Assembly: GCA_910579925.1 (NCBI GenBank)
Contig: CAJTVY010000005.1
Location: forward strand, 16,948-80,947
Direction: 5' to 3'
From: an uncultured Dorea sp.
GTDB taxonomy: Bacteria > Bacillota > Clostridia > Lachnospirales > Lachnospiraceae
DNA length: 64,000 nt
A program made the position numbers and the translations under genes. The notes beneath the pieces were generated by a model. It saw only the letters and a program-made list of their open reading frames with translations. It was not told the DNA's origin and did not search any database. Below, one piece after another: positions 1 to 64,000 of this stretch. The stretch's first letter is position 1. The number at the start of each line of letters is the position of its first letter.

Positions 1-79
1 TATACTTTTTCGTAATGGCTTTTTTGTAAGAATTCTCCTTACTGTTCCCAAGAATTAAGAATGAGTCTCCTATAGCATG

Positions 80-122
80 AAAAATGGAGCAATTCTTTTA
101 AATCAAAGAATTGCTCCATTTT
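80..122 (-). terminator. Intrinsic terminator hairpin downstream of thrC (could act bidirectionally)
   Basis: Perfect 15-bp stem AAAATGGAGCAATTC (81-95) / GAATTGCTCCATTTT (108-122) with a 12-nt loop. Read on the minus strand it is followed by TTTTTC. It lies 26 nt after the thrC stop codon. Confidence 0.8.
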
Positions 123-147
123 CATTTTTATACCGGTCAGCAAAACA

Positions 148-1650
148 TCACCGTATTTTCTCATCCGTAACCAGTAATCTCTCTACCAGTTCCCGCATCT
201 TCCCTGTATCACATTCCAATGTATGCAGCACCTTCGCATCCAGAATATCCCGGATCGCCTGAGGCATCTCAACGCCAGACGCCGTCCTAAGTTCTTCCAG
301 CAGCGCAAAATCCTCTGCCGTCCCGTATTTACGATCAATTGCGATCATAACGCTCTTGGCAAATTTATAAGGGCTTGCCGTTGAGGCAACCACACATTTC
401 CTGGCATCCCCACTTCTGCTTTGGTACTGCCCGCAGACATAGGCCGCAACCGCCGTATGGGTATCCATCACATACCCCGTCTCGTCATAAACGCTCCTTA
501 TGCAGCCCGAAGTCTCTTCTTCCGTAGCAAATCCAGCCTCAAAATCCCGAAGCTTTGAAGCCATCTCATCTGTAATCGAATAGCTTCCGTTTCTCTTCAG
601 CCCCTCCATCAGTTCCTTCGTCTTCTCAGCGTCCTCCCCTGTGATCAGATAGATCAGCCGCTCCAGATTACTGGAAACCAGAATGTCCATAGAAGGAGAG
701 GAGGTCAGCACAAACTTGCGGTTTCTGTCATAAGTACCTGTCTCGAAGAAATCAAACAGCACCTTGTTCTCATTGGAGGCGCAGACCAGCTTCCCTATGG
801 GCACTCCCATCTGTTTCGCATAATAAGCCGCAAGTATATTTCCAAAATTCCCTGTAGGAACCGTCACGTTAATCTCTTCTCCGTCTACGATCTCTTCATT
901 CGCCAGCAGCTTCGCATATGCATAAACATAGTAAGCCACCTGGGGAACCAGACGACCAATATTGATAGAATTCGCTGACGAAAACTGATATCCTTTTTCT
1001 TCCAGTTCCCTTGCAAGTTCCCGGTCTTCAAATATAGCCTTCACTCCGCTCTGGGCATCGTCAAAATTCCCATGAATGGCAACCACTTCCACGTTACTCC
1101 CCTTCTGGGTAGTCATCTGGAGTTCCTGCACCTTGCTGACTCCGTTCTTCGGATAGAATACGATAATCCTGGTTCCTTCCACATCTGCAAAGCCAGCCAG
1201 CGCAGCTTTCCCCGTATCCCCGGAAGTTGCCGTCAGAATCACGATCTCATTTTCCACATGGTTCTTCTTCGCAGCAGTTGTCATAAGATGTGGAAGGATG
1301 GAAAGCGCCATGTCTTTGAACGCAATCGTAGCCCCGTGAAACAGTTCCAGGAAATAAGTATCTCCCACCTTCGCAAGAGGGGCGATCTCCTCTGTATCAA
1401 ACTTTTCGTCATACGCTTTTTCAATACAGTTTTTCAGTTCTTCTTCCGTAAAATCAGTGAGAAACTGCTTCATTACCTCATAGGCGCATTCCTGGTATGT
1501 CATGTCCTTTAGCGCATCCATCGAAACATCCAGAACCGGCAGCTTCTCCGGCACAAACAGCCCTCCGTCAGAAGACAGCCCCTTAAGAATCGCCTCTGAG
1601 GCGCTTACCTTCAGTTCAGAATTTCTCGTACTCTTATAACGTAAATCCAT
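148..1650 (-). CDS. thrC: Threonine synthase
   Basis: 500-aa ORF. The N-terminus MDLRYKSTRN..GLSSDGGLFVPEKLP and the PLP-fold core (FHGATIAFKDMALS, TATSGDTGKAA) are typical of long-form ThrC. An RBS (GGAGAAG) lies upstream of the ATG at 1650. Confidence 0.95.
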   Translation of the reverse strand: MDLRYKSTRNSELKVSASEAILKGLSSDGGLFVPEKLPVLDVSMDALKDMTYQECAYEVMKQFLTDFTEEELKNCIEKAYDEKFDTEEIAPLAKVGDTYFLELFHGATIAFKDMALSILPHLMTTAAKKNHVENEIVILTATSGDTGKAALAGFADVEGTRIIVFYPKNGVSKVQELQMTTQKGSNVEVVAIHGNFDDAQSGVKAIFEDRELARELEEKGYQFSSANSINIGRLVPQVAYYVYAYAKLLANEEIVDGEEINVTVPTGNFGNILAAYYAKQMGVPIGKLVCASNENKVLFDFFETGTYDRNRKFVLTSSPSMDILVSSNLERLIYLITGEDAEKTKELMEGLKRNGSYSITDEMASKLRDFEAGFATEEETSGCIRSVYDETGYVMDTHTAVAAYVCGQYQSRSGDARKCVVASTASPYKFAKSVMIAIDRKYGTAEDFALLEELRTASGVEMPQAIRDILDAKVLHTLECDTGKMRELVERLLVTDEKIR

Positions 1651-1673
1651 CTTCTTCTCCTTCCAGCCGCTTT

Positions 1674-2162
1674 CTACCGCTTATTGTTTGTATATTTCAC
1701 AAGCCCTCCTGCGGCAATCAGCTTCTGCATAAATTCCGGGAAGGGCTGCCCTTGAAACTCCGTTCCTTTCGTACGGTTATAGATCTTACCGCTGTCAAAA
1801 TCGACTTCAACCTCGTCTCCCGCTTCAATTCCCCGGGCTGCCTCCGGGCATTCTATGATCGGCAGACCAATATTGATCGCATTACGGTAGAAAATCCGGG
1901 CAAATGTCTCCGCAATCACACAGCTTACCCCCGCCGTCTTCAGACACAGCGGCGCATGTTCCCTGGAAGACCCGCAGCCGAAATTCTTGTTCGCTACAAT
2001 CAGATCCCCTGGTTTCACCTTATTCACAAACTCCGGATCAATATCTGCCATGGCATGGCTTGCCAGTTCCTGGGCATCAAAAGAATTCAGATATCTTGCC
2101 GGAATAATCACATCCGTATCTACATTATCTCCATACTTAAATACATGTCCTGTCGCTCTCAT
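1674..2162 (-). CDS. leuD: 3-isopropylmalate dehydratase small subunit (LeuD-type aconitase swivel domain)
   Basis: [35 protein letters not shown] is the LeuD signature. I chose the internal ATG at 2162, which forms a TAATG overlap with the leuC stop. The 85-aa Cys/Gly-rich N-terminal extension in the track ORF overlaps leuC and is spurious. Confidence 0.93.
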
Positions 2163-3436
2163 TATCTGCCACCTACTTTCTCTGGATTCGCAATATATCC
2201 CGCAATCGCACTTGCCGCCGCAACCTCGGGTGATGCAAGATAGATCAGAGAATCCACATGTCCCATACGTCCGACAAAGTTCCGGTTCGTGGTGGATACA
2301 CATTTTTCTCCCGCAGCCATGACGCCCATATGTCCGCCCATACAAGGCCCGCAGCTTGGCGTGTTCACCGCACAGCCCGCATCCACAAAGATATCCAGAA
2401 GTCCCTCTGCAATACACTGTTTGTAGATCTTCTGGGTTGCCGGAATCACCATTACACGCACATCCTGATGTACGGTCTGTCCCTTCAGGATTGCCGCAGC
2501 TTTGCGCATATCCTCCATCCGCCCGTTGGTACAGGAACCGATCACTACCTGGTTAATCTTAACCGGCTCCATGGCCTCAATCTCATCAATAGTCTTTGCA
2601 TTTCCCGGAAGATGTGGGAACGCTACCGTTGGACGTACCTGTGAAAGATCAATCTCTATCACTTCGTCGTACCCGGCGTCCTCATCTGCCTCGTAGATCT
2701 TATATTCCTTCCTGGAATGTTCCTTCATATATGCCTCGGCCTTTGCATCCACCGGGAAGATCCCGTTCTTGGCTCCCGCCTCAATCGCCATATTCGCCAT
2801 GGTGAAACGATCGTCCATAGAAAGGTTCTCAATGCCGTCTCCTGTAAATTCCATAGACTTATAGAGAGCGCCGTCCACACCGATCTTTCCGATAATATGG
2901 ATGATAATGTCTTTACCGCTGACATACTTTCCAGGCTTTCCTTTCAATACAAACTGAATAGCGCCCGGAACCTTGAACCAGAGTTCTCCAGTAGCCATTC
3001 CCGTTGCAATGTCCGTCGTTCCCACTCCTGTGGAAAACGCCCCTAACGCTCCATATGTACAGGTATGGGAATCCGCCCCGATAATACACTCGCCTCCCAC
3101 AACCACGCCTGCCTCCGGCAGGATCGCATGCTCCACGCCGGACTTTCCCTGCTCAAAATACCAGGTTAAGCCCTGCTCCCGCGCAAACTCGCGGATAGAC
3201 TTGGAATTCTCTGCTGATTTGATATCTTTATTCGGTGTAAAATGATCCGGCACCAGGACAACCTTATCCTTATCGAATACCTTCTTAGCCATCTCTCTGA
3301 AGATCGGCAGCGCCATCGGCCCCGTAATATCATTCGCCATTACTACGTCAAGTTTAGCTTCTATTAACTGTCCTGCCGTTACAGACTCCAGACCGGCGTG
3401 AGCAGCTAAGATCTTCTGCGTCATTGTCATTCCCAT
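2162..3436 (-). CDS. leuC: 3-isopropylmalate dehydratase large subunit (aconitase family)
   Basis: [15 protein letters not shown].., [15 protein letters not shown] and the GSCTNGR / PSCGPCMG Fe-S ligand motifs are present. The start was moved to ATG 3436, which follows AGGAGG plus an 8-nt spacer. Confidence 0.93.
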
Positions 3437-3525
3437 CTTGACAACCTCCTGTTCTTCTATCATTACATCTCATTACATTTTCCATACGAGGTATTCTACC
3501 ACAGATATTCTTTTCTGACAAGGAT

Positions 3526-4461
3526 TCATCTTCTCCATATGCGGTTCCTCATCTCATTGAACATCTCTTTATGGAGTCTTGACTCCATCCTTGGAAATGC
3601 GTCTATCAGACGTCTGGTGACACGGGTGCTTCGTTCCGCAAGTTCAGTATATTTTCCCTTAAGCTCCGCATATTTATTCCTCAGTTCTGCCAGGAGCGCC
3701 CGATCCTCTTCGGGATACAGACGGGCCTCAATCTTCTCCTCTACCCAGTCAATCCGCTCTTCCAGATGATCTTTGTGCTCCTCTGCAACCGTATCCAGTT
3801 TCTCGCGCAGTTCCGATACGGCCAAGTCCAGATGTTTCCTGGTCTCTTCCGAGAATTCCATTGTCTCCATCACGCTCTCATGGATATTGACCCCGATCAT
3901 ATCCGAGAGTTCCCGAAGTTCTGAAGAGATCTTCTCCATGGTGTCCAGCTTTTTGTTCAGCTTCAGGATCTCACTGGTGGTTACATACAGATCCGCAGCA
4001 AGTGCAATCCCCAGTATTGCGGCAATGACGATTCCTGCAGTAACCGGAATCATGGCTGTCACCTTATAGACAAACGGATGAATGACCCGCACGATCAGTA
4101 CGCAGGCAACTCCCCAGGCAAGTGAAAACAGCAGGCAGACATATCCGCCGATATTCAGCGGCTGGTTTGAATAATCCCACCATTTATGTCTGAACAGCTT
4201 ATCCATCAAATAGCCAGTCACTCCCTCGATCGCCGTCACTAACGCCGTAGACACCACATACAGAGATACGATCGTTCCGTTCATTGGTTCTAACAGCATA
4301 ACCACGGTGCCAATCCCCACTCCGTAGACCGGACAGATGGGGCCGTTTAAAAAGCCGCGGTTCACAAATTTTTTCTGCCTGACCGTCGCATAGGCAACCT
4401 CAGTACACCAGCCTACAAATCCGTATATAAAAAAGTATAAAATAAAAAAGTAAATCTGCAT
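3526..4461 (-). CDS. Polytopic membrane protein (putative 'ABC-transporter type IV'/CmpB-like N-domain) with a coiled-coil C-terminal half
   Basis: From MQIYFFILYFFIYGFVGWCTEVAY..NGPICPVYGVG there are 4-5 hydrophobic helices, then a charged helical tail. The start at 4461 is preceded by GGAGG. The family name is from memory. Confidence 0.6.
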   Translation of the reverse strand: MQIYFFILYFFIYGFVGWCTEVAYATVRQKKFVNRGFLNGPICPVYGVGIGTVVMLLEPMNGTIVSLYVVSTALVTAIEGVTGYLMDKLFRHKWWDYSNQPLNIGGYVCLLFSLAWGVACVLIVRVIHPFVYKVTAMIPVTAGIVIAAILGIALAADLYVTTSEILKLNKKLDTMEKISSELRELSDMIGVNIHESVMETMEFSEETRKHLDLAVSELREKLDTVAEEHKDHLEERIDWVEEKIEARLYPEEDRALLAELRNKYAELKGKYTELAERSTRVTRRLIDAFPRMESRLHKEMFNEMRNRIWRR

Positions 4462-4510
4462 CTTTTTCCTCCGGTACAATATTCTCTCACGATTAATAGT
4501 ATACTTCACA

Positions 4511-4539
4511 TTGCCTTCTTCGTCAAATAGTGATATGAT
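4511..4539 (+). promoter_or_regulatory. Candidate sigma-A promoter of feoAB
   Basis: -35 TTGCCT (4511-4516), a 17-nt spacer, and an extended -10 TGATATGAT (-10 hexamer TATGAT at 4534-4539). Confidence 0.55.
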
Positions 4540-4550
4540 AGAAATGTAAT

Positions 4551-4565
4551 AGATAATAATTATCA
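4551..4565. promoter_or_regulatory. Fur box (7-1-7 type)
   Basis: AGATAAT-A-ATTATCA matches the Bacillus-type Fur 7-1-7 consensus TGATAATnATTATCA at 14 of 15 positions. It sits just downstream of the predicted -10 and 26 nt upstream of the feoA ATG. Confidence 0.75.
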
Positions 4566-4590
4566 ATAACATTTACAAGGGGAAATACAT

Positions 4591-4824
4591 ATGACGCTCA
4601 AGCAAGGAAAGAATCATCTGACCTACCGTGTCGAATCTATTCATATTGAACTGACGCTAGAACGCCGCCTGGAAGCCTTAGGGCTCACGGAAGGTTCTCT
4701 GATCACAATACTGAACAACGATAAGAAAGGCTCTCTGACAGCAAGATTCCGCGGCACCCGTTTCGCACTTGGCAGACGGATTGCAGACAACATTACAGTC
4801 ACGGAGGTTACGCAGCATGAATAA
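4591..4824 (+). CDS. feoA: FeoA-family ferrous iron transport protein
   Basis: 77-aa SH3-like FeoA pattern (YRVESI..RLEALGLTEGSLITIL..G.L..RFRGTRFALGRRIADNITV). It overlaps the feoB start by 8 nt. Confidence 0.9.
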   Translation: MTLKQGKNHLTYRVESIHIELTLERRLEALGLTEGSLITILNNDKKGSLTARFRGTRFALGRRIADNITVTEVTQHE

Positions 4825-6859
4825 GACGATTAACGTAGGATTCATCGGCAATCCAAATTGCGGTAAAACCACGCTTTTTAACGCATTTACCGGCGCCAAC
4901 TTAAAGGTGGCCAACTGGCCCGGCGTAACGGTGGAAAAGAAAGAAGGAAAGACTGTCTATGAAGGACAGGAATTTAAACTGATCGACCTTCCCGGTATCT
5001 ACAGCCTGACTTCCTATACAATGGAAGAAACTGTCTCCCGGGAATGTATCATGAGTGATGAAGTAGACGTCATTGTGGATGTCATTGACGCCTCCTGCCT
5101 GGAACGCAACCTTTATCTGACGCTTCAGCTCATCGAACTTGGCAAGCCCGTGGTGCTGGCTCTGAACATGATGGATATCGTGGAGGAGAGGGGCATGGAA
5201 ATCGACCTTCACCGCCTTCCGGAAATGCTTGGCGTTCCTGCCATTCCTGTATCCGCACGCAGGAAAACGGGTCTGTCTATTCTGATGCATGCCGTTGCTC
5301 ACCACAGTCAGTATGCCAGTCAGAGTCCGTTCATCCATCACCACACGGGCAAATCCTCCTCGCACATGCACAACCATCATGATGAGTACGCCATGGTTTA
5401 TGAAGATTATATAGAAGACAAGATTGATATCATAATCGGTCTTCTTACAGAAAAATATCCCAATGTATGCAATCCCAGATGGCATGCCATCAAACTGCTG
5501 GAAATGGATCAGCAGGTGACGCGGCACCATCCCCTTCCTTTAGAGGATGTGGTTGACCGCAGCTACGAGAAAGACATCATTAACCAGAAGTACGATTTTA
5601 TCGAGGAAGTCATTGAGGAGATTCTGGTAAATAAATCCGCAAAGGAAGAATCTACTGACAAGATCGACCGGCTTCTTACACACAGATGGTTCGCTCTTCC
5701 CATCTTCCTTGGGATTATGGCGCTGGTATTCTTCCTCACATTTACCATCGGCGACTGGTTAAAAGGGTATTTTGAGATTGCATTAGAACAGATCTCGGAG
5801 CTTACTTCCAGCAGCCTGCACGCACTTAATGTCAGTCCCTTGCTCCAGTCTCTGATCGTTGACGGAATCATCTCCGGCGTCGGCGGAATTCTGACCTTCC
5901 TGCCCAATATCTTCATTCTCTTCCTGGCTCTTGCCTTATTGGAAGACAGTGGATATATGGCCAGGGTTGCTTTCGTAATGGACGACATTATGAGCCGTCT
6001 CGGACTTTCAGGTCGTGCCTTTCTTCCCCTGCTTCTGGGATTCGGGTGTTCTGTTCCTGCAATCATGGCGTCGCGGGCCCTTGAGCATCCCAGAGACCGG
6101 TTTAAGACCATACTGGTCACGCCGTTTATGTCCTGCAGTGCAAGGCTTCCTATTTACGTCCTGTTTTCCTCGATGTTCTTTGGGAAATATGCCATGATCG
6201 TATGTTATTCCATGTATCTGCTGGGGATCGGGGCAGCCATTGCGACTGCTTACATCTTATCCAGGATTGACGGAAGCAAGGCAGAGCATGCGCTGTTAAT
6301 CGAACTGCCGGAGTATAAGTCTCCCAATACCCGCACCATCTTCATCTATGTGTGGGAGAAGATCAAGGACTATCTGACCAAAGCCGGAACCGTCATCTTT
6401 GTGGCTTCCGTAATCATGTGGGTACTCTTAAATTTCGGTCCCAGAGGGTATGTCACGGACATCACACAAAGTTTCGGATCGCTGGCCGGAAAGGCAATTG
6501 TCCCACTGTTTCGTCCTGCCGGACTGGGGTACTGGCAGATTATCGTTGCTTTGATTGCCGGGATTGCCGCAAAAGAGGTTGTGGTATCCAGCTGCAGCGT
6601 ATTGTTTGGTATCCAGAACATTACCACAGCCGGCGGCATGGACGCCATGGTCGCAACCCTTGATTCTATTGGCTTTGGAGCTGCAAATGCATACGCCCTG
6701 ATGGTATTCTGTCTTCTGTACGTTCCCTGCACTGCGACGATTGCAACGATCCAGAGAGAACTGAAAAGCTGGAAACAGACTCTGGGGATTCTGGTATTCC
6801 AGGTGCTGATTGCATGGGGGATGAGCGTAATTGTTTACCAGATCGGGCTGCGCTTCTAA
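4817..6859 (+). CDS. feoB: Ferrous iron transporter FeoB
   Basis: G-domain motifs GNPNCGKTTLFNAFTG and DLPGIYSL, followed by a polytopic gate domain. The start is ATG 4817 (MNKTINVGF). It carries an unusual His-rich insert at 5300-5380. Confidence 0.95.
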   Translation: MNKTINVGFIGNPNCGKTTLFNAFTGANLKVANWPGVTVEKKEGKTVYEGQEFKLIDLPGIYSLTSYTMEETVSRECIMSDEVDVIVDVIDASCLERNLYLTLQLIELGKPVVLALNMMDIVEERGMEIDLHRLPEMLGVPAIPVSARRKTGLSILMHAVAHHSQYASQSPFIHHHTGKSSSHMHNHHDEYAMVYEDYIEDKIDIIIGLLTEKYPNVCNPRWHAIKLLEMDQQVTRHHPLPLEDVVDRSYEKDIINQKYDFIEEVIEEILVNKSAKEESTDKIDRLLTHRWFALPIFLGIMALVFFLTFTIGDWLKGYFEIALEQISELTSSSLHALNVSPLLQSLIVDGIISGVGGILTFLPNIFILFLALALLEDSGYMARVAFVMDDIMSRLGLSGRAFLPLLLGFGCSVPAIMASRALEHPRDRFKTILVTPFMSCSARLPIYVLFSSMFFGKYAMIVCYSMYLLGIGAAIATAYILSRIDGSKAEHALLIELPEYKSPNTRTIFIYVWEKIKDYLTKAGTVIFVASVIMWVLLNFGPRGYVTDITQSFGSLAGKAIVPLFRPAGLGYWQIIVALIAGIAAKEVVVSSCSVLFGIQNITTAGGMDAMVATLDSIGFGAANAYALMVFCLLYVPCTATIATIQRELKSWKQTLGILVFQVLIAWGMSVIVYQIGLRF

Positions 6860-6915
6860 GTATGCAGTTTTAACACCGACCGACAGACCGCCGGAATATC
6901 ACCTCTCCCCCAAAT

Positions 6916-6962
6916 ACAGATCCCCTGCCGAATGCCTTACAGCATATCGTCAGGGGATCTGT
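6916..6962. terminator. Hairpin between the convergent genes feoB and the chemoreceptor gene
   Basis: Perfect 12-bp stem ACAGATCCCCTG (6916-6927) / CAGGGGATCTGT (6951-6962) with a 23-nt loop. The T-runs on both strands are weak, so terminator function is inferred from position. Confidence 0.5.
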
Positions 6963-7020
6963 CTATGTATACCCAATCCTGTCATAAGCCGGATAAACCG
7001 TAATCCGTGTCGGCGGCTCC

Positions 7021-8685
7021 TTATGCACGGTCTTTTCTGGTCCGGAACCTGCTGACCATACTTTCCATGATCCTTGCCTGCTCCGATAACTCTCTGGATG
7101 CGGCAGAATTTTCTTCAGCAGCCGCTGCGTTGGAATGTACTACGTCGCTAATCTGGGAGACCGAATTAACCATACTCGCAAATGCCTCTGCCTGCTCGTT
7201 AGTAGATTGATCAATATTTCCCAAAAGCTGCGCCATGGACTGCACGTTATCTCCCACCTGCTTCATAGACTGCACCGTCGCATCTGCGACCTTAATCCCA
7301 TGTTCCACCGCTACAGCAGATTTTTCAATCATATCTGCAGTGGCGCTGGCAGCTTCCGCACTCTTGCTGGCAAGATTGCGCACTTCATCCGCAACAACCG
7401 CAAAGCCTTTGCCCGTTTCTCCGGCGCGCGCGGCTTCTACCGCAGCGTTGAGCGCAAGGATATTCGTCTGGAAAGCAATATCTTCAATGATTTTGATTAC
7501 TTTTGCAATCTCCTGTGAAGACGCACCAATCTCTCCCATCGCATGAACCATGTCATCCATCTGCTGGTTGCTTTGTAAGACGACTTCCCATGCCTGCCCT
7601 GAAATCTGCTTAACGTGGGCAGCATTTTCTCCATCCTGTTTGGTTAAGGCCGCGACCTTATCCAACGACATCTTAAAAGCTTCCACTGCCGCAGTCTGTT
7701 CGGTGGAACCTTGCGCCAATGTATGGGAATTGGAGGCAAGATTCTCCGAGCCCGTCCGAACCTGTGCGCAGCAGTCGTGGAGCTGTCCTACGGTATCGTT
7801 CAGAGAATTCAGGATCAGATCAAGGGAATTTTTGATTTCCCCAAAGTCTCCGATGTATTCCCGTTCGATTTCCATAGAAATATTGCCGTTTGATATCCCT
7901 CCCAACACATAAGAAATATCTTCCACATACTGTTGGATATTGAACATCGTCGCATTAAGCTGACGGGAGAGTATTCCTAGTTCGTCATGTCCCAGACTGT
8001 CGAAATCCGTCTTCAGATGTCCTTCCGAAACCTGCTGCATCCCTTGGGACAATTTTTTGAGAGGAACAGTGATGATTACCGACATCTTATAAGAAATCAG
8101 CAGAGAGGCAGCCACAATCACGGCAAATAAAATATCCTGAATGATGATCGTCCGGTTTGCCTGGGAAACTGCCTGGTCTTTAAAATCTTCTGCTTTTGCC
8201 TGGGATTCTACGGAAATCTCCTGTGCAAGCGCCGTAGTCTCGTCGGCCACTGCTTCAAACCTCTTCATCTCATCCTGCATCTGCTGCTGTTCCTGTTCGG
8301 ATAATAAGCGGCTGATTTCATCATACGATGCTTTCAATGCAGAGAACTTGTCCTCAAACTCTGTAAGCAGTGCAGAATCAATTACGCCAGTTTCCCGAAT
8401 CGCAATCAATTCTGCCTCGGCGTTTTTACAGGCGTTCTCGTAATCATCCGTCAGCTGACCGCCGCCTGCCAGCAGCATATGATTGGCTGCATTTTCTATT
8501 TTGCCAACGTCTTTAAGCAATGCGACAGAGGAAAGCGCACTCATATGCGGACCCGAATACAAATCTACCGAAAGATTTGAAATACCGCGCAAATTAGAGA
8601 GTGAAAATGCATTCATTACAATCAAAATAATCAGCAGAAGCCCAAAGCCCAACGTCAGCTTCCCCCGAATTTTCAAATTTTTCAT
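7021..8685 (-). CDS. Methyl-accepting chemotaxis protein (N-terminal TM, helical sensor, HAMP, MA domain)
   Basis: Conserved signalling hairpin [35 protein letters not shown]. The N-terminal TM is [18 protein letters not shown]. The start was moved to the third codon (ATG 8685) on RBS spacing. Confidence 0.92.
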
Positions 8686-8855
8686 GACCATTCTCCTTAT
8701 ACATTTTTAGTATTTTTGCTGTTCTAAATACAGCTTTTATTGTGTATGTTTTTTACTATAACATAGAGTGTTATATTTTTCCATATATAAATTTTTATTT
8801 TATCTATAAAAATTTATCATTTTTTCCATACAATTTATACTAATTACCGCCGCAT

Positions 8856-8889
8856 AAAAAAGCTGCCAGGAATCGAATTCCTTAACAGC
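8856..8889 (-). terminator. Intrinsic terminator after the PHP-domain gene
   Basis: On the minus strand: GCTGTTAAGGAAT-TCG-ATTCCTGGCAGC (6+4 bp stem with an internal loop) followed by TTTTTT. Confidence 0.6.
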
Positions 8890-8927
8890 CTTGTATGTTT
8901 TATAGATCTATTTCCTGGTGCGCTTTC

Positions 8928-9752
8928 TCAAATCTTCCCCTGCAGATATGGAATCTCGATGGGGTCAATGGGATCCACAGGATTCTCAATCTCCCCTTTT
9001 ACCTTCCTCTTATGCCGCTTCAGAAGTTCTCCGCCCTTATTGTAAAACCAGAAAGAATAAACCAGAAGTTTATTGACCTTTCCAATCTTATCTTTCGTCG
9101 TCTTCCCGTAAATCGTACCGCCTACGCCAATCGGCGCCTTCCTGCGGATCAGTGAAATCAGTTCTGTCTCACAGGTAATCCTCTCCGGCAATTCCGTATA
9201 CGCCAGTGAAACACAGTCCAGCTTATGGGCATCGCTTCCTCCGATTCCAGGCTTCTTATACTTTATGGTAAGTTTCATCGCCTCTCTGTTCGATTCCTCT
9301 GGTTCACATGCGTTAAATGCCTCAATAAAATCAAATCTCTTAATAATCTCCGGTGATTTGTAAAATTTCTTCGTTTTCGTAAAACTTAAGTATTTCTCTC
9401 CGCAGGGATGTGCAGGTCCTAAGATTCCGCCATGCCGATGTACAAAGTCAATCAGTGCGCTTACCGGCATCCCTCTCAGTTCCAGCAGACGCATCCTGAC
9501 CCCTTCCGGCATGATGCAGATGATATGCCCTGCATCGCAGGTATCATATTCTATCCCCTTCAATACTACAAAATCCTCGTGGACCTTACCCTTCATACGA
9601 TATTTCCAGTGGCGGTATCCTTTGTAAGTATCATGATCTGTGATCAACATTCCTTCAAACCCATGTTCTTTCAGCTTCGTGATATATTCATCCAGACCAA
9701 CTTTACTGTCGATAGAGCCCTCTTTCACATGACAATGCATATCAATCTTCAT
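8928..9752 (-). CDS. PHP-domain metal-dependent phosphoesterase
   Basis: MKIDMHCHVKEGSID..LITDHDTY..GIEYD..GHIICI..GGSDAHK is the His/Asp metal-ligand pattern of the PHP family. Confidence 0.8.
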   Translation of the reverse strand: MKIDMHCHVKEGSIDSKVGLDEYITKLKEHGFEGMLITDHDTYKGYRHWKYRMKGKVHEDFVVLKGIEYDTCDAGHIICIMPEGVRMRLLELRGMPVSALIDFVHRHGGILGPAHPCGEKYLSFTKTKKFYKSPEIIKRFDFIEAFNACEPEESNREAMKLTIKYKKPGIGGSDAHKLDCVSLAYTELPERITCETELISLIRRKAPIGVGGTIYGKTTKDKIGKVNKLLVYSFWFYNKGGELLKRHKRKVKGEIENPVDPIDPIEIPYLQGKI

Positions 9753-9854
9753 ACACTAAGGCCTCCTTCATTCTTATTTCGCTATTTCTAACCTATCTAT
9801 TATTATATCACATCTGTCTTAAATTACAACCAGGCCGGGCATGTATGGTTAAAA

Positions 9855-10676
9855 TTACAAATCTTCACTGATAATCGTAATATCATCATCTTCTTCGTCT
9901 TCCTCTGCACTTGCGAAGGCAGTTTTACCCTTCTTCGGGCTTTCTTCTTCTTCCTCTTCCTCCTCCAGAATTTTTCGGGCCTTTTCAACTTCGGATTCTC
10001 TGGAAACCTGGTCTTTCATACGCTTTGCATAGACTCTTTCATTCTTTCCAATTGTACGCGACTGCATCATAAACTGAATCCAGATTCCGATCAGCGCTGC
10101 CGCCGCGCTGATTCCATAACCCACAAGCAGATTCCCGCCGATCCCAAGCACGGCGGCCGCAGAAGTTCCCACAGACAATCCGCCCGATATACCCGTAACT
10201 ACTACCACGATCGGCTCCGGTCTGATCATGGCCAGTATCGCCATCAGAAGCGCCGCTGCCAGACTGATTCCCAAAATAATACCCAGGGCTGTCAGTTCCC
10301 TGACACCTGGCAGAAGCAGTGATCCGCCAATCCCGAACGTATACAGAAACACTACGAAAAATATTCCAAGCTTTCGTACTCCGCCGCACAACACGGCCGT
10401 AACGATTGTACAGATCAGTATCGTCACAGGTATCATCGTACCGGAAAAACCAAGTCCCAGAGCAGCGCCCGTACCAACGCCGCTCCCGATTACCAGCCCT
10501 GCAAGCACCGATAACACCCTCACCAGCTTCAGCCCAAACAGGCAGACCAGAATCCCGACAATTATCATCACAATCTGTATCGCTGCCGCCATCTGCGTAA
10601 TCCTTGACAGAACCACATCTGCCTGTCCGTCAGACAGCCCCGGTAAATTCATTCCTATTGTCCATGTTTGATCCAT
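9855..10676 (-). CDS. Gly-rich polytopic membrane protein with an acidic C-terminal tail (family uncertain)
   Basis: About 7 hydrophobic segments, then KILEEEEEEEESPKK..AEEDEEDDD. The track start is TTG 10697. I prefer ATG 10676 (MDQTWTIG), which follows AAGGAG. Confidence 0.6.
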   Translation of the reverse strand: MDQTWTIGMNLPGLSDGQADVVLSRITQMAAAIQIVMIIVGILVCLFGLKLVRVLSVLAGLVIGSGVGTGAALGLGFSGTMIPVTILICTIVTAVLCGGVRKLGIFFVVFLYTFGIGGSLLLPGVRELTALGIILGISLAAALLMAILAMIRPEPIVVVVTGISGGLSVGTSAAAVLGIGGNLLVGYGISAAAALIGIWIQFMMQSRTIGKNERVYAKRMKDQVSRESEVEKARKILEEEEEEEESPKKGKTAFASAEEDEEDDDITIISEDL

Positions 10677-10776
10677 ATCATCCGACTCCTTTGACAATCC
10701 GTAATGTGTGCCGCTCTATTCATATCTATGTCAAAAAAAACTGCCGCACACCATGCAACAGTCTTTTCCCCCATCC

Positions 10777-11379
10777 CTATTCGTACAACGCAACTGCCCC
10801 TGTCTCCGTTTCATTTACAACATAGTATACGGCATTCTCCTCAGGCTTAATATATAATTCTAACGACTTTATATCCTTCTCATCTCTGCCGGTATTCGTC
10901 CATGCCTTCTTGACATTGGCAATAATGTCCGGCTCGCCGATCTGTTTTCCATGATGTTCGACAATAGCGTTGATCTTAATCTCCTTCTTGGATGCTGTCC
11001 TTTTTACTGTTGTCTCTTTCTTTGCCGTCTCCCTCTTTGCCGTTGTCCTCTTCGCTGCAGTCTCCTTCTTCGGCGCTGTCTCTTTCTTTGTTGCTGCTCT
11101 CTTTGTTGTCGTCTCTTTCTTTGCTGTCGCTCTTGTTGATGTCTTCTTCTCAGGTGTCTTCTTCTCAGGCGCTTTCTTCTCTTCTTTCTTCTCTGCAACA
11201 GCCTCGACCGGCTTAACTGCAGTTTTCACTGGCTTCTCTGCTGGTTCTGCTTTCTCTGTTTCAGGCTTAACTGTATCTTTCTGGCCGACTGTAACCGAAG
11301 TCTCCTTCGCAGCCTCCTTCACAGCCTTCTCTACAGTTTTTGTTTTCTTAGTTTCAGATATTGCACTTCTCGTAGCCAT
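10777..11379 (-). CDS. Lys/Thr/Glu-rich low-complexity protein with a small globular C-terminal domain
   Basis: 200 aa with imperfect repeats of the type AKKETT.KR.A.KKE, then a structured tail INAIVEHHGKQI..ELYIKPEENAVYYVVNETETG. It has a good RBS (GGAGGAAATAAA-ATG). Confidence 0.75.
   Translation of the reverse strand: MATRSAISETKKTKTVEKAVKEAAKETSVTVGQKDTVKPETEKAEPAEKPVKTAVKPVEAVAEKKEEKKAPEKKTPEKKTSTRATAKKETTTKRAATKKETAPKKETAAKRTTAKRETAKKETTVKRTASKKEIKINAIVEHHGKQIGEPDIIANVKKAWTNTGRDEKDIKSLELYIKPEENAVYYVVNETETGAVALYE
10975..11215. repeat. Imperfect short tandem/low-complexity DNA repeats encoding the K/T/E-rich tract
   Basis: Recurrent GTCTC(T/C)TTCTTTG(C/T)(C/T)G-type units on the plus strand. 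They generate several long spurious antisense and alternate-frame ORFs (10951-11497). Confidence 0.7.
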
Positions 11380-11489
11380 TTTATTTCCTCCTATTTCTCC
11401 TAAGCCTCGTCACCGAGTCGTGAATATTATAACACATTCTTCCAGAAATGCAATCAGAATCGTACTCCCGTTATGTTTTCGTAAATATT

Positions 11490-12332
11490 TCACATAAGAA
11501 TTTGAAGAAAAATCCCCGACGTCACAGCAATCACAAACAAAATCCCTATCACTCTTGCGCTTTCCCGCCGATCTTGGTTGACCTTGCACAATACAATGAG
11601 TCCCACTCCTGCTCCCGTGCACAATCCTGCGATCACGGAAGGGAAGGAAACGACTCCTCCAATATATAACTGTGTCAGAATTACAGATGCCGCACAGTTT
11701 GGGATCAGCCCGATTGCGGCTGCAATCACAGGCTGAAAAATAGTGTCGCCCAGAAGAAACTCTGATAAGCGGCTGATTCCAAACGCCTCCACACAAAGAT
11801 TCACTACCCCGGTAAACACAAACAGATAGACAAATATCCTTGCCGTGTGATCCAATGCCGACCAGATCATTCCCTTTTCTTCATCATGGTCTTCCCTTTC
11901 CCTGCACTGTCTTTCGCCTTCTCTTGGAACGGAAATCTTGTCTTTCAGCAGAAGATCCACCAGATATCCAAAAAACACTGCGATCACCATCTTCGCCGCC
12001 ACCAGAGGACCGATGGCGGCAGCCGCCCCAGGAGTCCCCAGCATAATCAGGATCGCTTCATCAGAGGTTGCGATAAAAACGGATAACAGCGTCCCTACCG
12101 ATATAACCCCTCCTGCGTAAAGATTCGCAGCCATGACAGAAAAACCACACTGCGGGATACATCCCAGCAACGCGCCTGCCACAGGCCCCGCTTTTCCAAC
12201 TTTCCGAAGTATCTTTTCCGTAAATGCGCCAGAATATCGTTCCAACGCCTCAATAAGCACAAACGCCAGAAACAGATACGGCAGCATCTTCAGACTGTCT
12301 ATACTGGTATCCGCAAGAATATCTCCTATCAT
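11490..12332 (-). CDS. Putative 10-TM metal/metalloid permease (ArsP_2-like 'putative manganese/arsenic efflux' family)
   Basis: LPYLFLAFVLIEALE..GALLGCIPQCGFSVMAANLY and a second repeat half with GLIPNCAASVILTQLY. This is an internally duplicated fold with paired Cys motifs. The family name is from memory. Confidence 0.65.
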   Translation of the reverse strand: MIGDILADTSIDSLKMLPYLFLAFVLIEALERYSGAFTEKILRKVGKAGPVAGALLGCIPQCGFSVMAANLYAGGVISVGTLLSVFIATSDEAILIMLGTPGAAAAIGPLVAAKMVIAVFFGYLVDLLLKDKISVPREGERQCREREDHDEEKGMIWSALDHTARIFVYLFVFTGVVNLCVEAFGISRLSEFLLGDTIFQPVIAAAIGLIPNCAASVILTQLYIGGVVSFPSVIAGLCTGAGVGLIVLCKVNQDRRESARVIGILFVIAVTSGIFLQILM

Positions 12333-12338
12333 CTACAT

Positions 12339-12959
12339 TCATTCTCCCCGATACATCATCTCAAGCACATGGGCGGTCCCTTCAAGACCAAGCCGGCCGG
12401 CGTTCAGAAGAATCTGATGAGATAATGCACTGCCCCACTCAAGACCGGTGTGGGACTCATAATAATACTTTCGTTCACGGTCAATTCTTTTAATCTTATC
12501 TGCCGCCTTCTTCTCAGACATGTCATATCTGTCTGCAATCCTTCTGATACGATCCTCAAGATCCGCACAGATAAAGACATCCAGACAATTTGGATCATCT
12601 TTCAGAATGTAACCGGCACACCTTCCTACAATAACGCACGGTCCTCTCTCTCTGAGTTTACGGATGATCTCAGTCTGCAGCTCATATACCTGTTCATTCA
12701 GCGGCTGGGTATATTCTTCTGACCGTATGGAATCCCGGTACTCCATCGGTGCAATCACATATCCTGTAAGAAAACTGTTCAGCGTTGTCTCATCAACTGC
12801 TCTCGCCGTCTCCTCCCGGATATCAAGCTTCTCTGCCGCCATCCTCACCAGATTGTTATCATAAAGCGGAATATCAAGTCTGGTTGCAAGTATATTGCCG
12901 ATCTGGTGTCCTCCGCTTCCGAACTGGCGTCCAATGGTAATAATCTTATGTACTGCCAT
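12339..12959 (-). CDS. Cytidylate kinase-like family protein (P-loop)
   Basis: ITIGRQFGSGGHQIGNILATRLDIPLYDNNL is typical of the Cytidylate_kin2-type proteins common in Clostridia. Confidence 0.75.
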   Translation of the reverse strand: MAVHKIITIGRQFGSGGHQIGNILATRLDIPLYDNNLVRMAAEKLDIREETARAVDETTLNSFLTGYVIAPMEYRDSIRSEEYTQPLNEQVYELQTEIIRKLRERGPCVIVGRCAGYILKDDPNCLDVFICADLEDRIRRIADRYDMSEKKAADKIKRIDRERKYYYESHTGLEWGSALSHQILLNAGRLGLEGTAHVLEMMYRGE

Positions 12960-13044
12960 ATGTTTTCCTCCCTTCCGGTATAAAGTTTCCTTATCATCAT
13001 TATACCTCAGATACGGGAAAAAATACCAGTAAAATGTAGCAATT

Positions 13045-13557
13045 CTACCTAACTTCTATCAGAAACCCTTTGTCCTTCAACACATCTTCTATCATGTTCA
13101 GAGTTTCTTCTTTATCTGCAAGAATCTTATGATAATGGTAATTGGAGGTGATATTTTTAAGCGGACTGGATTTGCCGCTCTGAATATCTTCTATGAACTC
13201 AGCTACCATCCTGCGGGAATCAATATTCAGTTCTGCCTCTATATGGCCGTACACTCGATGGTTGACCATGACGTTTTTAACCATTCCCCCAAGATCAACG
13301 ATGGCACAGAGTTCCTCATAAAGCTGCTCATCCGTATGCCGCACCTTGAACACTCTGCTTACCGACTTCACCGTATTCAGAATATAGCCTCTGTTCGTGG
13401 ATATGATATCATAACCCGCCGCACGCAAAAGAGCAATATCCTGCACGATCACCTGCCTGCTCACATGGTAAATGGCGGCCAGCTTCGATCCTGACAGCGG
13501 AATTCCGCTCTTTTGAACTCTCTGAATGATTTCTTCTCTTCTGTCCGAACCAGTCAT
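13045..13557 (-). CDS. niaR: NAD-biosynthesis transcriptional repressor NiaR (HTH + 3H domain)
   Basis: RREEIIQRVQKSGIPLSGSKLAAIYHVSRQVIVQDIALLRAAGYDIISTNRGY plus a His-rich 3H C-terminal domain. It follows nadABC. The start is ATG 13557, after GGAGGAGG. Confidence 0.85.
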   Translation of the reverse strand: MTGSDRREEIIQRVQKSGIPLSGSKLAAIYHVSRQVIVQDIALLRAAGYDIISTNRGYILNTVKSVSRVFKVRHTDEQLYEELCAIVDLGGMVKNVMVNHRVYGHIEAELNIDSRRMVAEFIEDIQSGKSSPLKNITSNYHYHKILADKEETLNMIEDVLKDKGFLIEVR

Positions 13558-13598
13558 ACTGTTCCCCTCCTCCAAGGATCCTGCATTTCCAATTATCA

Positions 13599-14453
13599 TC
13601 ATGCCAATGCATGAAGATTCTTTAAGGAAATATCCAGTATGGGTGCGGAATGGGTCAATGCCCCGCTGGAAATGTAATCTACCCCCAGGGATACCAGCCT
13701 TCCGATATTTTCTTTCGTCACATTCCCCGAACATTCCGTCTCGGCGCGCCCGTCGATCAGACGGATCGCTTCTCGCATCTCTTCCGTAGACATATTATCC
13801 AGCATTATGATGTCCGCTCCCGCTTCAACCGCTTCCTTTACCATATCGAGATTCTCTACCTCAACTTCAATCTTCCTTACAAAAGGCGCATATTCCTTCG
13901 CCATGCAAACTGCTTTCGCAACACTTCCCGCAGCACCGATATGATTGTCCTTCAGCAGCACGCCGTCTGACAGATTATACCTGTGATTGTATCCTCCGCC
14001 CACACGAACCGCATATTTTTCAAATATCCGCATATTCGGCGTCGTCTTTCTGGTGTCCAGAAGCTTCGTCCGGCTTCCTGCAAGAAGCGACGCAACCGAA
14101 TGCGTATACGTTGCGATTCCGCTCATGCGCTGCAGATAATTCAGAGCGACCCGTTCTCCCGATAAGAGCGCCCGGATATCCCCCTTCACCTTTCCCATCA
14201 TCTGGCCGTTACTGACTTTGTCTCCGTCTTTACAGTAAAATTCCACCTCCACAGTCTCATCCAGAAGCTGAAATACCCTCTCAAACACCTCAAGTCCGGC
14301 AATAATTCCGTCCTGTTTACAGATAAGGTCCACTTCTCCTGCTACGGCCTCTTTCATGACAGAATTTGTAGTTACATCCTCACTGGAAATATCCTCTTTT
14401 AGCGCCTCCAGGATTAACTGATCTGCCTGAAGGGTCATCGTAATCTTATTCAT
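13599..14453 (-). CDS. nadC: Nicotinate-nucleotide pyrophosphorylase (quinolinate phosphoribosyltransferase)
   Basis: LLDTRKTTPNMRIFEKYAVRVGGGYNHRYNLSDGVLLKDNH..IMLDNM. Confidence 0.95.
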   Translation of the reverse strand: MNKITMTLQADQLILEALKEDISSEDVTTNSVMKEAVAGEVDLICKQDGIIAGLEVFERVFQLLDETVEVEFYCKDGDKVSNGQMMGKVKGDIRALLSGERVALNYLQRMSGIATYTHSVASLLAGSRTKLLDTRKTTPNMRIFEKYAVRVGGGYNHRYNLSDGVLLKDNHIGAAGSVAKAVCMAKEYAPFVRKIEVEVENLDMVKEAVEAGADIIMLDNMSTEEMREAIRLIDGRAETECSGNVTKENIGRLVSLGVDYISSGALTHSAPILDISLKNLHALA

Positions 14454-14457
14454 ATCC

Positions 14458-15702
14458 TTATTGTTCTCCTTTCATATTATCTCTGTCAGAAATAATTTTC
14501 TGTGCAGCACGCCTTGCAAATACCAGGCTTTCCAACAACGAATTACTAGCCAGACGATTGGCGCCATGGACACCGTTACAACTGGTCTCTCCCACGGCGT
14601 ACAGACTGGCCATGGACGTGCGGCTGTCCGAATCCACCCAGATCCCGCCCATGAAATAATGCTGTGCCGGAACCACCGGTATCCATTCTTTCAGCACATC
14701 GTATCCTTCTTCCAGACAATGCTGATAGATATTAGGAAAATGCTTCAGAATCTTCTCTCTTGGAATCGGCTCTAAAGAAAGCCACACATGATCTGTACCC
14801 TCTTCCTCCATCTGTCTATGGATCGCTTTCGTAACCACATCCCTTGGAAGCAGTTCATCTACAAACCTTTCTTTTTTCTCATTATATAATACTGCGCCTT
14901 CTCCCCGCACAGATTCTGAAATCAGGAATCTACGTCCTGGTTTTTTCGAATAAAGCGTCGTAGGATGTATCTGCACATAATCCAGATTCTCCAGGCGTAT
15001 CCCATGATTCTTCGCTATCTCTACCCCGTCTCCCGTCAAATGCGGATAATTCGTGGAATGCTGGTATTTTCCTCCGATCCCGCCGGTTGCCAGGATCGTA
15101 TTTTCTGCATAGATCCGGTATTGCTTTCTGACGCATTCTTTCTTAGCAGCGTTTCTCAAATCTTTTTCATCGACATCCTGCCAGACGTCCCGTACATCCT
15201 CTGCCAGAATTCCCGTACATACACCGTCTTCTTCAATAATATCCGTCATCGAGACATATTCGTAGAACGCTACGTTAGGAAGTTCTCTCACCCGCTCCAG
15301 CAAGGTACTGGTAATCTCTTTCCCGGTAATATCCTCATGAAACAGAATCCGCGGCCTCGAGTGCGCTCCTTCCCTGGTATAAGTAAATTCTCCGTTCTCC
15401 TTCTCAAAACGGACTCCGTATTCCACCAGATCCTCTATGACTGTTCTGGATCCCCGGATCATAATATCCACCGATTCCTTCCGATTCTCATAATGCCCCG
15501 CCCGCATGGTGTCCTCAAAATAACCGTCATAGTCGTCCTCATCTCTCTGTACACAGATCCCTCCCTGGGCAAGGAACGAATCGCTGCTTTCGGCATCTGA
15601 TTTCGTAATCATGACAATCTTCAAATCTCTCGGAAGCTTCAGAGCGCTATAAAGGCCCGCCACCCCGCATCCTACTATTACAACATCTGTATGTATCTCC
15701 AT
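14458..15702 (-). CDS. nadB: L-aspartate oxidase
   Basis: FAD motif DVVIVGCGVAGLYSAL, plus SFLAQGGI and LYAVGETSCNGVHGANRLASNSLLE. Confidence 0.95.
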   Translation of the reverse strand: MEIHTDVVIVGCGVAGLYSALKLPRDLKIVMITKSDAESSDSFLAQGGICVQRDEDDYDGYFEDTMRAGHYENRKESVDIMIRGSRTVIEDLVEYGVRFEKENGEFTYTREGAHSRPRILFHEDITGKEITSTLLERVRELPNVAFYEYVSMTDIIEEDGVCTGILAEDVRDVWQDVDEKDLRNAAKKECVRKQYRIYAENTILATGGIGGKYQHSTNYPHLTGDGVEIAKNHGIRLENLDYVQIHPTTLYSKKPGRRFLISESVRGEGAVLYNEKKERFVDELLPRDVVTKAIHRQMEEEGTDHVWLSLEPIPREKILKHFPNIYQHCLEEGYDVLKEWIPVVPAQHYFMGGIWVDSDSRTSMASLYAVGETSCNGVHGANRLASNSLLESLVFARRAAQKIISDRDNMKGEQ

Positions 15703-15762
15703 TATCTTTTATCCTCCGCTGGGGAACCGCCGCAGACCGGCATTTCAACTATTTACAGATCC

Positions 15763-16668
15763 CTACCGTGCAAGTTCCAGCATTCTCTGAAGCGGTCTTA
15801 CTGATTCTGCACGGAGTTCCTCTGTTACCTGGATTTCATTTTCACCATTTTTCAGTACATCCCTTATCTTCTCAAGGGTAACTTTCTTCATGTCATGACA
15901 GACAGGCTTTGTTGCCGTAAAATAGAACTTCTTCCCAGGATTCTGCTTTTCAAGTTCAGATCGTACGCCGGTTTCCGTACATATGATAAATTCCATACAC
16001 TCACTCTTTCCTGCATACGCAATAATTCCCGATGTGCTGCCAATATAATCCGACATCTCCCTCACTGCCTGGGGACATTCCGGATGGGTCAGGATCTTTG
16101 CCTGCGGATGCAGTTCCTTTTCTTTAAGAATCTCCTGTACCTGTATCTCCTCGTGAACCGGACAGTAGCCTTGATTATATACAAAATGCTTCTCCGGCAC
16201 CTGCTCTGCTACAAAATGCGCCAGATTCCTGTCCGGTATGAAGAAAATGTTCTGGTTCGGCAGCGCTTTCACAATCTTTACTGCATTTGCAGATGTGACG
16301 CAGACATCCGAATGCCTCTTTAGTTCGGCTGTGGAATTGATATAGCAGACTACCGCCAGATCTTCATACTCATTTCGCATCCGCCGGATCGTTTCTTCAT
16401 CTGCCATATGAGCCATAGCACAATCCGCCGTCGTGTCCGGCATTAGGACGGTCTTGCCCGGATTCAGTATTTTGGCGCTCTCTCCCATGAAAGAAACTCC
16501 GCAAAAGACAATCGTCTGCTCTTTTAAATCTACCGCCGCCTTGCTAAGATAGTAGGAATCTCCAATATAATCTGCAATCTCCTGGATCTCAGAATTTACA
16601 TAATAGTGCGCCAGAATTACCGCATTTTTCTCCTTCTTCAACTCCTGGATTTCTTCTGTAATATTCAT
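15763..16668 (-). CDS. nadA: Quinolinate synthase
   Basis: AVILAHYYVNSEIQEIADYIGDSYYLS..HPECP.. The track start is TTG 16692. ATG 16668 (MNITEE) follows AAGGAGA with a 9-nt spacer. Confidence 0.95.
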   Translation of the reverse strand: MNITEEIQELKKEKNAVILAHYYVNSEIQEIADYIGDSYYLSKAAVDLKEQTIVFCGVSFMGESAKILNPGKTVLMPDTTADCAMAHMADEETIRRMRNEYEDLAVVCYINSTAELKRHSDVCVTSANAVKIVKALPNQNIFFIPDRNLAHFVAEQVPEKHFVYNQGYCPVHEEIQVQEILKEKELHPQAKILTHPECPQAVREMSDYIGSTSGIIAYAGKSECMEFIICTETGVRSELEKQNPGKKFYFTATKPVCHDMKKVTLEKIRDVLKNGENEIQVTEELRAESVRPLQRMLELAR

Positions 16669-16700
16669 GAGTGTTCGTCTCCTTTTTTTCAAACTTGTAC

Positions 16701-16729
16701 TATTATATCATTGTATGGTACATATGACA
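16701..16729 (-). promoter_or_regulatory. Candidate sigma-A promoter of nadABC-niaR
   Basis: On the minus strand: -35 TTGTCA (16724-16729), a 17-nt spacer, and an extended -10 TGATATAAT (-10 hexamer at 16701-16706). The -35 sits inside CATATGTCTTGTCATATG, a possible NiaR operator that I could not verify. Confidence 0.6.
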
Positions 16730-16741
16730 AGACATATGAAT

Positions 16742-16996
16742 TTACAAAAACAAGTTTACATCTTCCTGAAATTCTCTCTTTTTCATGCATAAGTCATTCA
16801 GAAGGCCCTGCTGTTCCTCAAGAAGCCCCAGAATCTCCCAGTCGGCATCCGGGCAATTTTCATACATAAATTCAAGCCTTTGGTAATATTCATTGATCTC
16901 CATGTCCTCCTCTTCCTCTCTGCTGCGAATCTGCTTATTCATTTGTCTTAATTTTTCCGCCTTTTGGGAGATTATCTTCCTATCAATTCCAACCAT
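16742..16996 (-). CDS. Small (84 aa) acidic helical protein, last gene of the T7SS operon
   Basis: MVGIDRKIISQKAEKLRQMNKQIRSREEEEDMEINEYYQRLEFMYENCPDADWEILGLL.. The RBS GAGGAG lies 6 nt before ATG 16996 and starts immediately after the upstream stop codon. No family was recognised. Confidence 0.6.
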   Translation of the reverse strand: MVGIDRKIISQKAEKLRQMNKQIRSREEEEDMEINEYYQRLEFMYENCPDADWEILGLLEEQQGLLNDLCMKKREFQEDVNLFL

Positions 16997-17007
16997 CAAA
17001 TTCTCCT

Positions 17008-17799
17008 CTATTCTATTAATAGATATACTTCCATCCCCAGGATCTCTGAGTATTCTTTTTCTTTTCGTGTTTTAACTTTTTCAAGATATTCGCATTTTTC
17101 CCTCATGCGGTCATTCGGAAGCAGATTTCCCGCCCTGTCATATTCCATAGCGTTTGCAATCTCCAGCACCAGTGCATGGCTGGGTATCTCTGGTCTTCCC
17201 CCCTTAGTTCCTGCATAACAGAATCGGCCTGGGTCTTCCTGGTCTACTGAATTTCTGACTCTGATCACTTCTTGATACGTCTCCTTTACAAGATCTTTTA
17301 GTTCGTCTGTCACAGTCTCATCGCCTGTTTCCAGATGTTGTTCCAGAATGCTTAACTGTCCCTTCTTCAGGTATTCGATATAGAGATTATTTCTCAAGAA
17401 GATATATTCCAGTCCCATAGTAGATTCCCTCTCATACAGGTTCTGATCTTCTGGCTTCGGACAGGCAAATCCCAGACTGCAGTTCCTTAATTCCTCATCC
17501 AGCCGCTTAAGGTCAAGCATTTCCAGCAGATACGCATCAAGATTTGCCCTGTAGACCGCCTGCATACACAGGTAACGGTAACTAAGACGCCCCCGGCCTC
17601 CTCCTTTTAGCAGTCCCTTCTCTTTACACAGTTCATGGTTATAGCGATAGATATACGGATTCTCTGAAATCTCCTCTGCCGATGGGACTTTTAGTCTGTC
17701 CGCAAGCGCATATTCACCCATAGTTTCCTCCTCTGACTTCATAAAATACCCAGTCGTTCCTGCTGCAAGAACCAGCAGAAATACAACATACTTTTTCAT
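17008..17799 (-). CDS. Exported or membrane-anchored protein, candidate immunity protein for the adjacent LXG toxin
   Basis: MKKYVVFLLVLAAGTTGYF is a signal peptide or signal anchor without a lipobox Cys. The rest is a ~240-aa soluble domain. It lies immediately downstream of the toxin. An alternative GTG start at 17820 gives a GTGA overlap with the toxin stop. Confidence 0.6.
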   Translation of the reverse strand: MKKYVVFLLVLAAGTTGYFMKSEEETMGEYALADRLKVPSAEEISENPYIYRYNHELCKEKGLLKGGGRGRLSYRYLCMQAVYRANLDAYLLEMLDLKRLDEELRNCSLGFACPKPEDQNLYERESTMGLEYIFLRNNLYIEYLKKGQLSILEQHLETGDETVTDELKDLVKETYQEVIRVRNSVDQEDPGRFCYAGTKGGRPEIPSHALVLEIANAMEYDRAGNLLPNDRMREKCEYLEKVKTRKEKEYSEILGMEVYLLIE

Positions 17800-17816
17800 C
17801 TCATTCCTCACTTGGC

Positions 17817-19256
17817 TCACTGAAACCTTACAGACTGAATCTTTACATATGCATCCCCGGCATGATTCTTCTCAGGTTCCCGATAATCAGAATCCTGTGG
17901 CCTGATATAATAAATACGCCCCCAGGACGACACCTGCACCAGCCCGTCTTCCGTAAGCCCGGTCACTGCCATGGCATGCCCGCCGTCCATCTGGGCAAGT
18001 TCACCTTCTTCATCCGCAAGTCTTACCGGACAGGTACTGATAATCACACGGTTTCCTCGCTGCGCTTCTTCTTTGCATCTGCCGTATACCTCGTCCGTAC
18101 TGCATTTGATGTTCGTCATACTTACGTCAATGCCGCGCTTTTCCATATACCGCTCAAAACGGTAAATCCTGTCATCCTGCGTTGTTCCGCGACCGATTGT
18201 CGACGAAAAATCTTCATTCTCGTCATAGTCATCCTGCTCTGGCCACTGGTTCCATGCCCTGTTGTGATTATCGCTGGCACAATAGAGATCGATGATAAGA
18301 GGGTTATAGTTGACACATAGAATACCGTTCGCACTTTCCAGAAAGAGAGGAAATCCAAAAATTTTCTCGAATTCTTCTTCCTTTCTTCTATATTCATCTA
18401 CAATTATATTCGCAAAGGCCACGTACCCGCAGCCCTCGCTGTTGAGTTTTATTAAAAGTTTTTCAATCTGTTCATCAGAATAGCCGGCGTATTCTTCATA
18501 ACTAAGAACCAGATCTCTGATCATTTCCCGTTCTGATGAACTTCCTTTCCTCCACATTTCACAGGGTCCGTTCTGATCCCCGCCTTGATCCTGATACCCT
18601 ATTGCCAGATGAATTCCGGCATTTTTAAGTTGGCGTCTCCACTCCTGTCCAGGGTCTGACAGATAGGAACCGTTTTGAAACGCACCCGTAATCTTTCGCA
18701 TTCCCGTCTGGATCAGCAGCCCCATATCCTCCGTCGCTTTAAACAAATGCCCTGTATCTGCGGCGATTTCATCAAACTTTTGCGTCTTTTCTCTCCAACG
18801 CTCATACATCCTCTGGCTGTTCTCTGCCAGACGTTCATACTGTCCTGCTTTCCATCGATAATAGGAATAAAGAAAAGCATCCTCTGCCGCTGTCATATAG
18901 TTTCTGTACATGGTCTCGCCGGACTGATAATTCTTCTTCATGTTCTGTGCGTTCTCCATCTGGCAATAGATATTTTCCCCATCCAGAACCTCGTCTCCCA
19001 CGAGGCTGCTTAAACTCTGGAAGTCAGCCCTGTCAGCCACATTGGCGATCCGCATTGCTTCGATTACAGTCTCATAGTCCTCGAGCTGCTGCGCCAGCCC
19101 ATCGAAAGCTTCACTTTCAATCTCTTTATCTTCTGCAAAATCTGCAATACTCCTGACGACAGTCTCCAAAGCCCGGCAGTCCTCCTCCATACGTTTCAAG
19201 GCTTGTGCACACTGCCCCCTCATATCTGCCGGATTCAGATAATCGCCTCTCTGCAT
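17817..19256 (-). CDS. LXG-like T7SS polymorphic toxin with a papain-fold Cys/His C-terminal domain
   Basis: The N-terminal ~200 aa are helical and LXG-like (..ESEAFDGLAQQLEDYETVI..). The C-terminal domain has NSEGC276GYVAFANI (codon 18429-18431) and DGGH427AMAVTG..VQVSSWG (codon 17976-17978), which resemble papain CGSCWAF / HAV.VGY / NSWG. It sits directly after essC and a small helper gene. Confidence 0.7.
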   Translation of the reverse strand: MQRGDYLNPADMRGQCAQALKRMEEDCRALETVVRSIADFAEDKEIESEAFDGLAQQLEDYETVIEAMRIANVADRADFQSLSSLVGDEVLDGENIYCQMENAQNMKKNYQSGETMYRNYMTAAEDAFLYSYYRWKAGQYERLAENSQRMYERWREKTQKFDEIAADTGHLFKATEDMGLLIQTGMRKITGAFQNGSYLSDPGQEWRRQLKNAGIHLAIGYQDQGGDQNGPCEMWRKGSSSEREMIRDLVLSYEEYAGYSDEQIEKLLIKLNSEGCGYVAFANIIVDEYRRKEEEFEKIFGFPLFLESANGILCVNYNPLIIDLYCASDNHNRAWNQWPEQDDYDENEDFSSTIGRGTTQDDRIYRFERYMEKRGIDVSMTNIKCSTDEVYGRCKEEAQRGNRVIISTCPVRLADEEGELAQMDGGHAMAVTGLTEDGLVQVSSWGRIYYIRPQDSDYREPEKNHAGDAYVKIQSVRFQ

Positions 19257-19268
19257 AAGATACGCCTC

Positions 19269-27962: not shown

Positions 27963-27975
27963 TGACTCCTAAGAT

Positions 27976-28008
27976 TTTCGTTCTTACTTTCGTTCGACTT
28001 CTTTCGAC
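27976..28008. promoter_or_regulatory. Direct repeats upstream of the T7SS -35 element
   Basis: Plus strand: TTTCGTTC (27976-27983), TTTCGTTC (27988-27995) and TTTCGAC (28002-28008). The period is 12-14 bp, and the array starts 14 nt upstream of the -35. This looks like a response-regulator-type site (inference). Confidence 0.4.
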
Positions 28009-28054
28009 AAAAAACAGGGAAATCCACAAGCCAGTCGTGAATATCCCTGTTTAT
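28009..28054 (-). terminator. Intrinsic terminator of the chemoreceptor gene upstream of the T7SS operon
   Basis: On the minus strand: AACAGGGATAT..(loop)..ATTTCCCTGTT (11-bp stem with 1 mismatch), with a run of six T (two of them in the stem) then G. It lies 20 nt after the stop codon at 28073. Confidence 0.75.
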
Positions 28055-28072
28055 ACTTTACTCGGATAAGCC

Positions 28073-29929
28073 TTATTGTTCCCCAACCATATTCAGAAGA
28101 CGGTTCGTGATATCTGCCATATTCACCGATATCCGTTTACTTGTTTCTGAAATCTGTGCATTGTTATCCATCACGTTGCGGATTTTATCCATCTCTGTCG
28201 CTGTCCGTTCTACATCCGATGCATTTTTACGAACCATCTCTGCAATCCGGTCTACTTCTACATTCGCATGCTTGATTTCTTTCACGACATTTCCAAAAAT
28301 ACTGGTCGTTTCCTCTGCCATTGCCAGTCCTTCACTGACCGCCTGGATGGAATCGGCAATCAGTTCGCCGGTTTCCTTTGCAGCCTGGGAACTTCTGGCC
28401 GCCAGATTCCCTACCTCTGCCGCTACCACCGCAAATCCTTTTCCCATATCTCCGGCCCGCGCAGCCTCGACCGATGCGTTCAGTGCAAGCAGATTCGTCT
28501 GGTTTGCAATGGATTCGATCTTTACCGCAATCTTTCCGATTTCTTTGGACATCTCGCTGATATTGCTGATTGCCCCCTCTAATACGTCCATCTGTTTCTG
28601 GGTGTCCAGGATCGCAGCGACGGCTCCCTTTGTTGCCCTGGCCACGTCCACAGATGCATCGGCGCTGCTGTTGAGTTCCTTTACAAGCGTTCCCATAACC
28701 TGATTCAAGTCGTCCACAGACTGCTTCTGCTGCTCTGTTCCCTGGAATATTTCATCGGCGCTTGACAGGGTTTTCCTGGACACGCTGCCAAGTTCACCGC
28801 ATACTTCCTTAATATTTGCAATATCTGATTTCTGCTGTATCAGTAACCGTTCGTTATCGCTCATGCTTGACCGGATGTTCCCCACCATCTTATTGATATC
28901 TTCAGAAAGCCGAATGAATTCCGGATTACTTCCCTCCTGCACAGTGACCCCAAAATCACCGGCCGCTATCTTTTTCACTGATTCCACAATACGATTGATT
29001 CCGCTGACAATCTGTAAATCCACCGTCCTGTTAATCACAAGCAGAAGCACCATAAAAATCATAAACATACTGACTGAAACCACCAGAGTCTGGCTTAACC
29101 TGTTCTGATAATATTCTCTGGCCGGAAGAAACATTCCGATTATTTCTTCGTCATATTTTTCGGCCTGGTAATATCCGGTCGTCCCGTCTACCTTTACTTT
29201 GCCCTGTCCTTCCTCCGCTGCTAATCCGTTCTCCAATGCATCTTTCCCGATGAGTTCCCGATTGGGATGGGCAAGTATTACGCCGCTTGCCGCATCAACA
29301 GCATATGCATAACCTTTCTCTCCATAATCTACCTCTCCAAGGACTACGTCTATCTTCGTATTTGCAAGCGTGTCTTCCAGGATTTCCGGTCGGATTCCCA
29401 CCTGTACCACGCCCTCGTCGTCCTTTCTTGCCACGCCTATGTATTGAATCACAACGCCTTCCCTTGCATTTTCCTGAGGTTCCTGCACAATTTCTACAGA
29501 AGGATCCCTGATAATCTCCAGAAATGCCGCCGACTGTTCGCCGCTGCTCATGTCAAATCCGATATATTCACTGATCGTGCTTTGAGTGATCATTCCCTCT
29601 TCATTAATGACATGAAGCTCATTGACCATTAATTCTTCACAAATCTCCTGCATTCTTCCTCCATCCGTAAGAACCGTGGGATCCGTGGCAAGAATCTCTG
29701 CGAAAGCACGGGTTTTGACCAGATTATTCTCACCCACGCTTTTGACCAGCTTTTCAATCTCCTCGTCATTGCTTTTCAGCTTTTCTTTTACCATATTCAG
29801 TCTTTCTTGTGCAGATTCTGTGTTCGTGCTTTTTGACGAAAACGTCTGCAGCATGAAAATAGCCCCAATGGTCACGAGCAACGCTATGACCATATAACTT
29901 AGCAATCTTCTGGTAAACATTTTCTTCAT
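28073..29929 (-). CDS. Methyl-accepting chemotaxis protein (N-TM, Cache-like periplasmic sensor, HAMP, MA domain)
   Basis: [36 protein letters not shown], two TM helices flanking a ~260-aa extracellular domain, and a HAMP domain (IAAGDFGVTV). Confidence 0.92.
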   Translation of the reverse strand: MKKMFTRRLLSYMVIALLVTIGAIFMLQTFSSKSTNTESAQERLNMVKEKLKSNDEEIEKLVKSVGENNLVKTRAFAEILATDPTVLTDGGRMQEICEELMVNELHVINEEGMITQSTISEYIGFDMSSGEQSAAFLEIIRDPSVEIVQEPQENAREGVVIQYIGVARKDDEGVVQVGIRPEILEDTLANTKIDVVLGEVDYGEKGYAYAVDAASGVILAHPNRELIGKDALENGLAAEEGQGKVKVDGTTGYYQAEKYDEEIIGMFLPAREYYQNRLSQTLVVSVSMFMIFMVLLLVINRTVDLQIVSGINRIVESVKKIAAGDFGVTVQEGSNPEFIRLSEDINKMVGNIRSSMSDNERLLIQQKSDIANIKEVCGELGSVSRKTLSSADEIFQGTEQQKQSVDDLNQVMGTLVKELNSSADASVDVARATKGAVAAILDTQKQMDVLEGAISNISEMSKEIGKIAVKIESIANQTNLLALNASVEAARAGDMGKGFAVVAAEVGNLAARSSQAAKETGELIADSIQAVSEGLAMAEETTSIFGNVVKEIKHANVEVDRIAEMVRKNASDVERTATEMDKIRNVMDNNAQISETSKRISVNMADITNRLLNMVGEQ

Positions 29930-30208
29930 AACTGTACCTCTCTTTTTTTATTTTATACCTACACAGGGCAGTTATAATTATCACCATAAAATTGCTGATA
30001 ACAAAACTGTAGAAAACCTCCCCTTTACACAATATAACGATATTACATTCCCTGGTCAAGGACGTGGGCATGAGAATTACTATTACTACTATTTTTTTAC
30101 TGTGCCGAGAATCAACTTCTTTGTTCCGCCGTCATTCCAGATTAAAATAGTAGGAAAGCGTCAGATATCTATGACCGCTTTCATATACAAAAGAGGAGGT
30201 TGAAATGA

Positions 30209-30823
30209 ATGATCTACGGGTATGTGCGTGTAAGCACCAGGGAGCAGAATGAGGGCAGGCAGATGCTGGCTCTGCATCAGAGGGAAGTGCCGGAGAAGAA
30301 TATTTATATAGACAGACAGTCCGGCAAGGATTTTGATCGCCCTATGTACCACAGGATGCTCAGAAAATTGCAGGAAGACGATTTAATCTACGTGAAGAGC
30401 ATCGACAGGCTTGGCAGGAACTATGAGGAGATATTAGAGCAGTGGAGATTTCTGACGAAAGAAAAGAAGGTCGATATCGTAGTAATTGATATGGAACTTC
30501 TGGACACCAGACGAGGCAAGGATCTGATGGGTACGTTTCTCAGCGATATTGTTCTGCAGGTTCTTTCTTTTGTAGCTGAAAATGAGCGCAAGAATATTCG
30601 CGAACGGCAGAAAGAAGGAATTGAGGCGGCCAAATTACGGGGCGTACAGTTCGGACGTCCCAGACGTGACGTACCGGATGATTTTATTCAGATCTGCTGC
30701 CGATGGAGGAACGGGCAGATTCTTGGAAAAGAGGCGGCCAAACTCTGCGATATGCCGCTGACTACTTTTTATGGACGGGCAAGAGAACAGATTGAAGTAT
30801 TGAAGCGCACATGGGAGTATTGA
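30209..30823 (+). CDS. Small serine recombinase (resolvase/invertase family) with a C-terminal HTH
   Basis: The catalytic motif is MIYGYVRVSTREQNEGRQ, followed by DRLGRN and a C-terminal HTH (GKEAAKLCDMPLTTFYGRA). It is one of the few plus-strand genes. No partner mobile-element genes were seen. Confidence 0.9.
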   Translation: MIYGYVRVSTREQNEGRQMLALHQREVPEKNIYIDRQSGKDFDRPMYHRMLRKLQEDDLIYVKSIDRLGRNYEEILEQWRFLTKEKKVDIVVIDMELLDTRRGKDLMGTFLSDIVLQVLSFVAENERKNIRERQKEGIEAAKLRGVQFGRPRRDVPDDFIQICCRWRNGQILGKEAAKLCDMPLTTFYGRAREQIEVLKRTWEY

Positions 30824-30824
30824 T

Positions 30825-30867
30825 AATTACAGACGTAGTAAAATTCAGTTTTACTACGTCTGTAATT
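30825..30867. terminator. Perfect 19-bp inverted repeat between the convergent recombinase and hydantoinase genes
   Basis: AATTACAGACGTAGTAAAA (30825-30843), loop TTCAG, then TTTTACTACGTCTGTAATT (30849-30867). It starts 1 nt after the recombinase stop codon. Confidence 0.6.
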
Positions 30868-30874
30868 GAACAAT

Positions 30875-32428
30875 CTACTGCAGATCGCCTGCCGCCTTTA
30901 CCTTCACCCGATTCGTATTCCCCGGATAATATGCGAGCGGTACATCTTCTATCTCAATAATCTCCACAGTCTCCCGAAGCGCCCCTGCCTGGACGGCCAG
31001 TTCTTCTGCCTCTGCTTTCGCCTGTTCAATCGCCTGTTCCCGCAAAATTACATCATAATCCATCAGCTTTTCAAATGTGCCGCTGACCTTCGATATTGCT
31101 GATCCAATCGCATTAGCGCATCCAAAATGCTTTGGCTTTACAACGCATGAAGTTCCCCGAATCTTCTCAGGAAGAACGATAGACCCGCCGCCTGCCAGAA
31201 TCACGTCACAGTCCTCATTGGACACTTTCATTGCGTCAATTCCGTCCTCAACCATTCCGCAGATCGTTTCCATCGCCCGTTCCGCAAGTTCCCTGGGAAT
31301 CTGCTTTACCCTTAAGTCATCTCCAAGTTTCACCATTCCAAGCCGCACGGCAATATCGGTGGCCGTCATCACATCCCCGCCGAACACCATCGCTTTTTCT
31401 GTAATCTGGTATCCCACGCTATCCGGCCCTACCGTCACCGACCCGTCTTTCTGTTCCCTGACAATGGATCCGCCGCCAAGGCCAATAGAGACTACGTCCG
31501 GCATACGAAAATTCGTACGCACGCCTCCGATCGTTACCGCCACGCTGGATTCACGCGGAAATCCGTTCTGGATCACTCCGAAATCCGTTGTAGTGCCTCC
31601 TACATCCACCACAATTGCATTTTTCATCCGGCTAAGATAGCTTGCTCCCCGAATCGAATTGGTGGGTCCGCAGGCAACGGTCAGAATCGGATACTTACGG
31701 GCGTGCTCCATGGTCATCAACGTTCCGTCATTCTGCGAAAGATAAATATCTGCATTCACAATTCCTTCTTCCTCAAGACTCTTTTCAAATCCTTCCGTAA
31801 ACTGCTCCGCTACCTTCCACAAGGCTGCGTTCAGAATCGTAGCATTTTCTCTCTCGATCAGCCCCATGGATCCGATTTCACTGGAAATAGAAAGATGGAC
31901 TTCCTCACCCATGACCTCGCGGCACAGTTTCGCCGCTTCCAGCTCATGATCATTGCGCACCGTTGAAAACACTTGGGAAATAGCAATAGATTTAACGCCT
32001 TTTTCCTTCATTTCCCGGAAGAATCTCTCTGCCGCTTCACAGTCGAACGCCGCCAGTTCTTTTCCGTCATACTCCGAACCTCCTCCTGTCACGGCAATCC
32101 CTTCTGCAATCCCATATAACTCTTCCTCCCAGTCTGCCATAGGCAAAACGCCAAGAGTTGCAGGCGCTCCGATTCGCAGGATTCCTATCGGAGCCAGACG
32201 CTTTCTTTCCACAATTGCATTGGTACACTGCGTGGTTCCAAGCATGGCCTGTCGGATATCCGCTCTATTCACATCGGACATCTTTAACACTTCCCGGACC
32301 GCTCCTAGGATGCCTGTATAAATGTCCTCTGTTGTAGGAACTTTCACCTCAGCAGCCACATTAAGATTCTCGTCAATCAAGACTGCGTCCGTGTTGGTGC
32401 CTCCCACGTCAATTCCAAGCTTATACAT
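30875..32428 (-). CDS. Hydantoinase/oxoprolinase (HyuA-like, ASKHA fold) family protein
   Basis: MYKLGIDVGGTNTDAVLID..VVDVGGTTTDFGVI..IGLGGGSIV. The start is ATG 32428, which overlaps the DUF917 stop by 8 nt. The track's 48-aa N-terminal extension is spurious. Confidence 0.85.
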   Translation of the reverse strand: MYKLGIDVGGTNTDAVLIDENLNVAAEVKVPTTEDIYTGILGAVREVLKMSDVNRADIRQAMLGTTQCTNAIVERKRLAPIGILRIGAPATLGVLPMADWEEELYGIAEGIAVTGGGSEYDGKELAAFDCEAAERFFREMKEKGVKSIAISQVFSTVRNDHELEAAKLCREVMGEEVHLSISSEIGSMGLIERENATILNAALWKVAEQFTEGFEKSLEEEGIVNADIYLSQNDGTLMTMEHARKYPILTVACGPTNSIRGASYLSRMKNAIVVDVGGTTTDFGVIQNGFPRESSVAVTIGGVRTNFRMPDVVSIGLGGGSIVREQKDGSVTVGPDSVGYQITEKAMVFGGDVMTATDIAVRLGMVKLGDDLRVKQIPRELAERAMETICGMVEDGIDAMKVSNEDCDVILAGGGSIVLPEKIRGTSCVVKPKHFGCANAIGSAISKVSGTFEKLMDYDVILREQAIEQAKAEAEELAVQAGALRETVEIIEIEDVPLAYYPGNTNRVKVKAAGDLQ

Positions 32429-33527
32429 ATGAAATCCCTCCTTTGCAACGCTCTTCAAGCGGGATATAGTCTGTATTACATCCGAAGTACCGAGGCCCGA
32501 CAAGAGCAAGCCCTTCGTCCGAACGCCACAGTTCGAAACACTTAAGCCCCACAACCAGGACACGTTTTCCATATTTTAGCGCATCCGTTGTAATCGGTAC
32601 GAACGTATCAGTATCCACCAGACAGATAAGATCCGGCGTGGTTGCCACAATCTCACCCTCCACGGAAGCAGTCAGATTTTCATTCTGAAATTCTACGACA
32701 GCGCTTTGCCCTTTACATTCTCCGATGCCACTAAGCACTACTTTTCCAAAATTAAACCCTTCCTGTGTCGTGCGCAATACATCCGCAATCTTTCCCTTGA
32801 ATAGTTTATAGCCTTCCGTAGATTTAAGGAAATGAGCCTCCGGCGACTTTTCGCCGCAGTTCTTCACCGTGCGGATCGCCTCGCCAAGCCTCTGGCTTCT
32901 TGTAACAATATCCCGGACTGCATACTGCTTCATCTGCGCCCCCGTCATAGGATACAAGGATACCGATACCGCCCCGCCGCAGCTCATGGTAACCGCCCTT
33001 GCAAGTTCTTCCGTCCAGTGATTCGTCACTGTCTCAAAGATGACGCTGTTTCCTTTCTCATCCGTAAGCGCCATGGGGGAGGCGCTCATCCCTCCTATGG
33101 TAAACGTCACCATCTGAAGTTCTGGAAATGCTCTTCCCATCCCGTCTGCATCCACCATCGGAAGTCCAAGGCGGGCGCTTGCCGCAATCGGAAGCATAGA
33201 GTTGACTCCGCCTGCCTCTATTGGCATAAAAGCATAGATCTTCCTGCCAAAGTATCTTGATACCATATCATAGAGCGTCTGATATTCTTTCCCGCCTATC
33301 CCTTTTTCAGCCAGCACCGTCGGCGCTCCCATCATTGCAATGGGAACTACCAGCGCATCGTCCGGCACTTCATCCGGGCTAAGAAGCGTGACCTCTTCAC
33401 ATTCCTTTACCGCTCCTATGGCGACCAGCTTGCCGATGTACGGGTCTCCGCCTCCGCCGGCTCCCAGAAGCGCAGCTCCCAGGGCAATATCCTCAATTTC
33501 CTTAATTCCTATTTTTCTCACGTTCAC
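32421..33527 (-). CDS. DUF917-family protein (partner of hydantoinase-like proteins)
   Basis: IEDIALGAALLGAGGGGDPYIGKL..IEAGGVNSMLP..DADGMGRAFPELQM is the DUF917 pattern (from memory). The start is uncertain: GTG 33527 or GTG 33521. Confidence 0.7.
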   Translation of the reverse strand: MNVRKIGIKEIEDIALGAALLGAGGGGDPYIGKLVAIGAVKECEEVTLLSPDEVPDDALVVPIAMMGAPTVLAEKGIGGKEYQTLYDMVSRYFGRKIYAFMPIEAGGVNSMLPIAASARLGLPMVDADGMGRAFPELQMVTFTIGGMSASPMALTDEKGNSVIFETVTNHWTEELARAVTMSCGGAVSVSLYPMTGAQMKQYAVRDIVTRSQRLGEAIRTVKNCGEKSPEAHFLKSTEGYKLFKGKIADVLRTTQEGFNFGKVVLSGIGECKGQSAVVEFQNENLTASVEGEIVATTPDLICLVDTDTFVPITTDALKYGKRVLVVGLKCFELWRSDEGLALVGPRYFGCNTDYIPLEERCKGGISYV

Positions 33528-33603
33528 ATCTCCTGTCCTGCTTTATATCAAATCTGTTTCAGTTTATCATCTCGCAGGAAAAAATTCATTATTATTATGG
33601 CAG

Positions 33604-33649
33604 AAAAAACCGGAATATCTTTGTCCTTTCAAACAAAAGCATTCCGGTT
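33604..33649 (-). terminator. Intrinsic terminator after the PucR-family gene
   Basis: On the minus strand: AACCGGAAT..ATTCCGGTT (9-bp stem extended by CTTTGT/ACAAAG) followed by TTTTTTC. Confidence 0.7.
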
Positions 33650-33679
33650 CTGAAACCCATACAACAATTATGAAAGCTG

Positions 33680-35293
33680 TCAGACAGACAACAGTCTGCA
33701 GACTGCAACAGCCCGGTACGCTTCTATCCCTTCCGGCAGCTTATCGGGCCTGTAGCCCAGAATATCCGCAATCCTCTGCAGTCTGTATTTTACGGTATTC
33801 TTATGGACATATAACAGCTTTGCCGTCTCTGTAACGCTGGAATCACCGTCCAGAAGATAGACGCTTAATGTCTCCAGAAGACTTCGCTCTTCACCGTCTC
33901 TCGGCAGTCCTTTCAGACAATCCAGACACTGCTCCGTCTTCTCCTCTCCCTGGCTGATCAACCGGCGGCAGCCTTCTACAAACCGTATCTCTCCAATCTG
34001 AAAATACTTCCGTTCTGGAAAGACTTTCCTGGTATCTGTAAGATACTCCTGATGGCACAGATATGCCTTACGGACTTCTTTTGTACTGCACAGTCCGCTG
34101 CACCGTGTCAGTGTCATCGTACCGTCGTCTTGATGTATCTGGTCTAACAGTCCGCCAATCTGCTGCCTGGCCTCCTTATGGGAGTAAGGACTGCTCAGAA
34201 ACAGCAGAAGCTTCCCTTCATAAATATCTGCCACCACCGTATCTGCGCAGTCAGCCGCAAAGATCCGAAGGGACGCAAGTTCTTTCTGTAAATATGCAGA
34301 TGAACCGCTTTCCTCCCCACAGACCATCCACATCTCGTTGATCTTTTCCACGTTGATGTGAAAGATGTCCGCCAGCCTCCTCATTTTCATCGGTTCATCC
34401 TGAAGAATCGCATGGACAAGTTCATGAACTGCCACTTCGCTGTGCTGACGCCCCCAGATATTTACTCCCAGACGCACTACGTCCACCATCTGTTCCACCA
34501 TTCGTTTACTGAGCGCAGTCCCCTCTTTCAGCAGTAAAAGTTCCAATGCGTCTCCTTTTTCGGGATGTATCTTAAAATGGCTCCACGTTCCATCTGGCAA
34601 AAATTCACACTTGCACGTTTCTCCTTCTTTGGGTAATCCTTCCTCCCCAGAGCCATGGTTCCTCTCTATGCCCTGTTTCACCATATTCTCAAGACTTCTC
34701 GGCCACGCCGCCAGATTCAATATCCGCAGCAAGGAATCACACAATACCAGACAAGACGCCGTCCGGTCGCTCAACATCTGCAATACCGTATTCACCGACC
34801 GGAGATGTGCCGGAAGTACGGCAACCTGTTCCAGAATCTCGGTTACGATGGATTCCTGTTTCATCCGGTCCCTGTAAATACAGTCCGTGACATCACTGAT
34901 CACCTCACTGTAGCGCAGTGTCTTCTCTCCTTCCGGCATGCAGATCAGTACAAAGTCCAGCTCATCCGCAAGATCAATCAGCTTCCTGTCCACCTGCGCC
35001 AGATATACCCCCACATAGAAAAGGATTAATCCCACTTCTCCGCCCTCTGCCATCCTGCGGATATTGGCACACTGCCCCTCCACATCCTCCAGAATATTCA
35101 TAAAGCCAGTAATTGCAATCTCGCTGCCAAAGTAATCCCCCTGAGGAAAGAGTTCGTCAATCAGAATTCCCGGGTCGACTGATTCAAGAACCGATATGGA
35201 AGAAACGAATTTGGACAGCCCTTTACGCCCGCCCAGGACTTTTGCACACCGAAGGGACGGCAATTGAAGTAAATCTTCTACCGTCACACTCAT
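33680..35293 (-). CDS. PucR/CdaR-family transcriptional regulator
   Basis: The N-terminus MSVTVEDLLQLPSLRCAKVLGG is the purine-catabolism-regulator-like domain. The C-terminal HTH is ETAKLLYVHKNTVKYRLQRIADILG. Confidence 0.85.
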   Translation of the reverse strand: MSVTVEDLLQLPSLRCAKVLGGRKGLSKFVSSISVLESVDPGILIDELFPQGDYFGSEIAITGFMNILEDVEGQCANIRRMAEGGEVGLILFYVGVYLAQVDRKLIDLADELDFVLICMPEGEKTLRYSEVISDVTDCIYRDRMKQESIVTEILEQVAVLPAHLRSVNTVLQMLSDRTASCLVLCDSLLRILNLAAWPRSLENMVKQGIERNHGSGEEGLPKEGETCKCEFLPDGTWSHFKIHPEKGDALELLLLKEGTALSKRMVEQMVDVVRLGVNIWGRQHSEVAVHELVHAILQDEPMKMRRLADIFHINVEKINEMWMVCGEESGSSAYLQKELASLRIFAADCADTVVADIYEGKLLLFLSSPYSHKEARQQIGGLLDQIHQDDGTMTLTRCSGLCSTKEVRKAYLCHQEYLTDTRKVFPERKYFQIGEIRFVEGCRRLISQGEEKTEQCLDCLKGLPRDGEERSLLETLSVYLLDGDSSVTETAKLLYVHKNTVKYRLQRIADILGYRPDKLPEGIEAYRAVAVCRLLSV

Positions 35294-35334
35294 TCATCTC
35301 CACCCTTTCTCTTCCTGTAAATGATGTTCATGAA

Positions 35335-35514
35335 TCATTCTATAATGGAATACTGCAGGTATTCATAAAGCAGTCTGGTTCCCTCCATAATCTCCGGCGG
35401 AAGAAGCGCCCGCGCCACCATCTTCGGCTCTGCATTCTGATCCGTCTCATCTTCCCGTTTAAGCATTGCATAATCCCCGTCTATTCTCTCCACGATATAT
35501 GTACACGTCAGCAT
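35335..35514 (-). CDS. DUF3006-like small protein
   Basis: 59 aa: MLTCTYIVERIDGDYAMLKRED..LLPPEIMEGTRLLY. The start is ATG 35514, after GGAGGAA. The track start is TTG 35529. Confidence 0.55.
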   Translation of the reverse strand: MLTCTYIVERIDGDYAMLKREDETDQNAEPKMVARALLPPEIMEGTRLLYEYLQYSIIE

Positions 35515-35530
35515 ACGATTTTCCTCCAAT

Positions 35531-36448
35531 TTAAATATCCTTAGATCCCTTCCGGTTAATGATAATAATCCCGACGCTCACACAGATAAGAGCTGTCAGA
35601 TTCTTTACCGACGCCACCTGCTCTCCCAGGAAGACTGCCGATAAAGCAACCCCAAACACCGGAATACTAAATCCAAATATAGCCACTTTCCCAACAGAAT
35701 TGTATTTCAGAAGTTCCGCCCAGATACTGAATGCCACGGTTGACAATAACGACATATAGAGCAGAAGTAACGATGATTTTATATGAAAACCATAAACCGT
35801 TCCACCAGATATGACTCCGATCAGAATCAGAACCGATCCGCCGAACAGCAGTTGATAGGCTGTGATCGTTACAGGCTTTTCCTTATCCGAGATCATCTTA
35901 AGCGTCACACTGCTCAGTCCGTAGGAAAATGCACACACCAGCACCATTCCTTCACCCAGAAATGAAAAACCGCTGCTAAACGCACCCGGCTCAAGATTGA
36001 TGATAATGATTCCTGCAAATCCTACCAGACAGCCCACGATCTTTTTAAATGTCAGTTTCTCCGACTTCATAAGAAAATGTGCGGCTATAATCGAAAAAAA
36101 GGCGTTAGATGCATTGATCACAGAGCCCTTCGCCCCTGTCGTATGTGCAAGACCGATATAGAAACACACATACTGAATCGTAGTCTGTAAAATCCCCTGC
36201 CCAAACACATAAGGCACAGAACTTCTCTTCATTGTGATGATCCGTTTCTCAAGCACACACCCAAGCAGAAACGTGAACACACCTGCCAGGAAAAAACGAT
36301 ATCCGGCAAACAGAATCTGGCTGCCCGCATTTTCGATGTGGAACAGTTCATATCCTATCTTCACACATGGAAATGCGCTGCCCCATAAGGCGCAGCACAC
36401 CAGAGCCAGAATCGTCCTGGCCGCCGTATTCTGATAAAAACGTTCCAT
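35531..36448 (-). CDS. EamA/DMT-family transporter
   Basis: 10 TM helices in two EamA repeats (ALVCCALWGSAFPCVKIG..). The start overlaps the ppiB stop (TAATG). Confidence 0.85.
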   Translation of the reverse strand: MERFYQNTAARTILALVCCALWGSAFPCVKIGYELFHIENAGSQILFAGYRFFLAGVFTFLLGCVLEKRIITMKRSSVPYVFGQGILQTTIQYVCFYIGLAHTTGAKGSVINASNAFFSIIAAHFLMKSEKLTFKKIVGCLVGFAGIIIINLEPGAFSSGFSFLGEGMVLVCAFSYGLSSVTLKMISDKEKPVTITAYQLLFGGSVLILIGVISGGTVYGFHIKSSLLLLYMSLLSTVAFSIWAELLKYNSVGKVAIFGFSIPVFGVALSAVFLGEQVASVKNLTALICVSVGIIIINRKGSKDI

Positions 36449-36966
36449 TATTCCTTCTCCGGTTCTTCATACTCTTCGCCCATCGTATCTACCGTGACCT
36501 TCTTCATCTTCTGTTCTGTAAGCGGCCTGTCATTATAGTCCGTCTCTGTATCCGCAATCTTATTTACAATGTCCATACCCTCTGTCACCTTTCCGAACGC
36601 CGCATAAGAACCGTCCAGATGCGGAGAATTCCTGTGCATAATAAAGAACTGTGATCCTGCAGAATCCGGATGCATTGCCCTTGCCATGGACAGCACGCCT
36701 TCTGTGTGTTTTAAGTCATTGTCAAAACCGTTCTGTTCGAATTCCCCTTTAATATGATATCCCGGACCTCCCATACCTGTTCCGTCCGGGCAGCCTCCCT
36801 GGATCATAAAGCCGTTAATCACACGGTGGAAAATCAGGCCGTCATAATATCCCTTCTTTACCAGCGAGATAAAATTATTCACCGTGTTCGGCGCAACCTC
36901 TGGATACAGTTCCGCTTTCATGATATCTCCGTTTTCCATTTCAAATGTTACAATTGGATTTTCCAT
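36448..36966 (-). CDS. ppiB: Peptidyl-prolyl cis-trans isomerase (cyclophilin type)
   Basis: FHRVINGFMIQGGCP.GTGMGGPGY..GVLSMARA..DSAGSQFFI. The start is ATG 36966, after GAGAGGAAAGGA. Confidence 0.92.
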   Translation of the reverse strand: MENPIVTFEMENGDIMKAELYPEVAPNTVNNFISLVKKGYYDGLIFHRVINGFMIQGGCPDGTGMGGPGYHIKGEFEQNGFDNDLKHTEGVLSMARAMHPDSAGSQFFIMHRNSPHLDGSYAAFGKVTEGMDIVNKIADTETDYNDRPLTEQKMKKVTVDTMGEEYEEPEKE

Positions 36967-37164
36967 AGTTCCTTTCCTCTCTTCCCGATTATTAAGTATA
37001 AATCTTTCTCTATTGTAGCGGATAAAACGCTGTTCGTAAAGTACCTTTTCTCCATAAGAAGCCCTTATGATATGCAAGACCATAACATAACGGTTGACTT
37101 TCTGTCTGTTTTGATAAATACTATTCTTAACAAAAATGAACTATTTTCAGGAGGAATACTACAT

Positions 37165-38331
37165 ATGTCACAAGTGAAATACGTTGAACGCAGAAACACA
37201 GACAGTACCAAGTGGGACGCCCAGACCGCCATGTTCGGGGAAGAGGGGCTTCTGCCTTTATGGGTTGCCGATATGGATTTCCAGGTGCCTTCCTGTGTAA
37301 TGGAAGCCCTGAGCGCTTACGTGTCCAGAGGTGTTTTCGGATACCACAGAATTCCAGATTCTTATTACCAGGCATTTATCAACTGGGAGAAACAGTACCA
37401 CTCCTATGAGGTACAAAAAGAATGGATCCGGTTCTCACCGGGAGTCGTGTCTGCCTTTAACTGGATTACCCAGTTTATGACGAAACCGGAAGATGCCGTA
37501 ATCGTCCTGACTCCGGTATACTATCCATTTCTTCATGCTGTAAAGAATAACAACAGGCATCTGATCACTTCAGATCTGGTTAATACAGACGGTGTGTATA
37601 CCATCGACTTTGAAGACTTTGAGCAGAAGATTGTAGAGAATCATGTTACTTTGTTCATCCTCTGTTCTCCCCATAACCCGGCAGGACGTGTCTGGACACG
37701 CAGGGAATTACAGACATTGTTCGATATCTGCCGGAAACATCATGTGTTCGTGATTTCCGACGAGATCCACCAGGATCTGACCTTTGACAGCCATACGCAT
37801 ATTCCGTCCTTCTGCGCAGGAAGCTATGATGATATGATGATTACCGTCACCGCACCCTCCAAGACCTTCAACCTTGCAGGATGCCAGAACTCCGTCATAC
37901 TCATTCCGGACGAGAAGCTTCGCAGAAAATGGGACGAATTTGTCACCTGCATCCGCATCCAGAACGGAAATGTATTCGGATATATGGCGGCAGAGGCGGC
38001 TTATTCGGAGGGAAGAAAGTGGTTCGAGGAAGTGAAGGAAATCATTTATGGAAATTATCTGTTCGTGAAGGATTCTTTCGCAAAGACGCTCCCAGAGGTG
38101 GTTGTCTCTCCTCTTGAGGGAACCTATCTGTGCTGGTTCGATATGAAAGCCTATGTAAAGCCAGAGGAAATGAAAGATTTCATGCAGAAAAAATGCCATA
38201 TTGCGCTGGATTACGGCGACTGGTTCGGCGGAGAGAGATTCGCCTCCTTTGTGCGGATGAACCTTGCCACCTCAAAGGAAAATGTAGAAAAGGCTGTAAA
38301 TGCAATCATCGCAGGATGTCAGACCGCATAG
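37165..38331 (+). CDS. patB: MalY/PatB-type PLP-dependent C-S lyase (cystathionine beta-lyase-like aminotransferase class I/II)
   Basis: RRNTDSTKWD..LPLWVADMDFQVP..TAPSKTFNLAGCQ (PLP lysine). The start is ATG 37165, after AGGAGG. The track ORF begins 411 nt earlier, inside and antisense to ppiB. Confidence 0.85.
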   Translation: MSQVKYVERRNTDSTKWDAQTAMFGEEGLLPLWVADMDFQVPSCVMEALSAYVSRGVFGYHRIPDSYYQAFINWEKQYHSYEVQKEWIRFSPGVVSAFNWITQFMTKPEDAVIVLTPVYYPFLHAVKNNNRHLITSDLVNTDGVYTIDFEDFEQKIVENHVTLFILCSPHNPAGRVWTRRELQTLFDICRKHHVFVISDEIHQDLTFDSHTHIPSFCAGSYDDMMITVTAPSKTFNLAGCQNSVILIPDEKLRRKWDEFVTCIRIQNGNVFGYMAAEAAYSEGRKWFEEVKEIIYGNYLFVKDSFAKTLPEVVVSPLEGTYLCWFDMKAYVKPEEMKDFMQKKCHIALDYGDWFGGERFASFVRMNLATSKENVEKAVNAIIAGCQTA

Positions 38332-38346
38332 ACGTCCAGGCTCAAT

Positions 38347-38375
38347 ACAGGAATTAACCGTTGGTTAATTCCTGT
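38347..38375 (+). terminator. Strong hairpin after patB (no U-tract)
   Basis: ACAGGAATTAACC-GTT-GGTTAATTCCTGT is a perfect 13-bp stem. It is followed by an A-rich rather than T-rich tract, so terminator activity is uncertain. Confidence 0.45.
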
Positions 38376-38498
38376 AAGAAAAAATATACAATGTCTCAAT
38401 GGTTCTCCCAGTCTGGTATTGGTATAATAACATCAGACACAGATCACAGCAGTCATGGAGAAGGGCTGCATTTACCAAGACATGGGAGGAATCATTCT

Positions 38499-39545
38499 AT
38501 GAAAATCAACGAAATTATCCGTAAAAAACGAACCGAAAAGGGATATACCCAAGAGCAGATGGCCTCTTTCCTGGGCGTTTCCGCACCCGCAGTCAACAAA
38601 TGGGAAAAGGCAATCTCTTACCCGGATATCACCCTGCTCCCTGCGCTGGCACGTCTCCTTGACACCGACCTTAATACCCTTCTGTCCTTTCAGGAAGATC
38701 TGACCAGAGAAGAGGTCGGAACATTTATGAACGTACTGGTTTCTGTTGCCGAAACAAAGGGAATCGACGGCGCATTCCAGATAGCCCTTGAGAAATGCCG
38801 CGAATACCCTTCCTGCGATTTCCTGCTTCTTAACGCAGCTCTGACTCTGGAAGGACTGCTTCTTACCAGTCAAGGCAGTGCAGAAGAAACACACTGGCTG
38901 GATATTGTCGAAGATTTATATGTACGGGCTTCCAGAAGCTGCGACCCAGAGATTGGAAACCAGGCAAAAGCCATGTTGATTTCAAAACATATCGGAAGAA
39001 AGGAATTTGACACTGCCGAAAAATTACTGGAAGAACTGCCTGCCGCAGCCCTATTCAATAAAAAGCAGCTCACCGCCATGTTCTATCTGGAACAGGACGA
39101 GTGGGAAAAAGCGGCGGAACTTATCGAACAAAAAGTCCTGTCTGAGATCAGCGACATTCTGTCCTCTGTCTATACTCTGGTAGAAATCGCAGTAAAGGAA
39201 AACCAGATATCCGCTGCCAGTCAAATGACCGCTATCGCCAGACAGATCACAGAACTGTTCGGATTATGGGAAGGTAACATACATATTGCAGAGTTACTTC
39301 TTGCCACTGCTCAGAAAGACGCCGACGGCTGCCTTGACATCCTGGAGAAAATGCTGCCTTCTCTCAATAAGGACTGGAAGCCGGGATATCACCCCCTGTA
39401 CCGTCATCTTTCGCTGAAAGATACGAACATCGGCCAGATGATACGCTGCGGTATCGTGAATGAACTAACTAATCCGGAAAATCACGCATACGATTTCCTG
39501 CGCAATCATCCGGATCTGAAGAAACTACTCAGCAGATATTGCTAG
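38499..39545 (+). CDS. XRE-family HTH transcriptional regulator with a TPR-like C-terminal domain
   Basis: MKINEIIRKKRTEKGYTQEQMASFLGVSAPAVNKWEK..YPDITLLPALARLL. The start is ATG 38499, after GGGAGG. Confidence 0.85.
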   Translation: MKINEIIRKKRTEKGYTQEQMASFLGVSAPAVNKWEKAISYPDITLLPALARLLDTDLNTLLSFQEDLTREEVGTFMNVLVSVAETKGIDGAFQIALEKCREYPSCDFLLLNAALTLEGLLLTSQGSAEETHWLDIVEDLYVRASRSCDPEIGNQAKAMLISKHIGRKEFDTAEKLLEELPAAALFNKKQLTAMFYLEQDEWEKAAELIEQKVLSEISDILSSVYTLVEIAVKENQISAASQMTAIARQITELFGLWEGNIHIAELLLATAQKDADGCLDILEKMLPSLNKDWKPGYHPLYRHLSLKDTNIGQMIRCGIVNELTNPENHAYDFLRNHPDLKKLLSRYC

Positions 39546-39566
39546 TGTGATAACACATTTACTAGA

Positions 39567-40361
39567 TTACATCCCCTTTGACATCTCTTCACAGACCTTC
39601 ATCGCCTCAAAAACTGCGCTTCTGAAGCCACGCTCTTCCAGTACCCGTACCGCTTCGATCGTGGTTCCTGCCGGGGAACATACCATATCCTTCAGTTCTC
39701 CTGGATGTTTCCCGGTCTCCAGTACCATCTTCGCACTTCCAAGCACTGCCTGCGCTGCAAACTGATAAGCCTGAGATCTTGGCATCCCGCCGGAAACCGC
39801 CGCATCCGCCATAGCCTCAATCAACATAAATACATACGCCGGGGAACTTCCGCTTACGGAAACCACTGTATCCATCAAATGCTCAGAAACAATCTCCACA
39901 CGGCTGAAACTCTCAAGAAGCGTGCACACATATGCCGTCTCTTCTTTTGTCATATGTTCGTTAGGGCATGCCGCCGTCATTCCAGCGCCTACCATTGCAG
40001 GTGTATTCGGCATGGTACGGACGATTTTTACATCTTTACCGAACTGATCGGCAAGCCACGCAAGAGTCTTCCCAGGCGCAATGGTAATCACAATCTGATT
40101 CTCCCGGACGTCCCTTCGGATCTCATGAATTACCTCTGCATAGAACTGCGGCTTCACAGACAATATAATCACTTCTGCCTTCTCAACCACTTCTTTATTA
40201 CTGTCGGTTACGCAGATTCCGAACTGTGACTTCGCCTTCTCCCTTCCCGCTTCAGACAGATCTGCTCCGATGATCTCCTCTGCCTTAATAATCTGATTTT
40301 TAATGATTCCGCCCATGATGGCTCCCGCCATGTTTCCGGTTCCTATAAATCCTAATTTCAT
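39567..40361 (-). CDS. proC: Pyrroline-5-carboxylate reductase
   Basis: MKLGFIGTGNMAGAIMGGI..ILSVKPQ..MPNTPA..VCSPAGTTIEAV. The start is ATG 40361, after GAGGAGGG. Confidence 0.93.
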   Translation of the reverse strand: MKLGFIGTGNMAGAIMGGIIKNQIIKAEEIIGADLSEAGREKAKSQFGICVTDSNKEVVEKAEVIILSVKPQFYAEVIHEIRRDVRENQIVITIAPGKTLAWLADQFGKDVKIVRTMPNTPAMVGAGMTAACPNEHMTKEETAYVCTLLESFSRVEIVSEHLMDTVVSVSGSSPAYVFMLIEAMADAAVSGGMPRSQAYQFAAQAVLGSAKMVLETGKHPGELKDMVCSPAGTTIEAVRVLEERGFRSAVFEAMKVCEEMSKGM

Positions 40362-40385
40362 TTTAAGCACCCTCCTCGCATTATA

Positions 40386-40417
40386 TTTGTATACAATTAA
40401 TATTTTTGTATACAATT
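40386..40417. promoter_or_regulatory. Two copies of a perfect 10-bp palindrome upstream of proC
   Basis: TTGTATACAA occurs at 40387-40396 and 40406-40415. Each copy sits inside the 13-nt repeat TTTGTATACAATT, with 19 bp between centres. They lie 26-55 nt upstream of the proC ATG and next to a TATAAT on the minus strand. Confidence 0.5.
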
Positions 40418-40538
40418 TATCTAGTACTAACTATAACATGGGATCTTTTTTCGGTCAACCAGTTTCCCCAAAACTTCCTAAAAACTTATCCGACCGAGAA
40501 TCTTGAGCAGAAAATATGTCTCTCCATGCCCTGGCAGA

Positions 40539-41528
40539 CTATGAATTCCATTTCGTCCCAATTCCGGCTTCCAAAGCCTTGTCATAGATCTCCCTTGCCG
40601 CCACCAGATCCTGAGTCGCAACGCCCACCGACTTAAACACGATGATCTCATCGTCACTCTCGCGCCCTGTCACTTTCCCCTTAATTACATCGCCCAGATC
40701 GCCGGTGAAATCCTCCTTCGTAATCGTCCCGTCTTCCAGAGGAATCAGAATATCCCCCGCTTCTGACAAAACCGCTTCCTCCGAGTCAAAATAAATCTTG
40801 GATGCCCGGGTCAGAACGACCGGATCTATCTCCTGCATATGATGCTGGTAGGAACCGATACAACTGATGGTCGCACCCTTCTTCACCTTTGTCCCGTCAA
40901 ACACAGGCTTTTCGGCAGGAGTCGCCGTAATCACCAGGTCTGCGTCTTCGATTGCCTCGTCAGAGGATATGACTGGTACAATTCTGGCTCCATAACGCTT
41001 CAGTTCTTCCTGCATCCGTCCGGCAAATGCTTTTGTCCGTTCGAAGTGCAGTCCGCATACACGCACCTCTTCCAACCGCCGGGCTTCCAGCATGGCCTCA
41101 AGCTGGGCTGCTCCCTGTCCGCCCGTCCCGATCAGTGCGCCAATCCTGCACTCCTTCTTTGCCAGAACGTCGAACGCCGCCCCGGACGCCGCCCCGGTAC
41201 GGATCTGCGTCACACAGATCCCGTCCATGACAGACTGTACAACACCCGTCTTTCCGTCGATCAGCATTACCTGTGCAGGCAATGCAGGAAGTCCCTGGTC
41301 TGTATTGTGAGGGAATACGTTGACAATCTTAAGAGATGCCGTATCCATGTCTTCCACATATGCAGGCATGAAAAGGAAACACCCCTCATGTGCCGGCGCC
41401 TGGATATTGGTTCGCAGCGGCGCATTACATTTTCCCTCTGTCAGTAATCGAAAAGCTCTCTTATTCGCCTCTATGGCATCCTGCATGGTAAATACTTTTC
41501 TGATGTCTTCTTTTGATAATAATAACAT
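40539..41528 (-). CDS. Ornithine cyclodeaminase/mu-crystallin family protein
   Basis: LLSKEDIRKVFTMQDAIEANKRAF..MPAY..ITQIRTGAASGAA..IGTGGQGAAQL. The start is ATG 41528, after AGGAGG. Confidence 0.85.
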   Translation of the reverse strand: MLLLSKEDIRKVFTMQDAIEANKRAFRLLTEGKCNAPLRTNIQAPAHEGCFLFMPAYVEDMDTASLKIVNVFPHNTDQGLPALPAQVMLIDGKTGVVQSVMDGICVTQIRTGAASGAAFDVLAKKECRIGALIGTGGQGAAQLEAMLEARRLEEVRVCGLHFERTKAFAGRMQEELKRYGARIVPVISSDEAIEDADLVITATPAEKPVFDGTKVKKGATISCIGSYQHHMQEIDPVVLTRASKIYFDSEEAVLSEAGDILIPLEDGTITKEDFTGDLGDVIKGKVTGRESDDEIIVFKSVGVATQDLVAAREIYDKALEAGIGTKWNS

Positions 41529-41551
41529 AGTCAGCCTCCTGAATTCTCTTT

Positions 41552-41833
41552 TCATGAATATAGTACACCGATCAGTCCCGCACATTGCAGCAGCATAATT
41601 GCCGGAATCCCCACCCGGAATTTCCAATGCCGGGTTTTATGTCTGAACACAACCATTCCCACATAACTCCCAACGCTCCCGCCAAGAAGAGCGGTCAGAA
41701 ACAGGGTCTTCTCCGGCACTCTCCATCTGTGCTCCACGGCGCAGCGCTTATCATAGCCAAATATCACAAATCCCGCCGCATTCACCGCAATCAGCCATCC
41801 ACATCCTATCCACATCACCTCTGCCGGGTCCAT
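41552..41833 (-). CDS. DUF1294-family small membrane protein
   Basis: FGYDKRCAVEHRWRVPEKTLFLTALLGGSVGSYVGMVVFRHKTRHWKF is the DUF1294 signature. Confidence 0.75.
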   Translation of the reverse strand: MDPAEVMWIGCGWLIAVNAAGFVIFGYDKRCAVEHRWRVPEKTLFLTALLGGSVGSYVGMVVFRHKTRHWKFRVGIPAIMLLQCAGLIGVLYS

Positions 41834-41839
41834 CCCATA

Positions 41840-44800
41840 CTACACTCCAATCTCTTTCTTAATCGTAAAGGAGTAAAGAATCTTCTCCTTTACCCGTTTT
41901 AACGTCATCTGTTCCAGCGCCTTTCCGTAGTAGTCAAGCTGGGCATGATATTTCCTGGCAAGTTCGTCTGCCTCGAAAATCCTGTCAGTCTTATAATCCA
42001 GCACCACCAGACCATCCTCTTCTTCAAAATACACGTCAATGATCCCCTGTACCAGAATCTGCTCTCCTTCCTGCTCATGGGGATAGAGTTCCAACGCATC
42101 AACGCCAAGGACAAAAGGCTGCTCCTTCCACAGTTTCCCGTTTCTTGCCGCCGCCTTCATCCGAAGTCCCGCCGGGCCTCGCAGAAATCTAAGGATATCT
42201 TCTGTGTGGATGCAGTCTGCCATATCCTGATCCATCTTTCCCTCTTTCATATAAAGATCCACCGCTTTCTGAAGGGACTCGTCATCATAATCCCTGGTAA
42301 AGTCCAGAAGTTCCATCAGCCTGTGATATGCGGTACCCCGGGAAGCCCCGGACAGCTCTTCTTCATCCTTTAGAAATTTCGGAATCAGCGGCACTACATC
42401 CGGCTCCTCATACGGCGTTTCCCCCAACTCCCCAGGATCTTCCCCGGCGCTCTCCAGAAGATAGATCCTTTTCTTTAATTCAGACACCGTGAACTTCAGT
42501 TTCTGGTGACGACTGTCAGCATAGGGATAACGGAAAGAAAACTGTTCCTTAAGCGAATCATGCATCTTGGGCTCATAGAGTACCTTTGTATCCCACTGTT
42601 CCAGCATAGTTTTCGTGATACGGGCAGCCGTCTCTTCCTCTACCTCTTCCTTCACAATCTCATCAAAGGTCAGAATCTGTTTCACAACAGGCACATCCTC
42701 GGGAATTTCTGACAAGGCAGGAAGAATCCAGTCCCAGTAAGTATTCGCCCTGCAAAGCCTCCCGAAGGGCAATGCCTCCTTTTGCCGGCCGGCCATCTCA
42801 TAATCAGATAATTTCTTCTCAAGATCAGCAATCGTCCCGGTAATGATCAGCTTCTCTTTCGCCCTGGTAAGCGCAACATACAACACCCTTAGTTCCTCCC
42901 CCAGGCTTTCCAGCGCTTCTTCCTTCTGCAGCACCCTCTTGACAAGACTCGGGCTTTTCGTCCTCTTCTCAACGTCAATCGCATCAAGCCCTACGCCCAT
43001 CCTGGAATGAAGAACCACGCTGCTTCTGGCGTCCTGCATGTTAAACTTTTTCCCCATACCTGCCGCAAACACGATAGGAAACTCCAGTCCTTTACTCTTA
43101 TGAATCGTCATGATCCGTACGGTGTCTGACTGCTCATCCTCCATACTGGCCTCGCCATAATCCACATCATATTTCTGCAGCTGCTCCACATAACGCACGA
43201 AATGGAACAGCCCCTTATAGCTGGAAGATTCAAAAGATCTTGCCTTTTCCACCAGCATATCCAGATTCGCCTGACGCTGTTCACCGCCTGGCAGCGCTGA
43301 AACATAATTCCCGTATCCCGTCTCTTCCAGAATCCTCCACAGCAGTTCGTGAATCGGCGTATAAGGTATGATTCTTCGAAACGCCTCCATCTGCCCCAGA
43401 CATTCCTCCAGTTTCCCCCGGATTACTGGCTCGTCTCCTTCCAGACGATAGGCAGCGACTGCCTTACAGAAGGGAAGTTCTTTATAAGCGCTTCTGACCA
43501 TTGCAAGTTCTTCTTCCGTCATTTCTCCAAAGTACGAGGCAAGAACTGCCGCCAGCGGAATATCCTGTTTCTGATTGTCGAGGATACGCAGATAATCGAG
43601 CAGGACTCCAATCTCCCGGGTCTGGAAATATCCCTCTCTGGTGCCTGCGTATGCGGGAATCCCCTCCCGGTTCAGCACCTCTGTAAATACGTCTGCAAAT
43701 CCCTGGACGCTCCTTGTGAGAATCACAATATCCGAATACCTCACCGCCCGGAATTCTCCTGTCTTCTTATCAACGACTCTGTGCTGCTCCCGAAGCTTTC
43801 TTATCCGTCCGGCGACTGCCCTGGCCTCAAGTTCCCGGGTCGTAATCCGCACCGACGCCCCCTTTTTCTTTCTGTCCTCCTGCCGCCTGTTTACTGCCGC
43901 TTCCCCTTCCTCCTCATAAAGTCCTTCTTCCCACCGTGCAAGGCTTGCGTCAATGACAAGTACCTCTGTCTTCAGGTTCTCTCCATCCTTATAATCCGCC
44001 CCCACGTACAGCGCCGCCTGGTCGTCATAGGCAATGCCGCCCAGTTCTGGCCTCATAATCTGCCGGAAAATGAAATTGATACTGTCTAATACTTCTCTCC
44101 GGCTTCGAAAATTCTTATGCAGGTCAATCCTCTGCCGTTCTTTCCCTGCGTCATCTGCCTCATCTCCTCCGTCCGGTCTATTGACCTTATAGGTGTAGAA
44201 CTTCTCCATGAAAAGTTCCGGCCTTGAGAGCCGGAAGCGATAAATACTCTGCTTTACATCCCCCACCATAAAAATATTATAACGCCCCAGCGACACCGTC
44301 GAGATACTGGTAAGAATCGTCTCCTGTATCAGATTGCTGTCCTGGTACTCGTCAATCATGATCTCTCGAAACTGCTCCTGGTACTCCCGCGCCACCGCCG
44401 ACGGCCGGAATCCTTCTTCCGTCTTCTCAGTCAGAATCCGCAGGGCATACTGCTCCATATCGGAAAAGTCAATCATATTCTGACTGCGCTTCTTTTCCTC
44501 GAACTTTTCAGAAAAAAGAAGAGTAAGTTCCACAAGTTCTTCCATGGCAGGACGACACATCTGCAGATCCTCAAGCATTCCTTCCGCGCTCTGATAAAAA
44601 AACTTACCAGCCAGGTCTTTCACGATGGTCTTGACATCGTCCCTGATTGACTTAACCATTGCCGTCTTCTCTTCGGATACCGACTTATCCCGGTTGGCGG
44701 CAAGCCGCATCCAGGAAACGTCTGCCACTTCCTCTGCCATCTCCTTGAAGGACGTCCGGGATAGCAGCCTGTCTATGATCTGCCGATCGGTAAGAAGGGC

Positions 44801-45547
44801 GGCCTCATAGGCAGACGGACCGTCGGCTTCCATACAGATGGCAATCCCCGACTCCAGCAGCCTTGCGGCTTCCCTCAGATCTTCCATGGCATGGCGCATG
44901 GCCAGGCGTACCATCTCGCTTTCCTCCAGCTCTTTAAGACTTCCGGCGCAGTATGCGTCTGTACATCTGCTAATCCACTCCTTTGGATCTGGATAACTGC
45001 GGGAAAATTCGTAGATCTTCAGAATCAGTTCCTCAATCTTCTTATCGTCCCTCCCGCTTCCGTACGCCAGAGAAAAATTAAGAAACCGCTGGCTTTTCTG
45101 TCGATACTTCTCTTCCAGCACCTCGCCAAGCACCTCCTGGCGCAAAAGCTTTAACTCTCCTTCTTCCCCTGTTCTAAAACCCGGGTCGATGTCAATGGCG
45201 TGAAAATGATCCTTCACCACAGACAGACAGAAACTGTGGATGGTCGTGATCCTTGCATTATGTATCAGAGTCGCCTGCTGTTTCAGATGCTCATTATCCG
45301 GGCACTCCTCCAGTTTCTTCTCGATGGCTCCCCGAATTCTCTCCTTCATCTCAGCAGCGGCAGCCTCGGTAAATGTCACGATCAGCAGACGGTCTACATC
45401 CACAGGGTCATTCTCACTGGTAAGCATGGAGATAATACGCTCCACCAGAACCGCCGTCTTTCCCGAACCTGCCGCCGCTGAAACCAATATATTTCTGTCT
45501 CTCAAGTCAATAACCTGCCGCTGCTCTTCCGTCCACATTACACCCAT
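41840..45547 (-). CDS. addA: ATP-dependent helicase/nuclease subunit A
   Basis: UvrD-like motifs (WTEEQRQVI..VSAAAGSGKT..IDEYQDSN) and a C-terminal PD-(D/E)XK nuclease (IQGIIDVYFEE..VVLDYKTD). The start is ATG 45547 (MGVMW), after GGGAG. The track start is GTG 45571. Confidence 0.93.
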   Translation of the reverse strand: MGVMWTEEQRQVIDLRDRNILVSAAAGSGKTAVLVERIISMLTSENDPVDVDRLLIVTFTEAAAAEMKERIRGAIEKKLEECPDNEHLKQQATLIHNARITTIHSFCLSVVKDHFHAIDIDPGFRTGEEGELKLLRQEVLGEVLEEKYRQKSQRFLNFSLAYGSGRDDKKIEELILKIYEFSRSYPDPKEWISRCTDAYCAGSLKELEESEMVRLAMRHAMEDLREAARLLESGIAICMEADGPSAYEAALLTDRQIIDRLLSRTSFKEMAEEVADVSWMRLAANRDKSVSEEKTAMVKSIRDDVKTIVKDLAGKFFYQSAEGMLEDLQMCRPAMEELVELTLLFSEKFEEKKRSQNMIDFSDMEQYALRILTEKTEEGFRPSAVAREYQEQFREIMIDEYQDSNLIQETILTSISTVSLGRYNIFMVGDVKQSIYRFRLSRPELFMEKFYTYKVNRPDGGDEADDAGKERQRIDLHKNFRSRREVLDSINFIFRQIMRPELGGIAYDDQAALYVGADYKDGENLKTEVLVIDASLARWEEGLYEEEGEAAVNRRQEDRKKKGASVRITTRELEARAVAGRIRKLREQHRVVDKKTGEFRAVRYSDIVILTRSVQGFADVFTEVLNREGIPAYAGTREGYFQTREIGVLLDYLRILDNQKQDIPLAAVLASYFGEMTEEELAMVRSAYKELPFCKAVAAYRLEGDEPVIRGKLEECLGQMEAFRRIIPYTPIHELLWRILEETGYGNYVSALPGGEQRQANLDMLVEKARSFESSSYKGLFHFVRYVEQLQKYDVDYGEASMEDEQSDTVRIMTIHKSKGLEFPIVFAAGMGKKFNMQDARSSVVLHSRMGVGLDAIDVEKRTKSPSLVKRVLQKEEALESLGEELRVLYVALTRAKEKLIITGTIADLEKKLSDYEMAGRQKEALPFGRLCRANTYWDWILPALSEIPEDVPVVKQILTFDEIVKEEVEEETAARITKTMLEQWDTKVLYEPKMHDSLKEQFSFRYPYADSRHQKLKFTVSELKKRIYLLESAGEDPGELGETPYEEPDVVPLIPKFLKDEEELSGASRGTAYHRLMELLDFTRDYDDESLQKAVDLYMKEGKMDQDMADCIHTEDILRFLRGPAGLRMKAAARNGKLWKEQPFVLGVDALELYPHEQEGEQILVQGIIDVYFEEEDGLVVLDYKTDRIFEADELARKYHAQLDYYGKALEQMTLKRVKEKILYSFTIKKEIGV

Positions 45548-45602
45548 AGCCTGTGACTCCCTTTCATTCACACATCTATTCCCAGACTCTCCCGTCAGCC
45601 TG

Positions 45603-48600
45603 TCAGAGGGCCGTCTGCTGATCTTCCGCCTTCATGGCCGCAAGAATCTCTTCTTTGCTCACCTTCTCAATCTCCCGGTATCCATATCCCGGTATCTTCT
45701 GGTCAAATCCGCACACATGGCGGTACTGGCAGTAATCGCAACCCGTCTCCTGCCCTTTCCGGTAAGGCTGCGCTTCCGTTCGTCCTTCCAGAATCTTACC
45801 GTGAACTTCCGCCACCTTCCGGGCGGCATGGCGCATCATCAGCCGAAACTCCTCCTCCGGCACCGCCTTAGAACCTTTTGCCAGACTTCCGTCTTTCTTG
45901 TATTTTACCGGAACAGCAAGAGAATCCCCGCCCGTCTGGTGATCCAGATGTGCGATCACCTCGTCCTTTAAGTTGATGACGCCGTCCGGGCGAAGTTCCT
46001 TAAGAATTGTCTCCTCAAGACTTCCTTCTTCCAGTTTCTCTACCAGCGGATCCTTGATACGGTAGTAGAACACTCCTGCCGGGACCACCTCGCGCCCGGG
46101 ATCTTTCGCCTTCTCCAGTTCCACGGCCCCGTTCATGTACACCATAAGCTGTAACTGCAGCCCATGATACAGGGAAATAATATCAAACGCCTTGCTTCCC
46201 GTCTTGTAATCCACCACTTTCACATAAGTCCGATCATCTTCTGTGCAGGTATCCACACGGTCGATCTTTCCGTAAGAGAACCGCAGTTCATACGCAAAAG
46301 GACGGAAATCCCCGGCTTTCAACTGCCTGGTCAGCGCCCACACGGTACACTCCAGCATCCGTTTCATTCGAACGATCATATACTCGTCTCGGGCAGACTG
46401 ATAGAGCACGGAGTTTCCATAATCTGTAACCGCCTCATCCACGCTCTCATCCACATACTGTCTGCGCCTCTCCTCAGAAATCTCCACCCAGTCGCAGCCG
46501 CTGTCTTCCACTTTCTTAGAATACCGCTCCAGCGCACTATGGCAGACATTACCCAGATCCACTGCCTGGAATTCATACTGCTGACGATCCCGAAGTCCAA
46601 GCCCATACGTCAGAAAATGAGCGAACGCACAGGCAGAAAACTTCTCCATACGGGTAATACTGTCCTCGAAGGTTTCCCCGTAGAGCTTCTTCGCCGCATA
46701 GGCTGACAATCCGTCCCTCAAGCGGCGGTAATACCCTGCCCGGAGCAGACTTTCCACCTTTTTCTCCCATCTTTCCTCTTTCTTATACCAGGTGTACAGT
46801 TCCTTCCAGGCAGCGTCCATGCCGTCCCGTTCACCGCGAAAACCACGGATCAGCCAGTCAATCCCTAAGTTCTCCGTCAGTTCCCGCCGGGCTATGCCCT
46901 TTTCATCCTCATCCTGTACCACAATATTCGGATACAGCCTGCGAATCTCCTGGATCAGATACGCCGGACGCACACTCTTTCCATCAGATGACACCTTACT
47001 ATAATAGATCTCCAGCTTCTCGGACGGTTTCGTCAAGTTCATATAAAGGTAGAACTTCTGAATGTAGGCCTTCTCTTTTCCTCCCGGTGAAAGCGGTAAC
47101 TTCTCTTTCTGAAAATACTCCCGATCGCGTTCCGACAGAAGCCCGGTACGAAGGAGCGCTCCCGGCAGATGTGCGTCGTTTGCCCCAAGAAAGAATAATG
47201 CACGGATATCCTTAAGTCTGGTTCGTTCTACATCCCCCGCAACCACCTGGTCCGTACTTGGAGGGATCACGCCTACCCTCGCCTCCTCAAGCCCCGCATC
47301 AAGAAGCTGGCAGTATTCTTCCAGGCCGACTTTCTCATCTCCCAGTAGTTCCACGAATCGGTCAAACAGTTCCACCAGGATCCGGTACACCTGGGCGTAT
47401 TCTTTCGCAAGAGCCAGTTCCCCTTCTGCCTGAAACTCCTCTTCCTGCTCTTTCAGCCTGACCTGCAGGTTTTCCTTTACCATAAACTGGTACACCGCAA
47501 GGGTAATGTCTCTTACCGTCTTATTACGCTGCCGCAGCACAAACATCAGCGGGTCTACCTTCTCCACCAGTATCACACGGCAGTGGTTCAGACGTTCCAG
47601 ATCCTTCTCGCACATGCCCTTGAGACGGCGGATCCATCTCTCCTGCCACCTCTTATACCCCTTGATTCCAAGGCCCAGACAATAGTTCTCAAGCTCGTCC
47701 ACCTCTTCCGTGGTAAACCCTGCCAGACCTGTGCGCAGAAAACGAAAGACGCTCTCATCCGTAAAATTCTTATGTGCCATATTCAGAAGGCTTCTTATGT
47801 ACTCCACAAAAGAATTCAAAAGAATATTCCGCTTGTGATCCATAAAAACCGGGATATCGTACAGGTCAAACGCCCGTTTCAGATAATCTCCATAGACCTC
47901 CATATTGCTTGCGATCACGCCGATCTCCCGGAAACGCATCCCTTCCTCTCTCACCATACGTCGGATGGCTCCTGCCGCTGCCAGGGACTCTTCCCACGGA
48001 TTCTTTACCCCATGGATATGAATCGCGTCCTGCTCCTCTTCAAATGTCCCCGCCTGATAACGGAACAGGTTCTTTTCCAGAAATTCCATCGGCTCATTTT
48101 CCCGAAAACGGTATACCGGCTTTTCGTATCTTAAGACAGGATCCTCTACCTGAATCCGGTTCTCCCTGGCAAGACGCACCAGAGTGGATACCATATGCTT
48201 ACTAAGTGCGAACAACTGATAAGGATGGCTGTACACATATGGATCCTCCCTCTCATCCATGGTCACCGTCACCACCACCTTCCGGCAATGGCGCAGAAGC
48301 TGAAGAAGAAGCCGGTTCTGTACAGGCGTAAAGCCGGTAAATCCATCCAGAACGACGGTGCTGTTCTTAAGCATCTCCGACTGGCCGATTACCCGGCTTA
48401 GACTATCCAGCAATTCTTCTTTTGTAATGTATTTCCGGCTCAGATATTCTGTAAAACCTTTATAGAGTACCCGGATGTCCTGGAGCTTATAGTAGAGCCT
48501 GGACTCTGTGCCGATGGACTCCATGACCGCAAGAAGTTCCTCTTCGCCGATATCATACTGAGTAAATTCCGAGATTACAGACTTAACCTCTGTGATATAT

Positions 48601-48950
48601 CCCAGTTTCTTCATGTTGCCCTTCAGCACACACAGTTTCTCCTCATAATCTCCCGCGATCTTTCGAAGAATCAGATTCTTTCCAACATCATCCAGGACCG
48701 GGAGCATGCCGCCTCCGGTCTCCTCAAACACACGGTAAGCCAGCCTTGCGAAACTTAAAACGTCTATGTTCATGATCCCCCGCCTGGGATGCGCCGCCAC
48801 CAGATCCTTCTGCGTCTGCATGGTGAATTGTTCGGGCACCAGAACAATATAGTTCTGTCTTTCATGCGCTATGGATTCCTTCACAATGTACTGATAAAGG
48901 CCGTATGATTTCCCGGAACCAGACGGCCCGAAGATAAATTGAAGTGACAT
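45603..48950 (-). CDS. addB: ATP-dependent helicase/deoxyribonuclease subunit B
   Basis: FGPSGSGKS P-loop, a nuclease domain (VVDYKTG), and C-terminal Fe-S cysteines CDYCQYRHVC. It lies immediately upstream of addA. Confidence 0.93.
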   Translation of the reverse strand: MSLQFIFGPSGSGKSYGLYQYIVKESIAHERQNYIVLVPEQFTMQTQKDLVAAHPRRGIMNIDVLSFARLAYRVFEETGGGMLPVLDDVGKNLILRKIAGDYEEKLCVLKGNMKKLGYITEVKSVISEFTQYDIGEEELLAVMESIGTESRLYYKLQDIRVLYKGFTEYLSRKYITKEELLDSLSRVIGQSEMLKNSTVVLDGFTGFTPVQNRLLLQLLRHCRKVVVTVTMDEREDPYVYSHPYQLFALSKHMVSTLVRLARENRIQVEDPVLRYEKPVYRFRENEPMEFLEKNLFRYQAGTFEEEQDAIHIHGVKNPWEESLAAAGAIRRMVREEGMRFREIGVIASNMEVYGDYLKRAFDLYDIPVFMDHKRNILLNSFVEYIRSLLNMAHKNFTDESVFRFLRTGLAGFTTEEVDELENYCLGLGIKGYKRWQERWIRRLKGMCEKDLERLNHCRVILVEKVDPLMFVLRQRNKTVRDITLAVYQFMVKENLQVRLKEQEEEFQAEGELALAKEYAQVYRILVELFDRFVELLGDEKVGLEEYCQLLDAGLEEARVGVIPPSTDQVVAGDVERTRLKDIRALFFLGANDAHLPGALLRTGLLSERDREYFQKEKLPLSPGGKEKAYIQKFYLYMNLTKPSEKLEIYYSKVSSDGKSVRPAYLIQEIRRLYPNIVVQDEDEKGIARRELTENLGIDWLIRGFRGERDGMDAAWKELYTWYKKEERWEKKVESLLRAGYYRRLRDGLSAYAAKKLYGETFEDSITRMEKFSACAFAHFLTYGLGLRDRQQYEFQAVDLGNVCHSALERYSKKVEDSGCDWVEISEERRRQYVDESVDEAVTDYGNSVLYQSARDEYMIVRMKRMLECTVWALTRQLKAGDFRPFAYELRFSYGKIDRVDTCTEDDRTYVKVVDYKTGSKAFDIISLYHGLQLQLMVYMNGAVELEKAKDPGREVVPAGVFYYRIKDPLVEKLEEGSLEETILKELRPDGVINLKDEVIAHLDHQTGGDSLAVPVKYKKDGSLAKGSKAVPEEEFRLMMRHAARKVAEVHGKILEGRTEAQPYRKGQETGCDYCQYRHVCGFDQKIPGYGYREIEKVSKEEILAAMKAEDQQTAL

Positions 48951-48968
48951 CTTCTCTCCTTCCTGTCC

Positions 48969-49841
48969 TTATTGAAGAATCACACATTGACGAGAGCGGG
49001 ATTCGAAAGCCGCTTCAAACTTATCCTTGTCATATTCCACCAGACCTTCCAGCGGATCTGCAATCTTGACCGTCTTCTCCGTGTATCCCACCAGCACCGC
49101 CGTATGGTCATTGGTGCTCCAGTCTACATAATCGCCGGCTTCTGTATACCAGCCCGTGGCTTGCCTGCGGTCCGCCATATCAATCGTCACCCATACGATT
49201 ACCGGGATCCCATGGCAGACAAGCTGGTATAATTTCTCCGGTGTCGCTCCGTTCTGGTCAATGGCCCATCTGTCGCTTCCCTGTTCTTCCAGATAATTAT
49301 TAGCCGCAGTCACAATTGCTCCCGAGCCGCAGACATGGCCGTTGCCTTTCGGGTCGCCGATAAAGTAATGGTTCAGATCCGTCCCTATAAGCCTTCCATC
49401 CTCTCCCTGGTGCAGATTCTCCCGCGCTTTAGGCAAATACCGCTCCGACAATTCCATCTTGTCAATGTCATAACCATAATAATTCAGAACCATGGTCAGC
49501 GACGTAATCTCACATCCTTTCGGCAGCTCCGGCTTCTGCAGAACCTCCGGGAACGAGGGCAGCGAATAATCCATTCTCCTGGGATAAATCGTAATTGCCG
49601 TATTAATCTTTCCTTCTGTTACCACGGCGCGGGCTATACCTTCCGTTACACCCGATACCAGATCTGTTGATAATTCATACTCAGAAAGATCTGATTCTTC
49701 GGTACTGTCCTTTGATGACTGATCTGCGCAATACACCGTCCTGGTTCCTGCCGGAACGTAAAGAGCCGCAGTACAGGCGGCTGCCAGGCAGATAGCTGCC
49801 GCCTTCTTAGTCTTTCGTCTGTTCTTCAACCTGATCCTCAT
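48969..49841 (-). CDS. Secreted C39-like (Peptidase_C39_2/BtrH-like) cysteine peptidase-fold protein
   Basis: The N-terminus is a basic plus hydrophobic signal (KKAAAICLAAACTAAL). The Cys motif is PKGCEITSLTMVLNYYG and the His motif is NDHTAVLVGY. Confidence 0.7.
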   Translation of the reverse strand: MRIRLKNRRKTKKAAAICLAAACTAALYVPAGTRTVYCADQSSKDSTEESDLSEYELSTDLVSGVTEGIARAVVTEGKINTAITIYPRRMDYSLPSFPEVLQKPELPKGCEITSLTMVLNYYGYDIDKMELSERYLPKARENLHQGEDGRLIGTDLNHYFIGDPKGNGHVCGSGAIVTAANNYLEEQGSDRWAIDQNGATPEKLYQLVCHGIPVIVWVTIDMADRRQATGWYTEAGDYVDWSTNDHTAVLVGYTEKTVKIADPLEGLVEYDKDKFEAAFESRSRQCVILQ

Positions 49842-49926
49842 ACTCCTTTTCCTAAAAACAAATCAATATCTATCTCTATTTTAAATCATTTTTAGGATAT
49901 GCACAACAGGAATTTTTAATCATATT

Positions 49927-50754
49927 TTACATCAGCATATTAATAAGAAAACTGTCTCCACCCTTCTGCGCTTCGCTTTCCTTTACATTAGAAACCTCGC
50001 CCATACGCTGCATCGCTTTCAGAAGCATGGCCCTAACCTTTGCCACCTCGTTTTCGTCGCACATATCGTTTGCCACTCCATATTCGCAGTCTGACAGATC
50101 TTTTTTCAGCAGACTCACCACCATCTGCACCTGTGCGGACGTTTTCGCAGATGCGAGCTGCCTCGCACGTTTTCCCTGGTTAAAAGCAACCTTTCCAGAA
50201 CGCTTTTCTGAATCTTCTTCCGGGGCGTTCTCCTGTCCGATTAAAATCTGGTCTTCTCTTCGATCCTCGTCTCCTTCTGCCTCCTGCGTGCCGCCTGTGT
50301 CTCCCAGCACTTCTCTGATATCTCCTGTCACCATAGAGGTAATCTTCTCGTCTGCAAAGATTTCGTCCAGGATATCTTTCGGGATCTGCTGACCTGCGCT
50401 CCATCCGGGCAGTTTCTCCTTGATGGAGTCCGACACCGCACTCGCCAGCTTCTGTTCTAACCGCCCCAGAGTCCGGCACGCAGCAACACGGTCGTTCCGG
50501 TCCAGGGTCTTGTAATACTCGTTGAGCCTTCCGTGGTACGCCTCCTCCTCAGCCTGGTTGTCCCCGGACATTCCGTTATACTTATAATATGCGTTCTTTA
50601 CATTTTCAAACACATACTCCTTCATTTCTTCTGAAACATCAATGATTCTCTTCTGATCCGGACTGCCCGTAATCAGCATCCCCTCTACGCCGTAAGAATT
50701 CTTAAAGTGTCCGGAACGTAGATCTTCGATTGTATTCACATATCCTCCCCGCAT
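49927..50754 (-). CDS. Hypothetical acidic protein (275 aa)
   Basis: It has a good RBS (AAGGAGAG 7 nt before the ATG) and an uninterrupted ORF with no TM. The central region is acidic and disordered (EAEGDEDRREDQ..APEEDSEKR). No family was recognised. Confidence 0.6.
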   Translation of the reverse strand: MRGGYVNTIEDLRSGHFKNSYGVEGMLITGSPDQKRIIDVSEEMKEYVFENVKNAYYKYNGMSGDNQAEEEAYHGRLNEYYKTLDRNDRVAACRTLGRLEQKLASAVSDSIKEKLPGWSAGQQIPKDILDEIFADEKITSMVTGDIREVLGDTGGTQEAEGDEDRREDQILIGQENAPEEDSEKRSGKVAFNQGKRARQLASAKTSAQVQMVVSLLKKDLSDCEYGVANDMCDENEVAKVRAMLLKAMQRMGEVSNVKESEAQKGGDSFLINMLM

Positions 50755-50914
50755 TCTTTCTCTCTCCTTTCTTCAATACCAGGGCTGTTTTCAGCCTCTT
50801 CTTAATTTTTATATCGACAGAAAGAATCGTTTTATGGGGGAAAGGGAACGAACGGGGGTGTTTTTGGGAATGAACGGCCAGAAGTTTATAGACATTTCTT
50901 CAGATACATAGCTT

Positions 50915-51781
50915 CTATTCTCCGGCAGCATTCCTTAACTTCTCGGCAAACTCATTGCTGAGAGTAATCCTGGCAACATAGAACACATCTCCCGTCATAT
51001 AGACCGTAAAGTCGTCCTCGATCTCCACCTGCAGATCTCCGCCCGGCATATGCACGATCACCTTGTTATTAGTCATTCCCAGTTTATAAGCCACGCCTGC
51101 CGCAGCACATGCTCCGGTCCCGGACGCCAGCGTATAGCCTGCGCCTCTCTCGTAAATCTCGATGGCAACATGTTCCTTGTCAATCACCTTCATAATCTGG
51201 GTATTCACACGATTCGGGAAATACCTGGCCATCTCTGCATAGTCCCCGATCTTGCACACCAGAGGCCTGGAAATCTCACGCATAGGAATCACGCAGTGAG
51301 GATTTCCGATGGACACACAGGTAACCGGATACAGGGTTCTGCCGAATACCATATCCTCGTTAATCACTTCCCGGCTCTCGCCCGTTACCGGAATATCGTC
51401 GCTTCGGAAAGACAGCCGTCCCATTGACACCCGCAGACGGCTTCCGTCTTCATTCAGAAACGTCACTTCCGCCGGGCCGTTGCCTGTGTATAATTTGAAA
51501 TTCTTCTTCTGAACATAGCTTGCATCTTTTAAGTATTTTGCAAAGATCCTCACACCGTTTCCACTGGTCTCCGACTCGCTTCCGTCTGGATTCCAGACCT
51601 TGATGCGCATTCCGTCCGCCTCAAGAATCGGCCCTTCCAGCACTCCGTCCGAGCCGAGTCCCGCATTACGGTCACAGATCATCTTCACATTCTCCGGCGT
51701 CAGCTTTAATTCATTCTTATTGGGATCAAATACGACATAATCATTGCCAAGTCCGTGATAACGCTCTAATACAACCTTCAT
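50915..51781 (-). CDS. dapF: Diaminopimelate epimerase
   Basis: YHGLGNDYVVFD, SIGNPHCV and SGTGACAA (the two catalytic Cys motifs). Confidence 0.93.
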   Translation of the reverse strand: MKVVLERYHGLGNDYVVFDPNKNELKLTPENVKMICDRNAGLGSDGVLEGPILEADGMRIKVWNPDGSESETSGNGVRIFAKYLKDASYVQKKNFKLYTGNGPAEVTFLNEDGSRLRVSMGRLSFRSDDIPVTGESREVINEDMVFGRTLYPVTCVSIGNPHCVIPMREISRPLVCKIGDYAEMARYFPNRVNTQIMKVIDKEHVAIEIYERGAGYTLASGTGACAAAGVAYKLGMTNNKVIVHMPGGDLQVEIEDDFTVYMTGDVFYVARITLSNEFAEKLRNAAGE

Positions 51782-52010
51782 TCCATACCTCCATAAAATC
51801 TCTTACCTTATCATCTATGCTGCTTCCCCGACGGGTATGCTTCTATCATAACAGGCATTATTTCCCATTTCAACGCAATTCATGCCAATTACATTGCAAA
51901 TCCTGCTGTCTTACGGTATGATAGGTAACAGTGAAGCCGGAAGGCTGAACTGTTACTATGATAGACAGAGAAACACAATTCTACAAATGATCTGATCATG
52001 GAGTATGCCG

Positions 52011-52859
52011 ATGGAAGAATATGTAAAGAAGGGGTATCTGAACAGCGAATTCCGTCTGTTTCATCTGACAGACCAGGAAACCCGCAAGGTAGAATACCAC
52101 TACCACGATTTTGACAAGATTACCATTTTCCTCAAAGGGAACGTCAACTATATCATCGAAGGAAAATCCTATGAACTGAAACCTTATGACATTGTACTCG
52201 TCAGGCACAACGACATCCACAGGCTGATGGCAGACAATTCCGTTCCATATGACAGAATCATCGTCTACATCTCTGTGAATTTTATGAACGCTTATAAAAC
52301 CGATTCCTATGACTTAAGCTACTGTTTCCAGAAAGCCGAGAAGGAACGCTCTAATGTGCTGCGAATCCCTTCCTTGGAGAAAAGTTCCCTGTTTCGTTCT
52401 ATTTCACGGCTGGAACAGTCTTTTTCAGACGACGGGTATGCGGCAGAATTATTCCGTCAGGTTCTCTTTCTGGAATTCATGATACATCTGAACCGCGCAG
52501 CCATGAAAAACCGGCTGGAATTCATCGACACAGCCAACTGTAACTCTAAGGTTCTGGCCATTCTTAAGTATATTAATGAAAATCTGGACGGGGAACTGGA
52601 TATCGAGACGCTTGCCGGACATTTCTATATCAGCAAATATCATATGATGAGGCTGTTCAAGCAGGAAACCGGCTACACTCTGGGCCAGTATACTTCCCAG
52701 AAACGGCTTCTGCTTGCAAAAGAACTGATCCTCTCCGGCGTGCCGGGCACACAAGCCTGTTTTGACTGCGGTTTTAGAGACTATTCCACCTTCCTGCGGG
52801 CATACAGAAAATTCTTCGGGGAATCTCCGCGGGCTTCCCGGGGCTTCGATTCCCCTTAA
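52011..52859 (+). CDS. AraC-family transcriptional regulator (cupin sensor + HTH_18)
   Basis: The N-terminus is cupin-like (FRLFHLTD..HYHDFDKITIFLKG). The C-terminus is HFYISKYHMMRLFKQETGYTLGQY..GFRDYSTFLRAYRKFFG. I prefer the second ATG (52011) on RBS spacing. Confidence 0.88.
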   Translation: MEEYVKKGYLNSEFRLFHLTDQETRKVEYHYHDFDKITIFLKGNVNYIIEGKSYELKPYDIVLVRHNDIHRLMADNSVPYDRIIVYISVNFMNAYKTDSYDLSYCFQKAEKERSNVLRIPSLEKSSLFRSISRLEQSFSDDGYAAELFRQVLFLEFMIHLNRAAMKNRLEFIDTANCNSKVLAILKYINENLDGELDIETLAGHFYISKYHMMRLFKQETGYTLGQYTSQKRLLLAKELILSGVPGTQACFDCGFRDYSTFLRAYRKFFGESPRASRGFDSP

Positions 52860-52861
52860 CC

Positions 52862-54121
52862 TCATTGATCAAAACCGTCGCTTCGGATCTTTCGATACAT
52901 CTCAGACGGAACATAAGCCCGTATGAAAATCCCGTCCTCCCGGTAATCTTCTTCCAGCAGTTCTCCGTATCTGCGGATCTGCTGGATCTTTCCCGCCTCC
53001 TGGTAACTGTACAGGCGCTCCAGCAGCGTCTTCCGCTCTCTCAGTACCGCCTCCACCGTCTTTAAGAGTTCCAGAATCCCGTCCCCATTCCTGGCAGAGA
53101 TCTTTACCGTATAGTCTGCCCGGAAATCCCGGATCATTCCCGGATCCTCCGTAACCTTATCCTGTTTGTTGAACACCGTGATTACCGGCTTGTCCGTAAC
53201 CCCCAGGCTCATAAGAGTCTCGTATACAATATACATCTGTTCATCCATCTGTGGATTGGAGACATCCGCCACATGCAGAATCAGATCCGCATACCGCGCT
53301 TCCTCAAGGGTGCTTCTGAATGCCTCAATCAGATGGTGGGGCAGTTTGCGGATAAAACCTACCGTATCCGTCAGAAGGATCTTCTGCCCTCCCGGAAGCT
53401 GCCTCTCCCTGGTAGTAGGATCCAGAGTGGCAAAGAGCTTGTCCTCCGCTAAAATATCCGCACCTGTCAGCACGTTCAGAAGCGTGGACTTCCCGGCATT
53501 GGTATAACCTACGATAGCCGCCACCGGAATATGGTTCCGGGTTCTCTGTTCCCGGGTAACCTCCCGATGACGCCGGACATCCTTCAGTTCCCGGTTAAGC
53601 TGCGCAATCCGGCTCTTGATCAGCCGCCGGTCCATCTCCAGCTTCTTCTCCCCCGGCCCTCTGGTTCCGATTCCGCCTCCCAGCCTTGACATAGCCGTCC
53701 CGAATCCGGTAAGACGGGTCTGACGATATTTTAACTGAGCCAGTTCCACCTGGATCTTACCCTCGCTGGTAGAAGCCCTTGCCGCAAAGATATCCAGAAT
53801 AATCAGTGTGCGGTCCATCACCTTGGTATCCAGTTCATCCTGGAGATTCTTCATCTGCACAGGTGAAAGTTCATCGTCACAGATTATGCCTGTTGCCTCA
53901 AGTTCCCACAGAAGATCTTTCAGTTCCTCGATCTTCCCTTTTCCTATATAAGTCCCAGGGTGTATCTGTTCCCGGTTCTGCAAAAGCCTCCCTACGGTCT
54001 TCGCTCCCGCAGTATCCGCCAGATCCTCTAATTCCTCCAGGGACTTTAGCGTATCCTCCTGTTCGCAGGTGCATACTCCCACCAGGATGACACGCTCTGT
54101 TTCCTTCTCTAATTCAATCAT
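52862..54121 (-). CDS. hflX: GTPase HflX
   Basis: The HflX N-domain is followed by G motifs VAIVGYTNAGKSTLLN, DTVGF and NKQD. Its stop codon is only 2 nt from the convergent AraC-gene stop. Confidence 0.93.
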   Translation of the reverse strand: MIELEKETERVILVGVCTCEQEDTLKSLEELEDLADTAGAKTVGRLLQNREQIHPGTYIGKGKIEELKDLLWELEATGIICDDELSPVQMKNLQDELDTKVMDRTLIILDIFAARASTSEGKIQVELAQLKYRQTRLTGFGTAMSRLGGGIGTRGPGEKKLEMDRRLIKSRIAQLNRELKDVRRHREVTREQRTRNHIPVAAIVGYTNAGKSTLLNVLTGADILAEDKLFATLDPTTRERQLPGGQKILLTDTVGFIRKLPHHLIEAFRSTLEEARYADLILHVADVSNPQMDEQMYIVYETLMSLGVTDKPVITVFNKQDKVTEDPGMIRDFRADYTVKISARNGDGILELLKTVEAVLRERKTLLERLYSYQEAGKIQQIRRYGELLEEDYREDGIFIRAYVPSEMYRKIRSDGFDQ

Positions 54122-54151
54122 ACCTGCTCCTTTTATGACAGAGTCCGCCGC

Positions 54152-54745
54152 CTATCTCGTCTCCAGGAACTGCTGCTCTTTTAACACACTGGCGTCATCA
54201 GGGTACTCTGAAACATACTCTGCCACCTTCGCCTTTGCATTCTCCCAGTCTCCCGACTGTTCAAGGGCCACAATCAGATTAAACTTCATCTCCTGGTCAA
54301 GTTCTTCACTGTTTCCCTTAAGCCCGATCCCCATCTGAAAATAATTCTGCGCCGATTGCGGATTCCCGGTCTTCAGTTCACAGTTTCCCAGAAAGTTGTA
54401 GATGGTTCCCGTAAACGGTGATTCTGACTCCTGTTCTAACGCCTTTTGAAATGCATCCCTTGCACCCTCATAGTCTTCCAGTTCCCACCTTGCGATACCG
54501 ATCCCACGGTAAGCGTCTCCTACATTAACCTCATCTTTCACAGCCTCTTCAAACTGACTGATTGCCTCTTCATATTGCCCCTTTTCCAGATATTCTATTC
54601 CTTCCTCGGAAGGATTACTTTTACAGACTAACAGATACAGACACAGGCACAGGCCCGATAAGAAAAGAACCATCACTCCGACTACGATTCGTCTTACCAT
54701 GACCGCTCTTTTTTTTCTGCGTTTTCTCCGGTTTGTCTTTTTCAT
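54152..54745 (-). CDS. Membrane-anchored TPR-repeat protein
   Basis: MKKTNRRKRRKKR plus a TM helix (VVGVMVLFLSGLCLCLYLLV), then 3-4 TPR-like repeats (YLEKGQYEEAISQFEEA..). The start is ATG 54745, after GGAGGAA. Confidence 0.75.
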   Translation of the reverse strand: MKKTNRRKRRKKRAVMVRRIVVGVMVLFLSGLCLCLYLLVCKSNPSEEGIEYLEKGQYEEAISQFEEAVKDEVNVGDAYRGIGIARWELEDYEGARDAFQKALEQESESPFTGTIYNFLGNCELKTGNPQSAQNYFQMGIGLKGNSEELDQEMKFNLIVALEQSGDWENAKAKVAEYVSEYPDDASVLKEQQFLETR

Positions 54746-54819
54746 GAAAATTCCTCCGTCTGCTTCTTCATTATCTTCCTGCCCCGCACCGGTTCTTCTC
54801 TGACACGAATCGCCCGGCT

Positions 54820-56682
54820 CTAAACTATATACTTTGCAACCCACGCAGAATTCAGCAATGCCAGAAACATCACTCCGACCTCCGCCAGTATTGCCTCTCC
54901 CATAGTGAAATATCCTGTAACCGCAAGGCCCAGAACAATCGCCTTGATCAGCAGCGCGAATCTCGCATTATGGCTCACTACCTTAAGGGTCTTCCTGGCA
55001 ATCTTAATGGCATCGATGATCCCTGGCAGATCATCCTCCAGCAAAATAATGTCCGCCGCCTCTACCGCAGCCGCCGATCCCATGGCGCCCATTGCAATCC
55101 CTACGTCCGCTCTTGCCAGAACAGGAGCATCATTGATCCCGTCTCCGACACAGACCAGACGTTCCGAACTATCCTGAATGCTCAGAAAATCCTCCACATA
55201 CTGAAGCTTATCTTCCGGCATAAGGTCTGCGTAGGCATAATCCATCTCCAGTTCCTGCGCCACCGGAATACTGCTGCTTTTCGTATCGCCGGTGAGCATG
55301 ACAAGCACTCCGTTACATTTTTTCCGCAGATAGTCTAATGTATCTTTCGCTTCTTCTTTGACAGCGTCCTCGATCAGAATATATCCTGCATATCTCTTCT
55401 CAATGGAAACATAGAGCACCGTACCTGGCTGTTCCACTTCTGCACACAGAACGCCCTGGCTGTCCATCAGCTTTTTGTTGCCCACATAGACCCGCTGCCC
55501 GTCAAATACGGCGCTTACTCCGAAACCAGGCATCTCGCGCATCCGGCATACCCTGCGCTTATCCACCTGCCGGCGGTATTCAGTAAGCAGCGACTGGGCG
55601 ATCGGATGGTTGGAATACCCCTCTACATGAGCCGCAATCCCTAAAAGCGCTTCCTGAGTCATATTAAATGGTCGTACTTCCTTAACCTGGAATACTCCCT
55701 GTGTCAATGTACCCGTCTTGTCAAAAATAAATGTGTCTGCCTTCGCCAGATTCTCCAGATGATTCCTGCCCTTGACCACGATCCCCTGTCGCGCCGCCGA
55801 AGCGATCCCGCCAAGAAATGCCAGCGGTATAGATAAAACCAGTCCGCATGGACAGGCTACAACCAGAAAATTGAGCCCTCGGTAGATCCAGGTGTCCCAG
55901 TTCCCGTAAGAAAATGTCATGGACGGACATACCATGACCGCAAGCGCGCACAACAATATGGCAGGCGTATATATTTTCGAAAAACTTCCGACAAAATTCT
56001 CACTGTCCGCTTTCTCCTCCTGGGCGTCTTCTACCATCTTCATGATCCGGGTCACCGCCGAATCTTCGTATGCGCCCACCACCATTGCTTCCACGGCGGC
56101 GCTTAAGTTAATATATCCACTGTAAATCCGGTCTCCGGTTCCCACAGACTGCGGAAGGGCCTCTCCTGTAAGCGCTTTTGTATCTACATCCGAGATGCCA
56201 TAAGTAATCATCGCATCCGCAGGCACTCGTTCCCCAGGCTTGATGATGATCGCATGGCCGGGCTTCAGCGTTGAGGGATCTACCTTAAACTCCCTGCCCC
56301 GAACCAGCCTGGTAGCATATTCCGGCCGGATGTTGATCAGTTCCTGGATCGTACGCTTCGTACTGTCCGTAGAGTAGGCATCAAAAAGCATCCCCAGCCC
56401 GAACAGCGCCATGACAAATACGCCCTCTTCATACTGTTTTATCCCAAGGGCTCCGATCGTTGCAAACACGATGAGTGTATACTCGGTCATAAATCTCTTC
56501 TGCATCAGACTCTCTTCCAGTCTGCGGAAGGTCTCAAAACCGATGATCAGATATGACGCCAGAAACCAGAGGAACTTTACACGGTCTTCCAGCGTATATT
56601 GTATGGATGCATAAACCGCACCCGCATATACAGCGATTCCTGCAATATAGATCATACAACTTACTTTCAACTGCTTTGTCAT
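54820..56682 (-). CDS. Heavy-metal P1B-type ATPase without an N-terminal metal-binding domain
   Basis: ACPCGL (CPC), FDKTGTLT, SNHP and GDGINDAP motifs in a 620-aa protein that begins directly with TM helices. Confidence 0.9.
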   Translation of the reverse strand: MTKQLKVSCMIYIAGIAVYAGAVYASIQYTLEDRVKFLWFLASYLIIGFETFRRLEESLMQKRFMTEYTLIVFATIGALGIKQYEEGVFVMALFGLGMLFDAYSTDSTKRTIQELINIRPEYATRLVRGREFKVDPSTLKPGHAIIIKPGERVPADAMITYGISDVDTKALTGEALPQSVGTGDRIYSGYINLSAAVEAMVVGAYEDSAVTRIMKMVEDAQEEKADSENFVGSFSKIYTPAILLCALAVMVCPSMTFSYGNWDTWIYRGLNFLVVACPCGLVLSIPLAFLGGIASAARQGIVVKGRNHLENLAKADTFIFDKTGTLTQGVFQVKEVRPFNMTQEALLGIAAHVEGYSNHPIAQSLLTEYRRQVDKRRVCRMREMPGFGVSAVFDGQRVYVGNKKLMDSQGVLCAEVEQPGTVLYVSIEKRYAGYILIEDAVKEEAKDTLDYLRKKCNGVLVMLTGDTKSSSIPVAQELEMDYAYADLMPEDKLQYVEDFLSIQDSSERLVCVGDGINDAPVLARADVGIAMGAMGSAAAVEAADIILLEDDLPGIIDAIKIARKTLKVVSHNARFALLIKAIVLGLAVTGYFTMGEAILAEVGVMFLALLNSAWVAKYIV

Positions 56683-56699
56683 GATGCCCTACCCTTTGA

Positions 56700-57059
56700 C
56701 TACTCTGTAATGTGCTCCATCCCCTGGCTGATAATCGTCTCAATATGGTCGTCGGCCAGAGAGTAATATACGGTCTTTCCCTCTCTTCGATTCTTCACCA
56801 GCTTCATCTGCTTTAACACCCGTAACTGATGGGAAATCGCAGACTGTGTCATCTCGAGAATCTCGGCAAGGTCGCAGACGCACACCTCCGCCTCCAATAG
56901 AACCCATAGAATCCTGATCCTGGTAGAATCTCCAAATACTTTATAAAAATCTGCCAGTTCCTTTGATAACTCTTCTTTAAGGCGCTTAGGCCTGATCTGC
57001 CGGACAATCTCATTATGGACGCAAGTCACCTCACAGCACTCGGCCTCTGTCTTATTCAT
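56700..57059 (-). CDS. ArsR/SmtB-family metal-sensing repressor (CadC/CzrA-like)
   Basis: ..FKVFGDSTRIRILWVLLEAEVCVCDLAEILEMTQSAISHQLRVLK..VKNRREGKTVYYSL. Cys residues are present at the N-terminus (ECCEVTC) and in helix alpha3 (CVC). Confidence 0.88.
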   Translation of the reverse strand: MNKTEAECCEVTCVHNEIVRQIRPKRLKEELSKELADFYKVFGDSTRIRILWVLLEAEVCVCDLAEILEMTQSAISHQLRVLKQMKLVKNRREGKTVYYSLADDHIETIISQGMEHITE

Positions 57060-57107
57060 ACTATGCCTTCCTTTCCATGGATATGAAAATCCATATCAAT
57101 TTTAATT

Positions 57108-57144
57108 ATGCCAAACGGTGTCTCTGATTTCAACCGTTTGGCAT
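57108..57144 (-). terminator. Hairpin between the upstream ATPase gene and the arsR-family gene
   Basis: Perfect 11-bp stem ATGCCAAACGG / CCGTTTGGCAT with a 15-nt loop. There is no clear U-tract, so it may be an attenuator or processing site rather than a full terminator. Confidence 0.45.
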
Positions 57145-57159
57145 AAAATGAAAGTAAAA

Positions 57160-59484
57160 TTAATATTTTCGTAATGAATTGAAACTGTGTCCCATATACA
57201 ATACGCGTATGGAATTTAACACACAGAGCATTGCCACGCCCGTGTCTGCAAAGACAGCCATCCACATATTCGCATAGCCAAGGAAGCCTAAGGCCATAAT
57301 CAGAAATTTGACGGCCAGGGCAAATACTACGTTCTGCATAGCAATACGTCCCGTTCTTCTGGCGATTCCTACGGCCTGCGGAATCGCCTCCACCGAGGAT
57401 GTCATAAATACGATGTCGGCAGCCTCAATCGCGGCATCTGCACCGCTTCCCATGGCGGCTCCTACGTCTGCGCCGGCAAGGACGGGCGCATCGTTAATCC
57501 CATCGCCCACAAACAGTACGGGTCCGTGTTTCTTACGGATGTCTTTCAGATGCGTAAGCTTATCCTGCGGCAGAAGCTGGGCGTAAACCTCGTCAATTCC
57601 GGTCTGTCCTGCCACGGCGCCGGCGGTGTCTGCGGCATCTCCCGTCAACATTGCCGTCACAAGATTCTGAGATTTCATCCTCTGTACCGCCCTTCCTGCC
57701 TCTTCCTTGATCACGTCCGCAATCACAAGATATCCGGCCAGTGTCCCGTCAATTGCTACCAGTACCTCCGTCCCATAGGCGTCGCCGCAGTATTTCGACG
57801 TATCTACATGGTACATTTCCAGTAAACTCCTGCTTCCACAGAGTACGGTTCCCTCTGAAAATACGGCCCGGATTCCCTTGCCGGAAATCTCCTCTGTCTG
57901 CTCAGACCTTACAAGTCTTAATCCCCGTTCCCTGGCTTCCGTAACGATACTTGTGCCGATGGGGTGGGTGGAATCCAGTTCACAGTCTGCGGCTATTGTC
58001 AGAATCTGCTTTTCCGTAAGACGGTTCAGAGTCACCACCTTCTGCACCACAAAATTACCTTTAGTGATAGTTCCCGTCTTATCCATGACAACGGCTTTCA
58101 CATCCTTCAGCGCTTCGATGGCAAGCCCTCCTTTGAACAGAATTCCCTGCCTGGATCCTGCACCGATCCCGGAGAAAAACGCAAGGGGTACGCTTAAGAC
58201 CAGCGCACAGGGACAGCTGATGACCAGGAAGGTGATTGCCGTGTAAATCCAGTAATTCCAGTCTCCCGTAATCAGGGACGGCACCACTGCCGACAGCGCT
58301 GCCACCGCCACAACGACAGGCGTGTAGATTCTGGCAAATCTGGTGATAAACCGGTCGATTTTCGGCTTACTGGCCGCCGCATTTTCCACAGAATCAAGGA
58401 TACGCGTCACCATGGACTCGCCCAGAATCTTTGTCACTTGAAGCTTCAATACGCCTGTATCATTGACACAGCCGGAATAGATTTCTTTTCCCGGAAATAC
58501 TTTCACCGGAACCGGTTCTCCTGTAACCGGAGACGTGTCAATCTGGCTCTCTCCCTCTACGATCCTGCCGTCCAGGGGAATACGGTCTCCTGGGCGGATC
58601 AGAATGATATCGCCTGCCTTCGCATCCTTTGCCGGAATCATCCTAACGTCACTGCCATCCACTATGCTTACATTCTCCGGCCGCAGGTCCACCGCCTCCA
58701 TAATCTGGGAACGGCTGCGGCTTACCGCAATGTCCTCAAAGATCTCTCCCACCCGGTAGAACAGCATGACGCCTACGGCTTCTGCAAAATCACCGATGGT
58801 AAACGCCGCCAGCGTTGCCACACTCATCAGAAAATTCTCGTCAAACACATGGCCCTTGGCCAGATTCTTCACTGCCGTCCAGACAATCTCAAGCCCCAGG
58901 ATCATGTATGCCACGATAAACAGAACCGGGGTGATCACGGAATCCGGCATCGCGCGTTCCATAATCTCGCCTGCGATAAACAGCAACGCGCCTGCCGCAG
59001 CCGCTAAGATATCCTTTTTATTCTCTTTAAACGGGCCTTCCTTTTTATGAACAGGGGCGTCCTTGTCACGGGGCGTCACTGTGACCTCAGATTCGATGGA
59101 TGCACAGATTCTTCGGTACTCGGAAAGCAGTGCATCCGGATCGTCCGCCGCAACCGCTAACTGTTTTGTCGCAAATGTGATGGTCGCCATCTTCACTCCC
59201 GGAAGTTCCCGGATCTGCCGCTCCATCTTTGCGGCACAGTTGGCGCAGCCAAGATTATCAAGAATATAGATCCGCTTCGGCACGCCTGCAGGCATGACGG
59301 GAGTATTCCTGGGGCCGGCAGATTCATGATCGTGACCATGATCGTGGTCATGCCCGTGATTGTGGCCGCAGCCGCAGCTATCATGCTCTTCATGGTCATT
59401 TCCACAACTACAATGCTTATGTTCATGATGCTCATGATTAGGATAATCTTTATGATCTATGTCCTTCCTCGCTTTCTCTTCCAT
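57160..59484 (-). CDS. Heavy-metal (Cd/Zn/Co-type) P1B ATPase with a His/Cys-rich tail and an HMA domain
   Basis: The N-terminus is HEHHEHKHCSCGNDHEEHDSCGCGHNHGHDHDHGHDHE, followed by an HMA domain (LGCANCAAKMERQI). Core motifs SCPCAL, DKTGTIT, STHP and GDGINDAP are present. The start is ATG 59484, after AGGAGG with a 9-nt spacer. Confidence 0.9.
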   Translation of the reverse strand: MEEKARKDIDHKDYPNHEHHEHKHCSCGNDHEEHDSCGCGHNHGHDHDHGHDHESAGPRNTPVMPAGVPKRIYILDNLGCANCAAKMERQIRELPGVKMATITFATKQLAVAADDPDALLSEYRRICASIESEVTVTPRDKDAPVHKKEGPFKENKKDILAAAAGALLFIAGEIMERAMPDSVITPVLFIVAYMILGLEIVWTAVKNLAKGHVFDENFLMSVATLAAFTIGDFAEAVGVMLFYRVGEIFEDIAVSRSRSQIMEAVDLRPENVSIVDGSDVRMIPAKDAKAGDIILIRPGDRIPLDGRIVEGESQIDTSPVTGEPVPVKVFPGKEIYSGCVNDTGVLKLQVTKILGESMVTRILDSVENAAASKPKIDRFITRFARIYTPVVVAVAALSAVVPSLITGDWNYWIYTAITFLVISCPCALVLSVPLAFFSGIGAGSRQGILFKGGLAIEALKDVKAVVMDKTGTITKGNFVVQKVVTLNRLTEKQILTIAADCELDSTHPIGTSIVTEARERGLRLVRSEQTEEISGKGIRAVFSEGTVLCGSRSLLEMYHVDTSKYCGDAYGTEVLVAIDGTLAGYLVIADVIKEEAGRAVQRMKSQNLVTAMLTGDAADTAGAVAGQTGIDEVYAQLLPQDKLTHLKDIRKKHGPVLFVGDGINDAPVLAGADVGAAMGSGADAAIEAADIVFMTSSVEAIPQAVGIARRTGRIAMQNVVFALAVKFLIMALGFLGYANMWMAVFADTGVAMLCVLNSIRVLYMGHSFNSLRKY

Positions 59485-59513
59485 TGACAAATTCCTCCTA
59501 AAGTTTATGTTTA

Positions 59514-59541
59514 TCATATGAACAATTATTCATATGTTCAT
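59514..59541. promoter_or_regulatory. Candidate ArsR/SmtB operator upstream of the metal ATPase
   Basis: ATATGAACAATTATTCATAT (59516-59535) has a TGAACA-AT-TATTCA core. It overlaps a perfect ATGAACA (59518-24) / TGTTCAT (59535-41) inverted repeat. It lies 30-57 nt upstream of the ATPase ATG. Confidence 0.55.
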
Positions 59542-59647
59542 AATATAATATAACCACATATCAATAAATTTGTCAATATCCAACAATAATAAAAATCCCG
59601 CCATAGTCCGCTGTCTTTCTGCAGACCCCTGCCGGGATTTTCTGTCT

Positions 59648-60691
59648 TTAATACCCTATGATCTTTATATAATCTTCCGTCTTGTCCCTCATGATACGAA
59701 GACCCTGTTCCAGTTCTTTCAGAGGCAGGCGATGGGTAATCAGCCTGGATGGATCGATCCGCTTCTCCTCAAGCCTCTTCAGAACATAATGCCAGTCATC
59801 CGACTCTTCCCCCGTAAATGAAGAATTCCACGTTCCCTTCACCGTAAGCTGATTGCGCAGAATCTTCCAGTAAACGGATTTTTCCAGCCTCATATCTCCA
59901 AAGGGATTTCCCACCAACATGATCTTTCCGCCAAAAGAAGTCTGGTTCACTGCCTGTATCAGCGTCTCATTCCTGCCCGCACACTCGAAAAACACATCCA
60001 CGCCCACGCCGTCTGTCCGCTCCATCAGCCACTTGTCCCTGTCTCCCTTTCTGACGTCACAGTAAAACTCCTCCTTAAGTCCAAGTTTCATGAGCGTGCG
60101 CTTCTGGAAATCTTTATTTCCGAAAACATAGATATTCCGTACGCCAGCTTCCCTTAGAAACAGAAACAGAAGCAGTCCGATGGCGCCTGCGCCGCAAATC
60201 GCAGCTTTATCACCTGCACTGACCCCGATCCTTTTCATGGCATGGACCGCCACTGCCATCGGTTCCAGCATGGCAGCCTCTTCAAAAGCCATATCTGACG
60301 GCAGTTCGATCAGATTACGGCCAGGAACCGCCACATACTCGGCAAATCCGCCGTCCCGGCGCGAGCCAAGATAACTGTAATTTCTGCACATTTCATACTG
60401 TTTCGTACGGCAGGGAGGGCACTTTTGGCATGGAATCAGCGGAAACACGCCCACCCGCTGTCCTGTCCGCACTTTCTTTTCCGCTGCTTTTACATTCGCC
60501 ACCACGCCGGAAAATTCATGTCCTGGAATTAATGGATGCCGGTAGGCTCCATTCTGATAAATTCTGGGAATATCTGAACCGCAGATACCGACAGACTTTA
60601 CTTCCACCAATACTTCTCCATCCGTCAGTTCCGGCTCTCTGACCGTTTCGAACCTAAGATCGCCTATGCCGTGTAAAACCCATGCCTTCAT
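59648..60691 (-). CDS. tarJ: Zn-dependent medium-chain dehydrogenase, TarJ-like (ribulose-5-phosphate reductase candidate)
   Basis: GICGSDIPRI..PGHEFSGVV (Zn-ADH motifs) and a GAGAIG Rossmann fold. It lies immediately downstream of the cytidylyltransferase gene. The start is ATG 60691, 1 nt after the tarI stop. Confidence 0.7.
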   Translation of the reverse strand: MKAWVLHGIGDLRFETVREPELTDGEVLVEVKSVGICGSDIPRIYQNGAYRHPLIPGHEFSGVVANVKAAEKKVRTGQRVGVFPLIPCQKCPPCRTKQYEMCRNYSYLGSRRDGGFAEYVAVPGRNLIELPSDMAFEEAAMLEPMAVAVHAMKRIGVSAGDKAAICGAGAIGLLLFLFLREAGVRNIYVFGNKDFQKRTLMKLGLKEEFYCDVRKGDRDKWLMERTDGVGVDVFFECAGRNETLIQAVNQTSFGGKIMLVGNPFGDMRLEKSVYWKILRNQLTVKGTWNSSFTGEESDDWHYVLKRLEEKRIDPSRLITHRLPLKELEQGLRIMRDKTEDYIKIIGY

Positions 60692-60692
60692 A

Positions 60693-61424
60693 TCACCCTC
60701 CATACTCTTCCTGTATGATCTTGCGAAACCGTTCCAGATCTTCCTTCGTCGTCACCTTAAAGTTCCTCTCGTCGCCGGGAATCATCGCCACATTAAGTCC
60801 TGCCATGACCGCCGGCTCTGTGGATCCGTTAATATGGAGAATCCGCTCTGGCAGAAGCTTGCGGCAGGCTTCATAATAAGCGCCAAGACGGAATATCTCT
60901 GGCGCCTGTCCGGCATAAATCTCGGCCCGGTTCAGTAATGCAGTAATCTTCTTTCCGTCTGCACTGGAATAGACCGTATCCTTCATCGGAAGCACCGGAA
61001 TGACCCCGTCATATCCGGCTGCCCCCTCGATACAGGCGCTGATCTGACTATCTGTAAGCAGTGGACGGGCTGCATCATGGATGAACACATAGTCATTGTC
61101 TCCGGCGTATTCCCGGATATCCCGAAGACCATTCAGAATAGACAATTGTCTGTTTTCCCCAGGCCTTGAAAATCCTTTGAATTTCCCGCCAAATCCTTCA
61201 TTGGTCAGCCACTTTGAGATCTGTCCCTGCCAGAGAGGATCCGCAACAATCTGGATCCCCTCGATCCCACTGTGGAAAAAAAGCCGTTCTACACTATAGG
61301 AAATAACCGGTCTGCCGCCAACTTCGATATACTGCTTAGGAATGTCCGCACCCACACGTGTGCCCGTACCGCCAGACAATAGCAGCGCAACGACCCGTCC
61401 GTTCTGATTCGCTCTCTCATCCAT
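60693..61424 (-). CDS. tarI: IspD/TarI-family cytidylyltransferase (ribitol-5-phosphate cytidylyltransferase candidate)
   Basis: VALLLSGGTGTRVGADIPKQYIEVGGRPVI..VFIHDAARP. It is paired with an ADH gene, as in tarIJ. Confidence 0.75.
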   Translation of the reverse strand: MDERANQNGRVVALLLSGGTGTRVGADIPKQYIEVGGRPVISYSVERLFFHSGIEGIQIVADPLWQGQISKWLTNEGFGGKFKGFSRPGENRQLSILNGLRDIREYAGDNDYVFIHDAARPLLTDSQISACIEGAAGYDGVIPVLPMKDTVYSSADGKKITALLNRAEIYAGQAPEIFRLGAYYEACRKLLPERILHINGSTEPAVMAGLNVAMIPGDERNFKVTTKEDLERFRKIIQEEYGG

Positions 61425-61425
61425 A

Positions 61426-62658
61426 TCAGTACCTTGCTTCCAGATTCTGAATCAGTTCCAAATTGGCTTTCTCATACTGATTGAACGCTGAATCCGGCAC
61501 TTCCGTAACCTGCGGCGTATACCATGATTTATCTTCAAAATACTCCTTAAGTTCCGGTTTCTTAAAGATATACCCATGGCGGGCATACAACTCATTTCTT
61601 GCCAGAGACAACGTATGGGCATCCAGACCGCTCAATTCGTTCTCGGTGTAATAGCGTGAGTTAATTCCTGGCAGAATGTAATCACCGTCAGATACGCCGG
61701 CATTGGCGTCCTGGGTCTGACTCTGACTCTGGTTCTGCTTCCTGCTTTCCATCCGCTTCCAGTTCTTGATTTCTTTTAAAGTATACCCTCCCCATATACT
61801 GTCCGGGTTCTCTTCCAGAATCACTTCGAACTCTGCTAAATAAGGTTCTCCTTGTGTATCGGGTATCAACTCATTGCTTCCAGAGATTCTGATTTCATCG
61901 TCAGATATCTGTTCAACTCTCTCGATCTTAGAAGTATCTGCCCCATATCCGCCTGTAGGCGTTACCGCTTTAAAGATCACGTTACTGCCGGAATAGGCCG
62001 CCCAGTCAGGATCCAGATCATAATCCTCACAGCCGACAGAGTCTTTCAGATACTGATCTATTACTTTCGTTGAGACGGTCCATTCATGATTCCTTTCCGG
62101 AACGGTCTGACCATTGACAAAGGGAACGTTTTCCGAAAGTGTGCACATTAAAAATGATGACACGAAGGAATCGTCTATGGCAGTATTGTTACTGAGCTGT
62201 CCTCCCTCATTCATCCCGTCTACCCGGCATAACAGATCCAGCAGATCTGTCACTTCCTCTTTCACATCTCCGTTCAGCGCAATCTCTTCCGGATATGCTT
62301 TCTTCTCTGTTTCTGCTGTTTTGGTCTTTTTTGACGACTCCTTTTGTCCCTGTTCTTCGACAGTCTCCTTTTTTACCGCCTCCCCTGGCTTCTGCAATAG
62401 CTTAAGCCCCAGAAAGGCAGCTGCACCGATAATGGCAATGCAGGCCGCCACGCCTGCCAGAATCATCCACTTCTTAGGAGTCCTCCCATCCGCAGGCAGA
62501 CCTGCAGAAACACCGATATCTGCAAAAGACGTATCTTTTGCAACATCCGGCATACCTACCTCAACACCAGATGTATCCGCTTTGTCGACACTGCTGCCAC
62601 AGTATGGACAGAATCTACTGCTATTGTCTATCTCTTTTCCACATTGCACACAGAACAT
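61426..62658 (-). CDS. Zinc-ribbon / TM / YARHG-domain protein
   Basis: MFCVQCGKEI..FCPYCGS is a zinc ribbon. It is followed by one TM (WMILAGVAACIAIIGAAAFLGL) and a C-terminal NELYARHGYIFKKPELKEYF (YARHG domain). The start is ATG 62658. Confidence 0.8.
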   Translation of the reverse strand: MFCVQCGKEIDNSSRFCPYCGSSVDKADTSGVEVGMPDVAKDTSFADIGVSAGLPADGRTPKKWMILAGVAACIAIIGAAAFLGLKLLQKPGEAVKKETVEEQGQKESSKKTKTAETEKKAYPEEIALNGDVKEEVTDLLDLLCRVDGMNEGGQLSNNTAIDDSFVSSFLMCTLSENVPFVNGQTVPERNHEWTVSTKVIDQYLKDSVGCEDYDLDPDWAAYSGSNVIFKAVTPTGGYGADTSKIERVEQISDDEIRISGSNELIPDTQGEPYLAEFEVILEENPDSIWGGYTLKEIKNWKRMESRKQNQSQSQTQDANAGVSDGDYILPGINSRYYTENELSGLDAHTLSLARNELYARHGYIFKKPELKEYFEDKSWYTPQVTEVPDSAFNQYEKANLELIQNLEARY

Positions 62659-62876
62659 TCCCACTTCCCCCGTATATATCTTTCTTCGACCTTTCAGCAA
62701 TCATAGCTGCACACCGCCGGCATCTAAAACAGATGATTTCTGATACCACTTAAATATATTTTTTAGCGGTTTCAAGATTATTGTATCACGCTTTCACCGT
62801 TTACTCAATTCCATTTCCAGGGAAGTCATGGTTTATTTGTGTTTTCCACCCATCCGATGGCTTTGCAGGCAGTTTT

Positions 62877-63866
62877 CTATACTTCCTTCAGAATCTCCCG
62901 GATTATACTCTCAATATCCCTTCCCGTAATCGTAATGTCCTGAATCTCACACCGCTTTGAAACAGCCTCTATCATTCCCATGCTGTCCGCAGTATCGGCA
63001 TCATACTCAAGACACAGGCTGTGGGGCGTCATTGCGGATACCTGTACCCCTTCCATGGTAAATGTTCCCGCTGTGCACCAGGGGTTTACATCCACCTCGA
63101 ACAGAATCTGCTTCTTCCGATTGAAATCCAGCTTTACCTTCTGCATCTGGTCATCCAGAATGACCTTCCCGTGATTAATCAGTACAATCCGCTGGCACAA
63201 AGATTCAATGTCCTGGAAATCATGGCTGGTCACAATGAACGTAGTCTTCTCCTCCACGTTCATATGCCGGATAAATTCCCGGATTTTCGCCTTGGACTCG
63301 GCATCCAGACCAATGGTCGGCTCATCCAGGAACACAATCTTCGGATCATGAAGAAATGCCGCCGCAATATTACAGCGCATCTTCTGCCCAAGAGACAACT
63401 GACGCTCCGGGATTGACAGTAGGGGCGCAAGTCCCATTATCTCCGTAAATTTCTCCAGATTCTCCTGGAATCTCTGTTCCGGTATCTCGTAAAGCTTCTG
63501 GAACAGCCGGTATGATTCGATGACCGGCACGTCCCACCAGAGGATGGATCGATTGCCGAACACTGCCCCGATTCCCTTACTGTTACGAACCCTGTCCTTA
63601 AATGGATCCAGACCGTTAATTCTTACACTCCCTTCCGTCGGTTTCAAGATGCCGCACAGCATCTTGATAGTGGTGGATTTTCCCGAACCATTCGGTCCCA
63701 CATACCCCACGGATTCCCCTGTCTCGATGGAAAAATCCACGCTGTCGACCGCCCGCAGCGCTTCATATTCCGGTGCAAACATCGAACGCAGCGCCTGCCC
63801 AAGTTTCTGGGAATTCTTTCTCCTTTTATATTCTTTCACAAGCTGTCTTACTTCTACCTGACTCAT
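62877..63866 (-). CDS. ABC transporter ATP-binding protein
   Basis: Walker A GPNGSGKST, signature LSLGQKMR, Walker B IVFLDEPT, and an extra ~90-aa C-terminal domain. Confidence 0.9.
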   Translation of the reverse strand: MSQVEVRQLVKEYKRRKNSQKLGQALRSMFAPEYEALRAVDSVDFSIETGESVGYVGPNGSGKSTTIKMLCGILKPTEGSVRINGLDPFKDRVRNSKGIGAVFGNRSILWWDVPVIESYRLFQKLYEIPEQRFQENLEKFTEIMGLAPLLSIPERQLSLGQKMRCNIAAAFLHDPKIVFLDEPTIGLDAESKAKIREFIRHMNVEEKTTFIVTSHDFQDIESLCQRIVLINHGKVILDDQMQKVKLDFNRKKQILFEVDVNPWCTAGTFTMEGVQVSAMTPHSLCLEYDADTADSMGMIEAVSKRCEIQDITITGRDIESIIREILKEV

Positions 63867-64000
63867 AATTCTCTCTCCTGTTATCTGGCGTATGAACCGG
63901 TTTCCCCGTGCTTCTGTTCACCAGACGTGGTTTCTATGAGCCAGACTGCCTCCCTATGCAGTCTGGCCCGCTGTCTTTACCTTATAATAATATTGTCACT

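Follow-up and report, generated by a model that had tools for sequence, protein, structure and literature searches.

Gene organization of the T7SSb locus

The window analysed here, a stretch of 64,000 nucleotides from a gut Lachnospiraceae bacterium, carries on its minus strand a candidate toxin gene that lies directly after T7SS genes. A Pfam search revealed a complete T7SSb locus upstream of the toxin gene, with WXG100, YukC and EssC, and the region reads, in the direction of transcription:

26093..27766, minus strand: membrane protein of 557 aa in the EsaA position (partial ABC2_membrane_3 match; named by position only)
25767..26084, minus strand: WXG100 protein, EsxA-like (PF06013, 31.1 bits against a GA of 27.3)
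23888..24985, minus strand: EssB/YukC (PF10140, E 9.4e-73)
19594..23847, minus strand: EssC, an FtsK/SpoIIIE ATPase of 1417 aa (PF01580, E 1.3e-49)
19269..19577, minus strand: Lap1-like T7SS helper of 102 aa, read from a TTG at 19577 (TIGR04197, 54.6 bits against a cut-off of 26)
17817..19256, minus strand: toxin gene, 479 aa, with an LXG-like carrier and a predicted papain-fold Cys peptidase domain (stop codon 17817-17819)
17008..17799, minus strand: candidate immunity protein, 263 aa from an ATG at 17799 with the RBS GAGGA (longest ORF from a GTG at 17820)
16742..16996, minus strand: small helical protein of 84 aa with an acidic pI of 4.5, kept with the carrier clade and without a family match

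The TIGR04197 helper, whose RBS is AAAGGAGGAG, ends 13 nt upstream of the toxin gene and carries an FTEFD sequence, an instance of the FxxxD motif that is kept in 28 of 29 members of the helper family and whose role is taken here from PMC13492133. The genes lie tightly packed, with RBSs of their own, and a terminator scan gave no convincing terminator after the 84-aa gene. The arrangement of EssC, helper and toxin is kept in all 26 close loci, with the same gene order. The toxin gene thus sits next to essC in a T7SSb locus and is accompanied by a Lap/WXG100-like helper, as in the LXG-type class of T7SSb effectors.

The toxin gene and its N-terminal carrier

The preliminary description of this DNA had placed an open reading frame at 17817-19256 without giving its strand; the frame exists on the minus strand, encodes 479 aa and begins with an ATG preceded by AGGAGG. 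It has 45 full-length homologues with 50-79% identity. These homologues, together with the 1,082 clusters that contain its C-terminal domain and the invariance of Cys276 and His427 described below, place the reading frame and its motifs far beyond chance.

18645..19256, minus strand: helical LXG-like carrier, residues 1-204 (same carrier with another C-terminus in P0048)

The first ~200 residues had been described as resembling an LXG targeting domain, and this claim held in part. The region is helical and LXG-like, it is encoded next to essC, and relatives of the toxin bear a Pfam-valid LXG domain, but it gave no match to Pfam LXG itself (PF04740; gathering 26.5 bits) at E<=0.1. The canonical L-x-G position of the carrier reads I-E-S (EIESEAF), and a conserved LVGDEVLDG motif is found at residues 85-93. 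When the carrier alignment was compared by hhalign with the Pfam-valid LXG domains of the same toxin family, it gave an E of 0.042 and a probability of about 1%, and a profile of the full-length family searched against PDB sequences retrieved only coiled coils and, weakly, WXG100 structures, through helical N-terminal positions. No Sec signal was found in any of the 50 toxins examined. Together, the genetic setting and the helical N-terminus support the assignment of the toxin as a T7SS effector with an LXG-like carrier, predicted to be exported in an EssC-dependent manner.

The C-terminal papain-fold domain

The C-terminal half of the toxin belongs to a previously uncharacterised family of predicted papain-fold peptidases. 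Its features are:

17820..18584, minus strand: clan-CA (C39-like) cysteine peptidase toxin domain, residues 225-479, predicted from AF2, Foldseek and the family profile
18573..18584, minus strand: GG[DN]Q motif, G225 G226 D227 Q228 (Q228 in 98/98 non-gap sequences, G225 in 96/101, G226 in 91/101)
18429..18431, minus strand: codon of Cys276 (TGC), predicted nucleophile, within NSEGCGYVAFANI (101/101)
17976..17978, minus strand: codon of His427 (CAT), predicted general base, within DGGHAMAVTGLTEDGLVQVSSWG (101/101)
17919..17930, minus strand: S443-S444-W445-G446, equivalent of papain N175-S-W-G (S443 in 100/101, W445 in 99/101)

The motifs quoted earlier, YQDQGGDQNGP (221-231), NSEGCGYVAFANI with Cys276 and DGGHAMAVTGLTEDGLVQVSSWG with His427, are all found at the residues given for them. 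The first of these had been regarded as a Gly/Gln-rich linker followed by a domain of ~210 aa. Both readings have to be revised, since G225, G226 and Q228 are conserved as part of the domain and it is at GG[DN]Q that the AlphaFold model becomes confident, which makes the domain about 255 aa long.

The domain model has a pLDDT of 84 and a pTM of 0.85 and shows the papain fold proposed for it in the preliminary description, with Cys276 starting a helix (276-289) and His427 starting a strand (427-434), as in clan CA. Foldseek, which had been suggested as a check, returned only papain-fold proteins among the top 50 PDB matches, all of them remote (TM 0.2-0.48, 9-19% identity). They include IdeS/Mac-1, phytochelatin synthase, staphopain, interpain and Lpg2622, as well as Cpe1 (9l5u), CdiA-CT (8ssm), calpain and AvrPphB. 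At this distance the reaction type, be it that of a protease, peptidoglycan amidase, deamidase or transglutaminase, cannot be read from the matches.

Among 101 representatives of the domain family with 21-42% identity only four columns are invariant, and Cys276 and His427 occupy two of them, so that the conservation on which the earlier proposal had been made to depend is complete. The papain-like motifs noticed before also hold, as H-A-x-x-V-x-G and S-W-G, with Ser443 in place of papain Asn175. Ser443 lies 16 residues after His427, which is the spacing of His159 and Asn175 in papain, and the copies of the domain in giant proteins have Asp there; it is a candidate for the third triad position, where Ser is atypical. 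Q228, located 48 residues N-terminal of Cys276, is probably the oxyanion-hole Gln, a role proposed from its conservation. D329, N330 and D349 are conserved in 92-96% of the family. The model and the conserved residues support a papain-fold cysteine peptidase, with hydrolytic activity predicted.

It could be argued that the GG[DN]Q motif reflects a different function, in which the Cys/His domain would be a self-processing, releasing peptidase, or a deamidase or transglutaminase modifier, and not a degradative toxin. G225-G226 would then be a possible C39-style double-glycine site at which autocleavage frees the domain from its carrier. Cleavage after Gly-Gly is known for C39 peptidases and for Cpe1 (PMC12136450), GG[DN]Q is nearly invariant ahead of the domain, and papain-fold proteins annotated as deamidases are among the weak BFVD matches. 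Giant multi-effector proteins carry the domain as internal repeats set among other effector modules, a layout that was read as processing peptidases by Zhang et al. 2012 (PMC3482391). However, the second Gly is replaced by A or S in some members while the Gln is invariant, the motif falls within the region that is modelled with confidence, and the sequence upstream of it is unlike double-glycine leaders. Moreover, in LXG-type proteins the domain is the sole catalytic module, placed at the extreme C-terminus and accompanied by a partner of its own that is inherited with it, the hallmark of a toxin domain. Self-processing or modification is therefore considered very improbable.

Spread of the domain family and modular fusions

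Searched with a profile, the domain family comprises 1,082 representative clusters at E<=1e-3, of which 584 reach E<=1e-10. The domain had been called unassigned, and so it proved: there is no Pfam model for the family, and single-sequence searches of the toxin against Pfam, NCBIfam, PDB sequences, PHROG and PADLOC gave nothing meaningful. A match of the C-terminal profile to the designed WD40 protein WRAP-T, among PDB sequences, is an artefact of summed tiny per-repeat scores. The family link to Peptidase_C39_2 (PF13529, gathering 24 bits) is weak: 16 of the 101 members match it (best E 4.8e-7), mostly in the His-containing half, with most scores below or near the gathering value (26.6 bits in P0113, 21.0 in P0087, 18.1 in P0168), and the toxin itself gave no match at E<=0.1.

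Both halves of the toxin are found in other combinations. LXG is matched by 11 of the 101 domain-family members, WXG100 or EspC by a few; Pfam-valid LXG domains are fused to the toxin domain in P0087 (64 bits), P0102 and P0047. Conversely, in P0048 this carrier (E 1e-73) is followed by an unrelated C-terminus, on a contig that ends at the gene. Among P0047-P0057, most share the C-terminal toxin domain in a profile search, and P0048 alone shares only the carrier. The carrier thus occurs with different C-termini, and the toxin domain with LXG, WXG100-like and EspC-like N-termini and within giant multidomain proteins, as is characteristic of polymorphic toxins.

The downstream genes

The 263-aa protein encoded immediately downstream consists of an N-terminal hydrophobic anchor and a ~230-aa domain without a known fold. 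Its AF2 model has a pLDDT of 79 and gave no Foldseek match (best E 0.9), and none of its 53 homologues is annotated. The ~270-aa family to which it belongs adjoins the toxin domain downstream in 33 of 50 loci (34 of 50 by jackhmmer) and accompanies it as toxin identity falls from 81% to about 32%, so that the partner gene co-varies with the toxin domain as in polymorphic toxin systems, and a protective function can be predicted. Since its family follows the toxin domain in 34 of 50 loci, and since it is anchored and has no known fold, the 263-aa protein is likely the cognate immunity protein.

Anchoring or lipidation is seen in 26 of 34 proteins of this family, among them all 22 from the toxin's own clade. 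It had been proposed that an exported downstream protein hints at an extracytoplasmic target. This stands for the clade, where the anchor is universal, but the hint is weakened by the eight remaining proteins, from other subclades, which lack any signal or anchor.

An exported or lipoprotein immunity partner would also suit an amidase or endopeptidase acting on peptidoglycan, which would lyse or weaken the walls of neighbouring cells in the manner of the Tae effectors of T6SS, which are of the NlpC/P60 type and have periplasmic immunity. Such a function is a sub-case of the envelope-directed reading preferred below. Toxins that hydrolyse the cell wall by means of a papain-fold domain are well established (Zhang et al. 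2012, PMC3482391), and the weak BFVD Foldseek matches of the domain include phage proteins whose annotations read tape measure, phi29 wall hydrolase, lysozyme or Tse1-like. These viral matches are weak, however, and their names are annotations as deposited. Membership in NlpC/P60 or CHAP was rejected, as neither has a Pfam match in any of the 101 members and both are absent from the top 50 PDB matches, which are protein-cleaving peptidases or phytochelatin synthase. Wall hydrolysis in particular is thus regarded as rather doubtful.

The 84-aa protein is present in all 26 loci of the close clade and absent from distant loci, and a Pfam scan of 12 of its homologues gave no consistent family. Four close loci with an intact toxin have no gene of the ~270-aa family within 12 kb (tblastn) and keep only the 84-aa protein, which is a candidate secretion partner or cytoplasmic antitoxin. 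The former role suits it better, since it tracks the carrier clade and not the toxin domain.

These loci nevertheless bear on a second alternative, in which the same T7SS cysteine-peptidase toxin would have a lethal target in the cytoplasm, as Cpe1 does, with the 84-aa protein or a signal-less ~270-aa protein as antitoxin; the anchored protein would then guard only against toxin in transit, or do something else. Cpe1 is a cytoplasmic-acting C39-like protease that cleaves GyrB and ParE after Gly-Gly (PMC12136450), and both it and the CdiA-CT of C. rodentium are among the Foldseek matches given above. The weak Peptidase_C39_2 link of the domain family, the signal-less immunity homologues (8/34) and the four loci that retain only the small cytoplasmic protein point in the same direction, and EsxX offers a precedent, as an LXG toxin against which immunity in the cytoplasm and at the membrane is provided by separate systems (PMC12744356). 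Against this, the anchor is present in 22/22 immunity-family proteins of the clade, the 84-aa protein follows the carrier, no mechanism is known by which T7SSb toxins of this size would cross the target membrane, and the structural similarity to Cpe1 is marginal (Foldseek E 3e-3, TMq 0.24, 15% identity). A cytoplasmic target is accordingly judged unlikely.

Proposed mode of action and significance

The reading that is preferred, and that appears reasonably probable, is that of a cysteine peptidase toxin delivered by the T7SS and directed at the cell envelope, with an anchored immunity partner. The carrier and the Lap1-like helper, possibly with the 84-aa protein, would form a targeting complex recognised by EssC. 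The C-terminal ~255 residues would act as a C39-like cysteine hydrolase, with Cys276 as nucleophile, His427 as base, Ser443 at the Asn175 position and Gln228 in the oxyanion hole. Once exported, the enzyme would act outside the cytoplasm of Gram-positive neighbours on a peptide or amide bond, either in a peptidoglycan peptide or in a protein that is surface-exposed or membrane-anchored. The 263-aa protein, presumably co-transcribed and membrane-anchored, would bind and block the toxin at the outer face of the membrane, so that the producer and its kin are protected. A wider version is offered more tentatively, and is held to be somewhat improbable as a whole: that the toxin is the founding member of a T7SS cysteine peptidase toxin family of >1,000 clusters that cleaves the envelope of Gram-positive neighbours from outside, with an immunity protein of new fold and possibly the 84-aa protein as a cytoplasmic safeguard.

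LXG toxins of T7SSb shape competition among Gram-positive bacteria. To our knowledge, T7SSb antagonism has barely been studied in the Lachnospiraceae, which are major gut commensals, and no protease-type T7SS toxin has been studied experimentally, protease being outside the T7SSb activities characterised so far. If the preferred reading is correct, proteolysis would be a new activity class in the T7SSb antagonism of gut commensals, and a widespread cysteine-peptidase toxin family with a partner of unknown fold would provide both a new effector class and a new scaffold for inhibition of the papain fold. A target in the envelope would, in addition, indicate an extracellular step at which Gram-positive surface biology is vulnerable. 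With the catalytic residues, domain boundaries, immunity candidate and accessory genes defined, the hypothesis can be tested directly.

Comparison with known systems

The best structural matches of the domain are IdeS/Mac-1 (C66), staphopain (C47), SpeB/interpain (C10) and the phytochelatin synthase-like Alr0975 (C83), with E values of 1e-4 to 1e-3. They share with it a Cys that starts a helix, a His placed on a beta-strand, the H-A-x-x-V-x-G ... S-W-G pattern and the His+16 position, but the TM is only 0.3-0.5 and the identity 9-16%, and these proteins are Sec-exported virulence factors or metabolic enzymes and not T7SS toxins with immunity partners.

Cpe1/Cpi1 and related C39-like interbacterial toxins of T6SS and CDI (9l5u, 8ssm; PMC12136450) resemble the present system in having a clan-CA cysteine peptidase with a Cys/His core and an adjacent cognate immunity gene. 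Cpe1, however, is a Gram-negative protein of ~140 aa with a Cys-His-Asp triad, which cleaves the cytoplasmic targets GyrB/ParE after GG and is countered by cytoplasmic immunity, whereas the domain described here is ~255 aa long, has extra helices, GG[DN]Q and Ser at the third position, and is combined with predicted T7SS delivery and an anchored candidate immunity protein. Peptidase_C39_2 (PF13529) and Tox-PLC39 are papain-fold domains as well, weakly matched by 16/101 family members; Tox-PLC39 has a C, H, D triad and is delivered by T2SS, T6SS and PVC, not by T7SS (Zhang et al. 2012, PMC3482391).

For an extracytoplasmic T7SS toxin with membrane or lipoprotein immunity, TelC/TipC (PMC13492133, Table 1) and TslA with its lipoprotein immunity (PMC10730906) are precedents. 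Among the closest known systems are the LXG toxins of T7SSb, namely TelA-D of Streptococcus intermedius, EsaD, TspA, EsxX and TslA of S. aureus and the LXG toxins of B. subtilis. Like them, the toxin described here is encoded downstream of essC and joins a ~200-aa helical carrier to a C-terminal toxin domain, with a TIGR04197 helper bearing FxxxD, an adjacent candidate immunity gene and swapping of carrier and toxin modules. It differs from them in an N-terminus that falls below Pfam LXG, with I-E-S at the L-x-G position, and in its predicted peptidase, an activity that is not represented among the characterised LXG toxins.

The putative toxin gene and its surroundings

The preliminary description placed an LXG-like effector with an unassigned papain-fold domain at 17817–19256. 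An ORF is present there, on the minus strand, preceded by an AGGAGG ribosome-binding site 8 nt 5' of its ATG. All its neighbours lie on the minus strand too:

26093–27766, minus strand: membrane protein, assigned to EsaA by position
25767–26084, minus strand: WXG100 protein
25319–25822 and 25020–25322, minus strand: two small proteins without Pfam match
23888–24985, minus strand: YukC/EssB
19594–23847, minus strand: EssC
19269–19688, minus strand: helper, TIGR04197 "T7SS effector" family (54.6 bits; cut-off 26)
17817–19256, minus strand: toxin gene, single 479-aa ORF, ATG start, TGA stop at 17817–17819
17008–17820, minus strand: 270-aa ORF (immunity candidate), overlapping the toxin stop codon
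16742–16999, minus strand: 85-aa ORF (small protein)

Judging from ribosome-binding sites, probable starts are, for the helper, the TTG at 19577 (102 aa, matching the homologue length), for the 270-aa ORF the ATG at 17799 (263 aa, as in the database gene call P0202) and for the small ORF the ATG at 16996. Near its C-terminus the helper carries FTEFD, and FxxxD is present in 28 of 29 members of its family; in Lap1 this motif is an EssC-targeting signal, according to a 2026 review (PMC13492133). Pfam matches are absent or only partial for the proteins in the EsaB/YukD, EssA and EsaA positions (25020–25322, 25319–25822 and 26093–27766), the last of which has only 557 aa, so that the Lachnospiraceae version of the T7SSb seen here departs from the models of Bacillus and Staphylococcus. 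The upstream flank holds a methyl-accepting chemotaxis protein (28073–29929, minus strand) and a serine resolvase (30209–30823, plus strand); the resolvase may be the sign of a boundary that is mobile or prone to recombination. The cassette ends after the small gene, because a near-consensus promoter just past it (16730–16702; sigma-70-type, 11/12 consensus, extended −10 TG) starts the next, unrelated operon (quinolinate synthase). From translations read by eye, the region 3' of the cassette (12339–16692, minus strand) looks like an operon for NAD biosynthesis that includes a putative regulator.

A papain-like C-terminal domain

Single-sequence searches with the toxin against Pfam, NCBIfam, PDB sequences, PHROGs and PADLOC give no meaningful match, and the protein is therefore indeed unassigned in curated libraries. 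The motifs quoted earlier are all found at the residues stated: YQDQGGDQNGP at 221–231, NSEGCGYVAFANI with Cys276 (codon 18429–18431) and DGGHAMAVTGLTEDGLVQVSSWG with His427 (codon 17976–17978). An AlphaFold2 model of residues 205–479, built from a 21-sequence alignment, has a mean pLDDT of 84.4 and a pTM of 0.85, with confidence above 90 from about residue 225; in it, a helix begins at Cys276 and a beta-strand at His427, and the strand that follows bears SSWG. The top Foldseek matches in the PDB are clan-CA papain-fold proteins only: IdeC/IdeS/Mac-1, the phytochelatin-synthase-like Alr0975, staphopain, Lpg2622, interpain, the Cpe1 toxin/immunity pair (9l5u), C. rodentium CdiA-CT (8ssm), a Josephin-type clippase, calpains and AvrPphB. 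E-values range from 1e-4 to 1e-2, with TM-scores of just 0.2–0.48 and 9–19% identity, and Foldseek finds no close solved structure in the PDB. The predicted model and its matches support the papain fold that had been proposed.

The 45 full-length homologues (50–79% identity) all come from Dorea and other Lachnospiraceae, mostly of the mouse gut, and Cys276 and His427 are invariant in the 30 compared. A profile of residues 205–479, searched against 1.84 billion representative proteins, matches 1,082 clusters at E ≤ 1e-3, of which 584 reach ≤ 1e-10 and 132 reach ≤ 1e-30. Across 101 aligned representatives (21–42% identity) just four positions never vary, C276, N283, F300 and H427, both proposed catalytic residues being among them. 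Around the cysteine, E274 (98/101), G275 (100/101) and Y278 (99/101) are kept, as are D329 (97/101), N330 (93/101), D349 (97/101), S443 (100/101), S444 (98/101), W445 (99/101) and G446 (100/101). Q228 is kept in all 98 non-gap sequences and G225 in 96 of the 101; what had been taken for a Gly/Gln-rich linker thus belongs to the domain as its opening conserved motif, GG[DN]Q, which moves the boundary to about residues 225–479. By motif, H427-A-M-A-V-T-G corresponds to H159-A-V-A-A-V-G of papain and S443-S-W-G to its N175-S-W-G, with equal His+16 spacing. Position 443 is Ser in nearly all members and Asp ("VDSWG") in some copies within giant proteins; a third catalytic residue at 443 and a role for Gln228 are what we infer.

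Carriers and domain shuffling

All 50 toxins examined have helical WXG/LXG-like N-termini of about 110–220 aa, and none has a Sec signal. The N-terminus of the window toxin is LXG-like in this broad sense, and some relatives have Pfam-valid LXG domains, but it fails Pfam LXG itself; a profile-to-profile comparison with such domains gives E 0.042, the L-x-G position aligning to I-E-S. Among the 101 representatives, 11 match LXG (best 2.3e-17), three WXG100, one EspC and 16, weakly, Peptidase_C39_2 (best E 4.8e-7). P0087 matches both LXG (64 bits) and C39_2 (21 bits), P0102 and P0047 match LXG (28.3 and 27.8 bits; gathering score 26.5) and P0113 matches C39_2 (26.6 bits; gathering score 24).

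The N-terminal profile also finds the 521-aa homologue P0048 (L054:1293–2858) at E 1e-73 over residues 1–201, while the toxin profile leaves its remaining ~320 aa, which have no Pfam match, unmatched. The same carrier thus bears a different C-terminus, which may be another unassigned toxin domain, and carrier and toxin domain recombine independently, as is the hallmark of polymorphic toxins. The P0048 gene reaches the contig end. Four giant proteins of 2,366–7,686 aa, P0062 (7,686 aa), P0088, P0093 and P0137, repeat the Cys/His domain at least twice and up to five times or more, the copies alternating with HEYGH metallopeptidase-like modules, a transglutaminase-like core and an ART-like C-terminus. 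An alternative reading gives the Cys/His domain a self-processing or non-proteolytic role.

Immunity candidate and accessory genes

Flanks were compared in 50 loci, 49 fetched for relatives plus that of the window. The 270-aa family lies directly downstream of the toxin in 33 of them (34 by iterative search), across toxin identities from 81% to ~32% and differing carriers; its distribution tracks the toxin domain, which is what one expects of an immunity protein. All 26 close-clade loci contain both the helper and the small acidic 84-aa protein. Elsewhere the helper recurs in L048 (where the toxin has the same kind of N-terminus), L053 and, marginally, L047, whereas the 84-aa protein occurs in no distant locus; these two go with the carrier, the pattern expected of secretion partners. 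All 53 database homologues of the 270-aa family are unnamed and devoid of Pfam domains, and its AlphaFold2 model (pLDDT 78.7, pTM 0.80), for which Foldseek retrieves nothing from the PDB better than E 0.9, may represent a new fold.

An extracytoplasmic target had been suggested from the exported protein encoded downstream. Of the 34 family members, 26 begin with an anchor, a signal peptide or a lipobox, including 22/22 of the window's clade (L010, just under the hydrophobicity threshold, is counted as anchored since its anchor is the same as that of L014), which agrees with the suggestion; the other eight, in at least two other toxin subclades, are signal-less and do not. With a Cpe1-like cytoplasmic target, these signal-less homologues or the small protein would be the antitoxin. 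In four close loci with P0032-like toxins (L022, L023 and L025, toxin at ~6001–6800; L021, ~3008–3826), Cys and His are intact, no 270-family gene is found within 12 kb and a small acidic protein (64–79 aa) is the sole follower; these toxins have a 7-residue deletion in a low-confidence loop after D329-N330. Downstream of seven divergent toxins stand proteins unrelated to the 270-aa family, which may be alternative immunity families: lipoproteins (L035, L039, L048), proteins with two hydrophobic segments (L052, L053; Enterococcus) and soluble proteins of 370–390 aa (L044, L045).

The evidence best supports a polymorphic toxin secreted by the T7SSb, with a divergent C39-like clan-CA cysteine hydrolase domain and a membrane-anchored immunity protein. 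The anchoring implies action on the outside of the target cell's membrane or in its wall; the toxin would be exported by the T7SSb and reach this site in target cells. In BFVD, phage proteins with tape measure, wall hydrolase, lysozyme and Tse1-like annotations match weakly and hint faintly at peptidoglycan as substrate. The PDB matches are protein-cleaving peptidases, and neither the top 50 PDB Foldseek hits nor a Pfam scan of the 101 members gives an NlpC/P60 or CHAP signal. Once strand, boundary, "linker" and formal LXG membership are corrected, the preliminary observation and its interpretation are supported.

Comparison with known systems

Computational work had already predicted toxin domains of papain fold in 2012, so that the finding is not surprising in principle: Tox-PLC39, a C39-related papain toxin domain (C, H, D), is listed with delivery by T2SS, T6SS and PVC, not T7SS (Zhang et al. 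2012, PMC3482391), and this paper alone emerged from a full-text literature search linking LXG, C39 peptidase and type VII. Peptidases are absent among the characterised T7SSb LXG toxins in PMC13492133. What is added here is a probable T7SS polymorphic toxin–immunity pair whose toxin activity class is so far uncharacterised for T7SS, together with a large domain family that has no Pfam model and an immunity candidate without a known fold; the finding is concrete, widespread and directly testable. Cpe1, a ~140-aa C39-like T6SS/CDI toxin, cuts its targets GyrB and ParE behind a Gly-Gly pair, and its immunity partner is cytoplasmic (PMC12136450). EsxX, an LXG toxin, is neutralised by ExiAB in the cytoplasm and, separately, by ExiCD in the membrane (PMC12744356); distinct immunity proteins in two compartments thus have a precedent for a single LXG toxin.
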